64,000 bases of DNA from the sequence record PQ724392.1; one strand, given 5' to 3'. The stretch is from a phage. A program made the translations under genes and the position numbers. Below, piece by piece: positions 1-64,000 of the stretch. How positions within the stretch are numbered: position 1 is the stretch's first letter; every line of letters begins with the position of its first letter. A model generated the notes under the pieces. It did not search any database, had not been told where the DNA came from, and saw only the letters and a list, made by a program, of their open reading frames with translations.

Positions 1-479
1 GCCGTCCTGATATCTCGTTGGTTCCAGAATACAACCGGCTCCAGGCCATAGGTATTCAATTCACGCTCGGGAATACCCTCATTGCGCTGTAGGTCACGGA
101 TAAGGTCAACAAACAACGGGAAGTCAAAAGACATTCCACGACACCACATAAGGCTTTCATATTTGTTAATTCCATTACCATTCAGATAGTCAATCGCCTG
201 TTGGATACCAGTCAAAGTATCAACATCTTGCGCAGAAGGAGCCAAGTTAACACGGGCTTCTGCTGATTGCTTTTTCCACCAACCCATGGTTGTTGTATCG
301 AACAGACGCTTACCTTTTTGGTATTCAAGGCTAAACTTGATACGTTTGCCGCGATTAACCAGGGTTTCGAATGATTCCACAATAGCAGGGTCAGATTCGA
401 ATGTAATCAGAGCCAGGTCAATAACGGCTCCCTTCGAGCCGTTTCCTAGAGTTTCAAAGTCAATAATAGCATCAATCAT
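1..479 (-). CDS. dexA: exonuclease A (DexA), N-terminal part; gene runs off the window start
   Basis: Minus-strand frame starting at ATG 479-477 and open to position 1; N-terminus MIDAIIDFETLGNGSKGAVIDLALI with DnaQ-type DFET motif, matches remembered T4 DexA; lies next to dda as in T4. Confidence 0.75.
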   Translation of the reverse strand, partial: MIDAIIDFETLGNGSKGAVIDLALITFESDPAIVESFETLVNRGKRIKFSLEYQKGKRLFDTTTMGWWKKQSAEARVNLAPSAQDVDTLTGIQQAIDYLNGNGINKYESLMWCRGMSFDFPLFVDLIRDLQRNEGIPERELNTYGLEPVVFWNQRDIRT

Positions 480-556
480 CGCACATCTCTTTTAATTTTT
501 GAATTTCACCAGCAACCATCGCACATCTCTTTTAATTTCTGAATTTCACCAGCAAC
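477..556. repeat. 40-bp tandem duplication, 2 copies, 1 mismatch
   Basis: Copy 1 477-516 and copy 2 517-556 (catcgcacatctcttttaattt[t/c]tgaatttcaccagcaac) read directly; spans dexA start codon and 3' end of upstream ORF. Confidence 0.9.
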
Positions 557-787
557 ATAGTCGGAGATAAAAATCCCTGGCTCTTCATTGTTAAAATATT
601 CAATCGCGGCCATACGTTTCCGAATAAGATTCAGTTCCAGTAAAACATAATTACCCTGCACGACGATAGTCGGATTATCTTCGAAAAATTCAACCGCGTC
701 CTGAATACCATAGATAAGATTATCTAAATCTTCTTTATGTACTTTATACATAATATGCGTCGTACCTCGCTCGTGTGATTCCAACAT
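506..787 (-). CDS. hypothetical protein
   Basis: ORF track; start probably internal Met near 751 because 787 would overlap dda; C-terminal codons lie inside the tandem duplication. Confidence 0.4.
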   Translation of the reverse strand: MLESHERGTTHIMYKVHKEDLDNLIYGIQDAVEFFEDNPTIVVQGNYVLLELNLIRKRMAAIEYFNNEEPGIFISDYVAGEIQKLKEMCDGCW

Positions 788-2072
788 AAGCCAACTGGCT
801 CGCTAATGAAGCTTCGGCCATATGGATGCATGGAGTATAGATGAATGCTTTGTCCACTGAAACGCCTTGGGCCTTGTGGATTGTACTGACCGGAAGAGCA
901 CGAACTTTCAAGAAGGTCCTGCGCGCTTTCCAGAAGTCTTTCCACTCTGGACGTTTACCAGCGGCTTTCATCTGTTTGTATGTGTCAGCAACTTTCGCCA
1001 GATATGCCTGGAATTTTGGTTGCTGGTCTTCTGGTAAAACTTTAATGCGGTCAACCTGATATTCTTCATCTTCATCAATTGACTCAACTTCCAGGTCCCA
1101 GTAATTAATCACTAACTGGTGCGATTCGCCTTTACAACGGAGAATGGTGGAAGTGTATTTACAATCCTTGATACGAACCAACTGACCATTATTAAAAATG
1201 GTTTCGCTGAATTTCTTACCTTCAAATTCCAGCTCTTTCATGTGCGGCTCTTGCATAACCAGGACTTCATACGGTAAAAATGCTTTATCCGTTTCATATA
1301 GCTTGCGACGAATAATATTGTTCAGTTTTTCAACTGATTTATTCGTGTATGCATACATCCTGTTTTCCATCAACATATCAGCATCTTTTACAATACTGAA
1401 ATAGTTTACCATGAAATCCTTTAAAGCAGTTTGTGAGGTGAAACCTTGCACACCATGACCTTCATACATACAGTCACGGAACCAACCCCCATTACGAATT
1501 TCTGTCGCCACTTCAATGATAGGAGCATTACTTCGCATAACCTCAGTCAGATGAATCTGTTTGAACTTAGGATGCGTAAAGAATGGACTTATCTTTTGTT
1601 GTGTACTTCCTGGGTCAACCGGCTGCAGCTGGTGCATATCACCAATCCCAAGAATAGTACACCATTCAGGAACAGAGTTAAGAATAATCTTAAACAGAGA
1701 CCCGTCATACATACTTGCTTCATCGCAAACCAGAACATTACATTTTGACATGTCAGGCATTTCGCGCTGTTCAAAAACGTTTTGGTCTTCATATGTGGTC
1801 GGGTTAATCTTCAAGATACTATGGATTGTATTCGCTGTTTGACCAGACAATTTAGATAAAACTTTTTTCGCCTGGTGAGTTGGTGCAGCGAGCACAATTC
1901 CCATAACTCCATTACGCACTAAGTGGTCAATGACAAATTTTGTCAGAGTGGTCTTACCTGTGCCAGCTGGACCATTCAGAGTGATACATTCCCCTGAACG
2001 CCGCTGAATAGCTTCAGTGATATAATCAAAAGCTTCTTTTTGTCCTGTGTTCAAGTCTTCAAATTTAATCAT
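744..2072 (-). CDS. dda: Dda DNA helicase (SF1)
   Basis: 442 aa; Walker A GPAGTGKTT; near full-length match to remembered T4 Dda including C-terminal YV; ATG confirmed at 2072. Confidence 0.9.
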   Translation of the reverse strand: MIKFEDLNTGQKEAFDYITEAIQRRSGECITLNGPAGTGKTTLTKFVIDHLVRNGVMGIVLAAPTHQAKKVLSKLSGQTANTIHSILKINPTTYEDQNVFEQREMPDMSKCNVLVCDEASMYDGSLFKIILNSVPEWCTILGIGDMHQLQPVDPGSTQQKISPFFTHPKFKQIHLTEVMRSNAPIIEVATEIRNGGWFRDCMYEGHGVQGFTSQTALKDFMVNYFSIVKDADMLMENRMYAYTNKSVEKLNNIIRRKLYETDKAFLPYEVLVMQEPHMKELEFEGKKFSETIFNNGQLVRIKDCKYTSTILRCKGESHQLVINYWDLEVESIDEDEEYQVDRIKVLPEDQQPKFQAYLAKVADTYKQMKAAGKRPEWKDFWKARRTFLKVRALPVSTIHKAQGVSVDKAFIYTPCIHMAEASLASQLAYVGITRARYDAYYV

Positions 2073-2368
2073 GCCAATTTTACTCGCTTAACATATAAAG
2101 TATCTAAAATTAATTTCAATTCTCGTGCGTGTTCTTCAGTAGGAAAAACAGTTTTTGTTTCACGCTTATCAAACCACCACTTCCTGGGAATATACCGTGT
2201 TTCAATACGTCCCATGCGTAAATAGCGGTTTGTAGTATATGAATAGTTGGCAAGTTCATAATCTGCACCCGCTTTTGTGGCGTATAAGGTAACCTTTCCA
2301 TCATACTCCAATGGGTGTTCAAAACCATCTTTATCTTTATGGACCAGCACATATGCGTAGTACATCAC
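2069..2368 (-). CDS. hypothetical protein
   Basis: 99-aa ORF whose stop overlaps dda start; no motif recognised. Confidence 0.4.
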   Translation of the reverse strand: MMYYAYVLVHKDKDGFEHPLEYDGKVTLYATKAGADYELANYSYTTNRYLRMGRIETRYIPRKWWFDKRETKTVFPTEEHARELKLILDTLYVKRVKLA

Positions 2369-2369
2369 A

Positions 2370-3113
2370 TTAACCTCTAATCAGTTTAAAAATTGACGCG
2401 TTCAAAGGCAGACCACGTTTCAGTTTAAGGCGGTCAATGAATGACAACTTATCTAAACGCTCCAGACCTTGAATAATTTTATCATACATATCGTAACGCG
2501 TTTCAGCGTCAGATGATTTCATTTTCAGACGCCAGTCAGGACCACCCATAACCATTTTCAGCCCACGTTGACTAGTTCCGATGGAAGCCATTTGTCCATG
2601 GATACGAGCCTTGACTGCAATCACAGAAGGGGTAGTATCTTTAGCGCCACTTTTATAAAGCTCTTTTAAATGTTTTTGACGCTTCTTGATTCCACGTTCA
2701 GTATCTTTAATATTTTTAACAATTTTGCGAATTTTATAATAGTCAGCAGGAGTTACTTTAAAACTATTGGGCATCTTAGAACCGCCATTAATACGCACCG
2801 CCAAACGAGTCTGTGCACGTTTAAGTTCATCAAGAGATAAATCAGCACGTAAACCGTTGTACTTAGTTTTGACAGGGATAACATTGCCTTCAATATAACC
2901 TATATCATTGTTAAAGCGTTCAAAGGAAACTTTATCTTGAGTTGAATTTTCATCAAAACGTTCACCAGAATACGCACAGAATTCCTGTTTCAAAAGATTG
3001 GCGATATACTTACTAGACAGATTGAAATCCTTGTTACGACGTTTTGCAGACGTTTTGGTATGCTCGCGACGTTTGTAAACTTTTAATTCAAACTCTTCTT
3101 TTGACATATTCAT
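2370..3113 (-). CDS. HNH-family homing endonuclease-like protein
   Basis: 247 aa; CAYSGERF ... FERFNNDIGYIEGNV resembles HNH nuclease core; basic DNA-binding-like C-terminus; inserted between mod-like genes and dda. Confidence 0.5.
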   Translation of the reverse strand: MNMSKEEFELKVYKRREHTKTSAKRRNKDFNLSSKYIANLLKQEFCAYSGERFDENSTQDKVSFERFNNDIGYIEGNVIPVKTKYNGLRADLSLDELKRAQTRLAVRINGGSKMPNSFKVTPADYYKIRKIVKNIKDTERGIKKRQKHLKELYKSGAKDTTPSVIAVKARIHGQMASIGTSQRGLKMVMGGPDWRLKMKSSDAETRYDMYDKIIQGLERLDKLSFIDRLKLKRGLPLNASIFKLIRG

Positions 3114-3248
3114 GATATTTTTCTCATCTTACGGACGATTGAATAACTCAGTACGGAATCATTATATACTATTCATCTTTTATGTACACTACTTTTTCAC
3201 CTTTAACGCTTTTATTTTTACTGTGTATAATGGTTCTAAGGTCTTTGG

Positions 3249-3863
3249 TTAGTTCAAAACAGTTAAATGCCAAACAGTATACAGGTTATTCAATGGGTGT
3301 GTTTCAATCAAGTCTACGCGGAGCGTAGTCCCAGCGGGAAACATAAACTCATCTTCATCATTAACCAGGTGCAAGTTTGACTTCCTGGTTGCTTCTGGAT
3401 ATGCACCATTGAACTCTTCAGGAGGAGCACCGCAAATCATTTTGAAGATTGCTTCCTGATAGTTATACGCATATGGTGCATTGTTTATACAGAAAATGTT
3501 CCTTGTGCCATAGAAACTGTATGATGCAAAATTTCTTGCAACCTGCCAGTCCCTGGAAAAACTCATTACACGATTGAATTCAATTGTTGCGCCAACATAT
3601 CTTAAATCTTCCAGGTATTCCATGGTTTTCTTTGATATACCACGGAACAATGCTGCCGGCGGCGCAGTATTCAGATTGTTGCGGATAATCCTGGACAAGT
3701 CTTCTTGAATCAGGTCGGGTTTATTTTCCATACACTGCCAGAGTACTGATTGCTCATTATCTGTATAAAGAGCATCAATCTCCGCTTGACATTGGTTACG
3801 AAAAGACTCACTAGAAGCGGCAGTGTCAATAATTCCATTCAAAACGTCATCAGTGTACAGCAT
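3249..3863 (-). CDS. ADP-ribosyltransferase, ModA/ModB-like
   Basis: R-S-E pattern (LFRGIS, SFS, EDEF); paralog of next gene; start moved to ATG 3863 because the promoter/leader repeat lies inside the longer ORF-track frame. Confidence 0.6.
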   Translation of the reverse strand: MLYTDDVLNGIIDTAASSESFRNQCQAEIDALYTDNEQSVLWQCMENKPDLIQEDLSRIIRNNLNTAPPAALFRGISKKTMEYLEDLRYVGATIEFNRVMSFSRDWQVARNFASYSFYGTRNIFCINNAPYAYNYQEAIFKMICGAPPEEFNGAYPEATRKSNLHLVNDEDEFMFPAGTTLRVDLIETHPLNNLYTVWHLTVLN

Positions 3864-3925
3864 TTTATTATCCTCATCAGTAGTTGATAGGAACATCTTA
3901 ACGTGTCTTATTGCTCTTGTACACA
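3864..3925 (-). promoter_or_regulatory. early promoter cassette (-35 GTGTAC, N18, -10 TAAGAT, conserved leader)
   Basis: Gene-sense reads GTGTAC-N18-TAAGAT then leader CCTATCAACTACTGATGAGGA before ATG; member of repeated cassette family. Confidence 0.45.
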
Positions 3926-4468
3926 GTCAAGAACATAATAATCACCAACAAATCCAGCATCAACTACCACGAATTTCTGGTCAACTGGAACAAACCATTC
4001 AAGCTCAGAATCAATCATGTCCATGTATTCTTCGCGCCTTAATGTAGCTGCCCGGACGGAACCAGAAGCTGTATTGAAGAATTCCAGTGGAACGTCAAGC
4101 GCGATTTTGCGCATCGCATCATGGTAACAAAAAGCTTTGGTCTGATTCAATCTGACGATAGTCCTTGTCACATATTCCATTGCAGCAAAATCCCTGGCAA
4201 TACCATAGTCTTCTGTAAAGGAGGTTACCCGTCCAAATTCAAAAGGTTGCATTGATTCTTTTGCTTCATCTAACAAATCAATCTCTTGCTGGGTTACTCC
4301 GCGCCACAAGACTGTATCGGGTATAGACAACCTTGACTTGATGATTGAGTTGACATTTGAATGCAAGGTCTTATCAACCTTTGATGTGCGGCATTCAAAT
4401 AATGAAGCTATCTCCATTTCACTAAATTTTAACTGGTTGGGTTCGGTATCAGATTTGATGATGTTCAT
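3908..4468 (-). CDS. ADP-ribosyltransferase, ModA/ModB-like
   Basis: 186 aa; R-S-E pattern (LWRGVT, SFT, ELEW); paralogous to 3249..3863. Confidence 0.6.
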   Translation of the reverse strand: MNIIKSDTEPNQLKFSEMEIASLFECRTSKVDKTLHSNVNSIIKSRLSIPDTVLWRGVTQQEIDLLDEAKESMQPFEFGRVTSFTEDYGIARDFAAMEYVTRTIVRLNQTKAFCYHDAMRKIALDVPLEFFNTASGSVRAATLRREEYMDMIDSELEWFVPVDQKFVVVDAGFVGDYYVLDCVQEQ

Positions 4469-4524
4469 AATGGTCTCTCTGTTGTAAGAAAGACCATTAT
4501 GTCATTAGGAGGGGAGTAAGTAAA

Positions 4525-4794
4525 CTACTTAAACACTCCAAGTGGAACGCCAAAGACTGCAATGTCTACGGCCATACCAATCGGAGATTGGTATGATGGA
4601 GATTGATATGATGAGTAAGAACTTTTCGATTTTATCGGGGTTTCGACTTTAATTGTCTCGGATTCAGTCTTAAGCCTTTGTAAACGATTAATTTTTTGTT
4701 GCTCGATTTCCTTATGAGCATGTTTACGGTCGATATCCAGCGCCGATGTGGGAATATTTGTTAACCAGTTCATTGTTTCACCCATGGTGCCCAT
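4525..4794 (-). CDS. hypothetical protein with Ser/Tyr-rich tail
   Basis: 89-aa ORF; KSSYSSYQSPSYQSP low-complexity segment. Confidence 0.3.
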   Translation of the reverse strand: MGTMGETMNWLTNIPTSALDIDRKHAHKEIEQQKINRLQRLKTESETIKVETPIKSKSSYSSYQSPSYQSPIGMAVDIAVFGVPLGVFK

Positions 4795-4948
4795 GGAGGT
4801 GGGTCGTCGTAATATGAGGCCAGGTCGCGTAGAACTTCCATTGGGAGGCTAAAACCGTGCTTCTGTATAATCGCATCAAGTTCGTCAACTAGGTCCACAC
4901 GGGCTTCCGTAGGAGCTTTAGGCTCTTCAAAAAGTTCAAATAAATCCA

Positions 4949-5431
4949 TTAGTAACCACCGATAGGGCCGTAACCATACATACGAGCTCGGACTTTAGTA
5001 TCGTGCATAGCTTCTTCTGTTAAAGTAAAGCGCAGACCAATATCAAAGTGTTTCCAAATCTGACGTTCGACTTCAGCAAGGTCGTCGGTAGTGGAAATCA
5101 GATATGTGCGACCTTGAAGACGTTCAGTGGCCATTTTATCTCTATCTTTATAGAAAATGGTATCTTCGCCATAAAGGTCTGGGTGACGATAGCCTTTGAT
5201 GTGCAGAGCTTCGGAAACAGTAAACGGACACCCTTCGGCAACATTAACGTTTTTTCTATGAAATACCTTCAGCATAACGTTTTCTGGCATCGTCAAGTTC
5301 ATTAATTTTGTTTCCAATGCAGTGACCGAATCCATGCCATTGTAAACCATGATAAGACATGCGGTAGCATCGTAAGGTCGTGTTTGACCTGCCGAATCAC
5401 GGACATAGAATTCTAATTCGTATACTTTCAT
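4949..5431 (-). CDS. hypothetical protein
   Basis: 160-aa ORF co-oriented with neighbours; no motif recognised. Confidence 0.4.
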
Positions 5432-5573
5432 AATGTTTTCCTCTTACCGACTAATGGACCATCAGGAACTTTATTTTCCTTGATGTACTTTTCGTTTTCT
5501 TCCATCATTTTACTGCCAATTTTCAAAAGCAAATCCAGTGCTTCTTTTGCTCGGCGTTCAGCATCTTCTTGTG

Positions 5574-5768
5574 TCATGATTTATCTCCGTAGATATCACG
5601 CATCAGTTTAAGCGCTGCTCGTTCAGTCTTCTTTTCCTGCATGGCTTTAAGCCCGTTAACGGCCCATTCTTCGGCTTCACGTTGCATTTCTTCCTCGGCC
5701 CTGGCTACCCAGGAATCATCAATCCCTGGAGTAACCAACCAATCTTTAAGCCAACTTGTAATTCTCAT
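5574..5768 (-). CDS. hypothetical protein
   Basis: 64-aa ORF; N-terminus (SWLKDWL) resembles that of next ORF. Confidence 0.3.
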
Positions 5769-6122
5769 TTAATCACACGAGCTGGAAGACGAATCACAGC
5801 TTCCCGAATCATAGGAGGAATAAGACGAATCACCGGTCCACGAACTAACTGCGGCGGCGGTGACCACAATCGAAGTAGTATCGATACTGCTTCGCGCTTG
5901 GGCTTGGGCTTGGGCTCTTTGTTCTTGCAGTCGAGTTAAACGTTTTTGTAGGTCTTCTTCTGACATTGTAGAATATAGGTCTTTTGATTTCGATTTGACC
6001 ACTTCTTCCATCATGCCGTCACCCATGTAAACATATTCTCTTAGCTTAACATCCGGCAGGCTAACCGGAACCACACCTTCACCAGGTTTAGTCTTGAATA
6101 AATTCTTGAGCCAACTAATCAT
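5769..6122 (-). CDS. hypothetical protein with Ser-rich C-terminal tail
   Basis: 117-aa ORF ending DSSYSSYDSGSCDSSSSSCD. Confidence 0.35.
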   Translation of the reverse strand: MISWLKNLFKTKPGEGVVPVSLPDVKLREYVYMGDGMMEEVVKSKSKDLYSTMSEEDLQKRLTRLQEQRAQAQAQARSSIDTTSIVVTAAAVSSWTGDSSYSSYDSGSCDSSSSSCD

Positions 6123-6316
6123 AGGAAACCTCGTTTAAATTCAACTTGACCATCATCATAACGGATTTCAATATTGAATTCTAAAGAGTCATCGTCATGC
6201 ATCATGAATGAATGTACGATAACTTCATCAAACACACCCAGACCATACTTAAAATGGACATCATGAGCAATAATTTCATCTAAAGCTTTGTTTGGTTTAA
6301 TCCAACGGTTTAACAT
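6119..6316 (-). CDS. hypothetical protein
   Basis: 65-aa ORF, stop overlaps next start. Confidence 0.35.
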   Translation of the reverse strand: MLNRWIKPNKALDEIIAHDVHFKYGLGVFDEVIVHSFMMHDDDSLEFNIEIRYDDGQVEFKRGFL

Positions 6317-6392
6317 AGTATTCTCCTCTGTAATTGAAATAATTATACCGCTTCTATTAAAAGCAAAAAGGGAACCCGAAGGTTCCCTATAA

Positions 6393-6626
6393 TTAAACTA
6401 CTGGGGTAGGCGTAAACATCGCCGCGTTCTTAGTTCGCCAATCAGCTGCACTAGACGCTACGGTGACATAAGCGGCCTTTTCGGAAGGAAAAGTCTGATA
6501 GTGTGCATTCGCAATACGATGCTCATTTGAATAGATTTCAAACGGAACAGATACTTCAACACCTTTAACTTCTTTACCTTCACCAGCTGGATGCGTAAAG
6601 GTTTTGATATTAACGAAACCACCCAT
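6393..6626 (-). CDS. soc: small outer capsid protein Soc
   Basis: 77 aa; VNIKTF ... AHYQTFPSEKAAY matches remembered T4 Soc; TATAAATA late promoter upstream. Confidence 0.8.
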   Translation of the reverse strand: MGGFVNIKTFTHPAGEGKEVKGVEVSVPFEIYSNEHRIANAHYQTFPSEKAAYVTVASSAADWRTKNAAMFTPTPVV

Positions 6627-6657
6627 AATTAACTCCTTTGTTGTTTAATTACGGGTG

Positions 6658-6665
6658 TATTTATA
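6658..6665 (-). promoter_or_regulatory. late promoter -10 element TATAAATA
   Basis: Exact TATAAATA on gene-sense strand about 30 nt upstream of soc ATG. Confidence 0.5.
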
Positions 6666-6667
6666 AC

Positions 6668-7186
6668 TTAATAACCCCGGTCCTGACGAGCAAAGTTCTC
6701 AGCGTTTTTCAGGTAATACAATTTAAAGATTTCTTCTGCAGTCAGTCCAAGGCCATGGAACATGTTCAGAACAAAGTGCAGGATATCAATCATCTCAAAT
6801 TTAATTTCGAGCTGGTCTTCGGGAGACAACTCATCAATACGACGATTACGGAATTCAGCATGTTGGACTTTCCATGGTTTCCATACACTAGATGCAGCTT
6901 TCTCGCCATTAGACATACCACCGAGAGAAGTCAGAAGTTCACGGAATTCGTCGTCGACATAATCTTTCTGGTTACGAAGCCATGCAACAACATCACCTGC
7001 AGTAGTCAATTCATCTGGATGTGAGTTATATTCTGGTTTTTCAGTAGCCAGACGAACTTGCAATGATTTCTGCATATCAAGCATAATCTGCAGCGGGTCA
7101 GTACCTTTTGTAATCGCATTGTCATAAGCTTCTTCAGCTTTATCAACACCAGCAATCAGTTGGGAACACTCGTTAAAATGAGCCAT
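6668..7186 (-). CDS. 56: dCTP pyrophosphatase gp56 (MazG-like)
   Basis: Start set at ATG 7186 (MAHFNEC...); matches remembered T4 gp56 through the C-terminal KNAENFARQDRGY. Confidence 0.75.
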   Translation of the reverse strand: MAHFNECSQLIAGVDKAEEAYDNAITKGTDPLQIMLDMQKSLQVRLATEKPEYNSHPDELTTAGDVVAWLRNQKDYVDDEFRELLTSLGGMSNGEKAASSVWKPWKVQHAEFRNRRIDELSPEDQLEIKFEMIDILHFVLNMFHGLGLTAEEIFKLYYLKNAENFARQDRGY

Positions 7187-7251
7187 TATATTTTTCCTTA
7201 TCAATTCATGTTATTTTGTATGTTAATTATATCATATTGGGTTGAAGCATA

Positions 7252-7469
7252 AATACACGGAAGGAGGATATATGCTCAAACTATCTAGTCTAATTCAAGC
7301 CATCAAAGGCAGTCGTAAGCGAACGATTCTGGTCCTTTCGATACTCTGTTTAGTTCTACTCTGGAACTTCGTTGTTGCCCCTGTTGCATTGACACATGGT
7401 GTTATATTACCAGTCATTGCACTCGAATCGGTTGTAGATGTTTCACTGGCATTAATCGGCCTTATATAG
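7252..7469 (+). CDS. small hydrophobic protein, plus-strand
   Basis: ATG 7252 preceded by AAGGAGGA; hydrophobic 72-aa product; followed by hairpin with T-tract; CATAAATA upstream. Confidence 0.45.
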
Positions 7470-7529
7470 GTGGAACTATGTGAACATTATTCTATCAGAT
7501 TTGGAAATTAACCAGTAAGAAAGACAAGA

Positions 7530-7563
7530 AACATCATGGGCTAAAAAGTCCATGATGTTTTTC
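7530..7563. terminator. bidirectional stem-loop terminator
   Basis: 10-bp stem aacatcatgg/ccatgatgtt with T-rich flanks on both strands, between convergent plus ORF and gene 61. Confidence 0.5.
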
Positions 7564-7587
7564 TGTGGAACTTACCGGAATCCCTTC

Positions 7588-8616
7588 CTAAACTTTTGCG
7601 TACTTCGAAAGTCGCATTCTCGCCATCAACCCTTGAGCAACGTTATCGGCCATATATGATTCGATTTGTTCAGGGGTTGCGCCCTCCGATTTAACCATCT
7701 CATTTATGTCTTTCGTATGCCATGGTGCATTGTCCCAGAACATAACGGCTTCACCCGCTTCAACGAGCTTCTTCATACGTTTAATCGTATCCGGATGTCT
7801 TGGCTCGTTGTCCATTACCCATACTCGGGTTTCAGCATAAGGAACGGCTTCCAATGCTAATGTTCCACCAGTTATCGCAATGCTGTTAGGGATAAACAAA
7901 CTATCAATCGGACCTTCCATTACCCACACGCGCTTGCGCTCATCAATCTTGTCTACGCCATAGACTTTGGAAGCTTCTGGGTGAGCTTTGATTGTGATAT
8001 ATTTTTGTGGTGCATCTTTGCGAAGAGCTCGTCCTTGGAAAGATTCGATTTCTTTTTTGCCGTTGAAGATAGGAATAACCAAGCGTGGTTCATTCGTTTC
8101 ATTCTTATACGTCCCAGGATTAACGGAGTTAACTAATGCAGGCCATTTGTTTGTAAACCATAACCGGTTCCAAACATTGCTCGGAATACACCGACTTTTT
8201 ACATACTTAACTATCGGATGCGCTTCTGGTAAAGTATCGATTCTTTCGCAAAAAGCAAGCTCTTCAATAACCGGAGTTTTTTCTTGTTCTTTCGGAGCTT
8301 CTGCAACTTCATTACGTTGTCGACCGAAGGCGTTTTCCTTGTACTTCTCAACCATATATTCCCGGTGCAAATCCGGCTCAAACTCTTTTATGTATTTGCT
8401 TATATGCGTGGAGTAGTCACAGTTAAAACATTTCACGTAAACCGCACCATCAGATGGATTGGTATACGCCCAGAATCGAGCCTTGTGTGAATCTTTCTGG
8501 GAGTCACCACAAACCTTACAACGACAGTTTGCCTTAAATGTGCTCCCGGTGACTTCTCTGTAACGTGGTTGATACGATAAAGCTTTGACTGCAAATTCTC
8601 TATCAATATATGACAT
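7588..8616 (-). CDS. 61: DNA primase gp61
   Basis: 342 aa (T4 gp61 size); zinc-ribbon CRCKVCGD...CFNCDY; position between 56 and 41. Confidence 0.85.
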   Translation of the reverse strand: MSYIDREFAVKALSYQPRYREVTGSTFKANCRCKVCGDSQKDSHKARFWAYTNPSDGAVYVKCFNCDYSTHISKYIKEFEPDLHREYMVEKYKENAFGRQRNEVAEAPKEQEKTPVIEELAFCERIDTLPEAHPIVKYVKSRCIPSNVWNRLWFTNKWPALVNSVNPGTYKNETNEPRLVIPIFNGKKEIESFQGRALRKDAPQKYITIKAHPEASKVYGVDKIDERKRVWVMEGPIDSLFIPNSIAITGGTLALEAVPYAETRVWVMDNEPRHPDTIKRMKKLVEAGEAVMFWDNAPWHTKDINEMVKSEGATPEQIESYMADNVAQGLMARMRLSKYAKV

Positions 8617-8646
8617 AGTTTCCTCATTTCAATGGCCTCGGAGGAC

Positions 8647-8814
8647 CATTATACTGTAGGTTTATCGTCTTTATTCTTACGCTTTTTTGATGGGATTTGT
8701 TCAGGGCCTTTATTGACAACTGCCCCGGAAGTGGTACCTGTTGCGATATTAGTTGGGTTTCCACCTGCATCACCGGCAACCATATCTTCATTGATAAAAT
8801 CTTTGAATGTTTTC
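8647..8814 (-). CDS. small Gly-rich protein with CTS-like N-terminus
   Basis: 55-aa frame translated by hand: MKTFKDFINEDMVAGDAGGNP...; below ORF-track size cut-off. Confidence 0.3.
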
Positions 8815-8835
8815 ATAACACCCCCTTTCCGCTAT

Positions 8836-9027
8836 TTATACAATGAAGATAGCTTTATTGCCATTTGCATCAGTCACTTCATAGGTGTCTTCATGATACA
8901 ACGGAATAATCCAGGTAACACCATCATCAGCGATAACATGGATTGCTTCTTGGTCTTGCGACACGATTTCATATTCTTCAAAAATCTGGAAGACCGAAAT
9001 CTTAGAGCCCGTACACATTGCAGTCAT
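8836..9027 (-). CDS. hypothetical protein
   Basis: 63-aa ORF co-oriented. Confidence 0.35.
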   Translation of the reverse strand: MTAMCTGSKISVFQIFEEYEIVSQDQEAIHVIADDGVTWIIPLYHEDTYEVTDANGNKAIFIV

Positions 9028-9028
9028 A

Positions 9029-9388
9029 TTAACCTCGCTTCATGAAGGCATTAAAAATCTGGTCATCAATATCAGTAGGCAGTTCTTGAGCTTTAACCCA
9101 AGCCCCTTCCAGAATGTCATTTGCTTCAGTAGATATCATGACCCCAATTTCAGGGTTTCCGGTTATCCATGCTGCACAATCGCGTACATTCTTTTTATCA
9201 AATGGATAGCCACGAGTATCTTCATAAGGTCCACTCATTACCATAAATGAGCGAGCCTTTATAATAACATCATCTTTAACGATAATATAACCAATCGCCT
9301 GATTAAACCGAGGCTCACGAAATTCATAACGGGCATTACCATTATTATTGCTCACCAGTTCAAAATTCAGAAAATTATAATAACTCAT
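9029..9388 (-). CDS. hypothetical protein
   Basis: 119-aa ORF; C-terminus DDQIFNAFMKRG shared with next ORF. Confidence 0.4.
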   Translation of the reverse strand: MSYYNFLNFELVSNNNGNARYEFREPRFNQAIGYIIVKDDVIIKARSFMVMSGPYEDTRGYPFDKKNVRDCAAWITGNPEIGVMISTEANDILEGAWVKAQELPTDIDDQIFNAFMKRG

Positions 9389-9389
9389 A

Positions 9390-9830
9390 TTAATCTCGCT
9401 TCATGAAGGCATTAAAAATTTGGTCGTCAACTGAATATACAGGGGTTTCCAGAAGTTTCAAAAGACTGTTTTTAATGTACTTACCCGGGATACCCATATT
9501 AACAATACTGTCATTCAATTCATTATCAGGGTTGATGTCTTTAAATTCAAACCCATCAAATTCAACCTTGTCAGGAATACCATCAGCGAAAAAATAAACC
9601 AATTGGTGCATTGTATTGCGCGAAAATAATTTAGACTTGACCGCAATAAGTTCTTGCCAATGGTTTAATTCTTTGTTAAGAAGTTTATGAGCAAACGTAA
9701 TTCTATTATCACTATCAACAAGAAAATAACCCAGGTATTGAATGGGGTCGTCGCTCCAAAACATCCTGTATGCTTGTGCATTTTGATTTTTACAACGAAG
9801 TTTTTTGATAACTAAATTTCTGTTAATCAT
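9390..9830 (-). CDS. hypothetical protein
   Basis: Start moved to internal Met (MINRNL...) to avoid overlap with sp-like gene; C-terminus DDQIFNAFMKRD. Confidence 0.4.
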   Translation of the reverse strand: MINRNLVIKKLRCKNQNAQAYRMFWSDDPIQYLGYFLVDSDNRITFAHKLLNKELNHWQELIAVKSKLFSRNTMHQLVYFFADGIPDKVEFDGFEFKDINPDNELNDSIVNMGIPGKYIKNSLLKLLETPVYSVDDQIFNAFMKRD

Positions 9831-9831
9831 T

Positions 9832-10125
9832 TTATTCACCTGTAACCCATTGAACAATTTTGCTATTGTCAAATGAAGCATCGCAATACAGAACATAGTT
9901 ATACTGCATAACGCCACCAGAAGTCAATTGGTCAGATACTTCTTTAACCATATCAGGGCGGTCACGTTTAGTTATGTTCATGATATCAGCATAAATCTGG
10001 TGTTCAACATCAGTCTGGTCAGCAGTCATAGACCACTCACAAAGGTCTTTATCAAGTCCAGCGGTGACAGGTGCTGTGCCACAAGATGCTACGGCAAAAA
10101 TTGCTGCGATAATTAACTTTTTCAT
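9832..10125 (-). CDS. sp: Spackle-like secreted protein
   Basis: 97 aa (T4 Sp size) with N-terminal signal peptide and VASC lipobox-like motif; position between 61 and 41. Confidence 0.45.
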   Translation of the reverse strand: MKKLIIAAIFAVASCGTAPVTAGLDKDLCEWSMTADQTDVEHQIYADIMNITKRDRPDMVKEVSDQLTSGGVMQYNYVLYCDASFDNSKIVQWVTGE

Positions 10126-10184
10126 AATGTTCTCCTCAGTAGTTGATAAGGATAATATACTGCATTATTCCCTTATTGTACACT
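10126..10184 (-). promoter_or_regulatory. early promoter cassette (-35 GTGTAC, -10 TATATT, conserved leader)
   Basis: GTGTAC-N18-TATATT then ATCCTTATCAACTACTGAGGAGAA before ATG. Confidence 0.45.
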
Positions 10185-10525
10185 TATTTTTCACCTTCAA
10201 CTGAAAAACCGGTCAAGTTGTAATATTCAGCACGTGCAATATGAAGAGCTGCTTCAATATCAGTAAGGCAGATTTCTTCATTTAACAGTTGCGCTTCAAC
10301 GGTCAAAATCAGATTACGCAATGCGGTACCCTTACGCATGTCTACTTTATGAATTAGCTTGTCATCAACAAAAGCTTCAACCAGCGCATTATAGTTATCA
10401 GCAGTCTTCTGGACATACCAGTGAATACCTGCGGGGTGGAACATGCTAGAACGTTCAAAAGATGGTACACCAACAGCACTCACTTTGATTGTTACTTTTA
10501 CGCGGTCTTCTGGATTAAAATCCAT
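10184..10525 (-). CDS. Dmd-like domain protein with C-terminal extension
   Basis: 113 aa; shares NALVEAFVDD block with adjacent Dmd-like ORF. Confidence 0.4.
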   Translation of the reverse strand: MDFNPEDRVKVTIKVSAVGVPSFERSSMFHPAGIHWYVQKTADNYNALVEAFVDDKLIHKVDMRKGTALRNLILTVEAQLLNEEICLTDIEAALHIARAEYYNLTGFSVEGEK

Positions 10526-10738
10526 TTAGATTTCCTCAGATAAGTGGATGCGATAATCATATTCAAAAACTTTATTGTCATTAACAAAGGCTTTCACCAG
10601 CGCATTATTCACTTCCGCATACTGCACTGTAACCCATTCAATCATATTTTGGTCACTAACATCCAACATGGTTTCTTTGGTAAACATATTACCATTTTCA
10701 AACCAACCAATAAATACTACGTTCTCTAATTTATACAT
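10526..10738 (-). CDS. dmd: Dmd-like antitoxin (discriminator of mRNA degradation)
   Basis: 70 aa; VVFIGWFENGNMFTKE ... YAEVNNALVKAFVND resembles remembered T4 Dmd; position next to gene 41. Confidence 0.5.
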   Translation of the reverse strand: MYKLENVVFIGWFENGNMFTKETMLDVSDQNMIEWVTVQYAEVNNALVKAFVNDNKVFEYDYRIHLSEEI

Positions 10739-11056
10739 TTAGATTTCCTCGCAGAAGGCCCAGGCAGCGTGATAAACTGTTGCGCCTTTAGTATCATTTA
10801 AACAAACCACGTCAACCGGTGCAATCACACGATAAAGACGGGGTTCTCCTCCATATGAGCGAGCTGCTCTTCCTGCATAGATACGCGCCAAACCAATATC
10901 TTCAGTAAAAAACACACGCCCTAAATTTTTCTTACGTCCAACTTCTGACAGAACACCAGTTGCATCAGGAGGACAAAGCATATTTTGGATTCCAGCATTA
11001 GAGCTTGACCCATGATAATAAACTTTGTATTCTGCCTTGCAATCAATGGTTTTCAT
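10739..11056 (-). CDS. hypothetical protein (HGS motif)
   Basis: 105-aa ORF with YYHGSSS motif; function unknown. Confidence 0.4.
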   Translation of the reverse strand: MKTIDCKAEYKVYYHGSSSNAGIQNMLCPPDATGVLSEVGRKKNLGRVFFTEDIGLARIYAGRAARSYGGEPRLYRVIAPVDVVCLNDTKGATVYHAAWAFCEEI

Positions 11057-11095
11057 TTTATTCTCCAGTAGTTGATAGGGTCATTATAACATAAG
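11057..11095 (-). promoter_or_regulatory. early promoter (-10 TATAAT, conserved leader)
   Basis: CTTACA-N17-TATAAT then GACCCTATCAACTACTGGAGAATAAA before ATG. Confidence 0.45.
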
Positions 11096-11120
11096 AAAAA
11101 GGGGCTGTAAGCCCCTTTTA
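11096..11120 (-). terminator. stem-loop terminator after gene 41
   Basis: GGGGCTTACAGCCCC hairpin followed by TTTTT on gene-sense strand. Confidence 0.5.
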
Positions 11121-11127
11121 AAATATT

Positions 11128-12567
11128 TTAAAATTTCATTTGAGCAGCAAGGTCGTCCAGGTCGCTCCTGTTGACCCTGGTTTGTCGATTCATTTCAGCC
11201 TGGCGATTCATCTCACCGGTGGCTTCTTTAACCGTAGGACCTTGTTTAGGAGCTGAATCATCATCAACCTCATACCAGCGCTGATTACCTTTCTTAACAC
11301 CCATCTTGAATTTATTATAGTAGTTCTTATCACCATAACGAGACTTAAGCTGTTTGATTAACTGCAGCCCCATTTGAGCGAATTCTTCGGTCTCAACAAC
11401 ACCCAACATAAAGTCAGCTGTATGAGCAATACCAAAGGATTCTGCGATATCAGCCATATCAATCTCAGCTGCAACGTTCGCGCCCCTGGTTGTCTGCGCT
11501 GCAGTCCACAGGACCACATTTTTCTCGACTGCCAGACCACGAAGTTCTTCTGCAACCATCTTAATCAGACCGTAACTATTTTCGGTAAACGTTTTCAGTC
11601 TTGAGCTCGCACAGATTGCCAGGTAGTCAACAATAATCACATCCGGCACAAACCCTTGCTTCAGCTTGTACTCGTTCAGTAATGCACGGAAGGTGTCCGC
11701 ATGAGCACCGCCAGTTGGATATTGTTTTATTTTCAGAGTCCCAAGAGTCCCGGAAGCACGCCATTTTTCCATCTTAGCTTTATATTCTGCCCATGATATA
11801 TGACCTTCATCAATATCATCCAGAGACACATCCAGCAAGTTGGCATCAATACGTTTGGCACATACTTCTTCGGCCATTTCCATGCTTATATAAAGCACGT
11901 TATGACCAGTCTGAAGATAGTCAGCGGCTAACGAACAAAGTCCTAGAGATTTCCCGACGTTGGTCCCAGCCAGTAAAACGTTTTCTGTACCATACTCAAC
12001 TCCACCCTTCGTGATTTTATTCAGGATGTTAATGCGGAACGGAACCTTTTTCGATTTGTTCAGATAAGTCTGGAATCGAGCTTCGTAATCGTTTAACCAG
12101 TCATGGCCCAGTGCAGAGTCAAAACAGATGGACAATGCATCACGCATGATGTCAGGGATAGCACCGATATCCGGGATTCGTTTATCACGTTTATCTTTCG
12201 GAAGTTCGGCATTACTCTGGATTTCGATAATCCTGGATGTGGCATTGAACATCGCAGACTTCTGTACATACTTCTCGGTTTCTCTGACCAACCATTCCTG
12301 GTCTTCTGGAGTATCGGCCAGGACTCCTAAGAGTTTCTTTGTGCCTTCGTATTCAACTTCAGAAAGGTCAGAACTGTCGAGCGCGATATCAAGTGCAGTC
12401 TTAGTTGGCACCGCCTGATATTCTTTTACGTGTTCGTTAATCGTATTAAAAAGGGTCTTCGCTGGACCCTTTTCAAAATATGTGCTATTCAGATATGGCC
12501 AGACTTTAACAAAATATTCCTTGTTAAAGAGTAGCTGGGATAAAATAGTTTCTACCACTTCCACCAC
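11128..12567 (-). CDS. 41: replicative DNA helicase gp41 (DnaB-like)
   Basis: 479 aa; Walker A GTNVGKS; T4 synteny between 61 and uvsX. Confidence 0.9.
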   Translation of the reverse strand: MVEVVETILSQLLFNKEYFVKVWPYLNSTYFEKGPAKTLFNTINEHVKEYQAVPTKTALDIALDSSDLSEVEYEGTKKLLGVLADTPEDQEWLVRETEKYVQKSAMFNATSRIIEIQSNAELPKDKRDKRIPDIGAIPDIMRDALSICFDSALGHDWLNDYEARFQTYLNKSKKVPFRINILNKITKGGVEYGTENVLLAGTNVGKSLGLCSLAADYLQTGHNVLYISMEMAEEVCAKRIDANLLDVSLDDIDEGHISWAEYKAKMEKWRASGTLGTLKIKQYPTGGAHADTFRALLNEYKLKQGFVPDVIIVDYLAICASSRLKTFTENSYGLIKMVAEELRGLAVEKNVVLWTAAQTTRGANVAAEIDMADIAESFGIAHTADFMLGVVETEEFAQMGLQLIKQLKSRYGDKNYYNKFKMGVKKGNQRWYEVDDDSAPKQGPTVKEATGEMNRQAEMNRQTRVNRSDLDDLAAQMKF

Positions 12568-12896
12568 CTCTTTTTCATTTTAATCTTATCAATTTCATCT
12601 TGTATTTGCATTGTAACACACTTTTCTACATGCACTGCAAGCTCCGCTTTGCGGTCTTCAGAAGGGGTGCCGAAATCAACTGAAACTTTTCCCGATGGTT
12701 CAATTTTAATTCCGGTTACGTACACAATGTGATTGGACCCATCAGGGAGTGATAACAGAATTTCCTGCCGTACAGTTCCCATGGATTGCCGGATAATCTC
12801 CAAACTTTTTTCGTAGTAAGGTACAGAAGGAGCCTTAGCTCCCTCCGCATCTTTCTCGAAATTATCTAAATCAGATAAATCGATATCATTCATCAA
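12552..12896 (-). CDS. 40: gp40-like protein
   Basis: 114-aa ORF between uvsX and 41, the position of T4 gene 40. Confidence 0.45.
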   Translation of the reverse strand: MMNDIDLSDLDNFEKDAEGAKAPSVPYYEKSLEIIRQSMGTVRQEILLSLPDGSNHIVYVTGIKIEPSGKVSVDFGTPSEDRKAELAVHVEKCVTMQIQDEIDKIKMKKRWWKW

Positions 12897-14064
12897 GGTC
12901 TTCCATCATATCTAAATCGTTTTCGATATCTGCCGCAGATGGTTTTGCCTTACCTTCAGGGGCAGAGTATTTTTCAACCTTGGAGGCAATAAGCGCATCA
13001 ACTTCGGCGTCAACAACAGCATTGCTATCGATTGCACCCAGCTGGTAATGGCGTTTGATTGCATCACGGAAAGGTTCGTGCTTAAACAATGGGCCCCAGA
13101 ATTCGGTGCAGTTAGTATCTTTTGCACGCCATGATTTTTCTTCGCGGACCATTTCACCGGTCTCAACATCAAGATATTCACGGTTATACCAACCAACTTT
13201 CGGTTTCACCACAAATCCGATTTCCATTGCCATATCAAGCAGGCCAGAATACGGGTCAATACCCCCATCGAATTTTACATCAATGAAGAATTTACTTTTC
13301 TCTTTGACCATACGAGATTTTTCGGCGTTCAGAACAAATTGGAAACCTTCAAGTTCTTTACCAGTTTCTTTAATCTGGCGTTTGCCGATAATGAATACGG
13401 TGTCCGCAGAATACATAACACCTGTACCACCGGTCATAACGGTTTTGCTATACATCTCAATCGTCTCGATTGTATGGTTAACCGCGACACAAGGAATATC
13501 CTTGATACTAAAATATGGGGTAACAATACGGAACAGAGATTTCAGGGATTTAGCACGAGTCATATCGCCAACGACTTTTTCGTTCATCGCATCTTCTGTT
13601 TCTTTTTTCGACGCCATGTTACCGATTGAGTCAATAAAGATAATGACTTTTTCACCGCGCTCAATTGCTTCAAGCTGGTTAACCATATCAACTTTCAATT
13701 GTTCAACCGACTGGATTGGTGTGTGGATAACACGCTCCGGGTCTACTTTCATTGCACGCAGATAGGCTTCTGTGATACCAAATTCTGAATCATAGAACAA
13801 ACAGATTGCTTCGGGGTATTTGTTCATATATGCAGAGACCATCGTTAAACCCATATTGGATTTAAAGTGTTTTGACGGACCAGCAAAAATAGTCAAACCT
13901 GACTGCATACCACCATCTAGTGCACCGCTGATTGCAATGTTCAGCATCGGGATTTTTGTACGAACTACATCTTTATCATTAAAAAACTTGGACTTAGTAA
14001 GAGTCGCAGTCATTTTGGATGTAGAAGCTTTAATCAAACGGGATTTCAAATCTGCAATAGACAT
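12886..14064 (-). CDS. uvsX: UvsX recombinase (RecA-like)
   Basis: 392 aa; Walker A GPSKHFKS; T4 synteny. Confidence 0.9.
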   Translation of the reverse strand: MSIADLKSRLIKASTSKMTATLTKSKFFNDKDVVRTKIPMLNIAISGALDGGMQSGLTIFAGPSKHFKSNMGLTMVSAYMNKYPEAICLFYDSEFGITEAYLRAMKVDPERVIHTPIQSVEQLKVDMVNQLEAIERGEKVIIFIDSIGNMASKKETEDAMNEKVVGDMTRAKSLKSLFRIVTPYFSIKDIPCVAVNHTIETIEMYSKTVMTGGTGVMYSADTVFIIGKRQIKETGKELEGFQFVLNAEKSRMVKEKSKFFIDVKFDGGIDPYSGLLDMAMEIGFVVKPKVGWYNREYLDVETGEMVREEKSWRAKDTNCTEFWGPLFKHEPFRDAIKRHYQLGAIDSNAVVDAEVDALIASKVEKYSAPEGKAKPSAADIENDLDMMEDLDE

Positions 14065-14143
14065 TCATTTTTTCCATAGGCACCATTATATTTTTCTCAC
14101 AGGTTTAAGATAGGATAATTATATCACTGTATTTTTAGAGCAA

Positions 14144-14272
14144 TTAACGATTGAATCCACGATTAATTGCACGTTCAACAATCTTCCGGGTCTGACGTTT
14201 GTCCCACCAGTACATAAAACCAATACCAAATGCAGACAACAACCACAGACTAATCAATAGCATACCAATCAT
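14144..14272 (-). CDS. small single-TM peptide
   Basis: 42-aa frame translated by hand (MIGMLLISLWLLSAFGIGFMYWW...); below ORF-track cut-off. Confidence 0.3.
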   Translation of the reverse strand: MIGMLLISLWLLSAFGIGFMYWWDKRQTRKIVERAINRGFNR

Positions 14273-14298
14273 AATATTTTTCTCGCAGTTCAGAGTAA

Positions 14299-14406
14299 TT
14301 TAGTAAACGTTTCCACGTTTCCAGTTTTCTTCAGCCAAATGCTTATTACGCTTTTCTAATAGCAGCAAACCAATTACTGTTCCAACAATCAGAAGTAATA
14401 ATAGCA
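14299..14406 (-). CDS. small single-TM peptide
   Basis: 35-aa frame (MLLLLLIVGTVIGLLLLEKRNKH...) starting right after the lipoprotein stop. Confidence 0.3.
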
Positions 14407-14910
14407 TCAGTTAATACCTTGGCGTGCTTTCTCTTTAGCTACACATTTATTAATATAGCTCAGACGGTTTTGAGCAGAACGCTGATACATATCGCGATAC
14501 TCATTGGCTTTTGGAGAACCCGTCTCCGCTGCCTGATAAGCTTCTGCACGCATGATGTTTATCTGCATATTGATATATGACATGCAGACCTGTGAAATCT
14601 GGTTAACAGTATCCAGGTCATTTTGGCGCTTGGTTTCTGCTTCCAGTTTAGCAATGATTTCGTCATGCTTCGCAGCTTGTTCGCGTTTGTACTCAATTTC
14701 ACGTTGAGCATATTTCGCGCAGTTATTTCCACATTGATTGTTGTCGCGTTTGTAGATAAGTCCAGTACCACCTTTGAAATCAAAGGAACCATTATGCACC
14801 TGACGGTCTGCAGCAATTCGCGCTTTACCAATCTCATTGGCATTAACAACATCACCCTGGTAAGCACAACCAGATAGCAGCATAACAGCTGCGATAGCTA
14901 ACTTTTTCAT
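14407..14910 (-). CDS. putative lipoprotein
   Basis: Start at MKKLAIAAVMLLSGCAY (signal peptide plus LSGC lipobox); sits where T4 has beta-gt/42. Confidence 0.5.
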   Translation of the reverse strand: MKKLAIAAVMLLSGCAYQGDVVNANEIGKARIAADRQVHNGSFDFKGGTGLIYKRDNNQCGNNCAKYAQREIEYKREQAAKHDEIIAKLEAETKRQNDLDTVNQISQVCMSYINMQINIMRAEAYQAAETGSPKANEYRDMYQRSAQNRLSYINKCVAKEKARQGIN

Positions 14911-15060
14911 TGTATTTTCCTCAATTAAAACATTCATAACGGGCTTGGAGTCCCAAAAATATCCAACCCAAAATTAAAGTTGGAATCATATGCGGAGTCA
15001 TTATTGCCCAATAGATTGACATACTAAAAAATGCAATCAGTACAATAATTGTAATTATCT

Positions 15061-15303
15061 TCATTTGGTTTCCTTGATGATAATTAACTGTGCGTTTGAT
15101 TTACGTTCAGCAACGAGTGCCCAAATAAACGCAATAAACCACCCAACCATTGTCCAACCTAACAGAAGGTTAACAAAGAAGATTCCGCAATTACTTTTGG
15201 TTCCACGCAGTAGCGCGATAATCCACGGTAGAAAATAGGTCAGTGCAGCCAGGAAGAAAGAACCAGCACCAAGAACAACAGTACCTGCAATTAATGTTTC
15301 CAT
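15061..15303 (-). CDS. imm: Imm-like small membrane protein
   Basis: 80 aa, two hydrophobic helices, immediately downstream-adjacent to gene 43 as T4 imm. Confidence 0.5.
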   Translation of the reverse strand: METLIAGTVVLGAGSFFLAALTYFLPWIIALLRGTKSNCGIFFVNLLLGWTMVGWFIAFIWALVAERKSNAQLIIIKETK

Positions 15304-15375
15304 TTTAATATCCTTAAGTTAATCATCAGTAATTGATGGAGTAATCATACGGCAATCCTTTGCCGTTGTAAACAC

Positions 15376-18090
15376 TTAAAAGTCAAACATATCAAAAAGA
15401 GATGCTTTTTTCTCGTAATCAACCTTAGCTGCTTCAGAGAACCCTGTCAATGGCTTAACAAAAGTCTTCTGGAACAGCGTGTTGTAGTCCATCCACTGCA
15501 AGACTTGGTCACGAATTTCAATCGGGAGTTCAATCCCTGATGGCCATGCAATCACGGTTTCGCCAAACGGGTTACCAACTTTAAGAGGAAGCACATACAC
15601 CTTTTCCCCTTCCATGATTTGTGGAACAGTCTTCAGCCCTTTAGTTGCACGCATATATGCAAGCACACCTTTGATATGAGCCGGGCACTTAAATCCAGGG
15701 AAACCGCCCTCATTATATTTCTGGATGTTGTTAACCGATGATACACCCGCGATGGTCATGTAGTTAAGCTCATTAAATTCCTTATTGAATTCCTTGAAGT
15801 ATGTCTGCAGAGATTCTTCACCTTCTTGCAGCATACGGCGGATACATTCTTTCAGAGCTTTCTGACATGCTTTTGGTGTACTCGACTTTTGAGTTTCCAG
15901 GCCCATGATTTTCAGTTTCGGAACAGCATATCGTGTGCCTTCCATATCGTACACGTTCAGAGCATAACGCTTCTTCGCCGTCCAGAATCCACCAACACCT
16001 TTAGAACCAAGTGGAGGACATGCAATCGCTTCACGGTCCATAAACATAAGGTGCTGTTTGTTGTTCATGTATTCAGCCAGCTCACGGAAAGCTTTATCGA
16101 TTGCTGGTTCCAGACGGTCTTTCGCGAACTTGTCCATGAAGTCAACCAGGTGGTTTGTATCGCGGAATTTAGATTCACCACCAACCTTTTTAATCAGGTT
16201 ATCGCACTGGATATAAATGGAGTCAGTATCACCATAGAATACATATGTTTCACCACTTGTACCGCAAACACTATCAAAATATTCGTTAACTTTACGCTCA
16301 ATCCACTGCAATGCAAGTTGTCCGAAAGATGTAATCGCGGTTGCATTTCGCAGGTCAAAGTAACGGAACCAGATATTACCCAGAGCGCCATAACAACTGT
16401 TGATAAGCAGTTTACGGTTAATCTGTGCGGTCATGCCTGCAACTTCTTCCATTTGTGCTTTGTACAACATACCATTCAGAACTGTTTGATTCAGACCATG
16501 CAAGGTTGTTTTCATATTGTCATCAAAGTCATAACGATAATCAACTTCAGGCTCGGTTGTACCAGTTCCTGGATTACGCAGGGCTTCCTTAATCAGTTCA
16601 CCATTACGTTGAGCCGCAAGCATATAACCTTTATGCTCTTTACGCTGATTAAACACCTTGGTGACTTCTGTCGGAATAATACCCGCAACATCTTTAAAAT
16701 ACATCATACCGTTTGGAGCACAACTAAATGTATCAGATGGACGGTCAGCAGTTCCTGCAATGTATTCATACATCGGCGCTGGTGTAAATGACCCGGCAAT
16801 CGTTTCTGGACTAATGTTAATCTGTCGGATGATGCTCGGATACAGAGATGTTAAATCACAGCTCATAACATATTTGTATGCGTTCGGAATCGGTTCCTTA
16901 ACAAATGCACCCGGGAACGATTGACGAACATGCGATTTGGTTTCCGGAATGACTTTATTTTGAGTCTTCAGGCTGTTAAAGATAATCGCATCCCAAGTTT
17001 TGATTGGGCTGAATACAGACTGAATCTGCATTTTTGCGTAATAACCCATTGACTGGCTAAGGTTAATAAACTGACGCTTACGGTCAATCTGTACAACACG
17101 ATAAACATCGATGATGTTATAAGAAATATACCGTTGGTGATTTGATTCGCGCAGTTTAGAAATCGGGCCATCATACGGGAGTTTACCAACACCCAGCTCA
17201 GATTCCGCAACATAATCCAACGAATAAGATGGCTGGTTTGTGAAGCTGAACTTTTTATACAGGTCCAGATAATCCAGAACAGAGATACCCAGAATCTGAA
17301 TGATTTCTTGTTCTTCACCGAATCCGTTGTTAATGACCTTAACTTTTGTACGACGATGTGGACTCAGACGTTTTGCCGTAGCTTCACCAAACACATTTTT
17401 AAGGCGGTTGTAGATATATGGAATATCAAACTTCTCGATGTTCCAACCAGTTAACATAACCGGAGTTTTCTCGTTCCAGAATACCAAATACTGCTGGAGC
17501 ATTTCTTCTTCTGAATCGAAAGCCATATAAACAATTTTTTCCAGGATTTCTTCAGGGACTTCATCGCCGCCATCTTCTTGCAGCTTAGCAGCAATATCAA
17601 TAGACCATTGCTCCACAGTGGCGTATGGTGAGCTCAAAAGGTCAAAGACATAGAATTTATCGTCTACCGAATCATAGTGCGTCAGGGCATCAATAGGGTG
17701 ACGTGCTTCAGACGGCTCAGGGAACCCATCAGGAGATGTCACCTCGATATCGAAGTTAGCCACACGGATTTTACTTGAATCGTATTTGATTTCGTGCGGG
17801 TAACGGTCGGACAAGTATGCGAGTTTAAAGTCATCCATACCCATAGCTTCGAGACCCATTTCATTCATTCGCTTCATCCACTGGGATGCATCACGCATGG
17901 AATCGAATTCTTTTTTCACACAACCTTTATTATAGATGTCTGTATACTTTGCGGCCTGGTCTTCGCGGGCGTGCATAAACAAGCATGGAGCATAAGGGAT
18001 TTCACGAACACGTTCATGACCGTTCTTGTCAATGTATCGTTCGAGCAGATTGTCACCGATTTGTTCGATAGTTAAATAAAATTCTTGCAT
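15376..18090 (-). CDS. 43: DNA polymerase gp43 (family B)
   Basis: 904 aa; YGDTDS polymerase motif; exonuclease FDIE motif; T4 synteny. Confidence 0.95.
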   Translation of the reverse strand: MQEFYLTIEQIGDNLLERYIDKNGHERVREIPYAPCLFMHAREDQAAKYTDIYNKGCVKKEFDSMRDASQWMKRMNEMGLEAMGMDDFKLAYLSDRYPHEIKYDSSKIRVANFDIEVTSPDGFPEPSEARHPIDALTHYDSVDDKFYVFDLLSSPYATVEQWSIDIAAKLQEDGGDEVPEEILEKIVYMAFDSEEEMLQQYLVFWNEKTPVMLTGWNIEKFDIPYIYNRLKNVFGEATAKRLSPHRRTKVKVINNGFGEEQEIIQILGISVLDYLDLYKKFSFTNQPSYSLDYVAESELGVGKLPYDGPISKLRESNHQRYISYNIIDVYRVVQIDRKRQFINLSQSMGYYAKMQIQSVFSPIKTWDAIIFNSLKTQNKVIPETKSHVRQSFPGAFVKEPIPNAYKYVMSCDLTSLYPSIIRQINISPETIAGSFTPAPMYEYIAGTADRPSDTFSCAPNGMMYFKDVAGIIPTEVTKVFNQRKEHKGYMLAAQRNGELIKEALRNPGTGTTEPEVDYRYDFDDNMKTTLHGLNQTVLNGMLYKAQMEEVAGMTAQINRKLLINSCYGALGNIWFRYFDLRNATAITSFGQLALQWIERKVNEYFDSVCGTSGETYVFYGDTDSIYIQCDNLIKKVGGESKFRDTNHLVDFMDKFAKDRLEPAIDKAFRELAEYMNNKQHLMFMDREAIACPPLGSKGVGGFWTAKKRYALNVYDMEGTRYAVPKLKIMGLETQKSSTPKACQKALKECIRRMLQEGEESLQTYFKEFNKEFNELNYMTIAGVSSVNNIQKYNEGGFPGFKCPAHIKGVLAYMRATKGLKTVPQIMEGEKVYVLPLKVGNPFGETVIAWPSGIELPIEIRDQVLQWMDYNTLFQKTFVKPLTGFSEAAKVDYEKKASLFDMFDF

Positions 18091-18151
18091 TTGGTTTCCT
18101 TTATAGTCGAGTGATTGACTTTTGTTTTATGACTTGACGCTATTATACTAC

Positions 18152-18173
18152 AAAAGGGACCGAAGTCCCTTTG
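18152..18173 (-). terminator. stem-loop (GGGAC-CGAA-GTCCC) between regA and 43
   Basis: Hairpin read directly; followed on gene-sense by TATAAT and the gene 43 leader. Confidence 0.4.
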
Positions 18174-18180
18174 CTTTAAA

Positions 18181-18549
18181 TTAATTACCAATTGTATATT
18201 TGGCCACGAGCTTCCAGTCGTCTTTTTGTTTAAAGGAGATAACACGGAAGTTGTTTGTTACTGCGAACAATTCATTATGCTCTTCTTCTTTGATAGTAAT
18301 TAAGCCCCAGTCTTCGAGCAGTTGAGCGATGGAATCACGGCGCTGATAGTCTTCACCATCAATATCCACCTGGCGGCCATCCATGCGCAGCATTTCTTTG
18401 AAGTGAACAATATAGTAACGGCCTTGCTTTTGGAGGATGTGGCAGCTCTGGTACAGTACACGGTCTTTATTATTTGCGATGCCCATACGGGTCAGAGTTT
18501 CTTTAACTTTCAGGAAGTCTTCAGGTTGCTTTAATGTAATTTCAATCAT
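18181..18549 (-). CDS. regA: translational repressor RegA
   Basis: 122 aa (T4 RegA size); position directly downstream of 62. Confidence 0.8.
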   Translation of the reverse strand: MIEITLKQPEDFLKVKETLTRMGIANNKDRVLYQSCHILQKQGRYYIVHFKEMLRMDGRQVDIDGEDYQRRDSIAQLLEDWGLITIKEEEHNELFAVTNNFRVISFKQKDDWKLVAKYTIGN

Positions 18550-18550
18550 T

Positions 18551-19129
18551 TTACCATTCCAATATTTGTTTTTTAATTTCTTTTTGTTCTTTCACATTAC
18601 TGGTAACGGTCTTTAAGAATTCATCCGTTACCAGACCTTTTGTCTTTTTCAAAACATCTTTAAGACTACCTTTGACTTTCAATGTTTCCATATACATCAA
18701 AGCATCATCTGCATTAATTGTATAATATTTCATTAAAAGCTTTAACACAAGCTGGACGTTGACCGTATCTGGCTCAGCCTTCGCCCATTTACCATAACGC
18801 TTGCCTTGCGGAACCGCATGCAGCAAATAATTATAATGCTGTTGGTCTGTTAACCCGGAACCAATTAAGTTCATCACGTTCACCTGCATAATGCAATCGA
18901 CATGTTGGCTCAATGCGTTTTCCAACCAGAATTTATTGTAGTTTTCCGATTGAATCAGGTTCCGTGGTTTTTTACTAACGGTTATGTCATTAAGAATCGC
19001 GAACAATTCATTTTCTGCTTTCTCTTTGTATGAATCGGACAATTCCTGAATTTTGTTAAAGTCGCGTGATTTCCACACAACCTCATGTTCGTTTAATTGA
19101 ACGTCATCATCAAAGAGACTTACAGCCAT
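18551..19129 (-). CDS. 62: clamp loader small subunit gp62
   Basis: 192 aa; overlaps end of 44 as in T4. Confidence 0.75.
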   Translation of the reverse strand: MAVSLFDDDVQLNEHEVVWKSRDFNKIQELSDSYKEKAENELFAILNDITVSKKPRNLIQSENYNKFWLENALSQHVDCIMQVNVMNLIGSGLTDQQHYNYLLHAVPQGKRYGKWAKAEPDTVNVQLVLKLLMKYYTINADDALMYMETLKVKGSLKDVLKKTKGLVTDEFLKTVTSNVKEQKEIKKQILEW

Positions 19130-20079
19130 TTCATTTCCCCAGCCAGTTGAGCAAACAGATAAGTCAAGTGAACTTCGGTATTGGCTGCAATGCCATGGTA
19201 CTGATTATTCTCACCCACAATCTCATACATACGGATGATGCTTGCACCAGTCAGTTTGCCATACATTTCATCAGCCAGCTTTGCAATGAAGCTTGAATAA
19301 TCATTTGCATGCTTAGGAGCCAGCCCACGGAGAACTTTAAAGTTACGGTCCTTAAGGGCATCAATCACATCATCAATTGGTGTGCGATTGTTTGTCACGA
19401 TGCTCAGAATACCGGAATCAATAACACCCTTTGCAGAGTAACGGTCAAGCTCATTAATTGTCTTACGCAGGTCCGGGAAGTTATGCTTAACCAGAGCAGC
19501 AACAACTTTCAGGTCTTCGATTTCAACGCCTTCGTTTTTACATATCGCGACTGCACGATGAATCATTTCTTTCATCATAGTGGTCTGGTCAGCTGGAGTT
19601 GCTTCACCAAACTTAATTACGCGACAACGAGACTGCAGCGGAGTGATGATGCCATCGATATTGTTCGCGGTCATAATGATTGAACAGTTGCTCGAATAAG
19701 CTTCCATAAAGCTACGAAGGTGTCGTTGTGATTCAGCCAGACCCGCGCGGTCGAACTCATCGATAACAATTACCTTGCGGCGACCTTCGATTGATTTAGA
19801 TGATGCAAAGCGAGTCAATTCATTACGCACAAAGTCAATTCGGCAATCGGAGCCGTTAACAAACAGCATATCAGAATTCGTATCTGCGCACATAGCTTTT
19901 GCAACTGTTGTCTTACCAGTACCAGGGGAACTACTGACCAGAATCAAGTTAGGAATTAAACCTTTTTTAACAATCGCCTCTAATGTTTCTTTATCATGAG
20001 CCGGGAGAATACACTCTGATAATGTACCTGGGCGGTATTTTTGTTCCCACATGAATTCTTTGTCATTAACCGTTAACAT
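19120..20079 (-). CDS. 44: clamp loader ATPase gp44
   Basis: 319 aa; Walker A SPGTGKTT; Walker B VIVIDEFD. Confidence 0.9.
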   Translation of the reverse strand: MLTVNDKEFMWEQKYRPGTLSECILPAHDKETLEAIVKKGLIPNLILVSSSPGTGKTTVAKAMCADTNSDMLFVNGSDCRIDFVRNELTRFASSKSIEGRRKVIVIDEFDRAGLAESQRHLRSFMEAYSSNCSIIMTANNIDGIITPLQSRCRVIKFGEATPADQTTMMKEMIHRAVAICKNEGVEIEDLKVVAALVKHNFPDLRKTINELDRYSAKGVIDSGILSIVTNNRTPIDDVIDALKDRNFKVLRGLAPKHANDYSSFIAKLADEMYGKLTGASIIRMYEIVGENNQYHGIAANTEVHLTYLFAQLAGEMKWL

Positions 20080-20116
20080 ATATTTTCCTCATATTAGTTT
20101 CTACTTTGTACTCCAT

Positions 20117-20130
20117 GGGGCCGAAGCCCC
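20117..20130. terminator. stem-loop GGGGC-CGAA-GCCCC between 45 and 44
   Basis: Hairpin read directly in 56-nt intergenic gap. Confidence 0.4.
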
Positions 20131-20135
20131 ATTTA

Positions 20136-20831
20136 TTAATCTTGGAATTCGTGGCTAGAGCCTTGTTCCATTGCAATCACATAGCTTGCTTGTGTGCCTT
20201 CAAACTTCGTAGCAAATTTATCATCTTTCGCCCAAAGCATAACACGGTAATCAGCCGGAATCATTTTCATGTTCAGTTTGTTAATGATAAATTTAAACGC
20301 TGCATCGCCTTCGTAATCACCACACACTAGGGAATACAATGGACGCGCTAACTCTTTATCTTCGAGCTGATTATAACCATGGATAACAATCTTACCGTCT
20401 TTGTTGGTGATTGCAAAAGTATCCAGAGACAAACCACCAGCCACACGCAGAAGCTGTTGCAGGTCACTACCTTTCAGGTCGAAAATAACCTTAGCTACCG
20501 GGAAAGGAATCTTCTTAGCAGGGAACACGATAGTGCTCGGGTCTGCTGCAGGCCAGTGAATCGTTGAACGTTGGTCTTTGATAATGATGTTTGATGCGTC
20601 TTCAGCCAGAGATACTTCAGCTTGGTCAGTTACCAGGCCCAGGATACTTAAGAAGCCGTTCAGGTCATAAATTGCAGCTTCAAAGTCAATTGTATCATTG
20701 ATTTCGGCTTCGCCATATGACGCTCCAGTTACGGAACGAGTCAGGATGGTATTACCTGGCTTAAGCATAATGCCAGAGTAAATGGAAGTGAAGTTTTTCA
20801 GAACTGCGATAGTGTCTTTAGAGAATTTCAT
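20136..20831 (-). CDS. 45: sliding clamp gp45
   Basis: 231 aa; extended match to remembered T4 gp45 (MKFSKDT ... LLLWAK). Confidence 0.9.
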   Translation of the reverse strand: MKFSKDTIAVLKNFTSIYSGIMLKPGNTILTRSVTGASYGEAEINDTIDFEAAIYDLNGFLSILGLVTDQAEVSLAEDASNIIIKDQRSTIHWPAADPSTIVFPAKKIPFPVAKVIFDLKGSDLQQLLRVAGGLSLDTFAITNKDGKIVIHGYNQLEDKELARPLYSLVCGDYEGDAAFKFIINKLNMKMIPADYRVMLWAKDDKFATKFEGTQASYVIAMEQGSSHEFQD

Positions 20832-20858
20832 TTAATTACCTTTTATTCAAATCAAAAA

Positions 20859-21290
20859 TTAAGCAACAACTGCCATTTGTTTGCGGATAGCTTCCGGAAG
20901 AGATTCAATATACTCTGGAAGTTGTGCAGCAATAATAGAACCAGCTTGCACCAGATGGTCATCAGAGTTAACGCAATAATCATCTTCAAGACGTTCGGAA
21001 CCGTCACGGTCGATAACCAGTTTAGCACCAGCAGCCAGTGAATCGTTATAGTGATTACGCATCAGTTCAATCCACTTATCAGATACATCAGTATCAATCA
21101 CACCATACAGCATGAATTTAATTTCTTGCGGCAGAGACTGCAGACGGGTAGCAGATGCTTCATCACAGGCCAGAACCCAGGATTTACGAACACGGTTTTG
21201 GTTATGCGGGTTAGCGTCGGTGCGGATGGTTTTAACTTGGATATCTTTAGCAGTTACGTTGTTCATAATATTCTCTCTATTCATTATCAA
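20859..21290 (-). CDS. rpbA: RpbA-like RNA polymerase-binding protein
   Basis: ORF at the T4 rpbA position between 46 and 45; start uncertain. Confidence 0.4.
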   Translation of the reverse strand: MIMNRENIMNNVTAKDIQVKTIRTDANPHNQNRVRKSWVLACDEASATRLQSLPQEIKFMLYGVIDTDVSDKWIELMRNHYNDSLAAGAKLVIDRDGSERLEDDYCVNSDDHLVQAGSIIAAQLPEYIESLPEAIRKQMAVVA

Positions 21291-21542
21291 TTAATCAAAG
21301 TATTCATATGCGAACCAGGCATTGTGTCTGTTCGCGATTATTTTAACATATTCTTCACCGAAAGCGTTTTGCAAGTCACGTTCAGTGACAAGGTGTTCAT
21401 CTTTCGAAAAGGTATTAACTAACACATACCGTTTAATTTCAGGGACAGCCAGTAAATGCTGCCCGGTTAAGAAGTCAGCCATAATAGCCTCTATTATAAC
21501 ATCCTTGTTTAAAGCATTATTCCATAACAGTGAATCGACCAA
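21291..21542 (-). CDS. hypothetical protein
   Basis: 83-aa ORF between 46 and rpbA. Confidence 0.4.
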   Translation of the reverse strand: MVDSLLWNNALNKDVIIEAIMADFLTGQHLLAVPEIKRYVLVNTFSKDEHLVTERDLQNAFGEEYVKIIANRHNAWFAYEYFD

Positions 21543-23199
21543 CTTTTTTCATCTGGAGATGTTGCCCGTATGCTTCCGGGTCATGGTCTCGGTGACTGAT
21601 AATAAAGATGTTGGTGTCTTCCAATTTGTTCAGGATGGTAGCAATTGCTTTAACACCCTCTACATCAGTGGCCGAGTCAAAAACTTCATCCAGAATCAAT
21701 GTGTTAATATTAACACCAGATACTTTCGCAGCAATATCGCGCCATGTAAACAGCAATGCAATATCTATACGAGCTTTTTCACCCTGGCTAAATGATGCAT
21801 AACTAAAGTCTTCACGTCCACGAGATTTAATCGTTTCGTTGAACTCTTCATCTAACGTAAAGCTATAATCAGCTTCCATAACTTTAAGATAAGCGTTTAT
21901 CTGCTTATTAAAGATAGGAATATATTTCTTAATAATCGCGCCCTTGATACCAGAATCTTTCAACATATCCGTTAGGATACCACGTTGATATTTTTCCATC
22001 ACAAGGTCAGATTTCTGTTTGACTATTTTATCAAGCTGGTCTTGAAGCATTTTAATGTCTGCTGCATGGTCAATGAATTCTGACTTGGCCTGCTCGATTA
22101 ATGCTTTAACCCTTTTAGCTTTTTCGACAGTCTGGACTAAGGTTTGTTTCTTAGTTTGAATGTCTTGTGCTATTGTACGCTGGTTTTGTCTTGCCTTGGT
22201 ATACGCATCAAATTGCTCCTGAACAGCATTCTGGCGAGCTTTATGCTTATCAGCCGATGCATTACATTCTTCAATCTTTGACTCAATCCTGGCGACAATA
22301 GGGTCTCCTGGATGCAACTGACTAGCACAGGTCTGACAACAACCACCTTTCTCGTACAGACCAACAACCTTTCGATAATCGTCAATCTTCGATTTAATCA
22401 GGAATGATTCCTGCTTTAACTTTGTGAGTTCGTGCTCAGGGTCTTCTCCCAAGATTATCTCGGTCAGTCTTGTCGTTGCTTCTTCGATAGTTGCCTTGAT
22501 TCCACGTGCTTCTGTGGCAAGTTCATCATACATCGTTTGCAGTCGCAACAGATTATCGCCTGACAATTTTCTTTGACGGTCTTCGTTGTCCTGATAGATT
22601 TTAATCTGTTGAACGATACCGTCATGCTGTACATCCATCACCTGGATTTGGCTATTGACTTCGCGGATAAGAGATTTGTTCAGCTTATCCATATCGGCCA
22701 GTACAGAAACCTCTAACAGGTCTTCGACGAGTTTTCTTCTTGCAGGAGTGGATAGGCCCATAAAAGGGGTATATCCAGCTGTGCCGAGTACGACAATTTG
22801 TTTGAAACTGGCGTATGACATTCCGATAAGCTGTTCAAATTCCGCTTGGAAGTCTTTACTGCTGGCAGATTCATCAAGACGTTTACCGCCACAAGAGATT
22901 TCAAAAACATTGGGTTTTTGCCCGCGTTTGATATAGTATTCTTTTCCATCATATTCCATCCACAATTCAACGAGCATATCTTTTTTGTTGCTCGAGTTAA
23001 TCAACTGGCCTTTCTTTACATCACGGAAAGGCTTACCGAACATAGCAAAGGTAACCGCTTCAAGGAACGTAGATTTACCCGCGCCATTCTTGCCGGTGAC
23101 CAGAGTTTTCTGGACTTTATCCAGTTCAACAGTAATCGGTTTAGCACCAACCGACATAATATTTTTATAGATAACTTTCTTAAGCTTAAACGTTTTCAT
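21517..23199 (-). CDS. 46: recombination nuclease subunit gp46 (Rad50/SbcC-like)
   Basis: 560 aa; Walker A GKNGAGKST; coiled-coil middle with CxxC zinc hook; C-terminal LDEVFD. Confidence 0.9.
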   Translation of the reverse strand: MKTFKLKKVIYKNIMSVGAKPITVELDKVQKTLVTGKNGAGKSTFLEAVTFAMFGKPFRDVKKGQLINSSNKKDMLVELWMEYDGKEYYIKRGQKPNVFEISCGGKRLDESASSKDFQAEFEQLIGMSYASFKQIVVLGTAGYTPFMGLSTPARRKLVEDLLEVSVLADMDKLNKSLIREVNSQIQVMDVQHDGIVQQIKIYQDNEDRQRKLSGDNLLRLQTMYDELATEARGIKATIEEATTRLTEIILGEDPEHELTKLKQESFLIKSKIDDYRKVVGLYEKGGCCQTCASQLHPGDPIVARIESKIEECNASADKHKARQNAVQEQFDAYTKARQNQRTIAQDIQTKKQTLVQTVEKAKRVKALIEQAKSEFIDHAADIKMLQDQLDKIVKQKSDLVMEKYQRGILTDMLKDSGIKGAIIKKYIPIFNKQINAYLKVMEADYSFTLDEEFNETIKSRGREDFSYASFSQGEKARIDIALLFTWRDIAAKVSGVNINTLILDEVFDSATDVEGVKAIATILNKLEDTNIFIISHRDHDPEAYGQHLQMKKVGRFTVME

Positions 23200-23420
23200 G
23201 TATTGTTCTCACGAATTGTTTGTTCAGCATATTCTAGCATTTCTTCGGAAGAAGCAAACACGTCGTCAAGTTCCATGGCCCATGAAACACCTTCAGAATA
23301 TTCAGAAGTGACATACATAGTTCCGGTATACCAAGAACCATCCACGTCCCATTCTACATTACCGAACCGGCCATCGCCAATATGAAAATCATGTTTATAC
23401 ATTTTCATCATTATAAGCAT
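23196..23420 (-). CDS. hypothetical protein
   Basis: 74-aa ORF, stop overlaps 46 start. Confidence 0.4.
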   Translation of the reverse strand: MLIMMKMYKHDFHIGDGRFGNVEWDVDGSWYTGTMYVTSEYSEGVSWAMELDDVFASSEEMLEYAEQTIRENNT

Positions 23421-23658
23421 CCTTGATGCATGATTCAGCCATATGAATTAATGTTTCTGGAGTATCATCTACCATTACATTAAAGCTAAATTCCACAGCC
23501 CAATCGGTGACTACATAGACTTTGATAAGTTGACCGGTTTCCCGGTCAGTGATAGCTTCAAACCAATACTTAATAGTATTCGGTTGATTATCGTCGTCAA
23601 CAACATCACATTCGCGGATATGCTCAAGTCCCGCTTCATTAAAATCATAAAGTCTCAT
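23395..23658 (-). CDS. hypothetical protein
   Basis: 87-aa ORF between 47 and 46. Confidence 0.4.
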   Translation of the reverse strand: MRLYDFNEAGLEHIRECDVVDDDNQPNTIKYWFEAITDRETGQLIKVYVVTDWAVEFSFNVMVDDTPETLIHMAESCIKDAYNDENV

Positions 23659-24674
23659 GGTTGTACCTCAAGATATAATTTGTTGGCCAATGCTTTAAGA
23701 GCTTTTGATTCTTTCTCATTGGTGTCAGGTAATGCATCAATATATTCTGCCATCATATCAGTTAAGCGTTTTATGTCTAACTCTTCTTCGGAGTCAGTCG
23801 TATCAACACTGTTATCAACCTTATTGACAACACGCAATTCATGTACACGCTTTTCTAATTCAGATTCGAACTTGGTCAGGTCTTTATCGACTTTTTCTAC
23901 AATAACACGGACTGATAGGTCTTTGAAGTCGTCGTAGTTAATAGTTTCGTTTGGATAGAAAATCTTCCGATGCCAGGTGGTTTCATTCGGAATAAATTTC
24001 ATCTCTTCGGTTTCTGTATCAAATTCCCAGAATCCGCGCGGGTCATTCTCATCACCTGCTGTTAATGTCCATGGTGTCCCGATGTACTTAACGTTTGCAG
24101 CTTCTGAAATGGTATGGAAGTGCCCAGACCAAACTTGCTTGTACTTCTTAAGGAAATCGGGCTCAAGCCCGTGGGATTTCAATCCTTTATAGAAATAAAA
24201 CCCGGTTAATTCCCAGTGACCAATGCAATATTCAGCACCAGAAGTTTTGATGTGTTGATGAATGTCAGTCGCGTTCTCGTCACACATCCATGGAATCATA
24301 TCAATCTGACAGCCGTCAAAATCAACAGTCGTTGGCTTGTCGTAGATTTTAACATGGTCATACTTATTCAGGAGTTCGGTGATAGCATTAGGATGAATCT
24401 TATTCTTCAGATTCATGTCATGGTTCCCGACTATCGTGTGCATAGTAATTCCTGCTTCACGAAGGAGTTCCATAATCTCGCGGCTGAATTCCATTGTCTT
24501 ATGCGTTACAGCCTTACGGACGTCAAAAATATCACCATATTGAATCCAGACTTTAATTCCATTTGCTTTGGAATATGCAATCGCCTGTAAAATACCATCC
24601 CGTTGAATGTTTTGAGCCCATGGGTCGTCAGCTTTGACACCCAAGTGCCAATCACCTAAATTTAAAATTTTCAT
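23655..24674 (-). CDS. 47: recombination nuclease gp47 (Mre11/SbcD-like)
   Basis: Start set at ATG 24674 (MKILNLGDWHLG); ORF-track start at 24701 is a TTG; phosphoesterase motifs GDWH, GNHD. Confidence 0.9.
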   Translation of the reverse strand: MKILNLGDWHLGVKADDPWAQNIQRDGILQAIAYSKANGIKVWIQYGDIFDVRKAVTHKTMEFSREIMELLREAGITMHTIVGNHDMNLKNKIHPNAITELLNKYDHVKIYDKPTTVDFDGCQIDMIPWMCDENATDIHQHIKTSGAEYCIGHWELTGFYFYKGLKSHGLEPDFLKKYKQVWSGHFHTISEAANVKYIGTPWTLTAGDENDPRGFWEFDTETEEMKFIPNETTWHRKIFYPNETINYDDFKDLSVRVIVEKVDKDLTKFESELEKRVHELRVVNKVDNSVDTTDSEEELDIKRLTDMMAEYIDALPDTNEKESKALKALANKLYLEVQP

Positions 24675-24814
24675 AAGCCAAGCGCCGTTATCGCAGTGCA
24701 AAATAAAATTATTGAAATGAACCCGTCAGGAGTAGAAAAGAATCCTATCCAACAAGCTCGTGTGAATGTGTAGAATGCCATGAATAACACAACATATCCT
24801 AAAAATAATTCCAT
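24671..24814 (-). CDS. small hydrophobic peptide
   Basis: 47-aa frame translated by hand; GAGGAG SD; TGA stop overlaps gp47 ATG. Confidence 0.35.
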   Translation of the reverse strand: MELFLGYVVLFMAFYTFTRACWIGFFSTPDGFISIILFCTAITALGL

Positions 24815-24831
24815 ATAATCTCCTCAGTTGG

Positions 24832-24862
24832 TTCATTTTATCATCCCGAATATAAAGCAAAA
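24832..24862 (-). promoter_or_regulatory. MotA-type middle promoter candidate
   Basis: Gene-sense tttTGCTTTA-N12-TAAAAT, immediately after a hairpin+T-tract terminator. Confidence 0.4.
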
Positions 24863-24883
24863 AAGGAAGCACTAGGCTTCCTT
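24863..24883 (-). terminator. stem-loop terminator
   Basis: AAGGAAGC-acta-GCTTCCTT hairpin followed by TTTTTT on gene-sense strand. Confidence 0.5.
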
Positions 24884-25200
24884 TCCAATTAATACACCAT
24901 ACAGAGGTTCATGAGAAGACCTGAACTTGATAGGCTTATATTTAATAGTACCTTCATTTTCTGCTTTAATACGAGCGGCTTCAAATTGAAGTATCATCTC
25001 ATTTTTGTCAGATTTAATCTTATCAAAATCCGTCGAATTCGTCATTCATATGACCTCTTAAAAATCAGGATGTTCGTCTTGAAATATATTACCCAATCGT
25101 TTTAATTCGTCGGAAGTAAGAATATCTACATCATCAATAGTCATAATACACCTCTTAAACTTTTTCGTATTCGTCATTCATTAACCGGCAGTCCATGTTA

Positions 25201-25401
25201 TCATCGTTGCCACCACTTCTTAAGTTGATGTGAATCCACCCAAACCTTGGCTACAGGCTCAATCCGAAAAATTTCATCGGAATACTGCCCAACCATTTTA
25301 TATTCGGTTTCAGTCTGCTTGATACAGATATTACCATATGAGCGAAGTCTGAAAGCGGCTCCAATAAGAAGCCGTTTAAAAGGTTTATTTACTAATGCCA
25401 T
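25201..25401 (-). CDS. hypothetical protein
   Basis: 66-aa ORF co-oriented. Confidence 0.3.
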   Translation of the reverse strand: MALVNKPFKRLLIGAAFRLRSYGNICIKQTETEYKMVGQYSDEIFRIEPVAKVWVDSHQLKKWWQR

Positions 25402-25696
25402 TTACGATTTCCCAAATTTGTTTGCGAGTAGTTTCCCACATCAACTTAATCAGGTCTTCCGTAACTGGTTGGCGGTAAATTCCACGCAGTTTAACTAAAG
25501 CATATTTGTATGCTTCAAAATTGTTTTCCAGCACTGCCCCTTGAGCATGCTTATTCAGTCGTGCAATTTCACGAGCATTCTTTTTCAGAATCTTTGCTGC
25601 TTGACTCTGTGCTTCGAGCGCGTTCGCTTCTTCGAGACGTTCCTGTGCTTCTTCAATCTGCTTATCGGTCAGTTGAGAAATATCTGGAGCTTGCAT
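25385..25696 (-). CDS. hypothetical protein
   Basis: 103-aa ORF co-oriented. Confidence 0.4.
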   Translation of the reverse strand: MQAPDISQLTDKQIEEAQERLEEANALEAQSQAAKILKKNAREIARLNKHAQGAVLENNFEAYKYALVKLRGIYRQPVTEDLIKLMWETTRKQIWEIVNGISK

Positions 25697-25697
25697 A

Positions 25698-25949
25698 TTA
25701 ATCCTTGGGAGTTAACTCAATTGTAAAATATAGATTAGCATTATCCACATGATAACGGTAATCAACGTTATTATCCGGCGAAGTAAATTCCAGATTCCGG
25801 ACGTTTAAAGGGTCGATATCAATTGGAAGACCTTTTATGTCTCGCAGATAAAGTTTAATGAAATATGGGAGCGCAGTAAAGTCTTCCTCGATTTTATCTA
25901 AAAAATCGGTAATATCAAATTGATGTTCCATATAAAAAATCCAAATCAC
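25698..25949 (-). CDS. hypothetical protein
   Basis: 83-aa ORF co-oriented. Confidence 0.35.
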
Positions 25950-26472
25950 CTTCTTTATCTTTGGCGCTCTTATCAGACCCTGGCGCTTTAACTAAAGAGG
26001 ATTCGTACTGTGTCATTTTGTCATAGATGTCCTGGATAAATGTTTCATCAGCCAGAGCCACCATATCGTCGTCACGTGAATCATACACGTTATGAACGAA
26101 GTAGCTATATTTCTTTGCCATTTCTTTACGTTCTTTTTTGATACGCTGAACGAAAGCATTGAAGCAAGCCATTGTTATGTAAGCATGTGGATTATCGTAT
26201 TTTGTTTCGTCGAAGTTATGAAGACCTTTTATTGCGGCCTCAATTCCGTCTGCAATCATTTCTTGCTTCCAGGATTGGGTATATCCGGAGAAGTTGAAAC
26301 GTTTGCTAAGACCTTCGGCTATAAGCATAATTGCCAGACCAATAACATCGTTCTGGCGAATAATTTTATTCGGGTCGGTGTTCGCATTCAGCTTCTGTTT
26401 CCACTCCGAAATAGCTTTCAGAAGCTCTTTATTATTTACATAGTTATTCTTGGTTAATTTAATTTCGTTCAT
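25915..26472 (-). CDS. 55: late transcription sigma factor gp55
   Basis: 185 aa, the size of T4 gp55; position between 47 and nrd genes. Confidence 0.8.
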
Positions 26473-26522
26473 ATCGCCTCGCTTAGTATATGAATATTAT
26501 ATCATCCTTAATACAAAGCATT
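26473..26522 (-). promoter_or_regulatory. MotA-type middle promoter candidate for gene 55
   Basis: Gene-sense aaTGCTTTG-N12-TATAAT upstream of gp55 ATG. Confidence 0.4.
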
Positions 26523-26787
26523 AGCGAAGTAAACAGTAAGCCTGAAAGACCTTCTCCATAATTGCCTTAAATTCATGAATGTCAATATAAGGAATAACCT
26601 CGGCATCGCTAATGAATTCCATCAGGCGGTCATGTTCGTTGCGGTATTGCCCTTCATTCAGCATACCGATATGGGACTCCCAAGAGCCATACCCTTCTGC
26701 GTGCGGGAAGAATGTTATTTTCATAAATTCATCCACCCAAAACGTTCCCAGGTCCTGGACGGATATCATTGTATGATTGATGTGCAT
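26521..26787 (-). CDS. hypothetical protein
   Basis: 88-aa ORF co-oriented. Confidence 0.35.
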   Translation of the reverse strand: MHINHTMISVQDLGTFWVDEFMKITFFPHAEGYGSWESHIGMLNEGQYRNEHDRLMEFISDAEVIPYIDIHEFKAIMEKVFQAYCLLR

Positions 26788-27053
26788 CAGTACACCATCT
26801 GAGCAGCTTCTAAAACATCGTCAAGCTTATCAAACTGGTCAACATAATCAATCCCACCTACTTCATCTTTAGCATACAACCAATACTGATGGAATTCATA
26901 TTCAATAATAAAGTGGTCACCTTCAATCTGGAGAACACCAACATCATTAAATTGAACTGCATAACCCGCCAGACGTACATCATTCAGGAGTTCTTCTTTC
27001 ATAGTAATCATTTCCAGGTTTTTCTCATAATGAGAGAGTTTAATTTTAATCAT
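26787..27053 (-). CDS. hypothetical protein
   Basis: 88-aa ORF co-oriented. Confidence 0.35.
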   Translation of the reverse strand: MIKIKLSHYEKNLEMITMKEELLNDVRLAGYAVQFNDVGVLQIEGDHFIIEYEFHQYWLYAKDEVGGIDYVDQFDKLDDVLEAAQMVY

Positions 27054-27294
27054 TTAAGTAGTCCAGGAATTCGTCTAATGTCATGCCTTCCGCCCAAGCT
27101 ATTTTAGGGTCAGGCATTTTCATATAAGTGGTCTTAGAGCTTATAGGAAGTATCCTGAAATCATAATGACTTCCACGTAGCCTCTTAGCCTCTTTTATAA
27201 TAGTTTCACTATTAACCATCATAGATGTACGTTGGAAACCAGATAAAGCTTTAAGGACGATTATGGCTGATACACCTTCTGGTAAATTATTCAT
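27046..27294 (-). CDS. hypothetical protein
   Basis: 82-aa ORF co-oriented. Confidence 0.35.
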   Translation of the reverse strand: MNNLPEGVSAIIVLKALSGFQRTSMMVNSETIIKEAKRLRGSHYDFRILPISSKTTYMKMPDPKIAWAEGMTLDEFLDYLND

Positions 27295-27617
27295 TTCGCA
27301 CCCTTAACAATTTTTAGGTCAACAAAACCTTTCTTGCGCTGGGAATTCATGCGCTTGATGGCTTTATCAGAAACTTCTTTGTTTTCGCGCAGAAGCGGCA
27401 GACCAAACGCTACTACATCAAATTCGTGCAGGATATACTGGACAAGGCTTTCACGAATACGCGCTTTACCCATTGTCTGACCTTCTGCAATAATCAGTTT
27501 CTGTACATCGCCTTCCCACTGGTCCAGAATCTCAGGGGTAACAAAACCAGATTTCATCAGAGTGTTAACTTTAGCAAATGCGAAATTAGCGATGATGTTA
27601 GTGATAGATGCAGTCAT
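27291..27617 (-). CDS. hypothetical protein
   Basis: 108-aa ORF co-oriented. Confidence 0.4.
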   Translation of the reverse strand: MTASITNIIANFAFAKVNTLMKSGFVTPEILDQWEGDVQKLIIAEGQTMGKARIRESLVQYILHEFDVVAFGLPLLRENKEVSDKAIKRMNSQRKKGFVDLKIVKGAK

Positions 27618-27689
27618 GATATATTCCTCAGTCTCATTAAATTAAAATTTTATTATCCTGGGGCCATTATACCATGACCCCGTTGATTT

Positions 27690-27887
27690 TTATTGCGCTT
27701 TAGCCGCTTTCCAGCCTTCATACATCATTGCGGCTGATATCAATATTGCTCCTGAGCAACTTGAATATTTGTGATTCCAAAACCAGTTCAGAAAAACTTC
27801 GTCATCGATACCTTGAGCTATCATATTTTCAAAAAACTGGCGACGAGCTTCAGCAATTCGCTGTGATAATTTAGATTCAGGGTTCAT
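27690..27887 (-). CDS. hypothetical protein
   Basis: 65-aa ORF co-oriented. Confidence 0.35.
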   Translation of the reverse strand: MNPESKLSQRIAEARRQFFENMIAQGIDDEVFLNWFWNHKYSSCSGAILISAAMMYEGWKAAKAQ

Positions 27888-28019
27888 TTAAATTTTCCAG
27901 TTACCGTTTTCATCAATAAATTCAATCCAGTCATTTACTGACCACTTAGTTGTATCGCCTTTGGGGGCAGAATTTAAAGTGTATAACCCCTGCTTAAAAA
28001 GCATTCGTTTGATATTCAT
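27888..28019 (-). CDS. hypothetical protein
   Basis: Start moved to internal Met to avoid overlap with next ORF. Confidence 0.3.
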   Translation of the reverse strand: MNIKRMLFKQGLYTLNSAPKGDTTKWSVNDWIEFIDENGNWKI

Positions 28020-28026
28020 ATTTTCC

Positions 28027-28320
28027 TCAACTGTAGCGATAACATTCGTTTGATTTACGTTTTGCAACACGATGAGAAGTATTGTAATCCAAATCATCCT
28101 CAACGTATACATCTTTTTTCAACTGACGAACTTCTTTACGCAGTTGACGATTCATCTCATTCTTGACTTCTGAATCAACGCCACAAAAACGTTTCCATTT
28201 GTCCGAACGGAAGATATTTTTATTCAAAGTTTCTTCTGATACACCGTCAGGTGCTTTACGTCTAGCTATGCAATTAAAATCTTTAGAAGACAATTCTTTA
28301 CGACGGATAGTTTTACCCAT
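28027..28320 (-). CDS. hypothetical basic protein
   Basis: 97-aa ORF, Lys/Arg-rich. Confidence 0.35.
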   Translation of the reverse strand: MGKTIRRKELSSKDFNCIARRKAPDGVSEETLNKNIFRSDKWKRFCGVDSEVKNEMNRQLRKEVRQLKKDVYVEDDLDYNTSHRVAKRKSNECYRYS

Positions 28321-28322
28321 AG

Positions 28323-28577
28323 TTACCTCAACAGTTTGTATCCAATAAGATTTTTAATGTACTGGATATCTTTGACATCCAAATCCAACTTAAGGTCTTT
28401 CAGACGGTCGCACAGGGTCAAAAAGGTTACATGCTTCCAATTCTTCACTGGGCAGCAATAAGTCTTAGGACCATTTGCAATTTCAATATTCTTATCAGTG
28501 ACGGTGAGAAAAATTAGGCGCTCATCATCCAGATTAAGGGTAATGATATTTTTCATTGAGTGTAATTTCAGGCTCAT
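28323..28577 (-). CDS. hypothetical protein
   Basis: 84-aa ORF co-oriented. Confidence 0.35.
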   Translation of the reverse strand: MSLKLHSMKNIITLNLDDERLIFLTVTDKNIEIANGPKTYCCPVKNWKHVTFLTLCDRLKDLKLDLDVKDIQYIKNLIGYKLLR

Positions 28578-28750
28578 AATTTAATTTCCTTAGCTATCGA
28601 ACAAAACACTCCACGGTCACAAATCATTTTAATACCAAGGTCAATTATGGTATACCACACATCCAGGCTAGATATTTCAGTTACTAAAACAGCTTTGCCG
28701 TTGATTGAATAATACTGGTTGACTTTAATTTCTTTATCTTCAATAACCAT
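28574..28750 (-). CDS. hypothetical protein
   Basis: 58-aa frame translated by hand (MVIEDKEIKVNQYYSINGK...); stop overlaps next start; preceded by promoter cassette. Confidence 0.35.
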   Translation of the reverse strand: MVIEDKEIKVNQYYSINGKAVLVTEISSLDVWYTIIDLGIKMICDRGVFCSIAKEIKL

Positions 28751-28820
28751 TTTGTTTTCCTCATCAGTAGTTGATGGGATAATGATACACCGTTCAAAGG
28801 GGCTTGTACACCCCTTTTTT
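28751..28820 (-). promoter_or_regulatory. stem-loop + early promoter cassette (PeSL-like)
   Basis: GGGGTGTACAAGCCCC hairpin containing -35 GTGTAC, N18, TATCAT, leader TATCCCATCAACTACTGATGAGGAA. Confidence 0.5.
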
Positions 28821-29136
28821 AATCTTCAATTAAGTCCTGGTCGTACCCCAGGGATATCAGTTTTGTTTTAAAGGCAGGAATATTGGTCATTTTTTCATCA
28901 TTGACAAAAATCACCGGGTAACGAATGTTAAGAGTAGGATATCCAGCACGCTTAGCCAAAGACACGATTAAAGGCCTGTCATAAGCGATTTCAGAGCCTT
29001 GTTTGTTAAGGACTGAATAGAATGTATAAGGAAGGTTTAAGGAGCCCAGAAGCCCCCTGACGTGCATACAACCAGGGCATCGACCGACTTCTTCGGGGAT
29101 ACCATAGATTTCAATCTTAGTCGAGTTTTGGTCCAC
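28819..29136 (-). CDS. nrdH: NrdH-like glutaredoxin
   Basis: 105 aa with CPGC redox motif; adjacent to nrdG/nrdD. Confidence 0.6.
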   Translation of the reverse strand: MDQNSTKIEIYGIPEEVGRCPGCMHVRGLLGSLNLPYTFYSVLNKQGSEIAYDRPLIVSLAKRAGYPTLNIRYPVIFVNDEKMTNIPAFKTKLISLGYDQDLIED

Positions 29137-29416
29137 AGGAAATCACTCCTTGGTAGTTCCAGGTTTTAATAACTTCTTCATCGCTGGCGGTTGCATACGG
29201 GACATAAATCTGAATAAGGAAACCTGTGTCATCGAAAGAGAAATAAACCGTCGGTTTGATTCCATGAATCTCAGATAGAGCATAGATATCTTTAAGGTCT
29301 TCTTCTTTATCAGCAAAGAATTTCGGGTCCAGGTCACAGTCGTGGAAGTACCATTCATCACCGAACTTGTCCCACGCGGTCCAATTAGTAGCTACATATT
29401 CTTCAAAACGTTTCAT
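29117..29416 (-). CDS. hypothetical protein
   Basis: 99-aa ORF co-oriented. Confidence 0.4.
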   Translation of the reverse strand: MKRFEEYVATNWTAWDKFGDEWYFHDCDLDPKFFADKEEDLKDIYALSEIHGIKPTVYFSFDDTGFLIQIYVPYATASDEEVIKTWNYQGVISCGPKLD

Positions 29417-29652
29417 TCTTTCACCTTCATCATTTTAGCAATAACACTATGCACAGCCTGGATTCGTTTGTCGAACTCAGACCCTTCGAGGCCCTTTTCA
29501 GTACTCAGGGCACCAATCATCACAAACAGCAATCCAAATGGGATAACCAGGATTAAAAGGCACACAATAAACAGAACAAATGTAATATTGGCCAGGATAT
29601 CAGAAACAGCATTACGAAATTTATTCATATTTACCCTTAATTGATTAACCAA
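29413..29652 (-). CDS. small membrane protein
   Basis: 79-aa ORF with one long hydrophobic helix. Confidence 0.4.
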   Translation of the reverse strand: MVNQLRVNMNKFRNAVSDILANITFVLFIVCLLILVIPFGLLFVMIGALSTEKGLEGSEFDKRIQAVHSVIAKMMKVKE

Positions 29653-29742
29653 GCATTGATAAGCACTAAACTATACTGCGAATAAAATTCTGGACCAAAA
29701 TGAAAAATCATATCATTTATAGTATCCATAATATAATTAAAT

Positions 29743-30213
29743 TTAATCATGTTTCCACACCCCATCGGTATTTGACCAAAGTCGCTGATTATCTGACCCT
29801 CGCCACAGTTTTTTGGTCGGAAGATTTTTCTCATACTTCCCATCAATAATAACATCAACATATTTAAGCATTTCTAGTTGTTTAATATCTTCAAACTTAT
29901 ATCCTGTCCACATCCAAATGCTTTTATTTGGATAAAGATTTTTAACAGTTTGAACCACAGATTGAATAACATCTCGGTTATCAGGATAGAGAGGGTCTCC
30001 TCCAGTTATAGTTAATCCTTCTATATAATCATTATTCAAACATTCAATTAATTGTTCTAGTGTTTTACCAGTGAATGGAACACCATTTCTAGCATTCCAT
30101 GTTGATTTATTATAACACCCTTCGCATTTATGCAAACAACCTGTGACGAAAAGAACGACCCTGCATCCAGGGCCATTAATAAAATCACAAGGATAAATTC
30201 TATCATAATTCAT
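29743..30213 (-). CDS. nrdG: anaerobic ribonucleotide reductase activating protein NrdG (radical SAM)
   Basis: 156 aa; CxxxCxxC radical-SAM motif (CLHKCEGC); stop overlaps nrdD. Confidence 0.9.
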   Translation of the reverse strand: MNYDRIYPCDFINGPGCRVVLFVTGCLHKCEGCYNKSTWNARNGVPFTGKTLEQLIECLNNDYIEGLTITGGDPLYPDNRDVIQSVVQTVKNLYPNKSIWMWTGYKFEDIKQLEMLKYVDVIIDGKYEKNLPTKKLWRGSDNQRLWSNTDGVWKHD

Positions 30214-32027
30214 TGGTGTTTAACCCTATGCATGATTTCTTTATTTTTGCCGAGATTAAATCCGCGTTCGTTCGGATTTCCCAAATAACCACAAGTTCTT
30301 CTTATTGTGTTCATCTTTTTAGGGTCAGTTTCTCCACAAATAGAACAAACAAATCCGTTTTCAGTAGGAGTCATTTCATGGGTACTTCCACACGTAAAAC
30401 ATTTATCTACTGGCATGTTAACACCAAAATAATCTAAATGTTGCGCAGCATAATCCCATACAGCCTCAAGACCTTTTAAGTTATTTTTCATATCAGGAAG
30501 TTCAACATAAGAAATGTGACCACCTGTCGCAATGAAATGATATGGAGCTTCGCGGGAAATCTTTTCAAACGGGGTGATATTTTCTTCTACTGAAACATGG
30601 AAACTATTAGTGTACCAGCCTTTATCAGTAACATCCTTTACACTTCCATATTTTTCAGTATCAAGTTTACAGAAGCGATAACAAAGGTTTTCAGCAGGTG
30701 TAGAATACAAACTAAAAGCAAAACCGGTTCTTTCAGTCCACTGCTTAAGACGAGCATTCATTTTAGTTAAAATTTCTTGCCCAATATCACGACCGGCAAG
30801 AATATTCAATTCGTGAATACCAATGTATCCCAAAGACACTGAACTTCTACCGTTTTTAAATAACTCAATTATATCATCATCAGGTTTAAGACGAACCCCG
30901 AATGCACCTTCTTGGTAAAGAATAGGAGCAACAGTCGCTTTAACTCCTTTTAAGGAATTAATTCTACACATCAAAGCTTCAAAACACAAATCCATTCGCT
31001 CATTGAACAATTCGATAAATTTCTGTTCATTGAACTGTGTTCCAATATAAGAATCTAACGCAATGCGAGGAAGATTCAGTGTTACAACACCAAGATTATT
31101 ACGTCCATCAAGAATTTCATTACCAGTCGAATCTTTCCATACGCCCAAGAAACTACGGCAACCCATTGGAGAAACAGGAATAGATGAACCAGTGATAGCT
31201 TTATTATTCTTAGCTGAAATAATATCAGGATACATCCTTTTGCTTGCACACTCTAGAGCAAGCTGCTTAATATCATAGTTCGGGTCGTCTTTATAAAGAT
31301 TAACACCTTCTTCAACGAACATAACAAGTTTAGGGAAAATAGGAGTTATCCCATCGCGACCAAGACCTTTGATACGATTTTTCAGAATTGCTTTCTGAAT
31401 CATTCGTTCAGTCCAGTCAGTTCCCGTACCAAATGTAATGGTTACAAAAGGCGTTTGTCCGTTTGAACTAAAGAGAGTATTTACTTCATATTCATAAGCT
31501 TGGAATGCATCGTATACGTCTTTTTCTGTTTTAGATTGGGCATAATTCAATGCATCAGTGATTTGCCATTTTTCTGCATCTTCAATATGTTTTGCGTATG
31601 TACGTTTAACATAAGGAGAAAATACTTTGTCTACATTAGCAAAAGTCGTTCCGCCATATTGGTGAGAAGCAACCTGTGCAGTAATTTGTGCCATAATTGC
31701 AGTAGCAACACCGATTGATTTAGGAGTTTCAATCTGTGCATTACCAAGCTTAAATCCGTTCTCAAGCATTCCTTTTAAATCTACTAAACAGCAATTAGTA
31801 AATGGAAGAGCAGGGGAATAATCAATATCATGGAAATGAATAATTCCACTTTCATGGGCTTTCATAATAAAAGACGCGACCATATTTTTGGCAATATGTT
31901 TAGATACAATACCAGCCATAAGGTCCCGTTGAGTTGGAAAAACACGAGAATCTTTATTAGCATTCTCGTTTAAAAGGTCTTTATTAGTTTTATGAATCAA
32001 TCCTTCAATTTCGTTTTCAATTGTCAT
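30210..32027 (-). CDS. nrdD: anaerobic ribonucleoside-triphosphate reductase NrdD
   Basis: 605 aa, the size of T4 NrdD; C-terminal glycyl-radical region RTCGYLG and Cys cluster; contiguous, no intron. Confidence 0.95.
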   Translation of the reverse strand: MTIENEIEGLIHKTNKDLLNENANKDSRVFPTQRDLMAGIVSKHIAKNMVASFIMKAHESGIIHFHDIDYSPALPFTNCCLVDLKGMLENGFKLGNAQIETPKSIGVATAIMAQITAQVASHQYGGTTFANVDKVFSPYVKRTYAKHIEDAEKWQITDALNYAQSKTEKDVYDAFQAYEYEVNTLFSSNGQTPFVTITFGTGTDWTERMIQKAILKNRIKGLGRDGITPIFPKLVMFVEEGVNLYKDDPNYDIKQLALECASKRMYPDIISAKNNKAITGSSIPVSPMGCRSFLGVWKDSTGNEILDGRNNLGVVTLNLPRIALDSYIGTQFNEQKFIELFNERMDLCFEALMCRINSLKGVKATVAPILYQEGAFGVRLKPDDDIIELFKNGRSSVSLGYIGIHELNILAGRDIGQEILTKMNARLKQWTERTGFAFSLYSTPAENLCYRFCKLDTEKYGSVKDVTDKGWYTNSFHVSVEENITPFEKISREAPYHFIATGGHISYVELPDMKNNLKGLEAVWDYAAQHLDYFGVNMPVDKCFTCGSTHEMTPTENGFVCSICGETDPKKMNTIRRTCGYLGNPNERGFNLGKNKEIMHRVKHQ

Positions 32028-32497
32028 TTTAAACTCTTTCTAAGCTGCTTCTTAAATGAAGTCATTAATTGTGTTTTGGTGTCAGATTCATTATAAGTCA
32101 TACCATTCAAAAGCATTTCCCGAATCATTTCTTCTTTCCCCAGACGACCGAACTCTTTGGCTTTGTCTGTTACAAAATTGGGGTGAATATTGTTTTCGGT
32201 ATAATCAGATTTCAGATAGACAAGCAAACTCTCTAACCATTCCAGGTAGTCAACATCGCGACTTTTCAGACCCGAACGGCTGAACTTATGCTTCATTTGT
32301 CCTTCTGTCCCATTGCACAGATTGCATAGTAACCCGCGAACCTTACCAGCTTTTGGCCCGTTCAATTCGTGGTCATGGTCAAGATGGTTGGCCTGAACAT
32401 CGGAGTCCAAATCACGGTGGCAAATTGGACACTTACCAGCTTGTGCATCATAAAGTTTTTGTTTTTCTTCTTTGTATAATTTGCCAGTCAACAACAT
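32024..32497 (-). CDS. 49: endonuclease VII gp49 (Holliday junction resolvase)
   Basis: 157 aa; CPICHRDLD ... HLDHDHE ... CNLCN zinc/His motifs typical of Endo VII. Confidence 0.85.
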   Translation of the reverse strand: MLLTGKLYKEEKQKLYDAQAGKCPICHRDLDSDVQANHLDHDHELNGPKAGKVRGLLCNLCNGTEGQMKHKFSRSGLKSRDVDYLEWLESLLVYLKSDYTENNIHPNFVTDKAKEFGRLGKEEMIREMLLNGMTYNESDTKTQLMTSFKKQLRKSLK

Positions 32498-32532
32498 AAT
32501 AAACCCTTACCATTATTAGATAAGGGTATTTA

Positions 32533-32709
32533 TTAAATCTTATAAAACGCGCGGTGTAACCGTTTAAATTGACGAATCATCTTTTTAGTAGGACGAGTAT
32601 ACAATCCTACACAGGTAGCCATAAACTGGTCAGTTGGACTTCCTTTAATAAGAAGTTTCCAGACCTTGACACCATTTAACTTTTCGGTATAGACTAATGC
32701 AGTTTTCAT
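32533..32709 (-). CDS. small basic protein
   Basis: 58-aa frame translated by hand (MKTALVYTEKLNGVKVWKLL...); TAATG overlap with upstream ORF. Confidence 0.35.
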   Translation of the reverse strand: MKTALVYTEKLNGVKVWKLLIKGSPTDQFMATCVGLYTRPTKKMIRQFKRLHRAFYKI

Positions 32710-32981
32710 TAAACAATCCTAAAACAAGGATAATGACATTCAACGTTACCATTATCAATTATCATATACTCAGTGATACAGGTCCATGACCCTTCAATTT
32801 CTATGGTATCAAAAAGGTATTCATCTGTTTCAACAACGTCCCAAACATTACATTCAACATCAGGGTCAAAACGTTGTCTTAACGCCTGGATAACATCGCC
32901 ATTTTTAAATCCTGCGTCTTGAAGCTCTTTCATAAATCCTGATTGAGCAGCCGCATGAATATTAACAATTTCTAAAAACAT
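32709..32981 (-). CDS. hypothetical protein
   Basis: 90-aa ORF co-oriented. Confidence 0.35.
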   Translation of the reverse strand: MFLEIVNIHAAAQSGFMKELQDAGFKNGDVIQALRQRFDPDVECNVWDVVETDEYLFDTIEIEGSWTCITEYMIIDNGNVECHYPCFRIV

Positions 32982-33271
32982 TAAAAGGCCTCATCAGAAA
33001 AGCGGAGTTGAGCTTCAAGCCAATGGATATAATCCGCCGCGGCAAAAATTAAAGCAGATTCTTCATCAGGTAACTTACGGGAATCCGACAGTTCATAAAG
33101 TGATTTTTCAATCAGGCGGCCTTTATGACGGCCAATTTCAATTTTGGTACTCATATCCAAACTCCATATCGATTAAATCATTGTTTGAAGGTTCATTATA
33201 ATCTATTTCGGAATCGTTGTAAACAGGTTCCTCTGGCTCGACGGTTTCCCATCGAGCGGTGTACCATGGTT

Positions 33272-33592
33272 TTATAGCGTAATCCATTCTCTGATAGTTT
33301 GGGTTACGACACGTTCTTGGAGCTTGACCAGTTCAACAGTCGGGACCATATGGTCCCAGTCGGTATGATAAGAGCCGGTACGAGTTTCGTTTACAGCCAC
33401 ATGTACATTATGTTTTTTGCTGAAATAAATTGCCTGGCGATATTGGTATTTGCCAGATTGTGTCCATTCGCCTAATTCAACCGGAACCAGGTAGTCCGAA
33501 AATTCAAACTCGTATGATTCAGTAAACGCATCATGGTCTTCAATGATTTCGCTTAAAACAGCATCAACATCTAATTCATTTTCAATAGTCAT
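33272..33592 (-). CDS. hypothetical protein
   Basis: 106-aa ORF co-oriented. Confidence 0.35.
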   Translation of the reverse strand: MTIENELDVDAVLSEIIEDHDAFTESYEFEFSDYLVPVELGEWTQSGKYQYRQAIYFSKKHNVHVAVNETRTGSYHTDWDHMVPTVELVKLQERVVTQTIREWITL

Positions 33593-33897
33593 TGGTCACT
33601 CCAATAGCTTGATACTTCAAAATCAGGCTCGCCGTCGTCCCAGTACCAGGGACCCACCGGATGCCAATCGCCATGCTTATCTTCTTCATATTCTATAGAT
33701 TCAAGCCCAACGTATTGCCATTGGACTTCATAAGCAGTACCGCCGATTACAACAGTGTTCTCACCATACGGGTTAGCCACAGCAAAGTCAATACCTTCTT
33801 CCTTTGCCAGGGCGACCATGTATTCGTATAGTTTATATTCCAGGTCGTCTTCGTTGCCATCGCCCAGATAAATTGTTTGTCCGTCTAATTCACTCAT
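33589..33897 (-). CDS. hypothetical acidic protein
   Basis: 102-aa ORF, stop overlaps next start. Confidence 0.35.
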   Translation of the reverse strand: MSELDGQTIYLGDGNEDDLEYKLYEYMVALAKEEGIDFAVANPYGENTVVIGGTAYEVQWQYVGLESIEYEEDKHGDWHPVGPWYWDDGEPDFEVSSYWSDQ

Positions 33898-34230
33898 AAT
33901 TCCACCATAAATTCAAATAACTGGTCGCGTACACAAGTATCAGTCCAACCCCATTCGTTGGCTTCTTCTTTTAACCAATCCGGGAGATTTGCCAATACGG
34001 TTTCTTTACTAGGCGCAGGAGTATCAAACTCTCTTGCGCAGGTTTTATAGGCCATATCAAATTCGGTCATTTAAAGTTCCAGAATGAAGCACCAACCAGA
34101 AATAAAGGCCAACAAATCATAGACGTCAGCCACCAGCAAAAGTCACCTGCACCGAAATCATCTAATTTAGCTAGGGTCTTAGCATAACCAATACCGATGA
34201 TAAGATACAAAATACCCAACAATAATTCAA

Positions 34231-34494
34231 TCATTTAAAATATTCTCGCAGTTCAGTGAATCCGCCAATATGACTTCCGTCAGGAGCAAATACTTGCGGC
34301 ATGGTCAAACCAATTTGAGATTCGCGACCAAGTGCAGCCAGGAGTTGGGCAATCTTCTCATCATCAAACACACCTTTTTCTGGCATAACGTTGATGAACT
34401 CGTAAGGTTGTTTTTTAACATCCAAAAAACGTTTTGCATTATCGCAGAATACACAGCGATGAATAGATGAATCATAACCATATACTTTAAACAT
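34231..34494 (-). CDS. nrdC: thioredoxin/glutaredoxin NrdC
   Basis: 87 aa; CVFC redox motif; size and position as T4 NrdC. Confidence 0.8.
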   Translation of the reverse strand: MFKVYGYDSSIHRCVFCDNAKRFLDVKKQPYEFINVMPEKGVFDDEKIAQLLAALGRESQIGLTMPQVFAPDGSHIGGFTELREYFK

Positions 34495-34495
34495 A

Positions 34496-34738
34496 TTATT
34501 CCTTAATTCCTAATACTTGTTTGAAGGTCTCAGTATAATCGGGGTATTGACCGGTTTGTTCTTTATGTTTGACCATAATACCATAAACTTCTGAACGCAT
34601 ATTATTATATGAACGAGTTAAAGCAGATTTCAATACTGAATAACTATCCGGAAGTTTACCGTGTTCTTTATAATAGGCCAGAGTTAATTCACGGACCGCC
34701 TTATCAGCAGTCTCAAGATATTCTTTACGCTTTGCCAT
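34496..34738 (-). CDS. hypothetical protein
   Basis: 80-aa ORF co-oriented. Confidence 0.4.
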
Positions 34739-35036
34739 TATCTACAATCTCATTATAAGCTGTATAGGCCGCTATTGCAATACACTCTTCTAACGGTAAA
34801 TTTGTATTTGGTTGGTTTATTAAAGCCGAATTAGCCCGGATTTTAAAAACAGTAATGGCATAATCAATTGAAGATTGAATATTACGATGGATGGAATCTA
34901 TACTAACTGTTGCACCGCAATCTTCAACGTATTGGAGACATATTCGGGTCGTTAATTCCTGAAGTTCTTTAAACAAGCCTTTCATCTCATCAGTCTCAAT
35001 GATATTTTGACTTTTAAATGGGTTTAAATTATTCAT
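34725..35036 (-). CDS. hypothetical protein
   Basis: Start moved to internal Met (MNNLNPF...) to resolve overlap. Confidence 0.35.
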
Positions 35037-35316
35037 TTTCTTCTCGCTCAAATTTGTGTTTGCAATGTCTGCATTTATAACGAAGATTACTAGTCTGCCA
35101 ATGGACCAACTGGACCTGCTCAGTTCCACATTCTGGACAGTTTGGAACACGCTTAGAGGCGCGTTCACGGCGACGAACCATAGCCATTACCATATCCCAG
35201 TCAGTAACCTGGTTATAATCATCAGTCCAGTTTAAAAGACCTTTATTAACCCCCGCTGCGGGGGTCCATTCTGGAAATGCAGTTTCTGCAATATCTTCAG
35301 CTAAACGTTGTTTCAT
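35029..35316 (-). CDS. zinc-ribbon protein
   Basis: 95 aa with CPEC ... CRHC pairs. Confidence 0.4.
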   Translation of the reverse strand: MKQRLAEDIAETAFPEWTPAAGVNKGLLNWTDDYNQVTDWDMVMAMVRRRERASKRVPNCPECGTEQVQLVHWQTSNLRYKCRHCKHKFEREENE

Positions 35317-36302
35317 TTCAGCAGCTCCAGAGCTTGTTCCAGTTTATCCAGACGATTAGTTGATTCTTCCCAAAGTCGCTTGGCTTTGGTATAGTCTTCA
35401 GTTGCCTTTTTATTAACAGCAAGAGCTTTATTATACGCCATTTCCAGAGCAACAATTTCAGGCGCTTTTTGTTCCACTGGCTCATTATTCAGATTATCAA
35501 TCAGGTCTTCAAGGGTGGTTTCTTGCGGAGCATTCATAATTTCCTCACTTTTCTTTTTATAAATTTCTGCATCAGTTGGTTGTTTTGCGCATTTAACTTC
35601 ACGCAATGTCACCACAATTTTCCAACCTTTCCAACCATGAGCACTGGTGATAGGGTCTACTTTAATTTTTTCAACAGTGCGCATATAATTAAGGGCACAT
35701 TGCAGCTGTGAAGTAAGCGTGCTCGCGGCATCAAGATACTTTTTGACATTTTCTGGAGTAGCCACTGGCGTAAAGAATCCATACTTAACTGTAATAATTA
35801 CCTGGTTTTCACCAGACTCTTTAACCTTTATCATGTGCTCAGCCAAATGGGAGATAGTGCGATAATCGCTACCCATCAATTTTGTCGCTGATTTGATGAT
35901 AGACATTTTGTTATCTCTGAATTCACGAGCCCAGCAATTTGCGAATTCAGAAACAGTATAGCCTTGTTTATCAAGGTAGTATTTTTCAACATCACCAAAC
36001 CAATGATATCCAATTGTACCTTTACCATGTCTGGATTCAACGCCAAACTTATTAAGAAGGTCTTTATTAACTAGGTATGCCAGGACTCGGGAACCTTTAA
36101 AAGTTTTCTTGATATCATCTTTACCGGCACGGCTCGCAATAGTCGCAATGTCTTTCTTGAAGCGCCCGGATGCAACAATCGTCGAGTCAATCTGATTTAA
36201 CCAGTAATTGATAATTAAAAGGATAGCCGATTCACCTATTAATGGTTTTACTTTTGCATCGATAGTGGTGTTAAAGGCCTGGATATATTCGTTACGTGTC
36301 AT
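35313..36302 (-). CDS. hypothetical protein with C-terminal coiled coil
   Basis: 329-aa ORF; C-terminal heptad-like tail (RLDKLEQALELLK). Confidence 0.45.
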   Translation of the reverse strand: MTRNEYIQAFNTTIDAKVKPLIGESAILLIINYWLNQIDSTIVASGRFKKDIATIASRAGKDDIKKTFKGSRVLAYLVNKDLLNKFGVESRHGKGTIGYHWFGDVEKYYLDKQGYTVSEFANCWAREFRDNKMSIIKSATKLMGSDYRTISHLAEHMIKVKESGENQVIITVKYGFFTPVATPENVKKYLDAASTLTSQLQCALNYMRTVEKIKVDPITSAHGWKGWKIVVTLREVKCAKQPTDAEIYKKKSEEIMNAPQETTLEDLIDNLNNEPVEQKAPEIVALEMAYNKALAVNKKATEDYTKAKRLWEESTNRLDKLEQALELLK

Positions 36303-36360
36303 AGTGTTCTCCTCATAAAGTAGGAATTCATTATACTCCCTCCATCCTTGGAAGTAAACA

Positions 36361-37272
36361 TTATTTTAATGCTAAAATCGCCGCCTGCAATTTATTGCGT
36401 TGTGTTTCCATATTCTTGATGCGATTCAGAACATCCTGAATACCCTTTTTCTCATCTTCAATCAGACCGTTTAAGCGGTTGACTGATTCCTGGATAGCAT
36501 CAGCATGATAGCTCTCAATAGGCTTCATTGGTGGGTTAAAGATTTCAAGAGAGCTGTTTGGCTGGATTTTCCATTGATACATATTTTTAACTTCCAGTGG
36601 TGAAATTTTAGCCTGGTCGTAAGATTTAAACTGACCTGTAACTGCTGGGTTATATGCTGCAGTAGGGGTTTCCATTTCTGGTTCCTTTTTCTCTTGATAA
36701 GGAGCATAAGACAAAAGATATTCTTTAGTTAATTTAATATCAATGACTATAGTTTTAAGGAATTTTTCTGTTTGATGGATATAATTTGTATCTTCTTCAA
36801 ACGTGTATGCTTCAACGGCATGACGCATATAAAACAGAGCAATACCCATAACCTCTTTAAAGGTATCACAAAGAGCAACATCACCCTTAGTAGTTGGCTT
36901 GAACTTAATCTGCACGCCATCGTTCTTGATATTAATAATCAAGTTATCGGAGTTAAAATTATAGTTCTTGATGTTAACCGGAGCCTTGCGAATACGAAGC
37001 CCCGCAGCCAGGATTTCCTTAATGCTCTTACGAACTGTGGCACCAAACAAAAACGCAGGGCGGCGGCAGTAATCATTCAGAGAGTTAATTCTTACAATAC
37101 GTTGCCCATACCCCTGGGTGGCAGAACCTGATTTGATTTTACCAAAGTTAACCAGAGAATTCATCGCGATAAGACGGGTTGCACGACCTTCACGCTGTTC
37201 AAATCGAGAATATTCTTTACGTGTTTTAATTTTCATATCATAATCCAAATAATTTTTCATAGAGTTTAGCAA
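36361..37272 (-). CDS. hypothetical protein with C-terminal coiled coil
   Basis: 303-aa ORF; C-terminal tail (IKNMETQRNKLQAAILALK). Confidence 0.45.
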   Translation of the reverse strand: MLNSMKNYLDYDMKIKTRKEYSRFEQREGRATRLIAMNSLVNFGKIKSGSATQGYGQRIVRINSLNDYCRRPAFLFGATVRKSIKEILAAGLRIRKAPVNIKNYNFNSDNLIINIKNDGVQIKFKPTTKGDVALCDTFKEVMGIALFYMRHAVEAYTFEEDTNYIHQTEKFLKTIVIDIKLTKEYLLSYAPYQEKKEPEMETPTAAYNPAVTGQFKSYDQAKISPLEVKNMYQWKIQPNSSLEIFNPPMKPIESYHADAIQESVNRLNGLIEDEKKGIQDVLNRIKNMETQRNKLQAAILALK

Positions 37273-37474
37273 AAGGCCAGGTCACACACATTATAACAGC
37301 GACTACCCAGAATATAGGCCAGCAAAATGTTGTGAACGCCGCATCATACTCGTCCCCACTTTCGTAGGGACTATCAAACTTGTGGAGCAACAGGGTAGTA
37401 ATAAAACCTATCACAAGATAACCAAAAATAATGCTGATAATCAAAATAGTCATATTAATCCTTAAGCAATTCAA
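37238..37474 (-). CDS. small membrane protein
   Basis: 78 aa, two hydrophobic helices. Confidence 0.4.
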   Translation of the reverse strand: MNCLRINMTILIISIIFGYLVIGFITTLLLHKFDSPYESGDEYDAAFTTFCWPIFWVVAVIMCVTWPFAKLYEKLFGL

Positions 37475-38300
37475 TAACGTTCATCAGTTTCTGACGTTCG
37501 GCTTTCGCCGCGTTATTCAGTCCCGACAGACGGAAAATTTCATCATCTTGCTGCTGGATGGTGATGTTAAGCTCTTCAATCTGTTTAGTGAAAAGCTCAA
37601 TTTGCTCTGAATATTTTTCATTGCTTCGCACTGGAACAGGTTCCATTTTAGGAGCTTGTTCTGAAGGGCTGACTTCAAATTGGTCTTTAATTTGGCATAA
37701 TTTAATACGCTGGACGCCTCCAGTTTTAACATCATAAAAGGTAAGAATACCGTGACATTCCAGTACAGACAATGCCAAACGAAGATGGAATTTCCAATTA
37801 TCATATTGACATCCACTAAAAGAAGAAATACTGTATTCACCTTCTTTTTGACCTTTAATAACATTAAATAGTTTATAATCTAAAGAATTATTGGTTTTAA
37901 AGGTCATTTGTTTATCTTGACCGCTTGCTAAACGAGCGCCTAATGCCAATAAACGGCGCTGGTTTTTCCAAAGGTCTTTAACCACTTCATCAAACGTCAT
38001 GGTGTTAATCGCACGACCATAAAGGTCATAACCTTTATTATAATTTTTAAGTAAAATTTTGGCATTAGCACGAGACAACATACCTGAACGATGAAGAGAT
38101 TTCATGACTCGGTCTTCTAATGTAAGAAGACCAGTGGTCTTTTCAAAGATTTTAGTGAATTCAGCGGAATTAGTACAAACATTGAACTTATTCCACATCA
38201 TATATAGAACATTTAAAACCACATCTTTGGTGCTTGGTATACGACCAAATTTAACAACTTTTTTAACTTCAGAACGAATTTCATTAATTGCTTGCGACAT
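37455..38300 (-). CDS. hypothetical protein with C-terminal coiled coil
   Basis: 281-aa ORF; C-terminal tail (KAERQKLMNVIELLKD). Confidence 0.45.
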   Translation of the reverse strand: MSQAINEIRSEVKKVVKFGRIPSTKDVVLNVLYMMWNKFNVCTNSAEFTKIFEKTTGLLTLEDRVMKSLHRSGMLSRANAKILLKNYNKGYDLYGRAINTMTFDEVVKDLWKNQRRLLALGARLASGQDKQMTFKTNNSLDYKLFNVIKGQKEGEYSISSFSGCQYDNWKFHLRLALSVLECHGILTFYDVKTGGVQRIKLCQIKDQFEVSPSEQAPKMEPVPVRSNEKYSEQIELFTKQIEELNITIQQQDDEIFRLSGLNNAAKAERQKLMNVIELLKD

Positions 38301-38363
38301 AATAATTTCCTCAATAGATTAATCAAAGGTCAGAACCATTATACCATCCTTGGTATAAAGCGT

Positions 38364-38888
38364 TTATGCGAGAACCGTCTTTAAACGCTCTTCAAACTTC
38401 TGAAGGAGTACCTGGCGCTCTGCTCTTTGTTTGGTATAGGTTTCAATACGCTCTGAAGTGAGATTGTATTGTTCATTAACTGATTCCCTCATGAATTCAG
38501 GAATCTCTTTACATGCTTTGATTTCATTGAACTTATCAAGCACCGCTTGTTGTTCAGCAATCAGACCATCATAATATTGGATATCTGATTTGATGTTTTG
38601 TACATCAGATTCAGTAGGCATATTTTTCTTTGCTCTTGTCGCCTGATACTCAGCATTAGTCTCTCTTGACCAGAACAAAGAGCGGTTTTTATTGGTGTTT
38701 TTATACACATCAACAATACCAACTGAATCAACAGTCACAATCCAGTTCCAGGCGTTTTTATAAGTTTGACCGCCTGATACTGTAATCTCACCCGCACAAG
38801 CAACATCATTAAAGAACTTGCTTTGTGCTTCTGATTTAAAATTACCATTATTGTAATTAATCAGATTAAAGATTGATTTCGCTTCCAT
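38364..38888 (-). CDS. hypothetical protein with C-terminal coiled coil
   Basis: 174-aa ORF; preceded by promoter cassette. Confidence 0.45.
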   Translation of the reverse strand: MEAKSIFNLINYNNGNFKSEAQSKFFNDVACAGEITVSGGQTYKNAWNWIVTVDSVGIVDVYKNTNKNRSLFWSRETNAEYQATRAKKNMPTESDVQNIKSDIQYYDGLIAEQQAVLDKFNEIKACKEIPEFMRESVNEQYNLTSERIETYTKQRAERQVLLQKFEERLKTVLA

Positions 38889-38954
38889 TTTATTCTCCAG
38901 TATTTGGTAACTCAGTATGGGAACATTATACGTCTATCCCCATACCATGTACAC
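38889..38954 (-). promoter_or_regulatory. early promoter cassette (-35 GTGTAC, -10 TATAAT, long conserved leader)
   Basis: GTGTAC-N18-TATAAT then GTTCCCATACTGAGTTACCAAATACTGGAGAATAAA before ATG. Confidence 0.5.
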
Positions 38955-38956
38955 AT

Positions 38957-39259
38957 TTAATTAAAAGTTCTTTCAGTATTTTCACCGCTGAACCAGACGC
39001 TCTTAACGGCTTGCTGGGCGCGGTAGAGCTGCTCCGCCATATAAACACCAAGGGCCTCAGCTTTACGCGTTCTGTGAGCTTCTGCGGCGACCATTTGCAG
39101 CTTATCCATCATGATAAGAGCTTTACATTTCTCCTTCAGAGCATATCGCTTCTTCTCTTCTGGAGTTTTGACCATTCCTCTTAACTTGTGCATTTTCAAC
39201 TTAAAATGGTCAGCAGATTTCAGACATGCATCAATCATGTCAATTTCATACTTTTTCAT
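38957..39259 (-). CDS. hypothetical protein
   Basis: 100-aa ORF co-oriented. Confidence 0.4.
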   Translation of the reverse strand: MKKYEIDMIDACLKSADHFKLKMHKLRGMVKTPEEKKRYALKEKCKALIMMDKLQMVAAEAHRTRKAEALGVYMAEQLYRAQQAVKSVWFSGENTERTFN

Positions 39260-39265
39260 AATTCC

Positions 39266-39472
39266 TCACTTGCGACGACGTTTTGGTAATGGTTTAGGGA
39301 AGAACATTGCTTTACCTGCAGGGGTTAAAGTCACACGCAAAGCATTACCAATACCAAGGGATGCTTTAACCAGACCTTTGGCTTTTAACTCACCAAATGC
39401 TTGACGTTGTTCAGGGTCACGAGTGTTAACCATCAGACCTTTTTCACCAGCAGCTTTGATTAATTCTAACAT
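39266..39472 (-). CDS. hypothetical small basic protein
   Basis: 68-aa ORF ending KRRRK; preceded by promoter cassette. Confidence 0.4.
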   Translation of the reverse strand: MLELIKAAGEKGLMVNTRDPEQRQAFGELKAKGLVKASLGIGNALRVTLTPAGKAMFFPKPLPKRRRK

Positions 39473-39543
39473 TTTATTCTCCGTTTGTTTATTTGGTAAC
39501 TCAGTATGGAATCATTATGCCTCATGACCATCTGGTTGTACAC
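39473..39543 (-). promoter_or_regulatory. early promoter cassette (-35 GTGTAC, -10 CATAAT, long conserved leader)
   Basis: GTGTAC-N18-CATAAT then GATTCCATACTGAGTTACCAAATAAACAAACGGAGAATAAA before ATG. Confidence 0.5.
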
Positions 39544-39589
39544 ATATACTAAATAAAAATACTTAATAAAACCATAAAGGAGAAAGTTT

Positions 39590-40336
39590 ATGATTTTATC
39601 CGGAAGAACTGTTGATGAACTCAATGAAAAAGTCCAGGCTGCCTTGGCTAATAATTGGTATTTGTTTGGTTCTACTATGGTGTTGCCGAATACTCCTACG
39701 GATAGCAAAGAGCGTTTTTTCCAAACTATGTCCAGCTCGGAAACTCAGATACCGGGCCCGCCTGGTCCAAAAGGAGACCCGGGTGTACCAGGACCAAAAG
39801 GAGACCCAGGCGGGGATGGAAAGTCTTCTTATCAGATATGGCTTGACTTGGGAAATACAGGAACTGTTGATGATTTTTTAACTGATACAGCAGGAAAGAG
39901 GGAAAAATCCGAGGTGTTTTGGAGTGGTATAAACGTTCTATTAACTAATGGTGTGACTTCAAACATAATTAGTATTTTAAAGGGGATTCCGCCGACTGCA
40001 GGGACTCTATCTCCGTTTTTTAGAACCACTGATGATAAGTTGTGGCCATATAACCAAGACAGAAGCCTAATGTTTAAACTCAACCTTATTGGTAATTTTA
40101 CAGGAGCCTCGCAAGCTCGAAGTATAACATTAAATTTCGTTGGAACCAACGGAAACACTTATATACAGAATCGTCCGGAAAATGCTACAGATATTTTGTC
40201 TTTTACAACGTTCTTTAGCATTGATAAAGATGGGGCAATGGCAACCAATGGTACAGCTATAACTGTTATGCCAAATGGCGGCAACTTTACAATAACCTCT
40301 GCATTGTTAGTAGCCGAACAAACAGTGACTTCATAA
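39590..40336 (+). CDS. collagen-like repeat protein with C-terminal globular domain, plus-strand
   Basis: ATG 39590 preceded by AAGGAGAAAG; eight G-X-Y triplets (GPPGPKGDPGVPGPKGDPGGDGKS); followed by hairpin + T-tract; only sizeable gene antisense to its neighbours. Confidence 0.6.
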   Translation: MILSGRTVDELNEKVQAALANNWYLFGSTMVLPNTPTDSKERFFQTMSSSETQIPGPPGPKGDPGVPGPKGDPGGDGKSSYQIWLDLGNTGTVDDFLTDTAGKREKSEVFWSGINVLLTNGVTSNIISILKGIPPTAGTLSPFFRTTDDKLWPYNQDRSLMFKLNLIGNFTGASQARSITLNFVGTNGNTYIQNRPENATDILSFTTFFSIDKDGAMATNGTAITVMPNGGNFTITSALLVAEQTVTS

Positions 40337-40345
40337 ACAAAAAAA

Positions 40346-40365
40346 GGGCCAGATGGCCCTTAGAT
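40346..40365 (+). terminator. stem-loop terminator of the collagen-like gene
   Basis: GGGCC-agat-GGCCC followed by TTAGATT, 10 nt after stop codon. Confidence 0.5.
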
Positions 40366-40602
40366 TGCACTCCAAAAATTATGGAATCTTATAGTATTGA
40401 TAGCCCAGTTAACAAACCTGCGAGTTTGCTTGGGAGTTGGTTTGCATGTGTACTTGATATTGACCCGACGACCAGTTTCCCGACAGACTGCTTCGAGATA
40501 CCAGCGTCGACCTTTATTAGGTCTTCCGTATGATAAGAAGACCTTCATTTCTTCATTAACGATAATAGGAATTGTGGTTGTCAAGATATACCTCTTCAAC
40601 AA
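40360..40602 (-). CDS. small basic protein (start uncertain)
   Basis: 80-aa ORF overlapping the nucleotidyltransferase 3' end; internal Met would remove the overlap. Confidence 0.3.
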   Translation of the reverse strand: MLKRYILTTTIPIIVNEEMKVFLSYGRPNKGRRWYLEAVCRETGRRVNIKYTCKPTPKQTRRFVNWAINTIRFHNFWSAI

Positions 40603-41566
40603 ACTTGTCCCAGAACTTCATGTCCACCTTCGCAGGCATACCGTTCTTAGCAGCCTGGATGGCCAGGACTTCAACTTCATCAACAGTATTTTCCAACAGG
40701 CCTTGAACTACTTTGAAAGGCATATCACCAGCTTTTATTGCTTTAATAATAGAAGCGTTTTTGAGCGGATAAACCAGGTCACCAGTTTGATAGATTTCCT
40801 TCAGCTGATATCCAGCTCGATAAGCATGGCTCAGAGCTTTCCAGTCAATACCTTCATTCGCTTCAGCCTTACGAGCACGTTCACCATATTCGGCATCAAG
40901 TTTATTCAGAGATTGCTTGAGCTCGATTAATGACAAAGTAGTTTGGTATTTACGACCGAGAATAGTATAGAACGTTTGAGGACCTGTTTTCTCATGGTTA
41001 TGAAATATCCATTCACAGAACTCGTTTTCAGGGAGTCTGTGTTTGATATCTTCTACCTTAGTACGTCGTTGCTTAGTAGAACCATCTTCTTGATAATCGA
41101 CCCATTGTTCAGGAATCTGGTTAACAATTTCCAATACACCACGCAGTGCAGCCAATCGAGAACCTTTAACACCATATTTGGAAGCTTGCTTACGGACGTA
41201 CCCCAAATAGGCTTTCATGTTAGTTGTATAGAACCGTGAACGGTTGTCCTGAATAAACTTCCATACATCTGGTAAATCGGATTTGACTACCAGGTCAGCC
41301 GGGGTGTGAATCATATCCAGAGCAACGGTTTCGCCATCGGCCGCCAGTTTAAAGAAATATTTCAGACTATAAAGTTCATGGTCAACATCATCTTTTGTAT
41401 TTTTGGTAGCCGTGTTATTCGTGTTCAGGTTTGTATGATTCATCGCGGTTCCGAGCAGGATATCTCGCGGATGTGGAACAAAGATTTCTTTAAAATCGAC
41501 ATCAGATTCTGGGGTACTTGTTCCATAAAGATGGCTACCGAAGTAGCCTTTCATAACTGTTCTCAT
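40556..41566 (-). CDS. Pol-beta superfamily nucleotidyltransferase-like protein
   Basis: 336 aa; N-terminal GSHLYGTSTPESDVDF fits GS-x9-SD-x-D NTase signature, followed by DDVDH; ATG overlaps stop of upstream membrane ORF. Confidence 0.5.
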   Translation of the reverse strand: MRTVMKGYFGSHLYGTSTPESDVDFKEIFVPHPRDILLGTAMNHTNLNTNNTATKNTKDDVDHELYSLKYFFKLAADGETVALDMIHTPADLVVKSDLPDVWKFIQDNRSRFYTTNMKAYLGYVRKQASKYGVKGSRLAALRGVLEIVNQIPEQWVDYQEDGSTKQRRTKVEDIKHRLPENEFCEWIFHNHEKTGPQTFYTILGRKYQTTLSLIELKQSLNKLDAEYGERARKAEANEGIDWKALSHAYRAGYQLKEIYQTGDLVYPLKNASIIKAIKAGDMPFKVVQGLLENTVDEVEVLAIQAAKNGMPAKVDMKFWDKFVEEVYLDNHNSYYR

Positions 41567-42015
41567 TTCTTCGCCTCAAAATGGATTACTGGGCACATCT
41601 TAGATTTACGAGCTTTGATATATTGAATGAAAACATTTTCTTTAATTTCCTTTCCTTCACGTTTAGCTTTAATGCGTTCCCATTCTTTTTCTTCTTTACG
41701 TAAATCGTACCAGGCCCATAAATTCATTAGACCATACATTAGACCAAATGCTACCGTCAGAATAAGAGCCAGTGTAGCTAGTCCTAAAATAAACCCTAAA
41801 CCTAAACCGACCGGGGTGCTTAATACAAAGAAATGCTCTAATACACCTGCGCCCGCGACAGTTAATCCAAAAACCATACTACCGATAAAAACGGCACAAA
41901 CAAAACAAGCCCAAACCATTTTCCAGAAATAAGCACACAAAGAGTGTGGACGAGAATGACGGTCATAAAAACGGTCGTGGAAACGAGCGTGCCATGAGTT
42001 TGTATTGATAATCAT
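41563..42015 (-). CDS. multi-pass membrane protein, translationally coupled to NTase
   Basis: 150 aa; 3-4 hydrophobic helices; Lys/Glu-rich C-terminal tail; ATGA overlap with downstream gene. Confidence 0.45.
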   Translation of the reverse strand: MIINTNSWHARFHDRFYDRHSRPHSLCAYFWKMVWACFVCAVFIGSMVFGLTVAGAGVLEHFFVLSTPVGLGLGFILGLATLALILTVAFGLMYGLMNLWAWYDLRKEEKEWERIKAKREGKEIKENVFIQYIKARKSKMCPVIHFEAKK

Positions 42016-42026
42016 AATAATTTTCC

Positions 42027-42587
42027 TTAAGAGTTCATAGTTGGGATAACAGAGTTCAGATAAGAGACTAAAACTTTTAGCTCGTCCTTAGTAAATACCA
42101 CTTCACTTTCGCCGTCATGTCTTTGGACAATAGATAACAGGTCACGGCCGTTATGTTGATGCACAGTTAATTCAGTATTATAATCTAGTTCTTCTTCATC
42201 GCCTTCAAACGTTTCACTAGAGCGAATCAGTGCATCTTGTCCCGGAACTTTCCATTCAACTTCCGGTTTACATTCTTCCTGGAAGAGTTTGAAAATACAA
42301 TCAAAGAATTTATCAGAATCGCTAATGCTCAGGCATTCTATACCATTTTCCAGATTAAACCCATTTTCATTTTTATAGATATAAGCGTATAGCTCATCGT
42401 TAATATCGACAGGAGCACTGTTACGTCCATTGAGATAGTCAGCTCTATCCAAAACCATTAAATCATAAAGTGGTTTAATATCTTGGATAGTCAGTACGAT
42501 TTTATCGTCTTCTTGACAAAGCTCAATTGCGTTATTAACCACTTCAGCAGTCAGTTCGCCAAACAATTCAGTTGTTTCAATAATCAT
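42027..42587 (-). CDS. strongly acidic hypothetical protein
   Basis: 186-aa ORF with large excess of Asp/Glu over Lys/Arg. Confidence 0.45.
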   Translation of the reverse strand: MIIETTELFGELTAEVVNNAIELCQEDDKIVLTIQDIKPLYDLMVLDRADYLNGRNSAPVDINDELYAYIYKNENGFNLENGIECLSISDSDKFFDCIFKLFQEECKPEVEWKVPGQDALIRSSETFEGDEEELDYNTELTVHQHNGRDLLSIVQRHDGESEVVFTKDELKVLVSYLNSVIPTMNS

Positions 42588-42597
42588 TTTCTGTTCC

Positions 42598-42882
42598 TCA
42601 ACGGTTATGTTTTAAAATACTATAAAGCGCTTCTACTTGGCTTGCATCCAGGTAAATAACATCATCATCTTGCTCAATGGAAATCCCACCGGTATTACCT
42701 TTAACAAAATTACATTCGCATACTTCAACTGGGCGGTATACGTCACCAACTGGATGCTCAGGCTCCAGAACAATCACACCATTTTCAGAATTACCGCTTG
42801 GGTCATATAACATTACATTTTCCTCACTAACCACGAAAAGAATAAACCGATTAAAATAGGACCTATAATCATTGTTGACCAA
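42598..42882 (-). CDS. hypothetical protein
   Basis: 94-aa ORF co-oriented. Confidence 0.35.
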   Translation of the reverse strand: MVNNDYRSYFNRFILFVVSEENVMLYDPSGNSENGVIVLEPEHPVGDVYRPVEVCECNFVKGNTGGISIEQDDDVIYLDASQVEALYSILKHNR

Positions 42883-42904
42883 GCCCAGGGTTCTAAGTAA
42901 TAAA

Positions 42905-43162
42905 TCATCTCATGCTCCTGTGCCAACAATTTCTTGGTTCACGTTTAAAAATTTCATCATGCATTGATTGACAACCAACACAATATATCACACCTTTAAT
43001 CGCTTGTCTCCGCGCTTCAGGAATTTTTTCGTCGCAGTCAAAACAGAATTCAGCAGACTCCCTTTCAACTGCAACTTGTGCTCGTGCGTGAACGATAGCG
43101 GCTTGGACAACCGCTTCCATCTCTAACTGTTCAGCACCATCTTTTGTAAATCCAACAGCCAT
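42905..43162 (-). CDS. zinc-ribbon protein
   Basis: 85 aa with CFDC ... CVGC pairs. Confidence 0.4.
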   Translation of the reverse strand: MAVGFTKDGAEQLEMEAVVQAAIVHARAQVAVERESAEFCFDCDEKIPEARRQAIKGVIYCVGCQSMHDEIFKREPRNCWHRSMR

Positions 43163-43344
43163 TATGCTTTCAACTCATTCAGATACTCAACCATGGCTGC
43201 TTTAGAGTTAGCCAAATCTCGTTTACACTGCTCTATTCCGGAATATGAATAGCCTTCACAATGTTCGACTGCAATATCATAAGAATCGCGTTCAATAGCA
43301 GTAGCAAGTTTAAGGATTTTTTCAATCTGTTCAGTAGTTAACAT
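43162..43344 (-). CDS. hypothetical protein
   Basis: 60-aa ORF co-oriented. Confidence 0.35.
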   Translation of the reverse strand: MLTTEQIEKILKLATAIERDSYDIAVEHCEGYSYSGIEQCKRDLANSKAAMVEYLNELKA

Positions 43345-43348
43345 AATA

Positions 43349-43585
43349 TCACCAGTATTTTTTGATGGTAGAAATTAATTCTTGAGCTTGAGTGGTCTTC
43401 AGCTTACACCCACAACCCTTTAAGGTATCTTTAAGGAGCCATGGCTCCTTGAGCTCGTCCTTTTCCAGTCGGATTCTATATCCGCGGTAATCAGCAAATA
43501 TGCTTCCGTCATCAAATATCTTAATTTCAAGAATATGATTATTGGTTTCATATTCTAATGAAACCATGGTATTTGTAAGTTTCAT
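43349..43585 (-). CDS. hypothetical protein
   Basis: Start moved to internal Met (MKLTNTMVSL...) adjoining upstream stop. Confidence 0.35.
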   Translation of the reverse strand: MKLTNTMVSLEYETNNHILEIKIFDDGSIFADYRGYRIRLEKDELKEPWLLKDTLKGCGCKLKTTQAQELISTIKKYW

Positions 43586-43791
43586 TATTCCACCACATAT
43601 GATAATGAGAAAATTGCCGATGAAAGATGAGTAGCATCTTCTTCGCACAGTTCAAATGGAGCTTTCTGTAAGAGTTCAACCACTTCTTCATCAGTGGCAC
43701 TGTCCATAAAGATTGCATAATCATTAAGATAGATAACAACCTCATCACCAGTATTAACTGCATCAATCTTGATATTTTTAATTCTCATCAT
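43585..43791 (-). CDS. hypothetical protein
   Basis: 68-aa ORF directly downstream of promoter cassette. Confidence 0.4.
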   Translation of the reverse strand: MMRIKNIKIDAVNTGDEVVIYLNDYAIFMDSATDEEVVELLQKAPFELCEEDATHLSSAIFSLSYVVE

Positions 43792-43850
43792 GTTCTCCTC
43801 AGTAGTTGATGGGATAATAGTACACCCTTTTTATGAGGATGTAAACCCCC
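43792..43850 (-). promoter_or_regulatory. early promoter cassette (-35 GTTTAC, -10 TACTAT, conserved leader)
   Basis: GTTTAC-N18-TACTAT then TATCCCATCAACTACTGAGGAGAAC before ATG. Confidence 0.5.
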
Positions 43851-43889
43851 TAAATGAAAAAAGGTCCACCCGAAGGCAGACCTTTTGAA

Positions 43890-44273
43890 TTACTCTAGTG
43901 TTAACAGATACTTAGTCTGAAAGAAAACTCCAACGATATCGTCCAGAGTCGATTGAATAGCCTTAGGTACAACTTTATAGACTCTTTCCGAGCTTTTAAT
44001 CATTTCATCTAAAAACAAAATTGTATCTTTCGGCAAGTCCGAGGCGGACGGTAATGCAGCTTTGTATTGTTTCCCGCTGTAACCTAACCATTGCTCACTG
44101 AACTGGTCGAGTGGACCTTGGATTTCTGTGAAGTAGAAATCATAAGCTTTATGGCGGGCGTAACTTTTGGTTTCAAGATGGGCAGATTTAAAATAAGCCA
44201 AAGAGACTAACAACCACCCAATATATGAATCCACCTCAGACCCACGACCCGTTACGAAATCATCAAATTTCAT
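43890..44273 (-). CDS. hypothetical protein (rI.-1 position)
   Basis: 127-aa ORF immediately downstream of rI. Confidence 0.4.
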   Translation of the reverse strand: MKFDDFVTGRGSEVDSYIGWLLVSLAYFKSAHLETKSYARHKAYDFYFTEIQGPLDQFSEQWLGYSGKQYKAALPSASDLPKDTILFLDEMIKSSERVYKVVPKAIQSTLDDIVGVFFQTKYLLTLE

Positions 44274-44604
44274 CTTCCAATTTTACCTTCATTAATTTAG
44301 CGTATTCGACTGCAGCAGCACGGCCATCAATTTGACATGTGATTTCATTTACACATTGGCTCTTATTGTTCCATTCAGTTTTAATAAAAGCCCAAAATTG
44401 TTCGGACTGCTCGACGCTTGGTTCTTTGAATTGCGAATAGATTTGCATCGCACTATCTGCATACTGGGTAAATTTACCATCTGTCGCAGAGGACATATTT
44501 GGGCCTAAACAGCCCATTAGTAATAGACTTAGAGAAAGTCCTCGAATAAGGTCCATAAAGGACTCCTTATTGTTGGTCATGATTACGCTTTGCAGCCTTA
44601 ACAT
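44263..44604 (-). CDS. rI: lysis inhibition regulator RI
   Basis: Signal-anchor then SVEQSEQFWAFIKTEW ... EYAKLMKVKLEDE, matching remembered T4 RI C-terminal half; start likely internal Met. Confidence 0.7.
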   Translation of the reverse strand: MLRLQSVIMTNNKESFMDLIRGLSLSLLLMGCLGPNMSSATDGKFTQYADSAMQIYSQFKEPSVEQSEQFWAFIKTEWNNKSQCVNEITCQIDGRAAAVEYAKLMKVKLEDEI

Positions 44605-44630
44605 AGCGGAATACTAGTTAGTAACTGTAT

Positions 44631-44906
44631 TTATAATCTTTTAAATTTGAAACAATACATTGCAAATAAATCAGAAAAATGTCTATCAACCCATATTCTT
44701 TGCACTGGACTAGTCACAGTCAGCATATAATGTGATTTTTGTAAATTTATTCCATTTTTATTCGGGCATTCTTTATTAACAGAATGGTACGTGCTTGCTA
44801 CTATTTCAATTTCCCTTTCATATCTCTCGCTATCTGTTTGTGTGGGAATAAATGCAATTCCAGCAATAACAAAAATAGAGATATACGTCCAAACCTTGTA
44901 TACCAT
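44631..44906 (-). CDS. small membrane protein
   Basis: 91 aa with N-terminal hydrophobic helix; between tk and rI. Confidence 0.4.
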   Translation of the reverse strand: MVYKVWTYISIFVIAGIAFIPTQTDSERYEREIEIVASTYHSVNKECPNKNGINLQKSHYMLTVTSPVQRIWVDRHFSDLFAMYCFKFKRL

Positions 44907-44913
44907 GCGAACC

Positions 44914-45486
44914 TCAGCTTGTTAATTCGAGCCAATGTTTTCTGCATAAAGATACGTACGATTCATTCCCACCGACTAACACTTGCTCGCCGTCCTTTAC
45001 AGCAGCACCGTCGATTACTCTCGCGGTCATGGTTGCTTTCCGGCCGCAATGACAGACGCCCTTTAATTCAACCAGTTTATCCGAAATAGCCAGAAGTCTG
45101 GCTGAACCGGGAAATAATTGACCCCGAAAATCTGTTCTTAACCCGTAACACATAACGGGGATATTGTAATTATCAACCACTTGAGCTAACTGGTCAATTT
45201 GCTCTGGTAACAAAAATTGAGCTTCATCGACCAGGACGCAATGGATATCCTTTTGAGACTCGGCCCATTTATAGAATTCAAACAGGTTCATGTCGGCCGT
45301 TACCAGGTTTGCTTCCTGGCTAATACCAATACGTGATTTAATTTCAGATTCCGAGTCCCGATTATCAATAACAGGTTTTAGCAAAAGCACACTCATTCCA
45401 CGCTCTTTATAGGAATAAGCTGCAGTCAGCAATGAAGCTGTTTTGCCTGCATTCATTGCTGCGTAATGATAAATTAAACTCGCCAT
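44914..45486 (-). CDS. tk: thymidine kinase
   Basis: 190 aa; MASLIYHYAAMNAGKTASLL P-loop; extended match to remembered T4 Tk. Confidence 0.9.
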   Translation of the reverse strand: MASLIYHYAAMNAGKTASLLTAAYSYKERGMSVLLLKPVIDNRDSESEIKSRIGISQEANLVTADMNLFEFYKWAESQKDIHCVLVDEAQFLLPEQIDQLAQVVDNYNIPVMCYGLRTDFRGQLFPGSARLLAISDKLVELKGVCHCGRKATMTARVIDGAAVKDGEQVLVGGNESYVSLCRKHWLELTS

Positions 45487-45495
45487 ATCACCTTC

Positions 45496-45681
45496 TTAAA
45501 GCGTATTCACATAAGCTATTAATTCGTTTTCTTTCGCATCAAATCGATTAGCAAATTCTTCCTGATGTTCGGCATCTATCGGACCATATTCATCGTAAAA
45601 AGCGTTTGCTTCTGTATGCTCATCCAAAAGCTCATGGATAAGCTCAAACAATCTACTTTTCTGACTAATACTTAAACTCAT
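45496..45681 (-). CDS. hypothetical protein
   Basis: 61-aa ORF co-oriented. Confidence 0.35.
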   Translation of the reverse strand: MSLSISQKSRLFELIHELLDEHTEANAFYDEYGPIDAEHQEEFANRFDAKENELIAYVNTL

Positions 45682-45884
45682 TTCGGTTCACCATATCGCA
45701 CAAATTTAGGATGTTCGCAATAACCAGAATGAAAACCTTCACCCTTATGATTAGAACATCCTTTATTAGAACAGTACCACCAGTAATCAAATTCACATTC
45801 CATTTCGTCGTTGCATAAAGCTGCGATTACTGGCCATTCGCATTTTTCACATTTGGCCGTTTTAAGAATTCGGGCTTGGCTCAT
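45678..45884 (-). CDS. Cys-rich small protein
   Basis: 68 aa with multiple CxxC pairs. Confidence 0.4.
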   Translation of the reverse strand: MSQARILKTAKCEKCEWPVIAALCNDEMECEFDYWWYCSNKGCSNHKGEGFHSGYCEHPKFVRYGEPK

Positions 45885-46078
45885 AATTCAATTCCGTCCA
45901 TAGCCAAAATTCTTTTTCGTTGGGCCTTGAGAGCTTCATTAGCCCGGTCATAATCTTCTTGACTACCGCTAGGCTGTAAAGCCGCTACTTTTTTGGCCAA
46001 GTGAATAAGCTTATCCAAGTTTTCAACAATACGTTCTTGTTCTTCATTCAGGCTCATAACCATTGCACCTTTAAGCAA
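45881..46078 (-). CDS. hypothetical protein
   Basis: 65-aa ORF co-oriented. Confidence 0.35.
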   Translation of the reverse strand: MLKGAMVMSLNEEQERIVENLDKLIHLAKKVAALQPSGSQEDYDRANEALKAQRKRILAMDGIEL

Positions 46079-46266
46079 TATTCTTCTACATGCTGTTTAC
46101 GTTTATTTTTATCTATAAAAGTATATTCAACAAATGTTCCAATATAGTCTTTATCTACATCATGTGGACTATTAATTGGGCATTTAGTACGGCAAATGCG
46201 TTCCCATTGACGAATAATTTCCACCTTGTTTTTAGGGTCAAACGGATGCGGGTAATGTGCTTTCAT
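46054..46266 (-). CDS. hypothetical protein
   Basis: 70-aa ORF co-oriented. Confidence 0.35.
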   Translation of the reverse strand: MKAHYPHPFDPKNKVEIIRQWERICRTKCPINSPHDVDKDYIGTFVEYTFIDKNKRKQHVEEYCLKVQWL

Positions 46267-46717
46267 AATCCACCACTATTAAATCAATATCAGGAGTAAA
46301 CATGTCGATTAATTTAGAAACCTTTTCCCAATCTCCACCTGCAATACCACAACCAATGCGAGGAATGTAAATTACCGGTTTAAACAAAAGGGTTTCTGCT
46401 TGTAGATTTAATTCTATCATACAATTTACTAAAGCACCATAATCAAGATTAGGGCCCGGTTCATATTGGGTGTACAAATTATAACACATACCAAACCCAG
46501 TAGGTTTATGTTTAAAAACAATAGACATATCGCCTAATTTATCACGAGAACCATATTCAGTGGTGGTTTTATCTATTTCTAAAACTTTTGGATAGGCCTT
46601 CGCCAACTGTCCAGCTACACCAGAACCCATTGTGTGAAAGCAGTTGCAACCATGAGCAATAATATTGCCTTGAAGAAAGAGGGCGACGATATCGCCCTTA
46701 ATATACTGGGTAATCAT
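46238..46717 (-). CDS. macro-domain protein (ADP-ribose binding/processing fold)
   Basis: 159 aa; HGCNCFHTMGSGVAGQ and PRIGCGIAGG match the two glycine-rich macro-domain loops; ATGA overlap with upstream gene. Confidence 0.6.
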   Translation of the reverse strand: MITQYIKGDIVALFLQGNIIAHGCNCFHTMGSGVAGQLAKAYPKVLEIDKTTTEYGSRDKLGDMSIVFKHKPTGFGMCYNLYTQYEPGPNLDYGALVNCMIELNLQAETLLFKPVIYIPRIGCGIAGGDWEKVSKLIDMFTPDIDLIVVDYESTLPASV

Positions 46718-47073
46718 TTAGAGTTCAATCCTCTATTATATGAATCCACTAACCTGTCAACCATACTGGTGCAGGCCGCCTTATATTTTGCACTTGAAAG
46801 AATGCAATCCATTTCAAATAATTTCTTTTCATATTTGTTGGATAATACATTCTTTTTCAAAAGTGTATGTTCAACATCATTTTGGCCATCTTTATATGCC
46901 GCGGTGAGCTTGGCACTGAACTGGATTATACAATCCACATTGCTTGCTGCGCAATAATCTTTGGCCGTCCTCGTTGCATATTCTATGATGCTGTTGTTGT
47001 CGTCGCTCTGTACTGAAGCTATTCCTCCCGTGCTGAATACTAACCCTATGGCTAAAGTGATAACTCTTACCAT
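46714..47073 (-). CDS. secreted/periplasmic protein
   Basis: 119 aa with N-terminal signal peptide. Confidence 0.4.
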   Translation of the reverse strand: MVRVITLAIGLVFSTGGIASVQSDDNNSIIEYATRTAKDYCAASNVDCIIQFSAKLTAAYKDGQNDVEHTLLKKNVLSNKYEKKLFEMDCILSSAKYKAACTSMVDRLVDSYNRGLNSK

Positions 47074-47075
47074 TT

Positions 47076-47618
47076 TTAATCCACCGTTTTTAATAGGCCT
47101 CGTGATTTTAAGTAGTTAGCTTTTTCTAGGACCTGTGAAGCATACGTATTACCAGCTTTCACATTCCATCCTGCGTTATATGATGATAGTGTTTTCCTTA
47201 TATCCCCCTTATGAATATTCAACCAGTATGAAAGCTCAATGTAAGCCCAGCGTGCACTGTTCTCTCTCTTGCTTATCATCTTGATTATTTCTTTATCTGT
47301 CATTGTCCACCCAACCTGTTTCACGCGTTCGCGCACGGTTGGAAGATAATTTTGGAATATACCATATGCATGATGCTTATCTTTATTTAATCCAGTATTA
47401 ATCCCAGCAGAACTCTCCTGCCAGGTTAAACCAGCCATGATATATCCCAAACCATTATGTTGGTGCGGATTTTCTTTGTACTTACCATTTTTCTGGAACT
47501 GTTCTCCAAACGCATAAGCATATTGGAGGTTTTCCATTTGTTCATTACTGAAAGTAGGCTCTACGCTATGGGCAGACATACTAACTGTCAATAGTAAGGT
47601 GGCGATTACTTTTTTCAT
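47076..47618 (-). CDS. secreted lytic transglycosylase-like protein
   Basis: 180 aa; signal peptide; TWQESSAG ... AYGIFQ resembles SLT catalytic Glu-Ser and GLMQ-like motifs. Confidence 0.4.
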   Translation of the reverse strand: MKKVIATLLLTVSMSAHSVEPTFSNEQMENLQYAYAFGEQFQKNGKYKENPHQHNGLGYIMAGLTWQESSAGINTGLNKDKHHAYGIFQNYLPTVRERVKQVGWTMTDKEIIKMISKRENSARWAYIELSYWLNIHKGDIRKTLSSYNAGWNVKAGNTYASQVLEKANYLKSRGLLKTVD

Positions 47619-47628
47619 GAATTCCCCA

Positions 47629-48087
47629 TTAGATATAAATCACTTTTGTGCTAATTTTTCCTTCCAGACGATTAGAGTTAACAAACGCCATACGACAACA
47701 CATGGTCGGAGACTTCCCAGGAATAGCGGGGTTAACTGTCATTCCTAACCACAGGTTCTTGTCTGTAATTTCCAGACGAAGTGGACGGTAGTTCACATTC
47801 GGGTCAATTTGTGCTTCAACTTCCGGGAGTGGTTTCATCTCCAAGAATTCAACGATTTCTTTTACATGTGGTGTGATTTTTCCAAACAAGTCAAAAACAT
47901 ATTGTTCATCAATTTCACGTTGGATTGCACGGTCCAACAGATGTGGACTGTACTTAATGAAGAATGCCTCAAGGCCTGCTTCTTTACAAGCCTTGTTGAT
48001 AGCATTATTAATTTTGAGGAACTCCGTTTCAAAAATGCGACGAAGTTTATTGCGGCGAATGTAAACACTTGAATCGATAGTAGTCAT
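47629..48087 (-). CDS. regB: endoribonuclease RegB
   Basis: Start set at ATG 48087 (MTTIDSSVYIRRNKLRRIFETEF...), 152 aa; matches remembered T4 RegB; promoter cassette lies inside the longer ORF-track frame. Confidence 0.7.
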   Translation of the reverse strand: MTTIDSSVYIRRNKLRRIFETEFLKINNAINKACKEAGLEAFFIKYSPHLLDRAIQREIDEQYVFDLFGKITPHVKEIVEFLEMKPLPEVEAQIDPNVNYRPLRLEITDKNLWLGMTVNPAIPGKSPTMCCRMAFVNSNRLEGKISTKVIYI

Positions 48088-48143
48088 AATTATCTCCTTT
48101 TGTTTGATGGGATAATCATAACTCATTTCAATCTGCTTGTACA

Positions 48144-48144
<1 letters not shown>
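48088..48144 (-). promoter_or_regulatory. early promoter cassette (-35 GTGTAC, -10 TATGAT)
   Basis: GTGTAC-N18-TATGAT then TATCCCATCAAACAAAAGGAGATAATT before regB ATG. Confidence 0.5.
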
Positions 48145-48723
<579 letters not shown>

Positions 48724-48727
<4 letters not shown>

Positions 48728-48942
48728 TTCACTTCCTCATCAGATGCATTATCATATTCTACCAAACGAAGGCCATCATATCCGCCACGAACAGAGATAT
48801 ATGTACTCGGATAAACAATTTCTTTACCATTCCATTGGCCACCGTCCCAACATTCCATAAAGCCTTGTTCGCCCTGTTCGTGGAACCAGTCAACAAACAT
48901 CTTCAGAGCTTCTTCAGAACCTTCAATAGTCAATTTAGACAT
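48724..48942 (-). CDS. hypothetical protein
   Basis: 72-aa ORF co-oriented. Confidence 0.35.
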
Positions 48943-49231
48943 ATTTTTTCCAGTCAGAAATCATATGAATCTCTTGGTCATACGTCAAGAGACTACGAGT
49001 TATAATGCCCTTACAAGGCCCTGAGATGAACTCGAGGGTGAAGTAAGGAACCTGTTTCATTAATCGGATACTAGGAGCGTGGCATCTAAAACGAGAGCCC
49101 TTAAAGGGCCCTGACATGAATACATATTCTAATGGATAGAAATAAGCATATTCAAAATTTGTAGTAAGGTCCTCTCTTCGGACCTTACGTGAGAAATAGC
49201 AGAACTCAAAAAGTTCTTCATCAGTCATCAT
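48935..49231 (-). CDS. hypothetical protein
   Basis: 98-aa ORF co-oriented. Confidence 0.35.
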   Translation of the reverse strand: MMTDEELFEFCYFSRKVRREDLTTNFEYAYFYPLEYVFMSGPFKGSRFRCHAPSIRLMKQVPYFTLEFISGPCKGIITRSLLTYDQEIHMISDWKKYV

Positions 49232-49755
49232 TGCATTCCTATCACAAAGAACAGTGGCAGAGGTTTAGAACCTTGGCACATAAATTTATTCATCATTGTC
49301 TGATAAGCTTCATAGAACTTATCCATCGCTGGTAGGCGAATAGGCTCTTCAATAATAATCAATAATCGGGTAACAGACAGTCCACGATATTTGTGAAAAT
49401 GATCTTCATCTAAAAATGAACGAACAGTATCATATACAACAAAACCAGGTCGTTCAACATTAAGATGTGGCTGTGCTTTAGAAACCCGCTTTATTATATC
49501 ACAGATTTCTCGTGAGCGATGCGAAGAACTCGACATAACAATTACATCATTACCCTTAGAAACCCAATCCGCAGCGAACTGCGCAATGGCACTTGTTTTA
49601 CCTGTTTGTCTTCCGCCGTCAAGTCTAAGAGTACCAAACTCTTGCATTCTTGAAGCGGGTTCATACCAGGTGTATTGGTCTGAATCTAAGCGTTCAATGG
49701 CGCGTTCAGCGAAGGCGTGCATTAAGGTTAGATAAATTGGAGTTAAAAATTTCAT
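49228..49755 (-). CDS. small P-loop NTPase
   Basis: 175 aa; Walker A GGRQTGKTS and Walker B-like LLIIIEEP. Confidence 0.45.
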   Translation of the reverse strand: MKFLTPIYLTLMHAFAERAIERLDSDQYTWYEPASRMQEFGTLRLDGGRQTGKTSAIAQFAADWVSKGNDVIVMSSSSHRSREICDIIKRVSKAQPHLNVERPGFVVYDTVRSFLDEDHFHKYRGLSVTRLLIIIEEPIRLPAMDKFYEAYQTMMNKFMCQGSKPLPLFFVIGMQ

Positions 49756-49915
49756 AGTTGCCTCTTAGTTGTGGGGCCGTTCCTTGGCACATAATTCATC
49801 CGTGTATCCGTATGTAAACCCCTTACCGCACTTGGGCTCGACCTTATTACAGGTAGGGAAAGGTCCATCACTCAGAGGACGCGACGTTCATGAGGAGAGG
49901 GCCGGCTTGCCTTTA

Positions 49916-50215
49916 TTAGAAAGAACCAGAGCCTTTAATTGTGTTCTGGCGACCTTTATTTTCTAATTCAGAATGGTCGATTTCATATGCTTGTGCTACG
50001 CCAAAGGCCTTTTTAACTTTAGCTAAAGAGCCTTTAGATGTGACAATATTAAAAGTATTGCCTTTAGTAAAATCAACCAAATCCACTTGTACACCCTGTT
50101 TACCGAGGCTTGCTACAATAGCATCAACATATTGTTGGTCTAAATTGCCCTGGACTCCGATTTGAAATGCTTTGGGAGCTTTGGCTTCAGTAATAAATTC
50201 TTGATACGTTTTCAT
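49916..50215 (-). CDS. internal-protein-like gene with capsid targeting sequence
   Basis: Internal start MKTYQEFITEAK matches T4 IP CTS pattern (MKTYQEFIAE); ORF-track frame extends 13 codons upstream. Confidence 0.5.
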   Translation of the reverse strand: MKTYQEFITEAKAPKAFQIGVQGNLDQQYVDAIVASLGKQGVQVDLVDFTKGNTFNIVTSKGSLAKVKKAFGVAQAYEIDHSELENKGRQNTIKGSGSF

Positions 50216-50263
50216 TTTATATTCCATTGTTTGGTTGATAAAATCATTATACAACCTTTTTAG

Positions 50264-50680
50264 TTAAGCGTACACAGCTTTCCCATAGTATTTGTACCAA
50301 GCAGGCTTTTGAGAAATTTTCTCATTCAGTCTAGCTTGACTGATTTCAATTGACCAGATTGATGGTTGATAATCATTCTTCCATTCATCAGGAATATCAG
50401 TTAAATCTTGGGTAGAAATATCTTTTATGTTAAACCCTCGCTTTAAACATTCCGCAATAAGTTCTTGATGCCGGTTTTTAAGGAACAAAAGCTTATCATA
50501 AAAGAAGGTGACATGACCAGTCCCTAAAAGGAAAGATGATGGGATTTTAAAGTCAGAAACCTTTTTACCATTTTGTACATGCTTACGAACAGCACCAAAC
50601 ACGCGAGGAAGTTCACGATATTCAGCCATAAGATGTTGGTCAGCGAGTTCAGATACCAGGGTTAAATTAATGCGAGTCAT
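50264..50680 (-). CDS. denV: endonuclease V (pyrimidine dimer DNA glycosylase)
   Basis: 138 aa; [35 protein letters not shown] ... [11 protein letters not shown] matches remembered T4 DenV nearly throughout. Confidence 0.9.
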
Positions 50681-50735
50681 GTTTGTTCTCCGTAGTTGAT
50701 AGGGTCATTATAACCCTATCATTTGGAGATGTACA
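50681..50735 (-). promoter_or_regulatory. early promoter (-35 ATGTAC, -10 TATAAT)
   Basis: TGTACA-N17-TATAAT then GACCCTATCAACTACGGAGAACAAAC before denV ATG. Confidence 0.45.
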
Positions 50736-51005
50736 TCATTTCTTAGAGTATTGACCCATAAGTTTAGCGATATCACCCAATTTCTGATTAAACAAATAAT
50801 CCACTTCTTTGCCAGATTTATCTACAATTTGCCACTGACCATTTCCTTTGTTGCCAAAGGTCCAATCACCAACTTTAAATGAAGTTCCATTAACTTTTTT
50901 AATAGAAGTAAACTCAAAGCCTTCTTTCTTAGCTAAAAATGCCATGCGGCTTTCATCTGATTCATTTAATACAGATTCAGCCAAAAATTCTTGATACGTT
51001 TTCAT
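50736..51005 (-). CDS. internal-protein-like gene with capsid targeting sequence
   Basis: 89 aa starting MKTYQEFLAESV. Confidence 0.5.
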   Translation of the reverse strand: MKTYQEFLAESVLNESDESRMAFLAKKEGFEFTSIKKVNGTSFKVGDWTFGNKGNGQWQIVDKSGKEVDYLFNQKLGDIAKLMGQYSKK

Positions 51006-51013
51006 ATTTTACC

Positions 51014-51505
51014 TTATTTGTATGCGTCAAAAGTTCCGGTACGGAACGTTTCTATAACTCGTTTGGCTCGGTTCGGAGTCTGGACTTTATACCATCTTGA
51101 GTCCGCCAGTTCCTTGGCAGCCGCTTCCCATGATTTAGCCTTCAGCAATCGCATACCCTTAGGAAAACCAGCAACACCAGCAACACCCATCTGGAATACC
51201 ATATTAATGAGTGCACAACGACGAACTTCATCCAGTACATCATAAACAGGTTTTAAGACAGGATGTCTCAAGATTCCGGCTTTAGCCTTTTCGACCGAAC
51301 GGTTAAACAGTGTTTCGGCTTCGTGCTGGGTTATACGACCATTACAGACACGACCCATGAGCTTATCGAGCTCGGCGCGAGCAACATCTTTAGATGGGTT
51401 CTTAGTTATCAGTTGTCCGATGCCAATGGTCCAATAGCCTTCAGTATCTTTATACAAATCCAACTTACAACCTTCATCTATACGTAACATTTCGAATATA
51501 TTCAT
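51014..51505 (-). CDS. e: lysozyme (endolysin, T4 e)
   Basis: 163 aa; [12 protein letters not shown] ... TPNRAKRVI ... FRTGT.DAYK matches T4 lysozyme including catalytic Glu11/Asp20. Confidence 0.95.
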
Positions 51506-51531
51506 AATACCCCCTTATATAGGGGTATTTA

Positions 51532-51990
51532 TTATCCGAAAATTTGAGTCATTACCTTGTACATCGATTTGCCCATCACATACTGCCATTGACTCGGTTT
51601 AATCAGAGCAAATGCATCGAACTCTGGAACCGAACTACCATCCGGGAAGGTATGATAGGCAGAGCATTTACTATGTCTGAACTGCTCATGCTCGACCGGA
51701 ACCGTGTACAAAAACAGGTGAAGATTTTTGTTATCTGAATAACGGAATTCACCCAGGTCCTTTAAGAATGCCGGGTCGTATTGGGTAAACCCAGTTTCTT
51801 CTTCGGTTTCACGGATAGCCGCTTCAATCGGGGATTCACCAGCTTCAACATGACCCTTGGGGGTGTCCCATTTGTGTGCAGGCATACCTGGTTTACGAGA
51901 ACCAGTCACACGACCCATGAATAACTCTTTATCTTCGGTCATGAAAATAATGCCAGCAGATAATTCTTTCACCTTGTTTTTCTTACTCAT
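51532..51990 (-). CDS. nudE: Nudix hydrolase NudE
   Basis: Nudix box GHVEAGESPIEAAIRETEEETG; adjacent to e as in T4; start uncertain. Confidence 0.75.
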   Translation of the reverse strand: MSKKNKVKELSAGIIFMTEDKELFMGRVTGSRKPGMPAHKWDTPKGHVEAGESPIEAAIRETEEETGFTQYDPAFLKDLGEFRYSDNKNLHLFLYTVPVEHEQFRHSKCSAYHTFPDGSSVPEFDAFALIKPSQWQYVMGKSMYKVMTQIFG

Positions 51991-52219
51991 CGTCACGTTT
52001 CCATGATTGGTTAAAAATATCACTCATTAAAAATTCAAGTCTATTTTCCAATGAAGGGCTTTCACTACTAGAAACTTGAACCATGTAGTCAGAAATAGGT
52101 CGGAACATATCCAAGTCAGTTTCTAAATCATCTTTGATTTTCTCTTCTGGTGTTCCAGTGTCATAGGAATACAGATAAGAATCACATGACTCGGATTTAA
52201 TATAAATTGCAATACTCAT
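51983..52219 (-). CDS. hypothetical protein
   Basis: 78-aa ORF co-oriented. Confidence 0.35.
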   Translation of the reverse strand: MSIAIYIKSESCDSYLYSYDTGTPEEKIKDDLETDLDMFRPISDYMVQVSSSESPSLENRLEFLMSDIFNQSWKRDDE

Positions 52220-52803
52220 TTACGGCATTCCTCAATAAAGGAGTTCAATGTATTTTTCTTAGTGATATCGTCATATACCTTTTTAACTTTAGAAATACGA
52301 AAAGGTACTTCAATAACCATAGTCCATAAAAATGATGCAATAAGCCCAGCGAGAGCAGTAGAAAAGCACGCACCCATTACAGCTACAGGTGCTTCATTTT
52401 TGCCTGTCAAGAAAAACCACAGGAATGGTAAAAATAAGATTCCAGCCCAGGCATAAAACCTGGAACAAATTAACTTATCAAATTCATCACTCCAGGTACG
52501 AAATCCATATTTCTTGCTATAAGAAATTAATGGGTCGGGTGTCTGTTCTTTGAGCGGTTCTGGTTGATGCCCATTAATGATGTATCCCATTTTATATTCC
52601 TTAATTAAAAGCTCTTTCACATGACGATTGCATCGCGACCAATCAACATTTTCCACCTTGATTCCTTCATCACCATCATCAAGGTTCGCCCAATATTTTT
52701 TGGTAATCATAAATTCATCTCTTGATACAATTATACCTGCATTTTCTGCCCGGCGGATGAAGTTTACATCAACACCCATGCACCCGGGCTCATAAAGGGC
52801 CAT
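52216..52803 (-). CDS. membrane protein, FIxEC C-terminal family
   Basis: 195 aa; two hydrophobic helices; ends FIEECRK. Confidence 0.4.
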   Translation of the reverse strand: MALYEPGCMGVDVNFIRRAENAGIIVSRDEFMITKKYWANLDDGDEGIKVENVDWSRCNRHVKELLIKEYKMGYIINGHQPEPLKEQTPDPLISYSKKYGFRTWSDEFDKLICSRFYAWAGILFLPFLWFFLTGKNEAPVAVMGACFSTALAGLIASFLWTMVIEVPFRISKVKKVYDDITKKNTLNSFIEECRK

Positions 52804-53489
52804 TACCAGCCCTCCATAGGGAATTCCAGATATACTTGAGCATTAACGCGGATTTCATTTGTAATCTTTTTAACACGGTCAGTATTACGAGACACACGAC
52901 CAAACCAGCGCCACCCGTTACTTACTGCGCGAGAACCTGTATGCCATGTCTGCCAATCAAACTGGAGCAATGTGCGGTCAGGAGCATCCCACTTGGTTAA
53001 TTCATTGGACTCAATTTTTTCCAGAACTTCTTTATGCCACTGACGATAGATAAGTTCGCCTTCAGGAATCTGACTAAATTGCGCAGTTCCGGTTGCAAAA
53101 TAAGTAGGACACACATCAGCGTTAACAAGACCAAGAATATGTTCAGAATGGTAACGAGGATTATCATAATCAGGTTGCCCTGCAGTAATAAAGTGTTGAC
53201 CAACCGGAATATCCGGGCGTGGTACATCGTCATGGTGATAACCTGGGATAGCAGGATACCAACCAGGCATCAGCATATGAACCCGAGAATCAAATACAAC
53301 CTGGTCGGTGTTCCAATCATCCGGCAAACTCATGATAAAGCTACGAGTAATAGGACCGCCATTGTCAAAAGCGAAAGCCAATGAGCTGTTGAAGAACATA
53401 GTTTCGTTTTTGATTTTATCATTAGAAATTTTACCAGCGAAACTGCCTACTGCATGAGCTTGAGAATTAAAAGTTTTTGGACCGTTCAT
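52803..53489 (-). CDS. hypothetical protein
   Basis: 228-aa ORF; His-rich patches (YHHDD, YHSEH); function unknown. Confidence 0.4.
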   Translation of the reverse strand: MNGPKTFNSQAHAVGSFAGKISNDKIKNETMFFNSSLAFAFDNGGPITRSFIMSLPDDWNTDQVVFDSRVHMLMPGWYPAIPGYHHDDVPRPDIPVGQHFITAGQPDYDNPRYHSEHILGLVNADVCPTYFATGTAQFSQIPEGELIYRQWHKEVLEKIESNELTKWDAPDRTLLQFDWQTWHTGSRAVSNGWRWFGRVSRNTDRVKKITNEIRVNAQVYLEFPMEGW

Positions 53490-53548
53490 AATATTTTCCT
53501 CATTGATTGTGGGACCATTGTGTCATAGTCCCACTTAGATGTACATAC

Positions 53549-54508
53549 TTATTTTGTGAAAGGACGAATTAAATGCTGGTTAGCTTTGAAACGTTTAACA
53601 TAGTCTTCGTGACCCAGGGTGTTGTACATATTAACCACTTCCTGGTAATGTTCCCAGGCATACTCGCGGAACCATCCAGAAGTAATGGAGGTGCAGACTT
53701 TTTCCAGCGCAATATGGAAGCTCACGGATGGAGAGATATTGAACTCATTGGGAACCTGCGAACGCTCCAGAGCGAGTACACATGCTTCTTCATAAACCCC
53801 TGCCAGTTTAATAATCTCAGGGAGTGCTTCAAATTTTTCACGCGAGGTCATAACTTCTGAATCATCCTTCATATAGAACTTATATGCAGGCTTATCAGCA
53901 AGCGCCACGGCCTCGTGGATGGAGTCATGGTCAAGGGTATAGATTGTATCATTAAAGAAAGTTTTCTTGCCCACGTCTAGTTTAGGGTGGCTATACGACA
54001 ATGTTTCTGCCTGGCGCTGCAGCATGATTTTCTGCAGTTCATCATTAAGAACAACACCCTTATTGCGAAGGTAATTAATATGACTCATGGTCTTCAGGAA
54101 GAATGGATTGTTCTTCAGGTAACGATGAGACAGTTTAATTGCCAGACAAATATCAGGAGTCGCCCAATAGAAACCTGTAAGACGGTCTTTCTTAATATGA
54201 TTTTCAGCGTATTTCAAGAGACGATAACTTGAGGTGAAATCTTCATCTTGAAGCTCACCAGTAATTTCTCGTACGTTAGTCAGGGCACGGACAATATAAG
54301 CTTCAAAATAGGTTTCTTTTCCATTGTACATACATTTAAAAGCTTGGACATCAGGGTTATCCACAGGAACATGAGCACCGAACATACGTGCTTTAAAGTG
54401 GTTCCAGGAGCCCTGGTCAGCGATAAAGTCCCAATCAGAGTTTTCAATTTTCTGACTTTCAATCAGACCAGCGTTATGTAATGCACGAGAACCAATAACT
54501 AACATCAT
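53549..54508 (-). CDS. hypothetical protein
   Basis: 319-aa ORF co-oriented; no motif recognised. Confidence 0.45.
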   Translation of the reverse strand: MMLVIGSRALHNAGLIESQKIENSDWDFIADQGSWNHFKARMFGAHVPVDNPDVQAFKCMYNGKETYFEAYIVRALTNVREITGELQDEDFTSSYRLLKYAENHIKKDRLTGFYWATPDICLAIKLSHRYLKNNPFFLKTMSHINYLRNKGVVLNDELQKIMLQRQAETLSYSHPKLDVGKKTFFNDTIYTLDHDSIHEAVALADKPAYKFYMKDDSEVMTSREKFEALPEIIKLAGVYEEACVLALERSQVPNEFNISPSVSFHIALEKVCTSITSGWFREYAWEHYQEVVNMYNTLGHEDYVKRFKANQHLIRPFTK

Positions 54509-54699
54509 AATATTTTCCTCATTAGTAAAGACGAGTTACTTCATATTTTCCAAGTGCCGATTTTTTCGCTTCAATTCGTGAGGCAGCAAGATTGGCGGCC
54601 TCTAGTGAAGAAAATTGAACCACTTGAGAAGTATTCTGTCTTACTCCACCTTGCGGGTGAGTGACAAAAACAATAAAAACATTATACATAATATTTTCC

Positions 54700-54900
54700 T
54701 CAAATAATACCGTATGCGTAAATATCTCTTTTAATGCAGGAAACTACTTCTTCCAGAGAATCACAAACACGTTCTGTGACGCCTGCGTAATCACCACTGA
54801 TGGTTACTTTAATGCCATCAGAAACTTCCTGGAGATTAACCTCCAGTTGGTTGACTTTGGCTTCGTTCAGAACTTTGATTAATTCGTTTGCGATAGACAT
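54700..54900 (-). CDS. hypothetical protein
   Basis: 66-aa ORF directly downstream of promoter cassette. Confidence 0.4.
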   Translation of the reverse strand: MSIANELIKVLNEAKVNQLEVNLQEVSDGIKVTISGDYAGVTERVCDSLEEVVSCIKRDIYAYGII

Positions 54901-54958
54901 TTTTATTCTCCTGTTCTGATAACGTGATTGTCATCAGTTGATAGGAGTATAGTAACAC
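54901..54958 (-). promoter_or_regulatory. early promoter (-35 GTATAC, -10 TACTAT)
   Basis: GTATAC-N18-TACTAT then ACTCCTATCAACTGATGACAA leader. Confidence 0.45.
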
Positions 54959-54964
54959 AGTTTT

Positions 54965-55309
54965 TTAGACTTGTATACTGCTTCTACAATATTCTAAAAA
55001 TAATTTATCGTTGTCTACCTTATCCCAACGACGCCAAGATGGATTCCAGACCAGAGCGTTGTCACCGCAATCATTGAGCTTAAAGTGGTCGTAGTACATA
55101 GCTATATGTCTGGTTTCGTCACCAGAGAACCCCAGTATATGCTCACCGTGGGTATGATACATATGATGATGCATTGAGAGGTCGCATTTGTAAAACATCT
55201 CACGTTTACCACGAACGAACAAGAAGGCTTGCCCATTCATATAGAATTCTTTATCTGTTTTCAAAAGATATTTGAATACCGAATCTTTATGCATAATTCC
55301 TCCTACCAC
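54965..55309 (-). CDS. His-rich hypothetical protein
   Basis: 114 aa with MHHHMYHTHGEH cluster. Confidence 0.4.
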   Translation of the reverse strand: MVGGIMHKDSVFKYLLKTDKEFYMNGQAFLFVRGKREMFYKCDLSMHHHMYHTHGEHILGFSGDETRHIAMYYDHFKLNDCGDNALVWNPSWRRWDKVDNDKLFLEYCRSSIQV

Positions 55310-55324
55310 ATCCTTGTGATTAAA

Positions 55325-55552
55325 TTATTTTCCTAACGAAATACGAGTAGGTTTTTTACCGAAATATTCTTCATAGGAACCATCTAAACGACCCGCTTTA
55401 GACCGACAATACGAATCATACTTTTTGTAATAAGTCAACTCGTTATTATAACGTGGATGTCTATCAGCCATAATAATACTTAATGGCCAACCTTTGGCAT
55501 AATCACGAAGACCATTTATTTTACGAATATATCTTTTCTTTAATTTTAGCAT
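55325..55552 (-). CDS. hypothetical basic protein
   Basis: 75-aa ORF co-oriented. Confidence 0.35.
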   Translation of the reverse strand: MLKLKKRYIRKINGLRDYAKGWPLSIIMADRHPRYNNELTYYKKYDSYCRSKAGRLDGSYEEYFGKKPTRISLGK

Positions 55553-55770
55553 GAGCTCGGGTGCCAGATTTTACCGTCAGGTTGAGCAACGAAGGTACGA
55601 CCAGCTTCTTCACCATAACAAGAGCTGTTCAGCCAGTCTTCAAGACGAACCTCACCATCATATTCGTCAAGCTCAATACCGAAATCTTGAGCGTTAGCCA
55701 TATCTTTTACTTTCTTATACAATGCAGCCAGTTCAAGTGCTGCTTTTTCTAATTCATTAATATCAGACAT
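55546..55770 (-). CDS. small protein, WxSSSxxC-tail family member
   Basis: 74 aa ending KIWHPSSC. Confidence 0.4.
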   Translation of the reverse strand: MSDINELEKAALELAALYKKVKDMANAQDFGIELDEYDGEVRLEDWLNSSCYGEEAGRTFVAQPDGKIWHPSSC

Positions 55771-55779
55771 TTTTATTCC

Positions 55780-55992
55780 TTAGCATTCGTAAGAGGATGA
55801 TACCCAAGAGGTACCACTAATAGTAATACAACCGTTATAAAGCGTGATATGTCGTTCTAAGTCACGAACACCATCAATGTAGATATCAGCTTCTTCGCGT
55901 TCTTCTTTACAAATCTGGATAACGTTTTCAATAGCTGCCGCGGCAGTACGGATTGCACAATCTAATTCACGAGACATATAATTCCTTAACAT
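55780..55992 (-). CDS. small protein, WxSSSxxC-tail family member
   Basis: 70 aa ending TSWVSSSYEC. Confidence 0.45.
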   Translation of the reverse strand: MLRNYMSRELDCAIRTAAAAIENVIQICKEEREEADIYIDGVRDLERHITLYNGCITISGTSWVSSSYEC

Positions 55993-56267
55993 TCAGAAGA
56001 GGAGGACACCCAACCGCCATTTTCCAGGTCAGTTGTATAGTCATGAGTGTTAACAATAGCCCATTCAGGATGGCCATGTTCTTCCCAATGGGCAAGGTCA
56101 GCTTTCAAGGCACCAGGAGAATAATAGTCACCGCCCATACCGCGAGCAGGGTATATATTAAAATGAGTCTCATATTTGTTTGCAATTTCCTCGGCACGAC
56201 GAATAGCTTTATGGATATCATTTACTGCGTTAGCCAGTTCTTTATTTTTACGGTAATCATTCATCAT
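55986..56267 (-). CDS. small protein, WxSSSxxC-tail family member
   Basis: 93 aa ending GGWVSSSSEC. Confidence 0.45.
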   Translation of the reverse strand: MMNDYRKNKELANAVNDIHKAIRRAEEIANKYETHFNIYPARGMGGDYYSPGALKADLAHWEEHGHPEWAIVNTHDYTTDLENGGWVSSSSEC

Positions 56268-56276
56268 AGCGTTTCC

Positions 56277-56567
56277 TTAGCACATTGCCGAAGAGGAGAC
56301 CCAAGCACCAACTGTAACGACACCGTTTTCAACTTCGCCGCCGTTGTTTTCAATTTCATCTTTAAACCACTGGGAGCACTCATAACCGACAGGATAATAT
56401 GTACGGCCTGAACCATAATCACCGGTACCGAATTGGATACCATATTCATCTGCGATTTCTTCACAGTGTTTTTCAATTTCAGAGGTCTTATTTAGAAGAG
56501 AATAGATAGCTTTTTCTGCAGATTTCTCATCATAATACTTGGGGATAGCAATTTCAATTTTATTCAT
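56277..56567 (-). CDS. small protein, WxSSSxxC-tail family member
   Basis: 96 aa ending GAWVSSSAMC. Confidence 0.45.
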   Translation of the reverse strand: MNKIEIAIPKYYDEKSAEKAIYSLLNKTSEIEKHCEEIADEYGIQFGTGDYGSGRTYYPVGYECSQWFKDEIENNGGEVENGVVTVGAWVSSSAMC

Positions 56568-56917
56568 GATTTACATTCCTTAATAAAGGTTTCAAGGTCA
56601 TTACGTTTTGTTTTGTCTAGGAACTTATTATACTCAGCCATTGCTGAAGCATATCTCTTCCGACTAGGAGCATTCACGGCGTTTGTGTGACAAATATCAT
56701 ACACAACCGGGATAAAATAAGCCACAACAGCCGGAGCGATTATCATAAAGAAACCCATCTCAATGGGCATGACTCCCTCGATTGCAGCCATAACCGTGGT
56801 CATTACCAGACCAACCAAACCACCGAGCATACCGGTGACAATTCCCAATAATAAATTGCCGCCAATATCATATTCAGCCAATTGATAAACATGTGATGCA
56901 AGACTAGGCCGTTCCAT
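56564..56917 (-). CDS. membrane protein, FIxEC C-terminal family
   Basis: Start moved to internal Met; hydrophobic helices; ends FIKECKS. Confidence 0.4.
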   Translation of the reverse strand: MERPSLASHVYQLAEYDIGGNLLLGIVTGMLGGLVGLVMTTVMAAIEGVMPIEMGFFMIIAPAVVAYFIPVVYDICHTNAVNAPSRKRYASAMAEYNKFLDKTKRNDLETFIKECKS

Positions 56918-57299
56918 TACGAACCTCCTTAATAAATTCTTCGGCACATTTAATTTTGTGCTCTTCTTGTAGGGAAACACATTTTTGTTCCCACTCTTTA
57001 ACTCGCCCACGATATCCTTTATTCATATGATTTTGATGCCACACATTTATCAATATCATACTCAGGACCGTAATAAAAGGAGCTGCGATTATTAGCGCCC
57101 AGGCAACTCCAACACTGATGATATCCATATCCCCACAAAGCACCATCATTATAACCCCAACGATGCACATGGACAAAGCTCCAAATGGAGGCATAAGGTC
57201 TTTATCAATCTTGTCTGCGTATACAAATTTTTCTGGTTTACTTGGCAGATATAGCGTTCGCATTTTGAACCCCTTTAGCATATTCACGACATTCAGCAA
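56904..57299 (-). CDS. membrane protein, FIxEC-like C-terminal family
   Basis: 131 aa; two hydrophobic helices; ends EEFIKEVRNGTA. Confidence 0.4.
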   Translation of the reverse strand: MLNVVNMLKGFKMRTLYLPSKPEKFVYADKIDKDLMPPFGALSMCIVGVIMMVLCGDMDIISVGVAWALIIAAPFITVLSMILINVWHQNHMNKGYRGRVKEWEQKCVSLQEEHKIKCAEEFIKEVRNGTA

Positions 57300-57810
57300 T
57301 AAAACGATTAAGCTTACGTTTCCGTTTACGACCCTCTAATGTATACTCAGCCGCCAAATCAAGAAGCTCATCTTTATCATAATTTTTAATATCAGTATAA
57401 GTTGGGCGGCGGTCAACCATTCCAAAGTGGTCACCATTTTCCAACATCAAATAACACACCAAATGGTCATCATCGTCCGCATTAATAAGCTGCTTATAAT
57501 CACTTGGTTCATTTAACGCATACACAGAATAACTCAGCCCAGCGAATTCCACTCGTTGAATACCCAGATTTACGTCAATAATTTCCAAGGCATCTGCAAA
57601 AGAAAGGTCTTCAGCTAAAGCAAAAATAAAAGGCAATTTGGTAGTATCGCCGCGACTTGTTGTTCTTCTTAAGAAATCATTGGAATAGCCCAAGTCGCGT
57701 CGGATTCTATAAAGAACTGTGTTAGTTTCAGTGGCAAGACCACTACCGCCAAACCATTCCACATTTGATAAAAGATTATCATATAAAGTCATAATTTTCT
57801 CCTCTCCCAA
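57238..57810 (-). CDS. hypothetical protein, FIxEC C-terminal family
   Basis: 190 aa; C-terminus NRFIAECREYAKGV. Confidence 0.4.
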   Translation of the reverse strand: MGEEKIMTLYDNLLSNVEWFGGSGLATETNTVLYRIRRDLGYSNDFLRRTTSRGDTTKLPFIFALAEDLSFADALEIIDVNLGIQRVEFAGLSYSVYALNEPSDYKQLINADDDDHLVCYLMLENGDHFGMVDRRPTYTDIKNYDKDELLDLAAEYTLEGRKRKRKLNRFIAECREYAKGVQNANAISAK

Positions 57811-57834
57811 TTAGGGGGCTTTGCCCCCTTTATC

Positions 57835-58428
57835 TTACTTAAGTGAATTGATGTATTCTTCAATGTCAGCGGACGTGGTATCCACACCAACCTGTGGACC
57901 TTTGAAAGTTTCAACACGCATCAAGGTGTCTTCAATATCAATCTTAGTCAATGCAGCGATTTCAACAACATCATCTGCAGTCGCAATACCCAGGGCAGAT
58001 ACCTTACGGGTTTCGCGGATGTATTCCAGTTTAACAGCTAGTTCCTGACGAGAATCATCCAGCTCTTTAACTTTCAATTTAATTTCATTACGCATTTCAA
58101 CATAATCGTCTGCCTTCTTACGAAGTTGTTTAGCAGTGCGACGATACAGGAGACCCAGTTTAGCATGGACCTGGACATCCGCGCCATCAGCAATCAGTTT
58201 GCGGATTTCACGCTCTTTTGAGGCGGCGAGTTGGTCTTTTTCATTCGCTAACTCGCGGATGCGTTTTTCTTCATTAACAGACTTAACGTGGGCGGTCTGG
58301 AGCTCAGTAATCTTGTCAATCAGGGTAGACGCCGCTTGAGTATATTGGTCTTCAATAGACAGGTTTTTTGCCATTGCAGTACCCAGTTTGGAGCGGATGA
58401 ATTCAACAAGTTTCTTTAAAGTATTCAT
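57835..58428 (-). CDS. PspA/IM30-like coiled-coil protein (tentative)
   Basis: 197 aa, predicted all-helical with long heptad-like charged repeats; resemblance to PspA is by eye only. Confidence 0.35.
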
Positions 58429-58500
58429 GGTATTTCCTTCAGTTGGTTAATGTTTTATTATCCAGGGAACATACTATCATGTTCCCATTAAAGCACTAAT

Positions 58501-58806
58501 TTAGATTTTGTTTTCCTGCACACCATAATAAAGTTCATCAGACACAATATCCAGGATGCGGCGAACATATTCATCATGGTATTGGCAGTCAAAATCAAAT
58601 GCAACAGTAGTTTCCGCTTCACGAGTGAATTTAACTTGCACATTCAGGTGATTAACAACGTTAGTTAATTTATCAGTAAAGAACTCTTTTGCTACCGCCT
58701 GTTGGACTTGCACTTTAAACTTGGTGTTACGAATCATATTTTCAGCAGATGCGAAATTACCAGTTTTATCAAAGTCAACAAGCGCCAGGTTGATGATGAA
58801 TTTCAT
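58501..58806 (-). CDS. hypothetical protein
   Basis: 101-aa ORF downstream of promoter cassette. Confidence 0.4.
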   Translation of the reverse strand: MKFIINLALVDFDKTGNFASAENMIRNTKFKVQVQQAVAKEFFTDKLTNVVNHLNVQVKFTREAETTVAFDFDCQYHDEYVRRILDIVSDELYYGVQENKI

Positions 58807-58885
58807 TTTATTCTCCAGTGTTTTATTTGGTAACTCAGTATGGAATCATTATGCCTTAAAGCAGGGGGCTTGTATACCCCCTTTT
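58807..58885 (-). promoter_or_regulatory. stem-loop + early promoter cassette (PeSL-like)
   Basis: GGGGGTATACAAGCCCCC hairpin containing -35 GTATAC, N18, CATAAT, leader GATTCCATACTGAGTTACCAAATAAAACACTGGAGAATAAA. Confidence 0.5.
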
Positions 58886-58889
58886 TGAA

Positions 58890-59333
58890 TTAAATTTCAA
58901 ATTCTTTGCGGAAGTTGGAAGCATAAGACTGAACTGATGCTTTGTTGAATCCAAACTCACGCACAATCATATCAATAACAGCTCTGCGAGCAGCACCATT
59001 AGACATATTAACAGTTTTGAACATATCATAGCATAAATCTTTGTTGCTCATACCGGAGCGTTTAGGTGCCTTACGTTCAGCTTTTGGTTCAGCTTTAGGA
59101 GTAGGTTTAACTTCTGGTTTAACCTGTCCATCATTCAGACCTTTAAAAATTTTACCTGCCAGAGTTGCCAGTTTAGCAGCTTCGCCACGAGTGATACCAA
59201 ATACTGCCGGGTTAAATGAAATACCTTCAGCTGCCAGACGTTTGAAGAACATACGTGCTGCGGATTGTGCTTCAGCTTCAGAAGAGTTGTTTAATGCCAG
59301 CTTAACGTACTTAACCAGTTTTGAAGTTTTCAT
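58890..59333 (-). CDS. hypothetical protein, paralog of 59415..59840
   Basis: 147 aa; shared C-terminal block GAARRA.ID..V ... VQSYASNFRK. Confidence 0.45.
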   Translation of the reverse strand: MKTSKLVKYVKLALNNSSEAEAQSAARMFFKRLAAEGISFNPAVFGITRGEAAKLATLAGKIFKGLNDGQVKPEVKPTPKAEPKAERKAPKRSGMSNKDLCYDMFKTVNMSNGAARRAVIDMIVREFGFNKASVQSYASNFRKEFEI

Positions 59334-59403
59334 TTTATTCTCCAGTGTTTATTTGGTAACTCAGTATGGGATAATTATACACTATCCCACCTGGAAGTAA
59401 AAC
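59334..59403 (-). promoter_or_regulatory. early promoter cassette (-35 GTTTTAC, -10 TATAAT, long conserved leader)
   Basis: GTTTTAC-N17-TATAAT then TATCCCATACTGAGTTACCAAATAAACACTGGAGAATAAA. Confidence 0.5.
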
Positions 59404-59414
59404 ACTTTTCTCAA

Positions 59415-59840
59415 TTATTTTTGAGCTTTGCGGAAGTTGGAAGCATATGACTGAACAACAGTCTTTTTGATATCATGGGTGTTAACCAGAACATCAATCA
59501 GGGCGCGTCGAGCTGCACCATCTGCCATATCAATTTCTGCAAATGCCTGGAAGCAAATGTCACGAGCATTACCAGATTTAGACTGGATTTTTTCTTCTTT
59601 AACTTCTTCAATTGGGAATTCAATCATTTCAGCTTGGATTAATTCAATGATAGATTCTTTTGACTGTTTGGTGTTTACCTTCAGTTCAGAATTAAGGGAC
59701 TTAGCGATGGCAACAATCTGGGTTGAAGTCAGATGAATAAGTGCATCTTCACGAATGCAGATTTCACATACTTCGTCGGCAACCATTTTGTTAGTGATGC
59801 GGGTAACAGAGAATGCAGAAGTCAGGGTCAGGAAGTTCAT
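59415..59840 (-). CDS. hypothetical protein, paralog of 58890..59333
   Basis: Start set at ATG 59840 (MNFLTLTS...) because promoter cassette lies inside the longer ORF-track frame. Confidence 0.45.
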   Translation of the reverse strand: MNFLTLTSAFSVTRITNKMVADEVCEICIREDALIHLTSTQIVAIAKSLNSELKVNTKQSKESIIELIQAEMIEFPIEEVKEEKIQSKSGNARDICFQAFAEIDMADGAARRALIDVLVNTHDIKKTVVQSYASNFRKAQK

Positions 59841-59925
59841 TTTATTTCTCCAAAGTTTTGTTTGATTCAGTGTGTAACTCAGTATGGAATCATTATGCAT
59901 CCAGTCAATTCGGATGTACACTACT
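59841..59925 (-). promoter_or_regulatory. early promoter cassette (-35 GTGTAC, -10 CATAAT, long conserved leader)
   Basis: GTGTAC-N18-CATAAT then GATTCCATACTGAGTTACACACTGAATCAAACAAAACTTTGGAGAAATAAA. Confidence 0.5.
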
Positions 59926-59981
59926 TTTTGAAGAAAATTTCAAATTTATTCGGGGTATAAAAAAGCCCGCAATGCGGGCTG

Positions 59982-60536
59982 TTAGTTCTTATAAAAGCGG
60001 AACGGATTTATATGAAAGGCGAGCATAGCCTTAGGGATTGGTCGGGACAGAAGACTCTTGAGCTTCCAGCCACAATAAACGCGCAGATAAAAGGTGATTC
60101 CACCGACCTTAAGATAAGGAACAGAAGCAAAAACACCCCAGGCATTATCCGTCCACATCCAGAGCCAGCCATGGTGAGCTTTGTCTGGGGAGCCGGATTC
60201 AACATCAGGATTACCTTTATAATGGAATTCTGAATTGCAATCACGACCAAGCTTGTGGTAAGCAAAATTGTATGCTTTATTTCGCCAGAGCCAGGCTACT
60301 CGTTGGAAGTAAACACCTAACGGCCATTTTCGGATTTTTGACCAACGTTCGACATGACCCCGGTCGCCATCAATCGGATTGTCATATGTCATCATCCAAT
60401 CAAATCCGAACGGAAGTTTACCAGTCTTTTTATTATGGAATGGAACTACAAATGGAGCCAGGATAACGGCCAGAATCATGGAGATAAAATCCAGCGGAAC
60501 TAACAGAATCCAACTCAAATATTTTAACAGTTTCAT
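59982..60536 (-). CDS. membrane protein
   Basis: Likely start MKLLKYLSWILLVPLD; N-terminal hydrophobic helices; TATAAATC late-like element upstream. Confidence 0.4.
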   Translation of the reverse strand: MKLLKYLSWILLVPLDFISMILAVILAPFVVPFHNKKTGKLPFGFDWMMTYDNPIDGDRGHVERWSKIRKWPLGVYFQRVAWLWRNKAYNFAYHKLGRDCNSEFHYKGNPDVESGSPDKAHHGWLWMWTDNAWGVFASVPYLKVGGITFYLRVYCGWKLKSLLSRPIPKAMLAFHINPFRFYKN

Positions 60537-60560
60537 ACGTTTCTCTTTAGTTGATTTATA

Positions 60561-60588
60561 AAAAAGCCCCAACCTTTCGGAAGGGGCT
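60561..60588 (-). terminator. stem-loop terminator
   Basis: AGCCCC-loop-GGGGCT followed by TTTTTT on gene-sense strand. Confidence 0.5.
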
Positions 60589-60625
60589 ATACCTTGTCGG
60601 GGTTCCACCTGCAAGGCAAGTGTTC

Positions 60626-61009
60626 TTATCCGCGAGCGAATGCCATTGCAGCGCGTTCGTTGGCACGGTCGGTGATGTTCAAGAATTTATCACGAGCGAT
60701 TTCGATTGGAGCGCCAACCCAGTCAGCAGCTCCATTACCCGGAGACTGTTTAGGGCGAACCATATAAGTTGAAACTTTGGAACCGGCTAGTTTGGCACCT
60801 GGCGCCGCGGCATTTTTAACGTCTTTAGCTTTGATGCCAAACCCAGTTACGATACCCCAAGAAACGCCATTAACTGGTTTCTTGAACATAACACGGTCAC
60901 CAATTGAAACACCGGCTTTTTCTGGAGCCACTAAAGAAAATTTACCAGCTTCAGTCAGTACAGATTCGGTGATGGTATTGCGATTTAAAAATTCTGCATA
61001 TGTAAGCAT
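60626..61009 (-). CDS. hypothetical protein with CTS-like N-terminus
   Basis: 127 aa starting MLTYAEFLNR; exact TATAAATA upstream. Confidence 0.45.
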   Translation of the reverse strand: MLTYAEFLNRNTITESVLTEAGKFSLVAPEKAGVSIGDRVMFKKPVNGVSWGIVTGFGIKAKDVKNAAAPGAKLAGSKVSTYMVRPKQSPGNGAADWVGAPIEIARDKFLNITDRANERAAMAFARG

Positions 61010-61030
61010 TTTGTTTTTCCATTATTAGGG

Positions 61031-61038
61031 TTGTTGTT
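61031..61038 (-). promoter_or_regulatory. late promoter -10 element TATAAATA
   Basis: Exact TATAAATA on gene-sense strand about 25 nt upstream of ATG 61009. Confidence 0.45.
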
Positions 61039-61049
61039 AATATTTATAT

Positions 61050-61240
61050 TCCATAGTACCGGATGCACCATCCGCTCGGATTTCTCATACTACCGGGCGC
61101 ACCGCCCGCTCTGGAAAAACTCCGTAAAAGGGTGCGCCGTTTCAGCTGTGGTAGTAAAGAACCAGAACACAGTAAAACTGTGGGAGGAACTATACTTCAG
61201 GGAACTTCAGTCCGACGACTTACCGGTAGCGACCCGGTTT
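61050..61240 (-). other. structured intergenic element with paired hairpin repeats
   Basis: Two ~24-nt direct repeats each folding into a short hairpin with CAC loop, plus downstream complement of the second; no ORF; adjacent to tRNAs. Strand not determined. Confidence 0.3.
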
Positions 61241-61241
61241 C

Positions 61242-61481
61242 TCATTCAATTGTAATAGCTAATTTGACTTTAACAACCTTATAATTGGAATCAAGGTCAT
61301 TGAATTCCATAAAATTTGTTGCTAATCTGCGAGTCGGGAAACTTAGATATTTATTATGCTCAGGTGGAGCAGTTAATGCAAACCATGGGACTTGTTTATC
61401 ATTTTCATCAAACTCATCAAAGCTATAAACCAGCTCGTTGTTGGTTATATCCATAACTGCATATGATTCACTAATAACCAT
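61242..61481 (-). CDS. hypothetical acidic protein
   Basis: Start moved to MVISESY; the ORF-track N-terminal extension is the reverse complement of tRNA-Arg. Confidence 0.4.
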   Translation of the reverse strand: MVISESYAVMDITNNELVYSFDEFDENDKQVPWFALTAPPEHNKYLSFPTRRLATNFMEFNDLDSNYKVVKVKLAITIE

Positions 61482-61486
61482 AATAT

Positions 61487-61563
61487 CCTCGGTAATTGGT
61501 CGGGGTGGTGGGATTCTAACCCACAACCTACGGTTTAGAAGACCGTTGCTCTATACAATTGAG
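61487..61563 (-). tRNA. tRNA-Arg (anticodon TCT), CCA encoded
   Basis: Folded by hand: acceptor CGGGGTG/CACCCCG, D-arm GCTC/GAGC, anticodon stem ACGGT/ACCGT with loop CTTCTAA, T-arm GTGGG/CCCAC, discriminator A + CCA. Confidence 0.8.
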
Positions 61564-61565
61564 CT

Positions 61566-61639
61566 ACACCCCGGGTGGCCCCATCCGGACTTGAACCGGA
61601 AACCTGCCAGTTATGAGCCGGATGCTCTAACCAATTGAG
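61566..61639 (-). tRNA. tRNA with anticodon CAT (Met or lysidine-type Ile)
   Basis: Folded by hand: acceptor GGCCCTG/TGGGGCC (two G-U), D-loop with GG, anticodon loop CTCATAA, T-arm TCCGG-TTCAAGT-CCGGA; 2-nt spacer to tRNA-Arg. Confidence 0.7.
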
Positions 61640-61654
61640 CTACAGGGCCTAAAA

Positions 61655-61930
61655 TTAAATTACAAATCCAGCGGGAGCATTATCATCTTTAACCATATGC
61701 TGAATTGTATGATAAGTCATTTCTTCTGGAGCAACCAGATAAGCCGCCGTATTAACCAACGGGATTAATTTGACTTTATTAAATGTTGGACAACCAATTG
61801 ACATAAAGGTTTCGCCTGTTGGATGCTGAATTTCGCCAAATTGGCACTCATACGAGATAGAGCAACGTTTGGTAGTGGTTGTCTTTGTTTTAGGGTCATA
61901 AAAAGCTAATTTTAATACTAACATAAACAC
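61655..61930 (-). CDS. hypothetical protein
   Basis: 91-aa ORF co-oriented. Confidence 0.35.
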   Translation of the reverse strand: MFMLVLKLAFYDPKTKTTTTKRCSISYECQFGEIQHPTGETFMSIGCPTFNKVKLIPLVNTAAYLVAPEEMTYHTIQHMVKDDNAPAGFVI

Positions 61931-62045
61931 CTCAAGTAAAATTAAGTAAAGTAAGTTTGATTAATAGCACATGCTATTATGAAAGGTTCTTTGAGGGAAG
62001 AACCTTTGGTAATAGAGGGTACTTATTAATAATAACACATTTTTA

Positions 62046-62528
62046 TTAAAGCATATCAAGCGCTTTAACAGATGGGATTCGGATTTCTTCTTCGATTATA
62101 TATAGCTTAACATAAGAAATTACACGCATGAAATCGCCATCATATTCGCAAGCCATACCAAGGAGCTCAGTAAGGGCTTCATTCAGGTAGTATTCTTCAT
62201 CATCGCCATTTAGCAATGCATCTAAATCTTCTACACCCAAAACCTTACTTAAAAATTCATGGGTTAACTGACCAGATTTTACGCCAGATTCAATGTGGGC
62301 AATAACCAAGTGTTTAACCACATCCCATTTTGAATTACCACATTTGTTGTGGTTGTTGCAATGCGAACCATGGAAAAGTTCCAGGATATATTTGTACTGT
62401 TGGATTTCTTGTTCTTCTACACCAAATACAGTCTGGGTTTTATAATTATCACCATCATTTTCCCAGGTTTCAATTTCAATCACATAACCTTTAGGGATGG
62501 TCTGACCAAATTTGATATTCATTCGCAT
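62046..62528 (-). CDS. hypothetical protein
   Basis: 160-aa ORF co-oriented. Confidence 0.4.
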   Translation of the reverse strand: MRMNIKFGQTIPKGYVIEIETWENDGDNYKTQTVFGVEEQEIQQYKYILELFHGSHCNNHNKCGNSKWDVVKHLVIAHIESGVKSGQLTHEFLSKVLGVEDLDALLNGDDEEYYLNEALTELLGMACEYDGDFMRVISYVKLYIIEEEIRIPSVKALDML

Positions 62529-62908
62529 GTGCCTTCATCAACAATAGTATGTGTATTGGCATTGACAATCTGCCACCAGTCAAAGCGATTGGAACCATAA
62601 CAAGGCTTATTCTCGTTTTCTTTAATGATAACACGCAGTTCATCTTCAGTCGCAGCCTTTGCGATTAAGTCAGCATAACCGCCACGAGGATAATAGCTAT
62701 CACCAGCAAAGAGCAAAAAGTTTGTTTTGATATTCTTGAATTCTTCAAGAGTAATAACTGTTCCACCCGGTTGAACAATATCTACATAACTATATCCTAA
62801 TTTCTGTGCTTCATTTACCGCTTCGAGCAGGGTGTCGTGTGCCCACCCAATTTGACAATCTGGTTTTTCAGATGGGTTTGCCTGATAATCCGCATACACT
62901 TTATACAT
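62519..62908 (-). CDS. hypothetical protein
   Basis: Likely start MYKVYADYQ. Confidence 0.4.
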   Translation of the reverse strand: MYKVYADYQANPSEKPDCQIGWAHDTLLEAVNEAQKLGYSYVDIVQPGGTVITLEEFKNIKTNFLLFAGDSYYPRGGYADLIAKAATEDELRVIIKENENKPCYGSNRFDWWQIVNANTHTIVDEGTCE

Positions 62909-62909
62909 T

Positions 62910-63095
62910 TTACTCACCTTTGGAGATTTTATCCATAACGAAAGAGATTGAACCAATTAAAAATGCAACTACTAAAGAGATTATATTCTCAGAAGTTGAA
63001 AGCATATTCAACATAAAGCCAGCAAACATGCTAAAACCAAAAGCGGTAACAGCAACAAGGGCAGTAACATTTCTAATTAATTCGCAACGTTTCAT
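62910..63095 (-). CDS. small membrane protein
   Basis: 61 aa, hydrophobic; directly downstream of promoter cassette. Confidence 0.4.
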   Translation of the reverse strand: MKRCELIRNVTALVAVTAFGFSMFAGFMLNMLSTSENIISLVVAFLIGSISFVMDKISKGE

Positions 63096-63154
63096 TTTAT
63101 TCTCCTCAGTAGTTGATGGGATAATTATAATGCAGTTATCCCATCGCGTATACT
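63096..63154 (-). promoter_or_regulatory. early promoter cassette (-35 GTATAC, -10 TATAAT, conserved leader)
   Basis: GTATAC-N18-TATAAT then TATCCCATCAACTACTGAGGAGAATAAA. Confidence 0.5.
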
Positions 63155-63397
63155 TTATTTTAAGTCTTCCAGACGTTTTTTCATCTTGGTGCCGTTCTTA
63201 GCAATCTCGCCTGCATCGGAACAAAGAGCAAGGAGAGCTTTAACTTTACCCTGGTCGCCTTTAAAAGATGATGCATCTACTGAATCAGCAAGTTCTTTGA
63301 TACGTGCAAACAGGCGCTCTGCTTCAGCAAGGGCTTGACCAAGTTTAACTTCCATACCATGAGAAGATTCTGTTATAAATGTTTGATAAGTTTTCAT
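63155..63397 (-). CDS. internal-protein-like gene with capsid targeting sequence
   Basis: 80 aa starting MKTYQTFITES. Confidence 0.5.
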   Translation of the reverse strand: MKTYQTFITESSHGMEVKLGQALAEAERLFARIKELADSVDASSFKGDQGKVKALLALCSDAGEIAKNGTKMKKRLEDLK

Positions 63398-63413
63398 GTT
63401 GTCTCCAAGCCAT

Positions 63414-63436
63414 AAAAAGGGGATAATTATCCCCTT
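63414..63436 (-). terminator. palindromic stem-loop terminator
   Basis: GGGGATAATTATCCCC followed by TTTTT on gene-sense strand. Confidence 0.5.
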
Positions 63437-63442
63437 GTATTA

Positions 63443-63742
63443 TTACATCTTACTACCACGGATTACACCATAAGCGGCGAAGTCGTCAGTGATATTTTTA
63501 GGGGTGTTCTTACCAGTTTCAATGAAGGCAATGCTTGATTTCTGACTAAAAGAGGTAATTTTGTTATAGTTAGAGTCAAGGAAGGTATAACCATTTTTAC
63601 GCAACTGGTCAAAGTCTTCAGCGTCGCCTTTACCTTTGAAGTCAACCCATTTGTAGGTGTTTTTCTTCTGAAGGCCAAGAGGCCAGGTTTTTGCTTCCGC
63701 CAGGTAATTGTTTTCTACCAAAAATTCATGAAAAGTTTGCAT
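63443..63742 (-). CDS. internal-protein-like gene with capsid targeting sequence
   Basis: 99 aa starting MQTFHEFLVEN. Confidence 0.45.
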   Translation of the reverse strand: MQTFHEFLVENNYLAEAKTWPLGLQKKNTYKWVDFKGKGDAEDFDQLRKNGYTFLDSNYNKITSFSQKSSIAFIETGKNTPKNITDDFAAYGVIRGSKM

Positions 63743-63750
63743 TTGAAATC

Positions 63751-63948
63751 CTATTTAAGATAAATTGCATATTTTTTATAACCAGCTGTCTCATGACGGA
63801 GACCCTTGTCATTGGCAAAACGCTCAATGTTATTAATTTGGTTCTGGTCAAGTTCTGAAATGTCAAACGCGAAAAAGTTGCGTTTGTTGCCAATTGTTAT
63901 ATGGTCAGTTAAGTCAATGCTATACAGGTGATTGATATTGTCAATCAT
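63751..63948 (-). CDS. hypothetical protein
   Basis: 65-aa ORF co-oriented. Confidence 0.3.
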   Translation of the reverse strand: MIDNINHLYSIDLTDHITIGNKRNFFAFDISELDQNQINNIERFANDKGLRHETAGYKKYAIYLK

Positions 63949-64000
63949 AGCTTTGACTGCTTTACTAATTTTTACTTCTTCATTCAGTTGTGACTCGTTG

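Follow-up and report, generated by a model that had tools for sequence, protein, structure and literature searches.

Small phage proteins with a conserved Trp-Ser-Ser-Cys tail are genetically linked to a pol-beta-fold nucleotidyltransferase

Introduction

In the GlnD/PII and GlnE/glutamine synthetase systems, a nucleotidyltransferase (NTase) of the pol-beta fold reversibly nucleotidylates a small regulatory protein. Minimal NTases also act on the product of an adjacent gene, as in the type VII HepT/MntA system, in which the minimal pol-beta NTase MntA covalently (oligo)AMPylates the neighbouring gene's protein HepT (PMC7641770). MenT toxins are controlled by small antitoxins that are encoded upstream, and the helix of MenA1 triggers auto-phosphorylation (PMC10435456, PMC11375011). 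MenT toxins also modify their own active-site Ser/Thr (PMC11375011).

T4-like and many other large lytic phages contain hundreds of small genes that have no assigned function. Here, we analyze an array of four such genes in a 64,000-nucleotide stretch of phage DNA (sequence record PQ724392.1), hereafter called the window. The array had been singled out in a preliminary description for the shared C-terminal ends of its products. We describe the family to which the four proteins belong and its association with an NTase gene, and we compare the pair with the systems outlined above.

Results

The preliminary description reported four consecutive paralogous genes of 74, 70, 93 and 96 aa whose products end in similar tails. 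The ORF list contains all four genes with these tails (Table 1), and each of them matches the family HMM (E 1e-22 to 4e-4); the four are true paralogs. Three of the lengths stand. The fourth, 70 aa, is that of the maximal ORF of paralog C (55780-55992); its translation most likely starts at Met6 (55977) and yields 65 aa because the RBS TAAGGAA precedes the ATG at 55977 and relatives are annotated or clustered at 65 aa.

Table 1. Features of the array and its downstream region, with profile matches and selection estimates
Feature	Position	Strand	Length (aa)	Type, domains and motifs	Family HMM	PHROG match	dN/dS
Paralog A	56277..56567	minus	96	main type; DYGSGRTYYP loop; tail G-A-W-V-S-S-S-A-M-C (codons 56280-56303)	E=1.2e-22	phrog_899, E=3.7e-23	0.06-0.11
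Paralog B	55986..56267	minus	93	main type; RGMGGDYYSP loop; tail G-G-W-V-S-S-S-S-E-C (codons 55989-56012)	E=2.8e-24	phrog_899, E=1e-19	0.07-0.34
Paralog C	55780..55977	minus	65 (from Met6, most likely start)	short type without YGxGG loop; tail S-W-V-S-S-S-Y-E-C (codons 55783-55806)	E=3.6e-4	phrog_4882, E=3.2e-36	0.00-0.11
Paralog D	55546..55770	minus	74	double-motif type; internal W46-L-N-S-S-C51 (55618-55635); terminal W-H-P-S-S-C (55549-55566)	E=4.7e-5	phrog_899, E=1.9e-9	0.14-0.19
Four intervening small ORFs	54522..55552	minus	55, 66, 114 (His-rich) and 75	between array and NTase gene		PHROGs 9796 and 7065 (unknown function)	
His-rich ORF (one of the four)	54965..55309	minus	114	contains HHHMYHTHGEH			
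NTase gene	53549..54508	minus	319	Pfam DUF7277 (residues 2-101) and DUF7275 (residues 120-305)			

Apart from paralogs A-D, none of the 1092 stop-to-stop ORFs in the window that reach 30 aa has the tail, and none matches the family HMM. The occurrence of the tail in four genes is far above chance. The dN/dS values relative to the SP18 and JS98 orthologs (0.00-0.34) indicate that all four genes are under purifying selection. The Ser codons of the tail are not the same between the paralogs, which argues that the tail has been kept at the protein level rather than through recent gene conversion. The double-motif type represented by paralog D also occurs in Shewanella, Aeromonas, Klebsiella and Phapecoctavirus phages. 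A promoter and terminator scan returned 17 sites against 13.7 expected from shuffled background, and thus no excess.

Paralogs A-D belong to a phage-only family of small acidic proteins. A word-indexed homolog search yielded close relatives only, and the wider family required an exhaustive HMMER search of 1.84 billion representatives, which gave 151 clusters at 50% identity, every one from phages or viral contigs; nearly all of these clusters align through their final residue. The family is present in phages that range from those of Aeromonas and Acinetobacter to coliphages and jumbo phages. The members are 65-145 aa long with a median pI of 4.5, the longer ones contain no recognisable fused domain, and most share a central YGMGGTYY loop.

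Within the family, conservation is highest in the tail, and the body is the variable part. Conservation of the tail, as proposed from the four genes, extends to the homologs: 169 of the 176 collected proteins keep it, and nearly all members end in the consensus G-W-x-S-S-[S/T]-x-x-C. In the logo of these 169 sequences, Trp occupies position -7 in 161, Ser position -4 in 162, Ser position -3 in 153 (with Thr in 8 more), and Ser, Ala or Pro position -5 in 160. The spacing between Ser-Ser and Cys is variable (SSC, SSxC, SSSxxC or SSSxxxC). Cys is confined to the tail in 96/169 members, a single residue follows it in 10/169, and one marine variant (locus L015) lacks the tail Cys.

Scans of the four paralogs and their neighbours found no Pfam or NCBIfam model for the family, and the PHROG families matched by the paralogs (899 and 4882) are annotated as 'unknown function'. 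The family profile has no relative in a PDB sequence search, and a PDB fold search gave no match, including none to beta-grasp proteins. A Foldseek search of the viral structure library BFVD returned uncharacterised relatives only, such as RB69ORF139c. A literature search by PHROG, DUF and RB69 ORF names, phage NTases and C-terminal-Cys nucleotidylation found nothing on the family.

The small proteins are predicted to begin with a helix, to continue with a small beta-sheet that usually includes a YG(M/S)GG-TYY hairpin loop, and to end in a flexible tail. The AF2 model of the 96-aa paralog A is folded overall (mean pLDDT 86.6) and places a helix at residues 14-42, consistent with the helical N-terminal region suggested in the preliminary description. 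The tail Trp lies within a strand of the modelled fold, and pLDDT falls to ~64 over the last residues. The N-termini of the paralogs form hydrophilic helices without signal peptide or lipobox context.

The search for a modifying enzyme near the array, which the preliminary description had recommended, identified one universally linked gene, that of a pol-beta-fold NTase; in the window, it shares the strand of the array and is located 1,037 nt downstream. A set of 40 IMG/VR loci was retrieved with a small-family alignment; two are uninformative since their contigs stop directly after the small genes, and all 38 informative loci, reached through the small family, contain the NTase gene downstream on the same strand. 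The same arrangement is found in 6/6 T4-like loci, one of them from an Aeromonas phage whose other neighbouring genes differ, and in 3 metagenome loci reached via the NTase. In isolates, the pairing spans at least five unrelated phage lineages and is seen in Phapecoctavirus, Ceceduovirus, Twarogvirinae, Otagovirus, Ackermannviridae, a Shewanella phage and an Erwinia jumbo phage. One to six diverged small genes lie immediately upstream of a single NTase gene; in T4-like phages, the gap between array and enzyme gene can hold as much as ~1.3 kb of unrelated ORFs. The T4 region from ipII to trna.4, which contains the e-to-tRNA stretch, has neither a small-family gene nor the NTase.

No other gene family is common to the sampled loci. 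When ORFs from 59 loci were clustered, the small family was present in 57, the NTase in 56 and the next largest real family in 19; a cluster from 30 loci was discounted as antisense ORFs inside the NTase gene. The four intervening ORFs have homologs only in the closest relatives, L001 and L002, with none in a widely shared cluster, and they lie outside the conserved module. The His-rich neighbour noted previously does exist; as a candidate module component it was rejected, being present in these two close relatives only. A 228-aa downstream gene, found in 12/59 loci, was likewise rejected. The linkage to the NTase thus points to an undescribed enzyme-plus-client module.

The tightness of this linkage bears on whether the small proteins act independently of the enzyme, as host-takeover or anti-defence proteins whose adjacency to the NTase reflects a shared pathway or co-transfer without direct contact. 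Such proteins might be acidic mimics of the tRNA acceptor end or decoys for host enzymes that attack tRNA 3' ends, with the tail binding a host target or a metal. Their acidity (median pI 4.5), their arrays of several diverging copies within a hyperplastic accessory region, which are typical of arms-race genes, the restriction of the family to phages and the frequent presence of RNA repair genes in the surroundings are consistent with this role. However, a tie to one enzyme in 38/38 informative loci across unrelated lineages is far tighter than co-regulation needs, and no host target can be named; we consider an independent role doubtful.

The NTase has a pol-beta fold of the MenT/ANT(2'')/LnuA-like type, and its structural neighbours all transfer NMP to a hydroxyl group (tRNA 3'-OH, or an aminoglycoside or lincosamide OH). 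The gene encodes ~310 aa across loci, and its DUF7275 region is a highly conserved, helical domain of 188 aa. A PDB sequence search found no relative of the enzyme, and none of 37 NTase homologs matches PF08843 (DUF1814), even at E<=10. Distant, shorter NTase relatives without a small-family gene nearby occur in Streptomyces, Vibrio KVP40-like, roseophage and Gordonia phages. These partner-free relatives imply that the enzyme family has a function independent of the small proteins, and they favour a regulator or adaptor role for the small proteins no less than that of a substrate. RNA ligase or polynucleotide kinase-phosphatase (PNKP) genes lie within 4 kb in 14/65 loci, and tRNA genes are adjacent to the module in some loci.

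A regulatory role would make the small proteins antitoxin-like or adaptor partners that associate non-covalently with a MenT-like tRNA/RNA NTase and, in the course of infection, shut it down or change its timing or target. The tail would plug the acceptor site as a pseudo-substrate, or auto-phosphorylation would be induced by the N-terminal helix, as it is by that of MenA1. The MenT precedent, including the MenA1 helix (PMC10435456, PMC11375011), argues for this role, as do the order of a small acidic gene followed by the NTase gene, the partner-free relatives, which suggest that the enzyme has its own substrate, and the nearby RNA-ligase, PNKP and tRNA genes. On the other hand, one to six diverged paralogs per enzyme are unexpected for a 1:1 antitoxin, and the enzyme lacks the PF08843/DUF1814 match. 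Furthermore, a scan for the YGMGGTYY pattern across 185,579 genomes of bacteria or archaea found none, which gives no sign of a cellular toxin-antitoxin version, and the invariant hydroxyl residues suggest chemistry more than a simple plug. We regard regulation as possible and retain it tentatively.

The tail itself was previously likened to the core of a modified peptide or to a lipidation or processing site. Lanthionine and labionin rings join Ser/Thr and Cys that lie a few residues apart, and AviCys formation requires Cys as the last residue. By this grammar, the NTase could activate a tail Ser/Thr for conversion to dehydroalanine, and addition of the Cys thiol would produce a lanthionine-like thioether cap or a reactive electrophile. 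This would be a specific form of the modified-peptide proposal in the preliminary description. The neighbouring Ser/Thr and Cys, the restriction of position -3 to Ser or Thr in 161/169 members, and the invariant Cys243, Cys272 and several invariant His in the C-terminal domain of the NTase all fit such chemistry. However, no RiPP maturation enzyme (LanB/C/M/KC/L, LanD, radical-SAM or YcaO), protease or exporter was found when the flanking genes between 52803 and 57810 were compared with Pfam, NCBIfam and PHROG. The Ser-to-Cys spacing is variable and includes SSC, the entire protein is predicted to be folded, and a conserved tail on a variable body is the reverse of most RiPP families. These observations speak against a leader-core layout, and we judge a cross-linked tail very improbable. 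Terminal-carboxylate adenylation and AviCys formation are disfavoured because 10/169 members extend one residue past the Cys.

In bacteria, lipidation takes place at an N-terminal lipobox Cys, and C-terminal Cys prenylation (CaaX or Rab-type) is eukaryotic. A signal for lipidation, secretion or proteolytic processing at the C-terminal Cys is suggested solely by the location of this residue at or beside the C-terminus. The proteins lack both a signal peptide and a lipobox, are acidic, should be soluble and globular according to prediction, and are partnered by an NTase rather than an acyl- or prenyl-transferase; no enzyme of the latter type was found among the scanned neighbour genes. Such a signal is extremely unlikely.

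Discussion

We propose, with a probability of roughly 0.4, that the small proteins are clients of the NTase and that the enzyme transfers a nucleotidyl (or phosphoryl) group to an invariant tail Ser. More generally, the flexible tail with its hydroxyl and thiol groups would dock in the acceptor site of the NTase, making the small proteins either substrates for Ser nucleotidylation or regulators. As substrates, they would present the tail as a common handle that enters the acceptor site, and the NTase would place a nucleotidyl group on one invariant Ser, or phosphorylate it in the manner of MenT auto-modification. The tail Trp may anchor the tail to the folded body, and the thiol of the near-terminal Cys may aid positioning, for instance through contact with the catalytic metal, or take part in a subsequent reaction. 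With diverged bodies, one enzyme would in this way generate several modified products that differ in their targets. A likely setting would be the conflict between the phage and tRNA- or RNA-directed host defences because RNA ligase, PNKP or tRNA genes are often nearby. The presence of one to six small genes per enzyme fits an arrangement of many substrates and one enzyme better than a 1:1 antitoxin.

Several observations weigh against this client reading. In T4-like phages, unrelated ORFs of up to ~1.3 kb intervene between array and enzyme, and the Ser-Cys spacing is variable. One residue follows the Cys in 10/169 members, and one marine variant has no tail Cys. MenA-type antitoxins, too, have the appearance of small acidic proteins encoded next to and upstream of the enzyme.

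A more elaborate version combines modification with mimicry. The NTase would load nucleotides onto the Ser-rich tails of acidic carriers, or would activate Ser and thereby turn the tails into a thioether or electrophile, and the resulting conjugates would imitate the tRNA 3' acceptor end and decoy or trap those host immune enzymes whose targets are tRNA ends (MenT/AbiEii NTases, toxSAS such as CapRel, anticodon or CCA nucleases). We hold this version to be unlikely.

The small family now has a testable handle in its invariant tail and single obligatory enzyme partner. If the tail is a substrate, the module would provide a new viral example of enzyme-directed protein nucleotidylation; if the tail acts as a plug, the module would be the first phage-borne, multi-partner form of MenT-type regulation. 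Either outcome bears on how phages handle tRNA-directed host immunity and would give a function to DUF7275, DUF7277 and PHROGs 899 and 4882.

Comparison with known systems

PHROG 899 is matched by paralogs A, B and D, and PHROG 4882 by paralog C; the PHROG records contain neither the tail nor the NTase linkage. The lanthipeptide and AviCys precursors share with the family a C-terminal end in which Ser/Thr and Cys are a few residues apart. However, the phage family lacks nearby RiPP enzymes, has a folded body and combines a conserved tail with a variable body, and its Cys is not last in 10/169 members and is absent from the L015 variant. Ubiquitin-like and sulfur-carrier proteins differ from the family in their beta-grasp fold, which the small proteins do not match, in their Gly-Gly terminus, where the family ends in Cys, and in their E1-like partner, where the family has a pol-beta NTase.

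Among the enzymes, ANT(2'') and LnuA are ~160-180 aa proteins that modify small-molecule acceptors and, unlike the phage NTase, lack DUF7275 and a dedicated protein partner. In GlnD/PII and GlnE, the acceptor is a loop Tyr rather than a Ser-rich C-terminal tail, the setting is cellular nitrogen regulation, and the acceptor proteins have no homology to the small family. HepT/MntA is the closest precedent for the substrate model. Its acceptor is a Tyr of a HEPN RNase, whereas the candidate acceptors here are tail Ser residues of small non-HEPN proteins, in which no HEPN fold with an RNase motif was found. The phage NTase is also larger and of the MenT/ANT type, with several acceptor paralogs.

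MenAT (MenT1/MenT3/MenT4 with MenA; AbiEii/AbiEi) likewise places a small gene upstream of the NTase gene. The phage NTase also has the pol-beta core and a MenT-like fold, and MenT acts on tRNA 3' ends while the phage module is often near tRNA, RNA-ligase or PNKP genes. In contrast to MenT, the phage enzyme lacks a DUF1814 sequence match and has the distinct 188-aa helical DUF7275. Its small partners are not homologous to MenA or AbiEi, carry the Trp-Ser-Ser-Cys tail and occur in 1-6 copies, and the module is found only in lytic-phage-like genomes and not in bacterial chromosomes. The phage module, with its proposed function, is a new variation on the theme of an NTase with small protein partners.

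A two-component phage cassette

The four small paralogs of the array belong to a two-component cassette that consists of tailed small proteins, usually arranged as arrays of 1-6 diverged paralogs, and one MenT/ANT-like nucleotidyltransferase (NTase). The NTase gene is the obligatory neighbor of the small family. On the same strand it follows the array, and a homolog occupies the equivalent position in all six T4-like loci examined, including that of an Aeromonas phage whose other neighbors differ. The NTase is also found downstream in Phapecoctavirus, Ceceduovirus, Acinetobacter Twarogvirinae and Pseudomonas Otagovirus, in an Ackermannviridae Ralstonia phage, in a Shewanella phage and in an Erwinia jumbo phage (48% identity, E=2e-84). 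Metagenome loci found via the NTase carry small-family genes upstream. Conversely, 38 of the 40 IMG/VR loci found via the small family have the NTase downstream at a distance of 4 nt to ~1.3 kb, and the other two contigs end immediately after the small genes. All-against-all ORF clustering of 59 loci left just two families as universal, namely the small family (57/59) and the NTase (56/59); the next largest real family reached 19/59. No small-family gene lies close to the more distant, shorter NTase relatives from Streptomyces, KVP40-like Vibrio, roseophage and Gordonia phages, and this ties the small family to one NTase subclade.

A small family with a conserved C-terminal tail

The small family has no model in Pfam or NCBIfam and matches PHROG 899 and 4882, both without known function. 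The 96-aa paralog has tblastn matches in 391 phage records, with hosts that include Escherichia, Aeromonas, Enterobacter, Klebsiella, Serratia, Yersinia and Edwardsiella, and further matches in a Phapecoctavirus and an Erwinia jumbo phage. When 1.84 billion representatives were searched exhaustively with HMMER (E<=1e-3), 151 clusters emerged, nearly all of 65-145 aa and aligned to the final residue, and a pattern scan across 185,579 genomes of bacteria and archaea returned no relatives. The proteins are acidic (median pI 4.5), and 131 of 169 members contain a central [YF]GxG motif, typically AYGMGGTYYP. The 96-aa paralog is modeled by AF2 (pLDDT 86.6) as a single long helix (residues 14-42) packed against a small sheet; the tail Trp lies in the last strand, and confidence drops over the final residues.

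When the 169 tails are aligned on Cys (position 0), Trp occupies position -7 in 161 members and Ser occupies positions -4 and -3 in 162 and 153 (Thr in 8 at -3). Position -8 is Gly in 98, position -6 is Val, Ile or Leu, and position -5 is Ser in 120, Ala in 25 and Pro in 15. The tail Cys is the sole Cys in 96 of the 169 members and varies more than Trp and Ser-Ser do. Ten members, ending in SSTxxC, carry one residue beyond Cys, and a member on a marine metagenome contig, encoded next to an NTase gene, lacks Cys altogether (…GEWTSSSQN), so a free carboxylate on Cys is not strictly required.

The small paralogs and their neighbors bear implausible names in the record of phage EAWsc9 (PQ341120.1): 'malate synthase', 'Ig-like domain', 'CAZy GH13', 'transposase', 'VirB3' and 'ubiquitinyl hydrolase'. 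Pfam and NCBIfam scans of the near-identical window genes (97.7% DNA identity) gave no support for these names, and an automated pipeline seems to have over-called them.

Organization of the array

The ORF listing bears out the four consecutive minus-strand genes, with the positions and tails of the preliminary description; the second gene, paralog C, probably starts at Met6. Only these four of the 1092 window ORFs have the tail or match the family HMM. Each paralog is preceded by TAAGGAA, in which the preceding gene's stop codon is fused to a Shine-Dalgarno sequence, and these shared junctions, with gaps of just 9-10 nt, suggest translational coupling along the array. The paralogs use different Ser codons, dN/dS against SP18 and JS98 is 0.00-0.34, and the array genes are real, protein-coding and under selection. 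Paralog D contains the motif twice, as WLNSSC internally and WHPSSC at its terminus. SP18, P896 and related phages have an additional, fifth paralog of 75 aa with the tail FWFNSSMSC between types C and D, and the arrays of close relatives thus differ by a whole-gene indel.

The array region is 94-99% identical in Gaprivervirus phages (ECML-359, EAWsc9, SP18, VR7 group) and ~90% identical in Dhakavirus phages such as JS98. It occupies a variable accessory region between lysozyme gene e and tRNA genes, in which all genes lie on the minus strand. The T4 stretch from ipII to trna.4, which covers the equivalent region, contains neither the small family nor the NTase. On the upstream side, the array adjoins two overlapping ORFs for paralogous predicted membrane proteins, the first of which (56564-57010) shares 4 nt with the start of paralog A; their true starts are probably internal, given that the annotated genes of relatives are 354 and 360 nt long. 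The four ORFs between the array and the NTase are lineage-specific. One of them encodes the His-rich protein, which has homologs in the closest relatives only and no link to the NTase module. The 228-aa protein downstream of the NTase occurs in only 12 of 59 loci and matches nothing in Pfam or NCBIfam; one GenBank record names it 'phytanoyl-CoA dioxygenase'.

Features of the array region and of compared loci
Feature	Position	Strand	Remarks
tRNA-Arg(tct), tRNA-Met(cat)	61497-61649	minus	~5 kb upstream of array by transcription direction
Membrane-protein ORFs	56564-57010, 56904-57299	minus	phrog_2330, phrog_2604, weak cross-hit; e.3/e.4-like
Paralog A	56277-56567	minus	96 aa
Paralog B	55986-56267	minus	93 aa
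Paralog C	55780-55977	minus	65 aa
Paralog D	55546-55770	minus	74 aa
TAAGGAA junctions	55771-55779, 55978-55985, 56268-56276, 56568-56575
His-rich protein	54965-55309		114 aa (…SMHHHMYHTHGEH…); phrog_9796, unknown function
NTase	53549-54508	minus	319 aa; Pfam DUF7277+DUF7275
RB69ORF132c-like protein	52803-53489		228 aa; directly downstream of NTase
Fifth paralog, SP18	6890-7117		window counterpart 55770-55780, only 9 nt, gene absent
Cys-less member, marine contig L015	3178-3381

The enzyme and its possible substrate

Thirty-seven NTase homologs share invariant G6-S7, D25-x-D27 and E69, the pol-beta nucleotidyltransferase signature, as well as many invariant residues in the helical C-terminal domain. 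The structural neighbors of the AF2 model (pLDDT 91.3) are the MenT1 toxin (10.2), ANT(2'') (8.7), TglT/MenT3 (8.6), MenT4 (7.9), a JHP933-like NTase (7.5) and LnuA (7.3). At the sequence level nothing connects the NTase with DUF1814 or with any PDB chain. Within a fold that is already known, it forms a new branch specific to phages.

What does the NTase act on? Because the tail is common to all paralogs, we infer that it is the part most likely recognized by the single enzyme. We tentatively propose, with a probability of about 0.4 that includes looser 'client' versions, that the NTase would nucleotidylate a tail Ser, with the small proteins as its substrates. This proposal is favored by the structural neighbors, all of which transfer NMP to hydroxyl acceptors, by MenT enzymes, which also self-modify an active-site Ser/Thr (PMC11375011), and by MntA, which AMPylates the protein encoded by its neighboring gene (PMC7641770). 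As the main rival, the small proteins could be non-covalent regulators or adaptors in the style of MenA; NTase relatives without small partners strengthen this reading, but the multi-copy arrays weaken it, and we consider it less likely. Small proteins that act independently as effectors are a still weaker candidate. The suspicion in the preliminary description that the tail serves for recognition or modification remains the leading idea, whereas its RiPP leader-core reading is unsupported. Among other tail chemistries, a lanthionine-like cross-link is improbable, and lipidation, also raised earlier and likewise unsupported, is the least probable of all.

The surroundings hint at an RNA- or tRNA-end context, given that 14 of 65 loci have an RNA ligase or PNKP within 4 kb and that some have adjacent tRNA genes. 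Loci listed for recurrence of the NTase next to RNA-repair genes are L008, L009, L014, L019, L025-L029, L033, L042, L050, L056, L063 and L065. Jumbo-phage-like contigs have PNKP immediately upstream of their first small gene. In Shewanella Thanatos-1 the NTase gene borders directly on tRNA genes, and in Gordonia JonJames tRNA genes are located ~1.5 kb downstream of the NTase gene.

Comparison with known systems

The databases and literature searched contain no description of the small family, of its invariant Trp-Ser-Ser-Cys tail or of its multi-copy arrangement and phage restriction. The fold is known, and MenAT, HepT/MntA and GlnD/PII already exemplify the theme of an NTase paired with a small protein encoded upstream.

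Follow-up and report, generated by a model that had tools for sequence, protein, structure and literature searches.

The conserved gene e.6 of T4-like phages very probably encodes a diverged member of the PspA/IM30 superfamily

We present evidence that the phage gene e.6 very probably encodes a homolog of the PspA/IM30 superfamily. The gene has been listed as a 'conserved hypothetical protein' ever since the genome of T4, the best-studied lytic phage, was sequenced. It was analysed here in a 64,000-nucleotide stretch of phage DNA (sequence record PQ724392.1), referred to below as the window. A preliminary description of the window had pointed by eye to a 197-aa, all-helical, phage-borne protein reminiscent of PspA/IM30, adding that it could be a generic coiled coil. 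As judged by sequence comparison, the window protein is a PspA/IM30 relative by transitive homology, and its own sequence has drifted far.

RESULTS

The window gene is the ortholog of T4 e.6

The ORF lies on the minus strand at 57835-58428 and encodes 197 aa (Table 1). It begins with an ATG at 58428, preceded at a distance of 6-7 nt by an AAGGA Shine-Dalgarno sequence that makes a good ribosome-binding site, and ends with a TAA stop at 57837-57835. The source phage is T4-like and belongs to the SP18/Gaprivervirus group of the Tevenvirinae; several Escherichia, Shigella and Yersinia phages are 96-99% identical to the window over 3.5 kb. The window protein shares 75% identity with T4 e.6 (NP_049742), the gene order e.7 - e.6 - e.5 - e.4 - e.3 is common to the window and T4, and the SP18 record annotates this gene as e.6. 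In T4, time-resolved omics place the e.6 RNA in the early class; the protein was found as well and assigned to the 'middle' class (PMC9697503 supplement). A CRISPRi-ART screen scores the T4 e.6 knock-down as 'Not Fit', that is, with no measurable laboratory fitness cost, and lists the gene under 'unknown function' (PMC11879866 supplement); the lack of a cost fits an accessory stress function. The function of e.6 is still given as unknown in functional-genomics tables of 2022-2025 (PMC9697503, PMC11879866). Given the ribosome-binding site, the wide occurrence described next, the synteny with T4 and the proteomic detection of the T4 protein, the preliminary description was right that the ORF is real, and right also that it is phage-borne. 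Short ORFs on the opposite strand at the locus have nothing in their favour.

A tblastn search found e.6 in 1,111 of 50,697 phage records, the match covering at least 80% of the length in 1,109 of them. The window protein matches PHROG 1203, a family of 'unknown function', at E 2.4e-84. A profile of close e.6 homologs retrieved 46 representatives from 1.84 billion representative proteins; the complete members are all of about 200 aa, the remainder being shorter fragments, and none of the 46 reaches the 220 or more residues typical of cellular PspA. The e.6 proteins thus make up a small, discrete family. Its Straboviridae carriers infect Escherichia, Shigella, Klebsiella, Enterobacter, Yersinia, Aeromonas, Serratia, Erwinia, Edwardsiella and other hosts. 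Members also occur in Ackermannviridae (Kuttervirus, Nezavisimistyvirus) and in Klebsiella phages of ~160 kb, where the gene sits between those for a gp41-type helicase and a DNA ligase. A scan of viral contigs with a sub-alignment returned two loci only.

Table 1. Features at and around the e.6 locus (positions refer to the window, residues to the e.6 protein)
Feature	Position	Strand	Basis or remark
CDS, 197 aa; T4 e.6 ortholog, PHROG 1203; very probably a diverged PspA/IM30-superfamily protein	57835..58428	-	Orthology; profile and transitive homology
Predicted alpha0-equivalent, N-terminal cationic amphipathic helix, residues 2-22	58363..58425	-	AlphaFold2; hydrophobic moment; register with Vipp1/PspA
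Predicted helical hairpin, residues 25-145 (alpha1 25-80; tip 81-85, 'DGADV'; alpha2/3 86-145)	57994..58356	-	AlphaFold2; HMM alignment
Predicted alpha4 after a short 'elbow' linker, residues 152-173	57910..57975	-	AlphaFold2 pLDDT about 50-78, low confidence; hhalign alignment reaches ~175
Short C-terminal helix, residues 187-196, candidate truncated alpha5	57841..57870	-	AlphaFold2; low-confidence alignment
Promoter-like site, TGCTTTA, 12 nt, TAGTAT	58471..58495	-	Consensus match read directly; directly upstream of e.6
8-bp hairpin GGGAACAT-GATAGT-ATGTTCCC	58465..58486	-	Read directly
GC-rich intercistronic hairpin AGGGGGC-AAA-GCCCCCT	57813..57829	-	Between e.6 and the next gene
e.5-position gene, 184 aa from ATG 57792, PHROG 8788	57238..57792	-	Next gene downstream of e.6
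Two overlapping predicted membrane-protein genes, e.4-like (PHROG 2604) and e.3-like (PHROG 2330)	56564..57299	-	Next downstream

The sequence link to PspA/Vipp1 is carried by the family

Taken singly, neither the window protein nor its closest relatives lead to PspA. In a Pfam scan the window protein does not reach the gathering score of PF04012 and gives no match to it even at E<=10, the only hits being sub-threshold coiled-coil noise (GAGBD, APG6_N), and no PspA model of NCBIfam matches it. Snf7 (PF03357) is likewise missed by the window protein at E<=10, and is absent from the 25 families that most of 41 members of the e.6 family match, out of 192 families matched in all. A profile of 27 close homologs, run against all PDB sequences, finds no PspA, its best match being a GCN4 zipper at an insignificant E of 0.11, and a phmmer search of the PDB sequences with the distant member P0074 alone gives no match. 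A weak NCBIfam match of the window protein to LysB (E 0.51) raised an Rz/spanin reading, which was set aside; no hydrophobic segment or lipobox is obvious by eye.

At the level of the family the outcome is different. Five of the 41 diverse members that form our family alignment (A2) match PF04012 (PspA_IM30) in the Pfam scan, and two of these, both from Ackermannviridae, score above the gathering score of 33.9: P0074 with 39.0 bits (E 8.9e-10) and P0067 with 35.1 bits (E 1.4e-8), residues 6-146 aligning to positions 2-143 of the model. The precomputed Pfam labels of the sequence collection agree with these matches. Several searches place the same two proteins in the e.6 family. They belong to PHROG 1203 at E 3.5e-65 and 1e-52, respectively, and in the search of 1.84 billion proteins the close-homolog profile aligns with each of them from end to end (E 1e-17 and 1.6e-20). 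By tblastn, P0074 finds T4-like e.6 genes, including that of a near-identical relative of the window (E 3e-5), and a gene annotated e.6 in Edwardsiella phage PEi20. When alignments were compared with hhalign, the T4-like clade and the distant clade were joined at 99.9% (E 9e-37), and the window protein alone was joined to the three Pfam-positive members P0067, P0068 and P0074 at 98.4% (E 4e-15, 192 columns), as against less than 1% for a control in which the T4-like-clade alignment was reversed.

The template for the direct comparison with PspA and Vipp1 was an alignment of seq­uences from enterobacterial PspA and Synechocystis Vipp1, seven in all; a scan for diverse PspA proteins returned Enterobacterales only, so this alignment stayed shallow. 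Against it, A2 gives 92.4% (E 5.2e-7) over 167 columns starting at residue 1. The score is 49, compared with 19-24 for reversed alignments and 8-16 for 30 column shuffles, with a control probability of at most 2%. Removal of the three Pfam-positive members from A2 still leaves 88.5%. In an hmmsearch of 177,635 PDB sequences with the A2 profile, Synechocystis Vipp1 takes the top four places (E 7.8e-5 to 4e-4); Vipp1 or PspA account for eight of the nine best, with 1-146 aligned in register to 1-147. The search also works in reverse: the best match of Synechocystis Vipp1 among 38,880 PHROGs, whose profiles were built by others, is PHROG 1203 (E 1.4e-7, 1-140 to 1-139). The Pfam-passing members, the PDB search, the reciprocal PHROG match and the hhalign comparison at 92% together support the family assignment made in the preliminary description. 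A profile match to PspA/IM30/ESCRT-III, the check it had proposed, thus came out negative in Pfam, NCBIfam and PDB for the single sequence, and positive several times, independently, for the family.

The signal is spread unevenly over the clades. Against PspA/Vipp1, hhalign gives 92.9% for the distant clade, which is largely from Ackermannviridae (score 50.4 versus 15.5 reversed), 45% for an intermediate clade (33.7 versus 15.1) and 4% for the T4-like clade that includes the window protein (23.7 versus 21.4). As the last score does not stand above its reversed control, direct evidence from the close relatives is insufficient, and the PspA assignment rests on transitive homology via the diverged members. 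The match to E. coli PspA is itself weak, with an E of 1.6 in the A2 search of the PDB, and a search of the PHROGs with E. coli PspA does not match PHROG 1203. The e.6 family stands nearer to the overall consensus of Vipp1/PspA than to the PspA of the host itself.

We also note how the distant members begin: their N-termini read 'MSIFQRLKSIF', 'MGILSRIKEFL' and 'MGIKSFFAGIFG', reminiscent of the 'MGIFSRF' and 'MGLFDRL' with which PspA/Vipp1 proteins start.

The predicted structure is laid out as in Vipp1

[quoted passage not shown] AlphaFold2 predicts five helices for e.6, at residues 2-22, 25-80, 86-145, 152-173 and 187-196, with a mean pLDDT of 79.9 when the deeper alignment is used (means of 74 to 80 across the models); pLDDT is 88-98 in the hairpin and below 50 at residues 164-184. 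The prediction thus agrees with the all-helical protein first claimed, and the structural check suggested with that claim returns a Vipp1-like layout. [quoted passage not shown] 2021, PMC8281802). The predicted helix boundaries of e.6 match these within a few residues, and the model has the alpha0, hairpin, alpha4 and alpha5 layout of PspA/IM30/ESCRT-III. A Foldseek search of the PDB with the e.6 model gives Vipp1 or PspA as all nine best matches, followed by CdvB2; Snf7, CHMP1 and Asgard ESCRT-IIIB are also among the fold matches. In BFVD, the first match outside the family is a Megaviridae Snf7.

The register can be followed residue by residue at the N-terminus. The hydrophobic moment of the predicted alpha0 is 0.44 in e.6, against 0.49 in PspA and 0.61 in Vipp1 and a mean of 0.27 for the e.6 protein; residues 2-19 hold four basic and one acidic side chain, which leaves the helix net positive. 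Hydrophobic positions 4, 7, 10, 11, 15, 18 and 19 are in register with Vipp1 and PspA, and F10 is invariant among close e.6 homologs. Aligned to Vipp1 with no gap, residues 1-80 show 18 identities (22%), compared with a mean of 6.2 and a maximum of 12 when the sequences are slid by 1-14 positions, and their hydrophobic/polar class agrees at 60 of 80 positions, compared with a mean of 42 and a maximum of 56 for the slid controls. In the HMM alignment the hairpin tip falls opposite 'NGEEN' of Vipp1. At the other end of the protein, Y192 and L196 are nearly invariant, and the C-terminal helix resembles, in a low-confidence part of the alignment, the alpha5 end of Vipp1 ('VEDELAALKA'; 'SGVEDELAALKA') and of PspA ('ISEQLAQLKA'; 'DAISEQLAQLKA').

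Flanking elements and neighbour genes

Upstream of e.6, the TGCTTTA of the promoter-like site resembles a MotA box or a -35 element and the TAGTAT a -10 element; the site is not listed by a sigma-70 promoter scan. T4 has the early-promoter-like GTTTACA-17-TATTAT at the matching place. The 8-bp hairpin sits between the stop of the upstream ORF and the e.6 start and overlaps the -10-like hexamer. Downstream, the GC-rich hairpin has a counterpart in T4, GGGGC-UUCG-GCCCC, at the matching e.6/e.5 position. Since the window hairpin has no U-run after it on the coding strand, a role in RNA stability or processing is more likely than one in termination.

In each genome examined, a same-strand gene for a protein of ~180-316 aa lies 30-60 nt downstream of e.6. 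In the window, the protein at this e.5 position has only weak similarity to T4 e.5 and FBB1, in a C-terminal 'F-I/V-x-x-C-R-E' motif. Between clades BLASTP detects little or no similarity among the e.5-position proteins, and in the Ackermannviridae and related contigs examined they have a hydrophobic, TM-like segment at or near the N-terminus. This fast-evolving protein is a possible partner of e.6; given how little similarity is seen across clades, a conserved operon partnership is a positional observation only. The e.4-like and e.3-like proteins have no Pfam match and no similarity to PspB or PspC. More broadly, the neighbours of e.6 in the window (e.7-, e.5-, e.4- and e.3-like) have no Pfam match and no similarity to PspB, PspC or PspF.

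DISCUSSION

A proposed phage-encoded membrane-sealing protein

Based on the profile searches and the predicted structure, we propose a model in which e.6 of Gaprivervirus belongs to a compact (~200 aa), virus-restricted and highly diverged branch of PspA/IM30/Vipp1 and has a membrane-sealing mechanism, a reading that we consider fairly probable. This branch is carried by T4-like (Straboviridae) and Vi1-like (Ackermannviridae) phages. By analogy with the cellular proteins, the role of e.6 may be membrane protection or remodelling, for which we see a prospect slightly short of even. The preliminary description had likewise suggested that the protein could stabilise the host membrane or modulate lysis timing.

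Why would a phage need such a protein? The Psp response of the host is inducible and depends on sigma-54 and PspF. T4-type phages shut off host transcription (PMC9697503), and in an infected cell this response would therefore not be inducible. At the same time DNA injection and superinfection would pierce the membrane, and holin, antiholin, Imm and other membrane proteins of the phage would accumulate in it. PspA and Vipp1 are proteins that stabilise or remodel a damaged membrane and preserve the proton-motive force (PMC8281802; PMC12234005). With a stressed membrane and a host response that cannot be induced, the phage would supply its own, constitutive IM30 protein from early infection onwards. 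In the model, the cationic amphipathic alpha0 would attach e.6 to the inner membrane on its cytoplasmic side, and e.6 would polymerise through packing of its hairpins; the polymer would then seal or remodel the stressed membrane, so that the proton-motive force is preserved. T4-like phages would thus probably equip the cell they infect with a membrane-stabilising polymer of their own. In a more speculative extension, which we regard as somewhat doubtful, the e.6 polymer would act together with the hypervariable e.5-position protein, membrane-anchored in Ackermannviridae, to remodel or repair the host inner membrane actively during infection, and might neutralise membrane-permeabilising abortive-infection effectors or control lysis timing or lysis inhibition. 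If this is true, e.6 would be a viral counter-measure drawn from the ancient machinery of the host's 'phage shock' response.

Alternative explanations

Could the likeness to PspA/Vipp1 be a compositional convergence of charged heptads, in a generic coiled coil with an unrelated role such as that of a scaffold or adaptor? The preliminary description had left room for this, and the controls largely refute it: reversed and column-shuffled profiles keep the composition and lose the signal. The alignments are moreover collinear from residue 1, with helix boundaries and hairpin tip in register, the top PDB matches of the family are almost only Vipp1 and PspA, the reciprocal search with Vipp1 leads back to the e.6 family, and two members pass the curated Pfam threshold. 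We therefore hold a generic coiled coil to be improbable. Even less credit, to the point of being highly improbable, is due to a virion, host-range or tail protein, as which some GenBank names present e.6. Records label e.6 sequences as hypothetical or as 'host specificity protein', and some GenBank records as 'tail completion protein', and such names stand on identical or related sequences in several records; however, they have no backing family match in Pfam, NCBIfam or PHROG and look like propagated k-mer annotation. The T4 RNA is early, and the gene has its place within the early e.1-e.8 region rather than a late structural operon; knock-down has no effect on fitness, and a 22-kDa all-helical hairpin is unlike known host-specificity proteins. 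The label 'host specificity protein' is thus wrongly attached to e.6, a misannotation that has been propagated from record to record.

An alternative that accepts the homology deserves more weight, although we judge it rather unlikely. The PspA/ESCRT-III fold may have been repurposed as a regulator or decoy with no part in membrane repair. PspA binds PspF, and ESCRT-III binds Vps4; e.6 might accordingly bind a host AAA+ protein or the PspBC sensors, or act with the e.5-position protein in anti-defence or superinfection exclusion. The wide distance of the T4-like clade from canonical PspA suggests changed constraints. The gene that always follows e.6 is hypervariable and, in Ackermannviridae, encodes a TM helix at its N-terminus, and rapid evolution is typical of genes engaged in host interaction or an arms race. 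Early expression, together with dispensability in a laboratory host poor in defences, points the same way. Against repurposing, no links to Vipp1 are better conserved than the alpha0 pattern and the hairpin, which argues that the ancestral membrane or polymer activity has been retained.

Implications

What are the consequences of a kinship with PspA/Vipp1? It gives a concrete, inexpensive and testable hypothesis for a gene that more than 1,100 sequenced phages carry, many being candidates for therapy, and a testable function for an orphan gene of T4. With it, mainstream lytic enterobacterial phages join the carriers of the PspA/ESCRT-III superfamily, the 'phage shock protein' fold turns up in phages, and the 'host specificity protein' annotation is corrected. 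At about 200 residues, e.6 is unusually compact for the superfamily and might serve as a handy minimal system for studying how the polymer assembles. The kinship also raises the idea that phages that silence host transcription must themselves replace the membrane-stress response of the host.

Comparison with known systems

Vipp1/IM30 (Synechocystis sll0617 and Nostoc Vipp1; PDB 7O3W, 6ZVR) is the best match of e.6 by profile and ranks first in the Foldseek search with the predicted model. Like Vipp1, e.6 is predicted to have an alpha0, a ~120-residue hairpin that turns at 81-85, and, following it, alpha4 and alpha5. Unlike Vipp1, which has about 260-270 aa, it is ~70 residues shorter at 197 aa and lacks the C-terminal extension alpha6, and its putative alpha5 is truncated to ~10 residues, much shorter also than that of PspA. 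It further differs in being encoded by a lytic phage behind a putative early/middle-type promoter, and is known here from sequence and model. E. coli PspA (PF04012; PDB 4WHE; 222 aa) shares the helix order and is similar in size, e.6 being ~25 residues shorter; its Pfam family also takes in the Ackermannviridae members of the e.6 family, with the T4-like clade lying beyond the reach of the Pfam model, and the hydrophobic positions of alpha0 are in register. Unlike E. coli PspA, e.6 has no pspBCDE/pspF context and so stands outside the regulatory circuit of Psp; nothing in the analysis points to the role of PspA as a PspF-binding negative regulator.

In the literature on T4 e.6 function and on phage PspA homologs we found no description of e.6 or PHROG 1203 as PspA-like. 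The sole related item found concerns jumbo 'Jug' gut phages, for which pspA-like genes are mentioned in passing (PMC12880540). These genes are phage-encoded as well and were recognised by the authors' annotation; they adjoin terD in Bacteroides phages of 360-402 kb (PMC12880540). The two can be compared by description only: e.6 is annotated as hypothetical and is found in T4-like phages of ~170 kb.

With ESCRT-III proteins (Snf7/CHMP, archaeal CdvB and the Snf7-like proteins of giant viruses), e.6 has in common the predicted superfamily fold of a hairpin followed by alpha4/alpha5. Unlike ESCRT-III, it has no Pfam Snf7 match among the families listed and no immediately recognisable MIM motif or Vps4 partner. 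Within the shared fold, the affinity of e.6, as far as sequence can tell, is clearly to the PspA/Vipp1 branch rather than to Snf7-type ESCRT-III.

Genes and hairpins flanking e.6

A hypervariable gene lies directly 3' of every homolog of e.6 (the diverged PspA/IM30-superfamily gene) that was examined, and its product ranges in length from 178 to 316 aa. The proteins encoded at this position, which corresponds to T4 e.5, belong to different PHROGs: 8788 in the window phage, 2607 in T4 and 11433, designated 'membrane protein', in an Ackermannviridae-like contig. The Ackermannviridae proteins have a transmembrane helix at the N-terminus. At one of the loci, L085, three downstream genes resemble one another in a paralog-like manner.

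The gap between e.6 and e.5 harbours a GC-rich hairpin in both the window phage and T4, at the same position, but with a different sequence. No U-run follows this hairpin on the coding strand, and the structure may set the ratio of e.6 to e.5 by acting in RNA stability or processing. A second hairpin, located upstream of e.6, has a perfect, GC-rich 7-bp stem. On the minus strand a T-run comes directly after it, and it is likely to be an intrinsic terminator, marking the end of the preceding minus-strand transcription unit. The two adjacent ORFs between this hairpin and e.6 share a C-terminal domain of ~50 residues ('...GAARRA.ID..V......K..VQSYASNFRK'). Neither has a significant match in Pfam; in one related record genes of this region (58890-59921) are labelled 'rho-N domain' and 'H15 domain-containing'.

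Features in the neighbourhood of e.6 and at equivalent loci
Feature	Source	Coordinates	Strand	Details
Four tandem small ORFs	Window	55546-56567	-	74, 70, 93, 96 aa
e.5-position gene	Window	57238-57792	-	
e.5-position gene	L083	7391-7951		
e.5-position gene	L085	8661-9254		
e.5-position genes	L086-L090			
e.6-e.5 gap hairpin	Window	57813-57829		GGGGGC-AAA-GCCCCC
e.6-e.5 gap hairpin	T4 NC_000866	about 69275-69300		GGGGC-UUCG-GCCCC
Upstream ORF	Window	58890-59333	-	147 aa
Upstream ORF	Window	59415-59921	-	168 aa
Terminator-like hairpin	Window	59964-59980		AGCCCGC-ATT-GCGGGCT; just upstream of ORF 59415-59921
Phage tRNA cluster	Window	61497-61649	-	Adjoining tRNA-Arg(TCT) and tRNA-Met(CAT)

Annotation in sequence records

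Several GenBank records and UniRef label a protein identical to the window e.6 product 'host specificity protein'; the exact protein is found, for example, in Yersinia phage vB_YenM_P8 (QUL77614.1) and Escherichia phage UPEC07. In Klebsiella phage UPM 2146 an e.6 relative is instead called 'tail completion protein'. Both names are unsupported and appear to be propagated misannotations. Similarly, 'sulfurtransferase' is given as the name of T4 e.3 and e.4 in OL964745.

Comparison with phage SP18

The four tandem small ORFs have in common a C-terminal motif, W-(V/H)-(S/P)-S-S-x-x-C, occurring as 'WVSSSYEC', 'GGWVSSSSEC', 'GAWVSSSAMC' and 'IWHPSSC', and look like a tandem paralog array; at the matching position the related phage SP18 carries a series of small hypothetical genes. 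SP18 also has tRNA genes at the same place as the window cluster. However, these comprise Arg, Asn and Met, whereas the window phage appears to lack tRNA-Asn.

Follow-up and report, generated by a model that had tools for sequence, protein, structure and literature searches.

The window, a stretch of 64,000 nucleotides (sequence record PQ724392.1), comes from a T4-like phage, a Gaprivervirus whose nearest genome is Gaprivervirus EAWsc9 (99%). Around positions 61050-61240 the tRNAs and all genes and ORFs lie on the minus strand, which is the transcribed one; an earlier note on this interval had worked on the plus strand. It had also placed the interval beside the tRNA genes, but the tRNAs (61497-61649, minus strand), the only two found by ARAGORN and by Rfam at the gathering score, are approximately 390 nt upstream in the direction of transcription, with a 79-aa ORF in between. 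One of them is a tRNA-Arg(tct) at 61497-61573 (minus strand). At E ≤ 10, Rfam gave no match overlapping 61010-61250. The description of the interval as free of ORFs is right in substance: mechanical ORFs of 73-74 aa (plus strand) and 26-28 aa (minus strand) overlap it, and in relatives single-nucleotide indels and the wholesale replacement of the central segment (lengths 109-118 nt) mean that no reading frame is conserved. Folding energy of the whole region was not unusual against shuffled sequences on either strand (z = -0.8 and -1.6); the signal is one of conservation and covariation, not of stability. The interval comprises parts of two unrelated minus-strand features, rnaD and the leader of a cassette that carries a gene here called ORF127.

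On the evidence of BLAST, alignment and a covariance model, 61131-61245 (minus strand) is identified as the orthologue of rnaD, the species 2 stable RNA of T4 and RB3. The blastn matches land on the annotated rnaD genes of RB3 and RB5, and in the alignment to RB3 rnaD both ends are kept, the 5' 45 nt (93-98% identity) and the 3' 20 nt, with the 3' end CACAGCWGAAACGGCGCACC common to the window, RB3 and T4-like phages. Besides a hairpin at its 5' end (CCGG-GUCGCUA-CCGG), the structure has a terminal helix (GUCGUCG/CGGCG(C)AC) and an AGUU/AGCU helix, while the central hairpin is lineage-specific. The RNAalifold consensus has 19 pairs, four of them with compensatory changes, and the rnaD covariance model (R1) scores 61131-61241 at 120.8 bits, with independent Dhakavirus loci at 116-131 bits. 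The gene shares its strand with tRNA-Arg(UCU) and lies downstream of it, the 79-aa ORF standing between them, and in TH40, L257 and L267 the same rnaD follows tRNA-Arg directly. The earlier note had suggested a T4-type small stable RNA here, which holds for rnaD itself, whereas the hairpin repeats it had drawn attention to lie outside that gene. The rnaD RNA of T4 is a stable species of ~120 nt that builds up during infection, and in this phage the RNA would be processed out of the tRNA-region transcript. A candidate sigma-70-like promoter (TTGTTA-16-TACAAT; 61249-61276, minus strand), found by a consensus scan in which such matches occur at about the chance rate, ends approximately 5 nt before the rnaD 5' end. 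From the tRNAs to ORF127, the only terminator-like scan match on the minus strand is the weak central hairpin of rnaD.

The cassette that comes next is approximately 500 nt long and consists of hairpins, then a late promoter, then ORF127 (60626-61009, minus strand), which encodes a 127-aa orphan protein; 61010-61130 (minus strand) is its untranslated leader. Just 16 phage records have ORF127, with proteins that are 99-100% identical, and 41 of the 384 columns of its DNA are variable despite the near-identical protein. It has no Pfam or PHROG match, and its relatives number only four among 5.8 and 1.8 billion proteins; three distant homologues (38-47%) are carried by T4-like metagenomic contigs. 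It represents a tiny, strongly constrained orphan family that is found repeatedly beside phage tRNA genes. The putative late promoter TATAAATA (61041-61048, minus strand), 31 nt upstream of the ORF127 ATG, is an exact T4-type consensus and is invariant in the 15 haplotypes compared; the window has four copies of it, each on the coding strand and each preceding an ORF start by 16-70 nt.

Beyond the gene, an intrinsic terminator (GCCCC...GGGGC followed by U6; 60560-60587, minus strand, as read from the sequence) is the first one past the tRNA-rnaD unit. P479, SP18, RB3 and IME341 have homologous terminators, and in other phages it comes immediately after rnaC or rnaD. The slot thus defined is tri-allelic with identical borders: it holds rnaC (rnaD and rnaC in P479, SP18, RB3 and PSD2002), nothing (IME341, in which rnaD is followed directly by GA-ACACTTGCC) or, in the sub-lineage of this phage, the cassette (the window and 15 other records). 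It follows that rnaC is dispensable and replaceable; the two ends of rnaD are kept under every arrangement, which constrains ideas on the roles of both RNAs. The cassette, present or absent, combines freely with any of three rnaD types and either of two upstream contexts, and the hairpin segment is always linked to ORF127. The hairpins are the 5' non-coding part of the cassette that replaced rnaC, and not a part of rnaD.

The hairpins lie in two tandem repeat units (repeat family D1; 61052-61111, minus strand), which are the direct repeats with short CAC-loop hairpins that had been reported on the plus strand. The units, at 61052-61077 and 61086-61111, are 26 nt long, 81% identical and have a period of 34 nt; they share the flanks GAG on the 5' side and GGUA(G/C)UAUG on the 3' side. 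Within the 64 kb the core pattern CCGGNNGCACCNNCCGCTC occurs at 61059-61077 and 61093-61111 only (two mismatches allowed, 0.01 expected, 0/100 shuffles). Each hairpin has a 6-bp stem and a 3-nt loop, CAC on the plus strand and GUG in the minus-strand RNA. Hairpin A (CGGGCG-GUG-CGCCCG; 61094-61108, minus strand) folds at -11.4 kcal/mol and hairpin B (CGGAUG-GUG-CAUCCG; 61060-61074, minus strand) at -7.9 kcal/mol. They begin 22 nt past the rnaD 3' end, after a spacer (C UUUUACGGAG UUUUUCCAGAG; 61109-61130, minus strand) of which, in the haplotype alignment, the first part is variable among relatives and the second invariant.

As had been noted before, the two copies differ by compensatory changes, at two adjacent stem pairs (GGGCG/CGCCC vs GGATG/CATCC). 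Across relatives, stem substitutions keep the pairing in all 15 haplotypes (100% of stem cells paired on the minus-strand RNA). The third pair of hairpin A is G-C in nine haplotypes and A-U in six, with no intermediates, and that of hairpin B is A-U in 13 and G.U in two (genomes TH44, L257 and TH40). Three stem changes are one-sided, and all three give G.U on the minus strand where they would be A.C on the plus strand. The two copies agree exactly in their loops, closing pairs and flanks and in a G.G mismatch, and only the middle stem pairs vary, with compensation. The stem substitutions show that the hairpins are selected as sense-strand RNA.

The same variants bear on the notion that the element acts on DNA, as a cruciform or a homing or recombination site, or is a functionless recombination scar or duplication. 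It does stand at the border of a freely shuffling presence/absence polymorphism, and T4-type genomes shuffle cassettes at repeated PeSL motifs (PMC2839356, PMC4122927). Nevertheless, the G.U variants pair in the sense RNA only, which counts against a hairpin in DNA and against a symmetric site for a protein; further copies of the motif are lacking in the genome, in E. coli and, among the matches listed, in other phage contexts; and the cassette promoter is late and not early, so that the cassette is not a PeSL. We consider such an origin highly improbable. A host origin or a REP element was rejected on the lack of any match in 5,426 E. coli genomes. Loose hairpin patterns were searched for in IMG/VR and in JGI/ENA metagenomes, and of the ~130 matches listed all but one (VR20) are chance; the chance matches lie in G+C-rich DNA and have complementary variable stem positions in only 4 of ~125 listed. 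Further T4-like copies may lie in the metagenomes beyond the matches listed. A pattern for the 18-nt core of the motif gave nothing but chance matches in IMG/VR. Among the public phage matches listed, the hairpin motif is found in this context only.

The leader also holds a 9-nt perfect inverted repeat (I2). Its 5' arm, GUUUUUCCA (61120→61112, minus strand), lies just 5' of hairpin A and is a perfect complement of the ORF127 Shine-Dalgarno region; its 3' arm, UGGAAAAAC (61013-61021, minus strand), which was delimited by the repeat, the fold and the haplotypes, includes the weak Shine-Dalgarno GGA, and the late promoter is between the arms. In both the minimum-energy and the centroid fold of 61130→60995, the 9-bp helix closes a multiloop that contains the two hairpins. 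In shuffle tests a perfect complement of at least 9 nt to the translation-initiation region gave p = 0.008, one covering the GGA gave p = 0.0016, and the RNAduplex energy was -17.7 kcal/mol, where shuffled sequences averaged -10.2 (p = 0.0065), every complementarity test having been chosen after seeing the data.

These observations lead us to a reading to which we give a probability of roughly 45%, namely that the leader is of the type known from T4 e, soc, 49 and I-TevI and masks the translation of ORF127 on read-through transcripts. As there is no canonical terminator between the tRNA/rnaD unit and ORF127, early and middle transcripts from this heavily transcribed unit would run into the gene. 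On such RNA, GUUUUUCCA would pair with UGGAAAAAC (61021→61013) and so engage the Shine-Dalgarno sequence, hairpins A and B would fold inside the 90-nt loop and draw the arms together, and the compact multi-helix domain that results would lower ribosome access. Late transcripts, if the promoter is active, would begin approximately 6 nt downstream of TATAAATA (61048→61041), inside the domain; they would therefore lack the 5' arm and both hairpins, be essentially unstructured and be translated.

The masking predicted in this way is weak. The cost of opening the initiation region is predicted at 6.2 kcal/mol in the read-through RNA and 3.1 in the late transcript, the difference in opening energy being only 1-3 kcal/mol, and the late transcript alone folds at just -2.8 kcal/mol. 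The helix is mostly A-U; its predicted probability is ~0.5 in the window and ~0 in 4 of 12 relatives (MN01, TH55, P8 and TH54), in which homopolymer indels or a C->U change disturb an arm, and it is also ~0 when rnaD stays attached in the fold. No compensatory double change was seen in the helix in the 15 haplotypes, eight of its nine pairs never varying. Masking alone moreover leaves unexplained why loops and flanks are identical in both copies and why there are two of them.

Further evidence comes from the distant members of the ORF127 family. The unrelated T4-like contig L274 encodes a homologue (P0005) that is 40% identical to ORF127, and upstream of it carries an exact 18-mer, TTCCAGAGCGGGCGGTGC (E = 3e-6 within the compared sequences). 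Next come a mini-hairpin, then the late-promoter-like AATAAATA and then a leader, which is the same layout as in the window. In the minimum-energy fold of L274 the leader CCC.CUCU....GGAA, which is the Shine-Dalgarno region, pairs with the 18-mer. The hairpin itself is not preserved there. A covariance search detected no rnaD beside the distant homologues, L274 included, and the motif therefore travels with the gene and not with rnaD. L271 and L270 have no comparable upstream complement and the 18-nt motif is absent from them; the corresponding place in L271, with the tRNA region on one side and the homologue's late promoter on the other, is taken by a terminator hairpin. The exact 18-mer in L274, kept while its pairing partner differs, is again something that masking alone does not explain.

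The terminator hairpin of L271 would fit a different role, in which the hairpins form or protect the 3' ends of the upstream tRNA-ORF79-rnaD transcripts by stopping 3'-to-5' exonucleases after a cut in A/U-rich sequence, taking over what rnaC and the terminator do elsewhere and helping to define the rnaD 3' end. The hairpins stand in the rnaC slot at a short distance from that end, the linker ahead of them is variable and rich in U, which would suit an unstructured processing site, and their stems are stable and G+C-rich, with selection acting on the sense strand. As intrinsic terminators, however, they do not qualify, since they are followed by GUAGUAUGAG and GUACUAUGGA with no U-tract, and the terminator scan passed over them both. 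IME341 copes with rnaD followed directly by the old terminator region, the L274 18-mer accompanies an ORF127 homologue without detectable rnaD, and the 9-nt complementarity to the Shine-Dalgarno region would be unaccounted for. We regard this role as unlikely. Processing at a strong RegB site was also considered and discarded, as the sole GGAG of the spacer reads GGAGUUUUUCC and the consensus GG*AGRAYARAA (PMC3014915) is absent.

A related idea, and one that agrees with that of the earlier note, is that the hairpin segment (~61050-61125) is itself a small stable RNA of ~75 nt, cut from the tRNA-region precursor and replacing rnaC in function. Position and size fit the T4 cluster of tRNAs and stable RNAs, and the structure is conserved on the sense strand. 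Yet the region aligned to rnaC no better than shuffled sequences did (p ~0.48), Rfam gave no match to it at E = 10, and it is without the tRNA-like acceptor or T-arm features that direct RNase P or CCA addition; a tRNA-like or tmRNA gene in the element had been dismissed as ARAGORN finds just the two tRNAs. In addition, the segment is always linked to ORF127, and the L274 18-mer lies in a gene leader. A small RNA of this kind seems to us improbable.

Two lineages with proteins that are just 40% identical have both inherited the motif together with the gene family, as would be expected of an operator, in which the hairpins or their 18-nt UUCCAGAGCGGGCGGUGC are bound by an RNA- or DNA-binding protein, possibly the ORF127-family protein itself. 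Autogenous control of this kind is exercised by T4 gp32, gp43 and RegA. The constancy of loops, closing pairs, mismatch and flanks in both copies, set against compensated middle pairs, is consistent with this, and the tandem duplication suggests cooperative binding. An AlphaFold model of ORF127 from five sequences (pLDDT 71) has an SH3/KOW/Tudor-like barrel and a C-terminal helix, a fold that frequently binds nucleic acids; the single-sequence model (pLDDT 36) was not usable. However, none of the structural neighbours of the model is significant (best E = 0.06 in the PDB and 0.018 in BFVD; TM ≤ 0.41), L274 has not kept the hairpin, and L271 and L270 lack the motif altogether. The translated late RNA would, moreover, be without the hairpins, so autoregulation of late expression could not act through them. 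An operator is in our view decidedly unlikely, although less so than the small stable RNA.

The earlier note had further pointed to a downstream complement, ggtgcgcc, and to a switch by alternative pairing. The complement is present over 8 nt, as GGTGCGCC (61131-61138) and GGCGCACC (61096-61103) when read on the plus strand. In the transcribed RNA, the rnaD 3' end GGCGCACC (61138→61131) could pair with GGUGCGCC of hairpin A (61103→61096) or, in trans, with the GGUGC loops, and mutually exclusive folds could then couple rnaD maturation to downstream events. The 8-nt match is perfect, G.U changes leave it formable in every one of the 15 haplotypes, seven of the eight positions are complementary in hairpin B, and the pairing dominates the minimum-energy fold once rnaD is included. 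Its p value against dinucleotide shuffles is, however, near chance (~0.02), in a test chosen after the fact and with a self-complementary GCGC core that inflates chance matches. The haplotypes contain no compensatory change in support of it, and GGCGCACC is invariant in hairpin-less phages as it forms the terminal helix of rnaD itself. The complement is real, and the switch we hold to be even a little less probable than the small stable RNA.

Both the operator and the docking of rnaD can be framed more generally, with the hairpins and their exactly conserved 18-nt core as a specific recognition element and more than a spacer in the structure, either for the ORF127 protein or, by the GGUGC loops, for the GCACC 3' end of RNA D. 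This is doubtful, and slightly more so than the operator as first described. Were docking of RNA D true, it would be the first molecular target for a T4 stable RNA that has been without a known function for ~50 years. Masking of translation remains the reading we favour, and if it is correct the leader is a compact and readily testable example, made up of two stems, a 9-bp helix and a single promoter. The finding is of ordinary to moderate interest; it leaves the field unchanged, and its value is chiefly in a correct annotation and a cheap experiment.

Several known systems can be compared with this locus. RNA-seq and northern blotting have both revealed T4 rnaD (PMC9697503), and no function has been assigned to it (PMC3014915, PMC9697503, PMC12685909). 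In the window the central ~50 nt of rnaD is a different hairpin module, non-homologous to that of T4 and shared with Dhakavirus IME341; a further difference is that the 79-aa ORF separates it from tRNA-Arg, and the cassette, not rnaC, comes next. The cassette resembles T4 rnaC (RNA C, species 1) in filling the slot from the rnaD 3' end to ACACTTGCC and the terminator, but has no sequence similarity to it, lacks its tRNA-like T-arm (CCGGGTTCGAATCCCGG) and encodes a protein. Like REP palindromes and other stabilisers of mRNA 3' ends, the hairpins are short, G+C-rich, imperfect palindromes that lie between genes, are transcribed and have no U-run. They differ in having no other copy in the window or in the E. 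coli genomes searched, in stems of 6 bp with a triloop where those of REP are longer, and in a GTAG-like tetranucleotide that, as read from the sequence, is on the opposite side from its position in REP.

The PeSL (promoter-early stem-loop) elements are mobile regulatory cassettes of T4-type phages (PMC2839356, PMC4122927), and the likeness is in a small orphan gene with promoter and stem-loop signals on its flanks, which some close relatives have and others lack, in a region that is hyperplastic. Here, in contrast, the promoter is late and the stem-loops have no U-tract, and the motif is present once per genome, which would not allow recombination between repeated copies. A PeSL cassette was rejected on these grounds, the promoter being of the wrong class and the motif unrepeated in 64 kb.

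The comparison on which the favoured reading draws is with T4 e, soc, 49 and I-TevI, in which the ribosome-binding site is sequestered on read-through RNA and the late promoter is inside the structure (PMC3014915). Those genes have one local stem-loop, whereas here two autonomous hairpins would bridge the 90 nt that separate the arms, and the predicted helix is A-U-rich and only marginally stable. In common with them, the ORF127 leader has a putative late promoter a few tens of nucleotides upstream of the start codon, and sequence upstream of the late start that is complementary to the Shine-Dalgarno region and would be absent from the late RNA. The twin-hairpin leader would in this way extend the silencing of T4 late genes to a bipartite, long-range architecture.

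The two direct repeats that an earlier note had picked out beside the tRNA genes, each folding into a short hairpin, lie at 61052-61077 and 61086-61111, with 81% identity and a 34-nt period. Their core pattern is unique to these two sites in the 64 kb with two mismatches allowed (expected 0.01). Each repeat forms a 6-bp stem with a 3-nt loop (-11.4 and -7.9 kcal/mol as minus-strand RNA), and the compensatory differences that the note had reported are two adjacent stem pairs, both compensated. Folding of the whole region was not better than that of shuffled sequence, and the stretch is ORF-free in the sense that no reading frame is conserved across it among relatives.

Folding and covariance across relatives, the check proposed with the note, was carried out on 15 different haplotypes extending from the 3' end of rnaD to the ATG of the 127-aa ORF (ORF127), and every cell of both stems holds a standard pair. 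At the third pair of hairpin A (61094-61108), nine haplotypes have G-C and six have A-U, without intermediates; at the third pair of hairpin B (61060-61074), genomes TH44, TH40 and L257 have G.U and the others A-U. All three one-sided substitutions in the proposed helices give G.U on the minus-strand RNA, and would be A.C on the plus strand. The loops (GUG), closing pairs and flanks (5' GAG, 3' GGUA) vary neither between the copies nor among the haplotypes. These substitutions and the two compensated copy differences provide modest but consistent evidence that the hairpins are RNA structures on the sense strand; a DNA-level or neutral border element appears extremely improbable.

The 1.15 kb surrounding the element is 99% identical in Escherichia phage EAWsc9 and 92-99% identical in approximately 15 further Gaprivervirus members (Straboviridae, T4-like). 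Every plausible gene nearby is on the minus strand, in the transcription order tRNA-Met/Ile2(CAT) (61574-61649) and tRNA-Arg(TCT) (61497-61573), both detected with ARAGORN and Rfam, a 79-aa ORF (ORF79; 61481 to 61242), the non-coding stretch (61241 to 61010), ORF127 (61009 to 60626) and a strong terminator (60587 to 60560). The CAT-anticodon tRNA is tRNA-Met according to ARAGORN and several GenBank records, and tRNA-Ile2 in the EAWsc9 record; its T4 counterpart is likewise viewed as tRNA-Ile2, a lysidine-type AUA reader.

A sensitive BLAST search with 61010-61260 matched 742 phage records, only 16 of which cover the whole query, the others matching query positions 122-237 or 188-237 only. The matches in RB3 and RB5 are annotated as 'rnaD, species II RNA', directly after tRNA-Arg(UCU) and before rnaC. 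In the alignment with RB3, GAARCCGGGUCGCUACCGG-AAGUCGUCGGACUG is conserved on the 5' side and CACAGCWGAAACGGCGCACC at the 3' end, with a non-homologous central segment separating them. The consensus fold of nine distinct rnaD sequences has four elements: a 5' hairpin, a terminal helix (GUCGUCG/CGGCG(C)AC), a 4-bp helix with U-A/A-U covariation and a central hairpin that varies among three unrelated forms. The covariance model derived from the nine sequences recovers the window copy at 61131-61241, and scores 116-131 bits on independent copies in two Dhakavirus genomes. The upper half of the interval is therefore assigned to rnaD, which is already known, as it is annotated in RB3 and RB5 and as T4 RNA C and RNA D have been described as stable RNAs of unknown function (PMC3014915) that accumulate late (PMC9697503). 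A convergent SNP in rnaD was acquired by a laboratory-evolved T4-like phage (PMC12685909).

The central ~50 nt of rnaD (61150-61200, minus strand) occurs as three mutually non-homologous hairpin modules (window/IME341, T4/RB3/MN01 and P479/SP18/L257 types; loci L127, L134 and L273), which recombine freely with whatever is downstream; TH41 and UPEC01 carry an additional compensated variant (GCCUG/CAGGC) inside the window-type module. A sigma-70-like sequence, TTGTTA-16-TACAAT (61249-61276, minus strand), sits within the 3' end of ORF79 and stops ~5 nt short of rnaD; such consensus matches occur at about the chance rate, and this candidate could give rnaD its own start where an ORF intervenes after tRNA-Arg. 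The 8-nt reverse complement of part of the second hairpin, from which the note derived a switch by alternative pairing, does exist and can pair in all haplotypes, but it lies near chance level (p ~0.02), has no compensatory support and uses a strand of rnaD's own terminal helix, and such a switch is very improbable.

Downstream of rnaD, the phages differ in what lies between the identical borders GGCGCACC and ACACTTGCC. Gapriverviruses P479 and SP18, the T4-like SA20RB and RB3, and Dhakavirus PSD2002 carry rnaC (about 140 nt) there, followed by ACACTTGCC and the terminator; Dhakavirus IME341 reads GGCGCACC-GA-ACACTTGCC with nothing between. In the window and 15 relatives, GGCGCACC is followed by C UUUUACGGAG UUUUUCCAGAG, hairpin A, hairpin B, TATAAATA, a 31-nt leader, ORF127 and GA-ACACTTGCC. 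Since these are three states of one slot (window 60620-61130; loci L134, L135, L272 and L273), the slot is tri-allelic, and rnaC is therefore dispensable in nature. The cassette of hairpins, promoter and ORF127 occurs with all three rnaD central modules and in two upstream contexts, adjoining either ORF79 or tRNA-Arg directly. Homology of the hairpin region to rnaC was rejected, as there is no similarity (p ~0.48). A 19-nt imperfect inverted repeat (79% complementary; 61017-61035 and 61272-61290) flanks the whole rnaD-plus-hairpin segment, with one arm in the ORF127 leader, including the Shine-Dalgarno region, and the other in the 3' end of ORF79; it may be coincidence, because the upstream arm is also found in cassette-less phages.

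From sequence comparison, then, the hairpins form a selected RNA structure specific to this lineage, and they lie within the leader of the late-gene cassette that took the place of rnaC. The suggestion of a T4-type small RNA thus holds for the half of the interval that is a known stable RNA gene but not for the hairpins, and a separate small RNA from the hairpin segment is distinctly improbable. Neither hairpin is followed by a U-tract, so they are not intrinsic terminators; protection of 3' ends, or processing of the upstream tRNA/rnaD transcripts, is a rather unlikely role. A strong RegB site was rejected, as GGAGUUUUUCC departs from the consensus GGAGRAYARAA (PMC3014915); the hairpins match no Rfam family, and host REP elements were excluded by an E. 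coli genome search. No recurrence of the hairpins in other contexts was found among the public-data matches listed. An unrelated viral contig (IMGVR_UViG_3300045806_000119, 7884-8028) has three matches to a loose hairpin pattern exactly 63 nt apart at its end, which suggests a tandem or CRISPR-like array.

ORF127 is evidently a real gene, an orphan under very strong purifying selection: exactly 16 phage records contain it, their proteins are 99-100% identical, and 41 of 384 DNA columns vary against 0-1 amino-acid changes across the 16 phages. It matches no Pfam or PHROG family, and only three distant relatives (P0003, P0004 and P0005; 38-47% identity) were found among billions of proteins, all on T4-like metagenomic contigs and two again adjoining tRNA genes. 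Its AlphaFold model (pLDDT 71) predicts an SH3/KOW/Tudor-like barrel with a C-terminal helix, a fold that would suit the hairpins being a protein operator, but the model has no significant structural neighbour and this reading is unlikely.

The hairpins are enclosed by a pair of perfectly complementary arms, GUUUUUCCA (61120 to 61112, minus strand), immediately 5' of hairpin A, and UGGAAAAAC (61021 to 61013), which contains a weak Shine-Dalgarno GGA 8 nt before the ATG. Between them, 3' of hairpin B, is an exact T4 late promoter, TATAAATA (61048 to 61041). All four such octamers in the 64-kb window (6658-6665, 8833-8840, 44628-44635 and 61041-61048) are on the minus, coding strand and precede an ORF start by 16-70 nt, which fits isolated late promoters within a mainly early region. 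In the predicted minimum-energy and centroid folds of 61130 to 60995, the 9-bp helix closes a multiloop enclosing both hairpins, and a transcript begun ~6 nt after the promoter is predicted to be essentially unstructured (-2.8 kcal/mol). Among dinucleotide shuffles, 0.8% gave a perfect complement of at least 9 nt to the initiation region within the 82 nt upstream, and 0.16% gave one covering the GGA; the duplex between the two segments has an energy of -17.7 kcal/mol, compared with a mean of -10.2 in shuffles (p = 0.0065).

An independent lineage, locus L274, has the exact 18-mer TTCCAGAGCGGGCGGTGC upstream of P0005 (40% identical to ORF127). It corresponds to the last bases of the 5' arm followed by the 5' half and loop of hairpin A, and no other non-coding stretch is significantly similar between the loci (E = 3e-6 for the 18-mer). 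A mini-hairpin, the late-promoter-like AATAAATA and the leader CCCCCUCUCUAUAAGGAA follow; in the predicted fold UUCCAGAG.GGG pairs with CCC.CUCU....GGAA, placing the Shine-Dalgarno region in a long-range helix and the promoter in a loop (duplex energy p = 0.03). The covariance model detects no rnaD in L274, so it is the gene, not rnaD, that the motif accompanies. Positions 1225-1500 of L274, after tRNA-Arg(TCT) and a 56-aa ORF, are ~275 nt of hairpin-rich non-coding sequence that may encode different small RNAs; they include AAGUCGUCAG...CUGACG, like the rnaD terminal helix, in a region where the rnaD model has no match.

We tentatively favour, at a probability of roughly 0.45, the hairpins forming part of a T4-style leader that silences ORF127 on read-through transcripts. 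The 9-bp helix is marginal, with a predicted probability of ~0.5 in the window and ~0 in MN01, TH55, P8 and TH54, which have other U5/A5 run lengths or a C->U change; keeping rnaD attached likewise brings it to ~0, because the rnaD 3' end invades hairpin A. Long and late transcripts differ by 1-3 kcal/mol in predicted opening energy, and the 15 haplotypes show no double compensation in the helix. Masking does not account for the exact conservation of the 18-mer despite its changed partner, nor for the duplication, and in family members L271 and L270 the late-promoter-like sequences are not accompanied by a comparable arm. Because of these weaknesses the rival readings graded above are retained: 3'-end protection or processing of the tRNA/rnaD transcripts, an operator, a separate small RNA, the switch proposed in the note, and a DNA-level or neutral element.

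Under silencing by the leader, the long-range helix and hairpins would sequester the ORF127 Shine-Dalgarno region on read-through transcripts, and late transcripts, starting within the structure and lacking the 5' arm and hairpins, would allow ORF127 to be translated. In T4 e, soc, 49 and I-TevI, the ribosome-binding site is sequestered on early read-through transcripts, and translation proceeds from late ones initiated inside the structure (PMC3014915); the ORF127 leader has the same architecture, with a promoter inside a predicted structure on the ribosome-binding site.
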